DNA of 12,043 nt from Candidatus Nanohalobium sp. (GTDB taxonomy: Archaea; Nanohalarchaeota; Nanosalinia; Nanosalinales; Nanosalinaceae), in NCBI GenBank assembly GCA_042216335.1, contig JBDGTY010000034.1, positions 13,324 through 25,366 of the forward strand, read 5' to 3'. Shown one piece after another: positions 1 through 12,043 of this stretch. The notes under the pieces were generated by a model. It made no database searches and was not told where the DNA came from. It worked only from the letters and a program-made list of their open reading frames with translations. Each line of letters opens with the position of its first letter. Within the stretch, counting starts at the first letter, position 1. A program made the position numbers and the translations under genes.

Positions 1-40
1 CGGCGGGCGATTTAAGAAGATGCATGAGCCACTCCTAGAC

Positions 41-514
41 ATGGAACTCGGGAAGCTTGATGAGGCGATGGAAAGATTCAGTGAACTTGACGACCTGTAC
101 CAGGACATCTTCTTTGTCGGAGTCTGCTTCCTGATAATCGGTTTAACGGCCGCAGCACACAACATCTATACGCCGGACGATCCGGTGAATGTCGGCTACG
201 TAGAGGTTCAGACCAACTGCTTCGGGGTCGAGGCCGGAAGCTTCTGCATCGGGGCCGAGAGACAGACCCATACCACCTACAACTATGATAACTATACTGA
301 GGTCGAGCCCGGAACCGCGAACTTCTACAGAAGGGTCGAGGCAGAGCTGATGGCTCAGGCCTACAACATCTGCACCACGGAGATGAACGGCATGGAGTGG
401 ACCGACGAAGCCAGTTACAGGAACCAGACCGCGACACAGTGGCTGGAAAACGACCAGGTCGAGTTACTGCCGTGTGAGCAGACCTTCTACCGTGAGATAA
501 ACGCGACTAGATAA
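41..514 (+). CDS. Hypothetical membrane-anchored/exported protein (N-terminal TM helix, 4-Cys extracellular domain)
   Basis: ORF 20..514. ATG 41 is preferred because TTTAAG at 11-16 lies 25-30 nt upstream. Hydrophobic segment IFFVGVCFLIIGLTAAA is followed by an acidic domain with four Cys and the sequons NYT, NQT and NAT. Confidence 0.75.
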   Translation: MELGKLDEAMERFSELDDLYQDIFFVGVCFLIIGLTAAAHNIYTPDDPVNVGYVEVQTNCFGVEAGSFCIGAERQTHTTYNYDNYTEVEPGTANFYRRVEAELMAQAYNICTTEMNGMEWTDEASYRNQTATQWLENDQVELLPCEQTFYREINATR

Positions 515-530
515 CCCGTCAGGAGTTAAG

Positions 531-647
531 ATGAACCTCAAAAAGAAGGTTAATGAAGTTAGACAGGAAATGGAGCAGGAAATCGAGGAGGACATAGAGG
601 AGATAAGGAAAGCTCTTGACAGTAGAAAGCAGAAATCAAAGCCCTAA
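531..647 (+). CDS. Small hypothetical protein, 38 aa, predicted helical/coiled-coil (MNLKKKVNEVRQEMEQEIEEDIEEIRKALDSRKQKSKP)
   Basis: Absent from the ORF track; read by hand. AGGAG SD at 521-525, ATG at 531, TAA at 645-647 overlapping the TAG (644-646) of the convergent kinase gene. It fills an otherwise empty gap. Confidence 0.6.
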   Translation: MNLKKKVNEVRQEMEQEIEEDIEEIRKALDSRKQKSKP

Positions 648-1549
648 ATATTCTCGGAGAATTTCTTACTCTGTCTTTCAGCGTAGCTTACCATCTTCCG
701 TTCTTCTACTCCTTTTGAGGCTCTTTTCAGGCACCAGACGATGTTGAATAGGTGGCGGAACTTCTTGGCCCTCAGAAGTTTTTCCTCAAAGTTATCAGTT
801 ATTTCCAATTCTTCTCTGAAGGTGTTTTTCAGTGTCTCGATTTGCTGTTCTGTAAAGTCCCTCTGGGAGAGTATCACTGCCAGATCCGAGGCCTGGTTGT
901 ACTTGAACTCCGCGAACTCCCAGTCTATGAAGAAAAACGAATCGCCGGTTTTCCTGGTGCTGTTTGCAATGTCGGAGTGCATGAGAAACGGCTGATCCAG
1001 TTCAAGAGGTTCCCTGAAGGCGACTTCATCGAGCTTCTTTTCAACAAAAGCTGTCAGTTCCTTATAACCTGAGCCTCTGATTTCCTCTAGATCCCGGTAA
1101 AGGCCTTCTATCTTATCCTCTTGTTTTTCCGGTTTGATGCTGTCGTATCCGCTCTCTTCGCAGAAATCCTTGAACTGTTCAAAAGTTAAAGTGTTGATCT
1201 GTGCCAGCTGTTTGGCCCAGTTACGGAGATCGTCTTGATTGAGTTTCTCGGCCCAGACCGATTCTCGGCCGACAAATGAAACCGTGTGGATATTTTTCTG
1301 AGGGTCTAAATTTATGGATCGAGGAGCCGAATCTATCCTCTTGGCCTCCAGAAACTCCAGAACAACTCTCTCATTACGCAGTGTCTCATGTTCCTTTGCT
1401 TTTCTGGCTTTTCTCAGAACGTACTTTCCTTCATCTGATGAGAAGATATAGTTGACGTTGTTCTTGCCCTCTTCGACAGACTCTATTTCTGGTTCGGTGA
1501 ACTTATCGCTGCTGTCCAGGTACTCTCGGACCTGATTTCTCCCATCCAT
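644..1549 (-). CDS. Aminoglycoside phosphotransferase / choline-ethanolamine kinase-like family protein
   Basis: N-lobe EGKNNVNY...KYVLRK...NE; Brenner-like HSDIAN; metal-binding IDWEFA; downstream SDLA. Substrate unknown. Confidence 0.85.
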   Translation of the reverse strand: MDGRNQVREYLDSSDKFTEPEIESVEEGKNNVNYIFSSDEGKYVLRKARKAKEHETLRNERVVLEFLEAKRIDSAPRSINLDPQKNIHTVSFVGRESVWAEKLNQDDLRNWAKQLAQINTLTFEQFKDFCEESGYDSIKPEKQEDKIEGLYRDLEEIRGSGYKELTAFVEKKLDEVAFREPLELDQPFLMHSDIANSTRKTGDSFFFIDWEFAEFKYNQASDLAVILSQRDFTEQQIETLKNTFREELEITDNFEEKLLRAKKFRHLFNIVWCLKRASKGVEERKMVSYAERQSKKFSENI

Positions 1550-1560
1550 GGAGAACCAGG

Positions 1561-1608
1561 TTTAAAAACAAGTTAAAAATCTTGGGCTCTCAACCGGCTT
1601 TAAGAGGT
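1561..1608. promoter_or_regulatory. Divergent promoter region (APH-like gene / ndk)
   Basis: AT boxes TTTAAAAA at 1561-1568 and TTAAAAA at 1573-1579; the latter reads TTTTTAA on the minus strand, 24-30 nt upstream of ATG 1549. GAGGT SD at 1604-1608 precedes ndk. Confidence 0.5.
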
Positions 1609-1617
1609 AGATAAAAG

Positions 1618-2103
1618 ATGTCAGAACACGTTGAACGTACTTTTGTTGCATTGAAGCCTGACGCAGTCAAGAGAGGGCTCGTTGGAGAGATCACGCAGCG
1701 TTTCGAGGACGCAGGATTCAAAATCTGTGGGATGAAGATGATCCAGGCGACCGATCAGCTCCTGGAGCAGCACTACGAGGAGCATGTCGACAAGCCTTTC
1801 TACGATGGGCTCGCCGAGTTCATGAAGAGCGGGCCTATCGTTGCCATGGTACTAGAGGGGGTTCATGCAGCGGAGAACCTGCGGAAGATCGTGGGGGATA
1901 CGGATGCTTCAGAGGCACATCCAGCCACGATCAGAGGGCGCTACGGCCACATGTCGATGGAGCACGCCGACGACGCAGGAAGACTCTACAAGAACCTGGT
2001 CCACGCATCAGAACCAGAGGAAGCGGAAAAAGAGATCGAGATCTGGTTCAGTGAAGACGAACTCCACGACTACACCCATACAGAGGAAGAGGAAGTAAGG
2101 TAG
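1618..2103 (+). CDS. ndk: Nucleoside diphosphate kinase
   Basis: ERTFVALKPDAVKRGLVGEI, HYEEHVDKPFY, SGPIVAMVLEG, TIRG, and the catalytic His motif NLVHAS. Confidence 0.98.
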   Translation: MSEHVERTFVALKPDAVKRGLVGEITQRFEDAGFKICGMKMIQATDQLLEQHYEEHVDKPFYDGLAEFMKSGPIVAMVLEGVHAAENLRKIVGDTDASEAHPATIRGRYGHMSMEHADDAGRLYKNLVHASEPEEAEKEIEIWFSEDELHDYTHTEEEEVR

Positions 2104-2104
2104 A

Positions 2105-2521
2105 TCAGGCAGGTTCAGCCTGTGGTTCCGTGTTTTTCCCTACTATCTGATAGGTTATTCCTCGGTAGGGTATCCGCGGTTTTTTCCTGCCCCCTTCTTC
2201 TTTGAAGTAAAGGATGCCGTTTTCCTCAAGTAGTTCGAGGTCTTCGTGTACTTCTCTCAGGCCTATTCCTGTGTTTCTTGAGAGTTCTCTGATGCTTTCC
2301 GGAGGGCTGTCTTTTATGGCCTGTATGATTTTCTGTGTTCGGCTTTTCAGTATTTCCGATATCTCTTCGGGGTTCTGAAAGGACAGGGTCGGAGTTGTTT
2401 TTTCCCGAGTAATATCCCCCAGTACTTCCTGCTCCCACTCCTCCTGGTCCTGTACTTTTATGACTAGCTGTTTGCCTTCAAGTTCCTCCGGGTGTTCTTC
2501 AATCATTCTTTCGAACCTCAT
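2105..2521 (-). CDS. Winged-HTH DNA-binding protein (HVO_A0114-like), putative antitoxin/regulator
   Basis: HTH segment PESIRELSRNTGIGLREVHEDLELLEENGIL followed by GRKKPRIPY. ATGA overlap with the upstream DUF6516-like gene. Alternative start ATG 2506 behind a GAGGT SD. Confidence 0.8.
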   Translation of the reverse strand: MRFERMIEEHPEELEGKQLVIKVQDQEEWEQEVLGDITREKTTPTLSFQNPEEISEILKSRTQKIIQAIKDSPPESIRELSRNTGIGLREVHEDLELLEENGILYFKEEGGRKKPRIPYRGITYQIVGKNTEPQAEPA

Positions 2522-2817
2522 CTTATCTCATCCAGTTCATCCATGAATCTTCGAAACAGTTTTTGCAGGCCCTCACTGTTTTTCGGTGTCAAACCCAGTT
2601 TTTCGGCCTCTCCTTCGACGTGCTTGTGGTCCCTGCTTCCTGCATGTATGTTATGGTTATCGTATCTGAGCAGTGTCTCTCCATCCCCTATCCGGTAGGC
2701 CTGGTAACTGTACTTTATGCCATGCGGAAACTCATCACTTTCCCGAATCTTCCAGGCCTCCACAATTATCCTCAGGTCGTCCCGCTTCCTCTCCTTCTGG
2801 ATAATCAGTTCTGCCAA
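2518..2817 (-). CDS. DUF6516 / TumE-like putative toxin
   Basis: 99 aa with a TTG start. FPHGIKYS...LLRYDN...DHKH pattern is typical of DUF6516 proteins, which pair with an HTH gene. Confidence 0.75.
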   Translation of the reverse strand: MAELIIQKERKRDDLRIIVEAWKIRESDEFPHGIKYSYQAYRIGDGETLLRYDNHNIHAGSRDHKHVEGEAEKLGLTPKNSEGLQKLFRRFMDELDEIR

Positions 2818-2828
2818 CCTACCACTTC

Positions 2829-2851
2829 ACAAACGTTTGGTAAATACAAAC
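2829..2851 (-). promoter_or_regulatory. Putative promoter/operator of the TA pair
   Basis: TATTTA (minus strand, 2846-2841) lies 24-29 nt upstream of TTG 2817. Perfect palindrome CAAACGTTTG at 2830-2839 and a second ACAAAC at 2846-2851. Confidence 0.45.
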
Positions 2852-2874
2852 AATCTTCTTCCACTCAATCAGAA

Positions 2875-2883
2875 CTATTAAAC
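2875..2883 (+). promoter_or_regulatory. TATA-like box for a leaderless pspC transcript
   Basis: CTATTAAAC lies 25-33 nt upstream of ATG 2908. Confidence 0.45.
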
Positions 2884-2907
2884 GACTCCAGGAACCAGGA
2901 AATACGT

Positions 2908-3174
2908 ATGACACAACTCTACAGAAGTGAGTCCGATCGTATGCTCGGAGGAGTATGCGGAGGCATTGCAGAAGTATACGACTTCGACCCGTCACTGGTA
3001 AGGATAATAACGCTGATACTGGTGCTGTCAGCAGGCTCCGGGCTACTGGCCTATCTTGCGGCATGGATAATCATACCGACCGAGAGCGAGGTCAAGAACC
3101 ATGAAAAAGTGAAGGATGTAGAAGCAGAGAAAGTAGAAGACGAAGAAGAATCAAGTGATGAAGAAGAGGAATAA
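2908..3174 (+). CDS. pspC: PspC domain-containing membrane protein (88 aa)
   Basis: LYRSESDRMLGGVCGGIAEVYDFDPSLVRI...YLAAWIIIP matches the PspC signature, with an acidic tail. True start is 2908, not 2563 as in the ORF track. Confidence 0.92.
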   Translation: MTQLYRSESDRMLGGVCGGIAEVYDFDPSLVRIITLILVLSAGSGLLAYLAAWIIIPTESEVKNHEKVKDVEAEKVEDEEESSDEEEE

Positions 3175-3188
3175 GAAGGCGCCAGCAC

Positions 3189-3199
3189 AAAAAAACAAA
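3189..3199 (-). terminator. Oligo-T archaeal terminator downstream of pheT
   Basis: Minus strand TTTGTTTTTTT about 50 nt after the pheT stop, in a convergent intergenic gap. Confidence 0.5.
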
Positions 3200-3246
3200 C
3201 TGACATCAATCTGGTCCCGCAGGGCTCATCATCCGCCCCTTACTAT

Positions 3247-4884
3247 TTATTTCAATTCTCTGAGTTTTTCAAGATCCAGTTCAAAGGCCGAAACAGGTTT
3301 CTCAAGCTCCCAGTTATCCAGCACTTCTCCTGAGACCTCCCCTATGTATCCAACAGATTCTCCATTTAGGTAAACTTCTCCAGAACGGGCTGGTTTGAGG
3401 AATGGCCTTGAACCCTTATGTACTGAAAGTTCTATCCCCAAATCCCTTTCTAGGACTTGAAGTATTTCCCTGGCATCCGTGAAGTCTACATCTCCGGTTT
3501 CGACATATACTGCTTTTCTCCTGTTAGAAGCTCCTTCAGGTGTATCGTCCAGCAGCGTCACGTCTGCTGTTTCAAAGAAGCTCTGAGGGTAAGCATTGTG
3601 TTTGTTTGTGTTAAGTACTTTCAGCATTGACGGGAGCAGCCTGATTCTTGTAGCAGATCTTTCCTCGGAAACCGTATTCTTCAGCGTAGGAATCTCCTCC
3701 TCCACTTTCATCATATCTAGCTGCTTCTCCTTACTTGTAAGCACCCTGGTATTCGTCTCCGTTGCTCCTGAGCGGAGCAAAATGTCTCTTACAAGATCGG
3801 AGAACTGTTCGATCGGTTGCTGTTCTGCCGCCTGATCAACTTCGGGTATCTCAGGTTCTATCTTGTCGTATCCCTGTGCGATCACTACTTCTTCAATCAG
3901 GTCATACTGGTGCATCATCACATCCCTGTACGCCGGAACCTCTACATTTACCGTACCATCTTCGATTTCTGCGCCCAGCCGCATCTTCTTCAAATTCCTG
4001 ACAACCTGTTCATCGCTAATTTCCAATCCTGAGACCTTTCGCAGGTACTTAGGATCAAGCTCCATCACTCTTGGAGTCAGATCAGGCATATTCTCTCCAT
4101 CCACTTCTACAGATTCTATATCGCCTCCTCTCTCCGCAAGCGTCGTAGCCACTATATTCAATGCTTTTTTCACTGTTTCTTCATCGGTGCCTGTAACATC
4201 TATGAATATATCAGTAGTTCCAGAATGGACCTCAGTCAACTGATTGTTTATTATAGGCGGGAAGCTCAGGACCTGATCCTCGGAATCAATGATTACGGGG
4301 TATTCATCGTGTTCTTCAAGGATCCATGAGTACTTCTGTCCTTTCTCATGTTCCTCCAGGATTTGTCCAAGGTTTAGTTCATCCTCGTGTTCTAGCGGCT
4401 GGAAACTTACTTCCTCGGGTTCCACCGCCCTGTATGTGAAAGGAGGAGTTATGTTCGAGAGATCGTGGAGGCCTATCGCCAGTTTTTCTCTCTGACGCCC
4501 CATCGATTCATGCAGCTTCTCCTGTAGCTGGATAAGACCGTTGATACCTGCCTCATCAAGCTCAAGATTCCTGACAACCGCACAGCCGATATGCGGCCTA
4601 ACTTTCTCTACAGAGGAATCTTTCTCAACCTTGATAATGCCTTCCTGGGCCTCATACTCCCTGAGGCCTGTCTCGATTTCGAAGAAACCTCTGTAAGCTC
4701 TGGCAAGGCCCTCTACTGAAAGAAGGTCTGGTCTGTTGGGATATACCTCAACCTGGCACTTGTCATCGTCCACCCCATGCCAGTGGACACCCATCATCGA
4801 TGCATCCTCCATAAGCTCTTCCTCAGTAAATTCTCTTCCTGTCAGTTCCTCAAAGTCGTGTTTATTGATCTCGATGTTTGGCAT
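3247..4884 (-). CDS. pheT: Phenylalanine--tRNA ligase beta subunit (archaeal type)
   Basis: PNRPDLLSVEGLAR, QLQEKLH...AIGLHD, LSFPPIIN and DLIEEV motifs; 545 aa. SD GAGGTGA overlaps the pheS stop. Confidence 0.96.
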   Translation of the reverse strand: MPNIEINKHDFEELTGREFTEEELMEDASMMGVHWHGVDDDKCQVEVYPNRPDLLSVEGLARAYRGFFEIETGLREYEAQEGIIKVEKDSSVEKVRPHIGCAVVRNLELDEAGINGLIQLQEKLHESMGRQREKLAIGLHDLSNITPPFTYRAVEPEEVSFQPLEHEDELNLGQILEEHEKGQKYSWILEEHDEYPVIIDSEDQVLSFPPIINNQLTEVHSGTTDIFIDVTGTDEETVKKALNIVATTLAERGGDIESVEVDGENMPDLTPRVMELDPKYLRKVSGLEISDEQVVRNLKKMRLGAEIEDGTVNVEVPAYRDVMMHQYDLIEEVVIAQGYDKIEPEIPEVDQAAEQQPIEQFSDLVRDILLRSGATETNTRVLTSKEKQLDMMKVEEEIPTLKNTVSEERSATRIRLLPSMLKVLNTNKHNAYPQSFFETADVTLLDDTPEGASNRRKAVYVETGDVDFTDAREILQVLERDLGIELSVHKGSRPFLKPARSGEVYLNGESVGYIGEVSGEVLDNWELEKPVSAFELDLEKLRELK

Positions 4885-4895
4885 TTTTTCTCACC

Positions 4896-6278
4896 TCATG
4901 GTCTCCATACCGGTATCTCCTGGAGATTTTCGATATCGTTCCTGTAGACGTTCCTGGCATCAGAGAGTCCAGCGGCCATCGCTCCTATCCTCGCTATTCC
5001 AAGCCCCCATGCCAGGACCGTGGCTTCAACACCGAGCAGTGGCTCAACTACCTCTGGCCGGAACAGGCCTGCTCCCCCCATTCCAAGCCATTCTTCCTCT
5101 TCCTCGTCCCATACCTGGATCTCTGTACTCATCTCGGTGTACGGATAGTAGGTCGGAATTAGGCGGAACTCGTCGTAACCCATCTTCTCAAAGAACTCTG
5201 AGAGATAACCTTTCAGATGGGCGAATCCCAGATCCTCTCCGACCACGATCCCCTCTGCCTGTTCGAAGTCAGCAGTATGCGTCCTGTCAACTGTTTCATT
5301 CCTGAATGCGTGCGAAATGATGAAGTACTTTGCTGGGAGATCGTCTTCATCCAGTTCAATCAACTTCTTTGCGGATACGTCAGTGGTGTGCGTCCTCAGT
5401 ATGTTTTTACCTGCCAGTTCTTCGGACCAGTCATACTGCCATCCCTGGCTACCGGTTTCGCCACCAGATTCATGCGCCTCTTTGATCCTGTCCACATAGT
5501 CCCCATATCTTGCAAGGTCGGTTCTCTCAGGGTTCTCCATGTAGAAGGTATCCTGTAGATCCTGAGCCGGATGGTCCTGAGGTATATACAGCGCGTCGAA
5601 ACACATGATGCCTGGTGTAACAAAATCTCCGCGCATCTCGCTGAAACCCATCTCAAGCCATACCTGACGTGCATAATCCTTTGCAGCCTTGAAGAAATGC
5701 TTTTTACCTGTTCTCGGAGTCTTTGCCTGGGCCTCGACGTTGAAGTCCTCTTCGATTTCCTCCAGATCAGTTTCCTTTCCTTTCTCGGTCAGCTTCAGGA
5801 TCTTCGTCTTCTCCTCCTTCGTCTCTACAAGGCCTCTGCCCTGAAGTTCCTCGTCGAACATTTCGTTCTCCAGTTTATCCTTTACTGGGTCGATGTCTAC
5901 TTCTTCTCCTTCGTCAGTAAGCGAGGCCTGTCCGTCGCTGATGTATATCCAGCCCTTCTCCCTGGCCTTTCCGATTCCGACACTGTTATCTATCTCGGAG
6001 ACAGGTTTGACACCGGAATCAAGCTCCTGGACGATCTGGTACTCGGGAGAACCTTCTTCAAGGACTTTTTCCCCCTGCTCAGTGGTCGTGTAGCTTATCT
6101 CTTCCTCTTCTTCCATTTCAGCCAGGCCTTCCTCCTCAAGTTCGAGAAACGCTCTGTTGACCATCGACTGGTCGAAGCCTTTCTCCTCGAATTCCTCGAC
6201 CTTCATCTCCGGGTTTTCCTGGAGGATTTCAAGTACTTGCCTGGCCTGACTCGAGAGTTTCACACCTTTCAGATTCAA
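4896..6278 (-). CDS. pheS: Phenylalanine--tRNA ligase alpha subunit (archaeal type, N-terminal wHTH extension)
   Basis: FDAL..PQDHPA..QDTFY, LRTHTT, FRNETVDRTH, GAGLFRPE and AWGLG motifs. Start is TTG 6278 or GTG 6263; the latter has TTATTTAAG 23-31 nt upstream. Confidence 0.95.
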   Translation of the reverse strand: MNLKGVKLSSQARQVLEILQENPEMKVEEFEEKGFDQSMVNRAFLELEEEGLAEMEEEEEISYTTTEQGEKVLEEGSPEYQIVQELDSGVKPVSEIDNSVGIGKAREKGWIYISDGQASLTDEGEEVDIDPVKDKLENEMFDEELQGRGLVETKEEKTKILKLTEKGKETDLEEIEEDFNVEAQAKTPRTGKKHFFKAAKDYARQVWLEMGFSEMRGDFVTPGIMCFDALYIPQDHPAQDLQDTFYMENPERTDLARYGDYVDRIKEAHESGGETGSQGWQYDWSEELAGKNILRTHTTDVSAKKLIELDEDDLPAKYFIISHAFRNETVDRTHTADFEQAEGIVVGEDLGFAHLKGYLSEFFEKMGYDEFRLIPTYYPYTEMSTEIQVWDEEEEEWLGMGGAGLFRPEVVEPLLGVEATVLAWGLGIARIGAMAAGLSDARNVYRNDIENLQEIPVWRP

Positions 6279-6286
6279 AGGGAATC

Positions 6287-7003
6287 TTAAATAATTCCAG
6301 TCTCCAGCGAAGCACCAACGAAGATGCAGCCGACACCGGCCAGAACCAGTATCACAAGGTTTCTCCAGGTGTCTCTATCGAAATGCTCCCTGTAGACTGC
6401 GGCCGAGATCAGGGAACCCGATACTCCGGCAATGATGAAACCAGTCATCTCGAACGCTGCGTGAGGAAAGTACAGAAGTGGAGTAGATTTCTTCAAACCC
6501 TGGAACTTCATCATCAGTTCGGCGAAGAACTTGCCCATGACCGAGGCGTTCCAGACAAGGATGAAAGATCCGGCGGAACCGAAGATAGCCGAGACCGCCA
6601 GTATACCGGTGAAAACTATCAGGTTATTGAATAGCACCTGCGTAAACAGCCCGGAGACGACTGCGTTGCCAGAAAAACCTGCGACCTCTGCCTGGAGAGC
6701 GAAAACTTCCGGATTAGCCATCGAAAGCATCGTGAAACCGAAGACCTGCCCAGCGAACAGCGCAGCATACAGCGAGACCTCCTCGACATAGGACTGATCG
6801 TCACCGTCCTCATCCTCCAAGAACTTCGTGGTTAACGGGTACACGAGAGGAAGCGACGCGAAAACTACTGACAGAACCGCCGACTGCCTTGGAAAAAGTG
6901 TCGTGGCCGCGAAGAAGCCGGCTACGGAGGCAGCCAGACCCAGTAAAAACAGCAGAGGATAGTTGTCAGTGTGCTCCTCCCTCAGGATCAGTTCCGGCAG
7001 CAT
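6287..7003 (-). CDS. Stage II sporulation protein M (SpoIIM/DUF95) family multi-pass membrane protein
   Basis: About 6-7 hydrophobic segments; LFNNLIV, ILVWNA..G, PHAAFE..G..IAG and terminal GASLET motifs. Confidence 0.85.
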   Translation of the reverse strand: MLPELILREEHTDNYPLLFLLGLAASVAGFFAATTLFPRQSAVLSVVFASLPLVYPLTTKFLEDEDGDDQSYVEEVSLYAALFAGQVFGFTMLSMANPEVFALQAEVAGFSGNAVVSGLFTQVLFNNLIVFTGILAVSAIFGSAGSFILVWNASVMGKFFAELMMKFQGLKKSTPLLYFPHAAFEMTGFIIAGVSGSLISAAVYREHFDRDTWRNLVILVLAGVGCIFVGASLETGII

Positions 7004-7021
7004 AAAGACAAGATGATGGAG

Positions 7022-7037
7022 ACTGGTTTAAACCAGT
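7022..7037. promoter_or_regulatory. 16-bp perfect palindrome centred on a TATA-like box
   Basis: ACTGGTTTAAACCAGT; the TTTAAA core (7027-7032) is 24-29 nt upstream of ATG 7003. Confidence 0.55.
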
Positions 7038-7040
7038 TTT

Positions 7041-8144
7041 TCAGATATCGAAGTCGAAGTTCTCCTCGATGTACTGCTCGACCTCTTCCTCGGCCTCTTC
7101 CCTTTTTCTCTGGTGTTCGGTCAGGAATTCCTCGATCTTCTCCTTGGCGATCTGCTTCAGCTCTCCGGAAAGCATCTCACCCGAGGCGTATTCCTGACGG
7201 ATCCTCTCCAGTTCGTCGTCGTCCTTGATAAGATGGAACGCCAGGAGTTCAAAGACCATGTCCTCTTCTACGTCGGCGCCTTTCTCCCTGTGCTCTTCCA
7301 GAGAGTCTTTTCCTCCGGTCTTGGCCTGGTCGATTTTCTCTTTGGCTTCCTCTACCGAGTCATTGAGGGCTATGTAGCTCTTCGGTTTGCTGCTCGACAT
7401 CTTTCCTCCCTGAAGCCCTCTCATGAACCTGTTATACGTGGAGGCTGGCTTGGTGAAGTCGAAGTCCCTGTGTTTCCTCGCTACCTCCCTTGTCAACCTG
7501 ATGTGTGGATCCTGATCTATCCCTACAGGAACGACCGTCGGTTTTGATCCACCGTTCTCCGGGAACTGTGGCCTGAGGATGTCGGCGTACTGGACCTGTG
7601 CCGAGGACATCTTCCCAGGGTCGGCGTTGCCATAGGTCGCCTCCATCTCGTTCTGTGTGAGGTACCGGCCGAACATGGCTGCCCTGGCCAGGTGGTCGTT
7701 TCCGGCCTTGCTCTGGAAGTAGAAGTCGGTTTTATCCAGGTCGATGCCGAGAGCGACATAGTTTTTCAGGTACTCCTCGACAACCAATTTCCTGGCCTCA
7801 TCCAGGGAGATGTCTCTGGTATTGTATGACTCTATATCAGCAGCTGTCAATGTTATCTGGGCACCCATGTCCTGGAACATCTTCATCTGATCGACCACGA
7901 CCTTGTGGCCCAGATGAGCCTCACCGGAGGGCATGATACCAGTTATCGCCGCGACCTCTCCGCCGTCCTGGAGCGTGTCGAGGTACTCTTCCATACCCCG
8001 GTGTCCGAATACGATACCTCTCCGGATGTATCTGTGATCAGGAAACTTGTCTTCTATTTCTTCTATCGGTTCGATTCCGAACTCTTCCATCTTTTCCTCA
8101 ACGTTTCCTATCTCGACATCGCCCCACGGATCGTTCTCTGGCAT
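7041..8144 (-). CDS. trpS: Tryptophan--tRNA ligase (archaeal type)
   Basis: DPWG N-terminus, TGIMPSG..HLGH (HIGH), Q.ADIL, GIDQDPH, KMSSS and AKTGG motifs; GAGGT SD upstream. Confidence 0.97.
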   Translation of the reverse strand: MPENDPWGDVEIGNVEEKMEEFGIEPIEEIEDKFPDHRYIRRGIVFGHRGMEEYLDTLQDGGEVAAITGIMPSGEAHLGHKVVVDQMKMFQDMGAQITLTAADIESYNTRDISLDEARKLVVEEYLKNYVALGIDLDKTDFYFQSKAGNDHLARAAMFGRYLTQNEMEATYGNADPGKMSSAQVQYADILRPQFPENGGSKPTVVPVGIDQDPHIRLTREVARKHRDFDFTKPASTYNRFMRGLQGGKMSSSKPKSYIALNDSVEEAKEKIDQAKTGGKDSLEEHREKGADVEEDMVFELLAFHLIKDDDELERIRQEYASGEMLSGELKQIAKEKIEEFLTEHQRKREEAEEEVEQYIEENFDFDI

Positions 8145-8145
8145 C

Positions 8146-8514
8146 TTAGTTTACCTCTTGTTCAAGTGCTTCTTCCGGATTTTCAAATAGTTCGTGGTCT
8201 TCGACCACCTTTTCAGAAGAGCGGATGAGATCTCCCGAATCCTCATATAGCACGGCCCGGAAATCGCCTGTGTACCGGCTTACAGCTACTTCTGTTTCAT
8301 AGCCCTCGAGGAATTCAGGCTGCTCGGCTTCGTTCAGTCTCACCGCCTCTACAGCGTTCTCGTTCAGAAAGTCTTCCAGAGAAGACTCACCATCAAATGT
8401 CGAATAGACCAGTTTATCACCTACCTCATGGTATACTGTAGCATATGCCGATGCGAATTCGTTTCCTGGAAGCGAGTTACGTTCACTCGAGCCGAGATTT
8501 CTCCTATCAGTCAT
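8146..8514 (-). CDS. Hypothetical acidic protein (122 aa) within the trp cluster
   Basis: ATGA overlap with the trpA stop and a 1-nt gap to the trpS start; host-like acidic composition. No motif recognised. Confidence 0.7.
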   Translation of the reverse strand: MTDRRNLGSSERNSLPGNEFASAYATVYHEVGDKLVYSTFDGESSLEDFLNENAVEAVRLNEAEQPEFLEGYETEVAVSRYTGDFRAVLYEDSGDLIRSSEKVVEDHELFENPEEALEQEVN

Positions 8515-9275
8515 TCTTTCCCACCTTCTATTCCTGCTTTGAGCTGTTCAGCAAGTTTTTCCAGACCTTCCAGACCTCCTTCTCTGTATGCATCGATCAA
8601 AGCGCTTCCCACTATGACACCGTCTGCTCCTGCATCGACAGCAGCCTCCGCATGCTCTCTGCTGGAGACACCGAAGCCTATGGCCCTGGGCACGTCCATC
8701 TTGGATGTTCTCTGTATCAGTTTTTCTGCTTTTTCTGCAAAGTCGTTTCTGGCGCCCGTGGTGCCTTTGACAGAGACAAGATACGCGAATCCTTCCGTCA
8801 TCTCGTTGATCTCTTCCATCCGTTCCTCAGGAGTGTTCTGGGCCACGAGGAAGATGGAATCGAGTTCCGTGTCGATATCTTCCATTTCTTTCCTGTACTC
8901 TTCCGGTGGGAGGTCAGGGACTATCAGGCCTTCTACTTCTGCGTCCTCCGCGTCTCTGATGAACTTCTCGTAGCCGTATGCCCTCAGCGTGTTGACGTAG
9001 GCCATAAGGACTATCGGAGTCTCAGTGAATTCCGAGGCTATATCGAAGGCGTCCTCTGTTTTGAAGCCGTTGTCCAGTGCTTCCTGATCCGCTTCCATGA
9101 TTGTCGGGCCGTCAGCCATCGGATCACTGAACGGGATTCCGAGTTCTATGATGTCGGCACCCGAGTCGATAAGAGTTTCTATAATTTTCCCGGATTTTTC
9201 CTTTGTCGGATATCCTGCCACCGTGAACGGCATGAACGCGTTTCCGTCCTCGAATACCTCTTCAATTGAAGTCAA
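8511..9275 (-). CDS. trpA: Tryptophan synthase alpha subunit
   Basis: [17 protein letters not shown] (catalytic Glu/Asp), VPDLP, YLVS.KGTTG, IGFGV and [11 protein letters not shown] start with a GGAGGTG SD inside trpB; 14-nt overlap with trpB. Confidence 0.97.
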
Positions 9276-10416
9276 GGCTGTCCACCTCCGCGACAGTGTG
9301 CATGTCCTTGTCCCCCCTTCCTGAAAGGTTGATTATCATGGAGTCGTGTTCATCGGCCATTTCCTTGGCGAGCGCGACTGCGTGAGCTGATTCGAGCGCT
9401 GGCAGTATACCTTCCGTCTCGGACAGGTCGTTGAAGGCCTCCATGACCTCTTCGTCGCCGACGGCGTAGTACTCAGCTCTTTCAAGTTCGTGAAGCACAG
9501 CGTGCTGTGGGCCGACACCGGTGTAGTCGAGGCCCGCGGATATGGAGCTGGTTTCTCCGATGTTGCCCTGTTCGTCCTGTATGAAGTAGGATTTGAATCC
9601 CTGGAAGATGCCGACCTCTCCCTTTGAGAGTGATGCGCCGTGGCCGTTCTCGTCTCCGCCTGCTTCTGCACCGTAGAAGTCGACTTCGTCGTCTTCCATA
9701 AACTCGCTGAAAAGGCCGATGGCATTGCTGCCTCCGCCGACACATGCTACCAGTGCATCCGGTAGCTCTCCCTCTTTCTCAATGAACTGCTCCCGAGCTT
9801 CTTCTCCGGTCACCGAGTGGAAGTACTTCACCATCTCAGGAAATGGCTCAGGGCCGACAGTAGATCCCAGAAGGTAGTGAGAGCTGTCAGAGGTCGAGAT
9901 GTAGTCCTGCATAGCCTCTGTAACGGCATCTTTCAAGGTCTGAGATCCTTTTTCGACAGGAGTGACTTCCGCCCCGCACTTCTCCATCCTGAGGGCGTTC
10001 ATCTTCTGCCTCTCGACATCCCTGGCACCCATGTAGACCTCTACATCGAGGTCGAAGTAGGCTCCTGCCATCGCAGAGGCGATACCGTGCTGGCCGGCAC
10101 CTGTCTCCACGACGAGGCGTTCCTTGCCCATCCTCTCTGCGAGCATGGCCTGTCCAAGCGTGTTGTTTATCTTGTGGGCTCCGCCGTGAAGCATGTCCTC
10201 CCTTTTCAGGTAGATCTTGCAGCCATACTTTTCCGAAAGGTTCTCAGCATGGTACAGGTTGGTCGGCCTCCCAGCATACTCCCTCAGATGCTGCCTGAAC
10301 TCCTGCTGGAACTCTTCGTCTTTCTTTGCTTTTTCGAACTCTTGCTGAAGTTCTTCCAGCACCGGCACAAGCAGTTCCGGTACGTACTGTCCTCCGAAGT
10401 CGTGTTTGGTTTCCAT
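9262..10416 (-). CDS. trpB: Tryptophan synthase beta subunit (TrpB1 type)
   Basis: [23 protein letters not shown] (PLP Lys), [32 protein letters not shown] and NLSGRGDKD. Confidence 0.98.
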
Positions 10417-10426
10417 AGTATCCTTT

Positions 10427-11761
10427 TCAGTCCTCCTGTCGCGTCCTGTAGGTTTTCATGTACTCCTCGAATTTTTCGTCGTATAGCTCCTGATTCTCTC
10501 CCGGCTCGTACTCCTTCGCAGTCTTCACCATCCGGTTCTCTGCTTCCTCCAGACTGTCGAAAACCCCGTTCGATGTCGCCGCAAGTATAGCAGCGCCGAG
10601 CGCCGATGTTTCGTCCACCTCCAGTTTTCTGACGGTTTCTCCGAGCACGTCGGCTTTGATCCGGTTGCGGAGACCGTTCCTCGAGCGCCCTCCACTTATC
10701 ACCAGGAATTTCAGGTCGTTTCCGAACCTTTCAAGCTGCTGCCGTATGTAGTATGCCTCCGCCTCGACGAACGACCTTGCAAGTTCCTCTTTCCCCTGAC
10801 TCAGTCCGAGACCTGTTATGGCTCCCTTTCTTTCCGGATGCTTCCTTTCCCCGTCCAAGAACGGAGCGGTGATCGGAGTTTCTTCAGGCTCTGCTTCCTT
10901 AATCATCCGATTTACTTCGGTGTAGTCGATGTCGAAAAGGTCCTTCATCCATTCCTCCGCGGATGCAGCAGCTTCTCCTCCCAGGCAGAGCTCTTTGCCA
11001 TCTCTGAAGTACGGTTTGTTGCCTTCCGAGGCGATCTGTGCCACTACCGTGGTTGTCCCTGCTATGGCCATGGCCTCACCTTCCCTGTAAAGGCCTGAGC
11101 CGACAGCGCTGCATATGGCATCCCACGGACCTACAACTACCGGCACCTCGCTATCGACAGAGTCTATGAAGCTCTCACTGAGCTTTCCCGTCTTTTCCCG
11201 GAAGCTGGCAGGTTCAGGGAACAGCTCCGTGTCCATACCGTGTTGCCGGCATCTTTCCTCCAGTTCCTGCTGCGGGAAGCCGTAGTTGTTCCTCCTGAGA
11301 TTGCCTGTCATCCTGTAGGCGAGGTAGTCGCGGAAATCCACGACCTTATCCAGCTCTTCAGCTATCCCAGGTCGCTGCTCTTCTATCCACTCGGTGTTCT
11401 TGAAAATCATTGTTTTGCCCCAGTTGAGCTCCGGGAACTCCTCTTCTACTTCTTCGCTCCGGGAGTCCATGTAGGTCAGTATGGCTGGCGCTAAAGGCTT
11501 ATTTTCGGAGTCGAGCGGCAGGACGCCGCGGCCGAACCCGGTAACGCCTACAGCATCTACCTCCGAGAAGTCCACTTCCTTTGCCAGCCTGCTCAGAGCC
11601 TCCCTGACAGCTTCTACCAGCTTCTCGGCACTGTGCTCCGCATATCCCTCCTCAGGCCGCTCAACCCCGTAACTTTCAGTTTCACACGCAATCTCAGCAC
11701 CCTCACTGCTGAAAACCACTGCTTTGCAGCTCCTGGTTCCGACGTCGATACCTACCAGCAT
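10427..11761 (-). CDS. FGGY-family carbohydrate kinase (xylulokinase/ribulokinase-like), substrate unknown
   Basis: [20 protein letters not shown], catalytic-region GPWD, AGTT, PFLDGER, SGG.SRN, IKADV and [16 protein letters not shown] at the trpC 3' end. Confidence 0.92.
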
Positions 11762-11764
11762 AAC

Positions 11765-12043
11765 CTAGCTCTCACCTGCTCCTGCGAACTTTTCGACATT
11801 TTCCTCTACATCTCCGTCCATTATGGCAGTGCCTATAAGCATGGCATCAGCTCCAGCGTCCAGCATCCGTTCTGCATCCTCAACCGTTTTTATACCGCTC
11901 TCAGCGACCAGTCTGATGTTCTCGGGAGCTTCTTCCGCCACCTCTTCAAACGTATCCAGATTGACTTCAAGCTTTGTCAGATCCCGGTTGTTGACTCCGA
12001 TGATTTCGGCTTCTGCATCGACAGCTTCTTCCATTTCCTCTTC
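11765..12043 (-). CDS. trpC: Indole-3-glycerol phosphate synthase, C-terminal part (5' end outside window)
   Basis: [15 protein letters not shown] and [10 protein letters not shown]. The frame stays open to the window edge, so ATG 12034 is internal. Confidence 0.95.

Follow-up and report, generated by a model that had tools for sequence, protein, structure and literature searches.

A divergent FGGY-family kinase gene between trpC and trpB in nanohaloarchaea, with a possible role in supplying the substrate of TrpC

Why does a gene for a kinase of the FGGY family lie between trpC and trpB in the genome of a nanohaloarchaeon? To our knowledge, no kinase has been described in the five-step route from chorismate to tryptophan, nor has any variant that bypasses PRPP, TrpD and TrpF. 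The stretch of DNA analysed here (the window, 12,043 nt) comes from a genome designated G000, and all of its relevant genes are on the minus strand (Table 1). A preliminary description of the sequence had proposed that the kinase is a salvage or bypass enzyme for a tryptophan precursor, possibly for CdR, 1-(2-carboxyphenylamino)-1-deoxy-D-ribulose, the dephospho form of the TrpC substrate CdRP. Full-text literature searches returned nothing relevant on an FGGY kinase associated with trpC or on a kinase for, or salvage of, CdR. The portions of two papers on nanohaloarchaeal metabolism that were covered (PMC10266531 and PMC13195033) refer to genes for aromatic amino acids without naming this cluster, and the supplementary tables of these papers may list such genes.

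Table 1. Features of the window and the profile matches that identify them.
Feature	Position in window	Strand	Evidence
trpC, 3′ part (last 92 codons and stop)	11765..12043	minus	PF00218 2.6e-25, model positions 168-253 of 254; NF041303 haloarchaeal TrpC 4e-36
Divergent FGGY-family kinase, 444 aa	10427..11761	minus	Pfam FGGY_N 4.1e-26, FGGY_C 2.8e-18
trpB, tryptophan synthase beta	9262..10416	minus	TIGR00263 563.6 bits, cut-off 392.45
trpA, tryptophan synthase alpha	8511..9275	minus	TIGR00262 248.6 bits; PF00290 5e-76
122-aa acidic ORF, no family	8146..8514	minus	no Pfam or NCBIfam match
Tryptophanyl-tRNA synthetase (TrpRS)	7041..8144	minus	PF00579 6.1e-42
SpoIIM-like membrane protein, then PheRS alpha and beta	3′ of TrpRS in transcription order	minus	Pfam/NCBIfam profiles

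The order trpC, kinase gene, trpB was borne out with genes identified by profile, as was the tight spacing reported earlier. The trpC stop codon (11765-11767) is separated by 3 nt from the ATG of the kinase gene (11759-11761), 10 nt lie between the kinase stop codon (10427-10429) and the trpB ATG, which ends at 10416, and the reading frames of trpB and trpA share 14 nt. The Shine-Dalgarno sequence that had been placed inside trpC agrees with a GGAG/GGTGA stretch found there 9-20 nt before the kinase ATG. The end given for the kinase gene, 11767, needed correction, as it takes in the trpC stop codon; the gene ends at 11761. In G005, a second genome of the phylum, trpC and the kinase gene overlap by 4 nt.

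A 100-N scaffold run just beyond the end of the window removes the first two thirds of trpC, which is therefore incomplete. Positions 10159-12043 are reproduced with 0 differences in an independent Logan contig from the probable source run. Directly past the N gap, outside the window and on the same strand, is a gene of the IMPase family (G000:C28:25470-26363). The gap inside trpC could conceal a gene, yet the IMPase-like gene and trpC are adjacent in G005. Farther upstream, G000 carries a divergent archaeal-type shikimate cluster with genes for a DeoC-type aldolase and DHQ synthase II, followed by aroD, aroA and aroC. The 122-aa ORF downstream of trpA is probably not part of the trp module, and is not homologous to a 123-aa ORF found at the same place in G005. 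The TrpRS gene is a conserved anchor in this family beside varied sets of trp genes, and its orthologues adjoin trpBA or trpEG in four further genomes (G022, G025, G015 and G002).

The kinase gene predicts a protein that belongs to the FGGY family, scoring 92.5 bits for Pfam FGGY_N (cut-off 28.8) and 66.9 bits for FGGY_C (cut-off 27). The structure predicted with AF2 (pLDDT 93.6, pTM 0.92) has the two-domain fold of the actin-like ATPases, and Foldseek matched it to 3ll3, 3gbt, 6k79 and 2itm (probability 1.00, TMq 0.82-0.88), a set that spans xylulo-, glucono- and glycerol kinases with no one subfamily ahead. The DxGT, GTT and SGG motifs are all retained. All 5 members of the kinase clade that were compared retain D6, G8, T9 and D214, the last of which is aligned with Asp233, the catalytic base of E. 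coli XylB. Across these 5 members, which share 42-81% identity, 130 of the 444 residues of the window kinase are invariant (458 alignment columns). From its motifs, the kinase looks active.

No NCBIfam equivalog cut-off was reached. The best model is that of XylB (TIGR01312, 194 bits against a cut-off of 380.25), and NF011601 gave 94 bits against 912. Matches to the glycerol kinase GlpK model (TIGR01311, 102.2 bits against 590.35) involve only the C-terminal third, and those to the ribulokinase models NF003154 (103.1 bits against 428) and TIGR01234 (76.8 bits against 583.25) only the C-terminal part. By these scores the protein is none of the standard xylulo-, ribulo- or glycerol kinases. In the sugar-binding loop the kinase has GFGRG and XylB has GQMHG, which puts Arg78 at a position occupied by His in XylB; Arg is absent there from 39/39 other aligned FGGY proteins. 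Further clade-specific residues are Arg156, Arg157 and Asn158, with Asp at 158 in 31 of the 39, and Arg365, which is replaced by Trp in 33 of them. Arg78, Arg156, Arg157 and Arg365 might form part of a pocket for an aryl-carboxylate.

Among its homologues, one is 81% identical to the kinase, two are 47% identical, and the others share at most 30% identity. That the trp-associated kinases might form a single clade had been suggested beforehand, and in a tree of 45 FGGY proteins they are indeed monophyletic, in a clade of 8 rows (SH-aLRT 100) made up of three genomic copies (G000, G005 and G016), P0002-P0004, and the acidic metagenomic proteins P0039 and P0040. This clade is nested in an uncharacterised, mostly archaeal FGGY group sharing a GPWDG motif, and its nearest outgroup consists of 'xylulokinase-like' proteins of that group (from Asgard, Thermoprotei, Infirmifilum and Fervidicoccus; P0041, P0042, P0046 and others). 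These share with the kinase a short loop after the TG motif and a GPWD(G/A)(I/M)C motif, but are only 27-30% identical to it, are not acidic (pI 5.5-7.6), and have neither Arg78 nor the Arg-Arg-Asn triplet at 156-158. P0004 and the TrpB protein P0209 are each assigned to a JGI contig of 3102 bases and are probably encoded on the same contig, whereas no comparable TrpB match was seen for P0003 (contig of 56765 bases) or P0002 (4561 bases). A metagenome scan returned 3 distant FGGY loci (24-29% identity) without adjoining trp genes, the sole return of a genome-collection scan was the contig of G005 itself, and the ESM Atlas held only generic FGGY and IMPase clusters.

The distribution of the kinase was examined in 70 genomes of the phylum using a profile of the kinase clade. 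FGGY genes were found in three, G000, G005 and G016, and no further one was detected in the 70 genomes at E≤1e-10; as a yardstick, E. coli XylB is matched by this profile at 3.5e-40 (E-value for the PDB sequence library). In 3 of 3 cases the gene is directly upstream of trpB-trpA, which excludes chance placement, and the arrangement is real and non-random. The recurrence of the synteny, one of the checks named in the preliminary description, thus extends to two other genera, with the full row trpC-kinase-trpB in G005. TrpC (PF00218) was also found in only 3 of the 70 genomes, and these are the same three. By context, namely adjacency across genera and co-occurrence with TrpC, the kinase gene belongs to the trp operon. 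The three genomes are 96.2% (G000), 82% (G005) and 89% (G016) complete. As they are related to one another, no more than one or two events may underlie the co-occurrences.

The three arrangements differ in what surrounds this core. G000 and G005, which belongs to another genus, have in common the row IMPase-like gene, trpC, kinase gene, trpB and trpA. In G016 the order is kinase gene, trpB, trpA, a purine-PRTase-like gene, trpD, trpF, trpE, trpG and trpC, and this genome has the whole trp pathway together with Prs. The G016 kinase is shortened (382 aa); approximately 65 residues of domain II are missing, and Gly replaces the otherwise clade-invariant Arg78. Since there is a second shortened, acidic homologue, the metagenomic P0043, the short form may have been kept for a function of its own instead of being in decay. 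A 216-aa ORF upstream of the G016 kinase gene was considered as a degraded IMPase-like gene or trpC, but exhibits no similarity to either.

Other trp genes are similarly scattered. TrpF was found in one of the 70 genomes, G016, and matches to PRPP synthetase in six (E≤1e-15), four of them above the cut-off. Prs is present in one of the 50 genomes of family f1, again G016. Of the 37 genomes of family f1 examined for it, 6 gave a true TrpA (G000, G005, G016, G022, G025 and G015); G022, G025 and G015 carry trpB-trpA alone beside the TrpRS gene, without the kinase gene. G002, a congener of G000, has only trpE and trpG in the syntenic interval flanked by the aro cluster and the TrpRS gene.

The genome of G000 (1.02 Mb in 74 contigs, with an acidic proteome) was searched for the remaining steps of the pathway, a check that the bypass proposal had called for and that turned out in its favour. 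There was no match to TrpD (PF00591), TrpF (PF00697) or TrpE (PF00425), and no PRPP synthetase over the cut-off, the one match scoring 22 bits against 113. HisA, a possible stand-in for TrpF, was not found, the His_biosynth matches being cross-matches of TrpC and TrpA and one weak match. The truncated trpC is the only gene for an IGPS, and chorismate synthase is present. TrpD, TrpE, TrpF and Prs were likewise not found in G005, which is 82% complete. By this survey G000, the genome of a tiny salt-loving symbiotic archaeon, retains only the last three tryptophan enzymes, TrpC, TrpB and TrpA. Searches of G000 for a PNP-type nucleoside phosphorylase, and for RpiA, Rpe (PF00834) and transketolase (PF00456), were also negative. 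With RpiA, Rpe and transketolase covered and none of them found, G000 is predicted to lack an outlet for Xu5P or Ru5P, and hence for the product of a plain pentulose kinase. Two PfkB kinases were detected, neither at an equivalog cut-off and with no substrate assignable from profiles; one is closest to the ribokinase model (111.6 bits against 299.65), so that ribose 5-phosphate and anthranilate could form PRA non-enzymatically, without the FGGY kinase.

The TrpC that accompanies the kinase is of the canonical kind. The available part of the G000 protein is 65% identical to G005 TrpC over 89 aa. Identities to TrpC of Natronomonas and Haladaptatus are 62-65%, and those among the three nanohaloarchaeal genomes are 57-65%. 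Being canonical, TrpC needs genuine CdRP. The IMPase-like gene is more isolated, with an orthologue only in G005 (49% identity) and other matches in the phylum of at most 35%. Its product falls far under every NCBIfam cut-off, and G000 carries a separate paralogue.

Gene context and co-occurrence indicate that the kinase is tied to the trp genes, specifically to TrpC, and not to pentose catabolism or PRPP supply, and a trp-dedicated kinase of some kind is quite probable. As to its reaction, we tentatively favour, at a level somewhat short of probable, an active lineage-specific FGGY kinase of tryptophan synthesis that would make CdRP from CdR. The canonical makers of the TrpC substrate, PRPP synthetase, TrpD and TrpF, none of which was found in G000 and G005, would be bypassed. 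With ATP, the kinase would phosphorylate the terminal C5 hydroxyl of CdR, and the CdRP formed would pass via TrpC, TrpA and TrpB to tryptophan. CdR may arise from anthranilate and ribose as their Amadori product, or may be dephospho-CdRP that has leaked, and either anthranilate or CdR would be obtained from outside, from a haloarchaeal host or from congeners with trpEG only. It is known that trpC mutants excrete CdR, and that anthranilate and ribose 5-phosphate react chemically to give CdRP.

CdR phosphorylated at C5 would be the most economical choice of substrate, since there is no known maker of CdRP in G000 and G005 and the operon has nothing to contribute but a ketopentose-type kinase and an IMPase-like protein. 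A shortened kinase beside a full pathway, as in G016, is also what one would expect of a kinase that is most important in genomes lacking TrpD and TrpF. Several observations count against the CdR model. The three genomes are related and two of them incomplete, the link between the FGGY gene and trp genes also occurs beside the complete canonical pathway of G016, the ribokinase-like gene of G000 could open another way to PRA, G000 yielded no source for either anthranilate or CdR, and the IMPase-like gene is left without an explanation. A fuller scheme would bring in the last of these. In this tryptophan route free of PRPP, TrpD and TrpF, outside anthranilate and ribose would give CdR, the FGGY protein would act as a 'CdR 5-kinase' to form CdRP, and the co-inherited IMPase-like phosphatase would supply or edit the sugar moiety; taken as a whole, this scheme is rather doubtful. 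The salvage or bypass idea of the preliminary description agreed with every genomic check run, while dephospho-CdR is the substrate that we infer.

An ordinary D-xylulose or D-ribulose kinase, serving carbon use or the supply of ribose phosphate and merely carried along in the trp operon, would be the conventional interpretation. The top matches are xylulokinases (TIGR01312 and 2itm, as above), JGI labels both P0003 and P0004 'xylulokinase', and nanohaloarchaea have been cultivated in xylan-degrading consortia (PMC10266531). However, the score for XylB is half of the cut-off, searches of G000 for RpiA, Rpe and transketolase, which could take up the product, were negative, and all 3 copies in the 70 genomes are in trp clusters with no FGGY gene elsewhere in the phylum. 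A supply of pentose phosphate for PRPP, raised earlier as an alternative, is likewise disfavoured, as neither genome with an intact copy (G000 and G005) has Prs or TrpD, and G016, which has both, has a shortened kinase. On balance a passenger pentulose kinase is unlikely. A trp-linked kinase could instead act on indole-3-glycerol, giving the TrpA substrate, or on N-ribosylanthranilate, giving PRA. The same operon and co-occurrence evidence applies to these, and FGGY enzymes, among them the glycerol, xylulose and ribulose kinases related to the present one, phosphorylate glycerol-like or pentose-derived terminal hydroxyls. With a kinase for indole-3-glycerol, TrpC would be superfluous; yet a canonical TrpC persists in precisely those genomes that have the kinase, and the kinase is missing from the three trpBA-only genomes; this variant of the original proposal consequently fits less well. 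A PRA-forming kinase would still require TrpF, found in G016 only. Either of these substrates is decidedly unlikely.

The proximity of shikimate genes suggests a different assignment, in which the kinase, perhaps in combination with the IMPase/FBPase-like gene, would serve ADH synthase and DHQ synthase II by providing, for example, 6-deoxy-5-ketofructose 1-phosphate. The aro cluster is divergently upstream in G000, G016 has aroA, aroC, aroK and aroE beside the operon, and the rhamnulo- and fuculokinases of the FGGY family phosphorylate 6-deoxy-ketohexoses at C1. DHQ synthase II, however, was found in 2 of the 70 genomes, G000 and G002, of which G002 has the whole aro cluster and no FGGY gene, while G005 and G016 carry the FGGY gene without DHQ synthase II. 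As the two distributions disagree, a kinase for this compound was rejected and a shikimate-route function is highly improbable. Hardly more probable is that trpC and the kinase gene no longer work and are remnants of an ancestral operon in the course of erosion. In this family the trp genes at one site have been lost patchily, leaving trpEG only, trpBA only or trpC-FGGY-trpBA, and the G016 copy is shortened. Against this, the kinase is full length in both G000 and G005, its motifs are intact and its fold is predicted with confidence, TrpC retains the identities given above both among the three genomes and to haloarchaeal enzymes, and idle genes seldom persist across genera in genomes of approximately 1 Mb.

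A kinase that makes CdRP from CdR would resemble known systems in part. E. coli XylB (2itm) has the same two-domain FGGY fold (TMq 0.82) and the DxGT motif and Asp retained in the window kinase, and PMC3424233, in the part covered, describes its phosphorylation of 1-deoxy-D-xylulose, a ketopentose altered at C1, which is a precedent for the tolerance proposed here. The window kinase differs in being 24% identical to XylB and approximately 40 residues shorter, and in lying inside a trp operon, in a genome that gave no match to Rpe or transketolase. Fructoselysine 6-kinase (FrlD) is a PfkB-family enzyme that phosphorylates an Amadori compound in the catabolism of glycated lysine. The proposed logic is the same, the terminal hydroxyl of a 1-amino-1-deoxy-ketose being phosphorylated for a downstream enzyme, but FrlD is not an FGGY protein and its role is catabolic, not biosynthetic. 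The trp operon of Chlamydia caviae carries the accessory genes kynU and prsA, which feed the canonical PRPP-dependent route. It too has salvage or supply genes inside the trp operon of a reduced, host-dependent organism, whereas PRPP synthetase was not found in G000. Finally, in aphids a tryptophan pathway is reported to be split at anthranilate between Buchnera (trpEG) and Serratia symbiotica (PMC4898801). Complementary parts in reduced genomes are likewise seen here, with trpEG in G002 and trpC-FGGY-trpBA in G000 at the same locus. The partner of Buchnera reportedly keeps TrpD and TrpF; in G000 these were not found, and the kinase is present in their stead.

On this genomic evidence, the kinase probably feeds the last three tryptophan enzymes via a shortcut around the missing early steps. 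If it does make CdRP, this would be a new enzyme activity for the FGGY family, and would explain how TrpC is used in a host-dependent archaeon without PRPP synthetase. The pathway would then be cut into complementary pieces among close DPANN genomes, some with trpEG only, some with trpBA only, and some with trpC, the kinase gene and trpBA. Should the route free of PRPP, TrpD and TrpF also prove true, it would constitute a new branch of a textbook pathway, partitioned within a symbiotic community.

The divergent IMPase/FBPase-family gene that lies just past the end of the window has a single orthologue in the phylum, found at the same position in G005, with 49% identity between the two. The remaining matches in the phylum to the gene share 35% identity or less, and the gene probably belongs to the trp module. 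The trp segment (window 8500-12043) has a G+C content of 0.54-0.55 compared with 0.495 for the genome, and the window TrpC shares 62-65% identity with its haloarchaeal counterparts. The raised G+C content and the TrpC identities are both consistent with trpC, at least, having been acquired from Halobacteria.

Coordinates of genes in and next to the window and in loci of related genomes.
Feature	Location	Strand	Remarks
APH-family phosphotransferase	window 644-1549	-	PF01636, 3.7e-08
161-aa ORF adjoining APH-family gene	window 1618-2103	+	judged by its sequence
Divergent IMPase/FBPase-family gene	G000:C28:25470-26363 (L002 471-1364)	same as trpC	just past window end, directly upstream of trpC
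Purine phosphoribosyltransferase-like gene	L011 (G016:C22) 4744-5376		between trpA and trpD
Shortened FGGY gene, G016	L011 7705-8853		382 aa
trpB-trpA region with two TrpRS-like genes	L027 (G015:C1:6000-25000) 7145-11445		trpBA between the TrpRS-like genes
trpE-trpG (anthranilate synthase)	L035 (G002:C3:32000-50000) 6477-9813		sole trp genes at site

Short pieces of the kinase gene, corresponding to window 11302-11592, also occur in another study, in Logan contigs of two of its runs. These pieces differ from the window at 14 of 270 bases and 9 of 203 bases, and therefore a close relative of the kinase gene exists elsewhere. Shortened FGGY forms of 382 aa (G016) and 400 aa (the metagenomic protein P0043) represent two lineages, and both lack part of domain II and carry Gly at the position of Arg78, the clade-specific residue in the sugar-binding loop. 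They reflect either parallel decay or a maintained subfamily with a different role.

The phosphoribosyltransferase-like gene in the G016 trp operon scored 134-139 bits with adenine/hypoxanthine phosphoribosyltransferase models, which is below the cut-off. Within the family of G016, PRPP synthetase was found only in this genome, which also carries the phosphoribosyltransferase-like gene. Elsewhere in the window, the ORF next to the APH-family gene may be guessed to encode a putative nucleoside-diphosphate kinase.

The two TrpRS-like genes flanking trpBA in G015, a possible duplication in a genome with 7% contamination, share 67% and 75% identity with the window TrpRS. In the congeneric genome G002, trpE-trpG occupies the site of the IMPase-like gene and trpC-FGGY-trpBA in G000, and the site has the same neighbours in both genomes, an aro cluster and TrpRS. 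As the fragments in G002 and G000 are complementary, this suggests that the trp pathway is partitioned among related symbionts.
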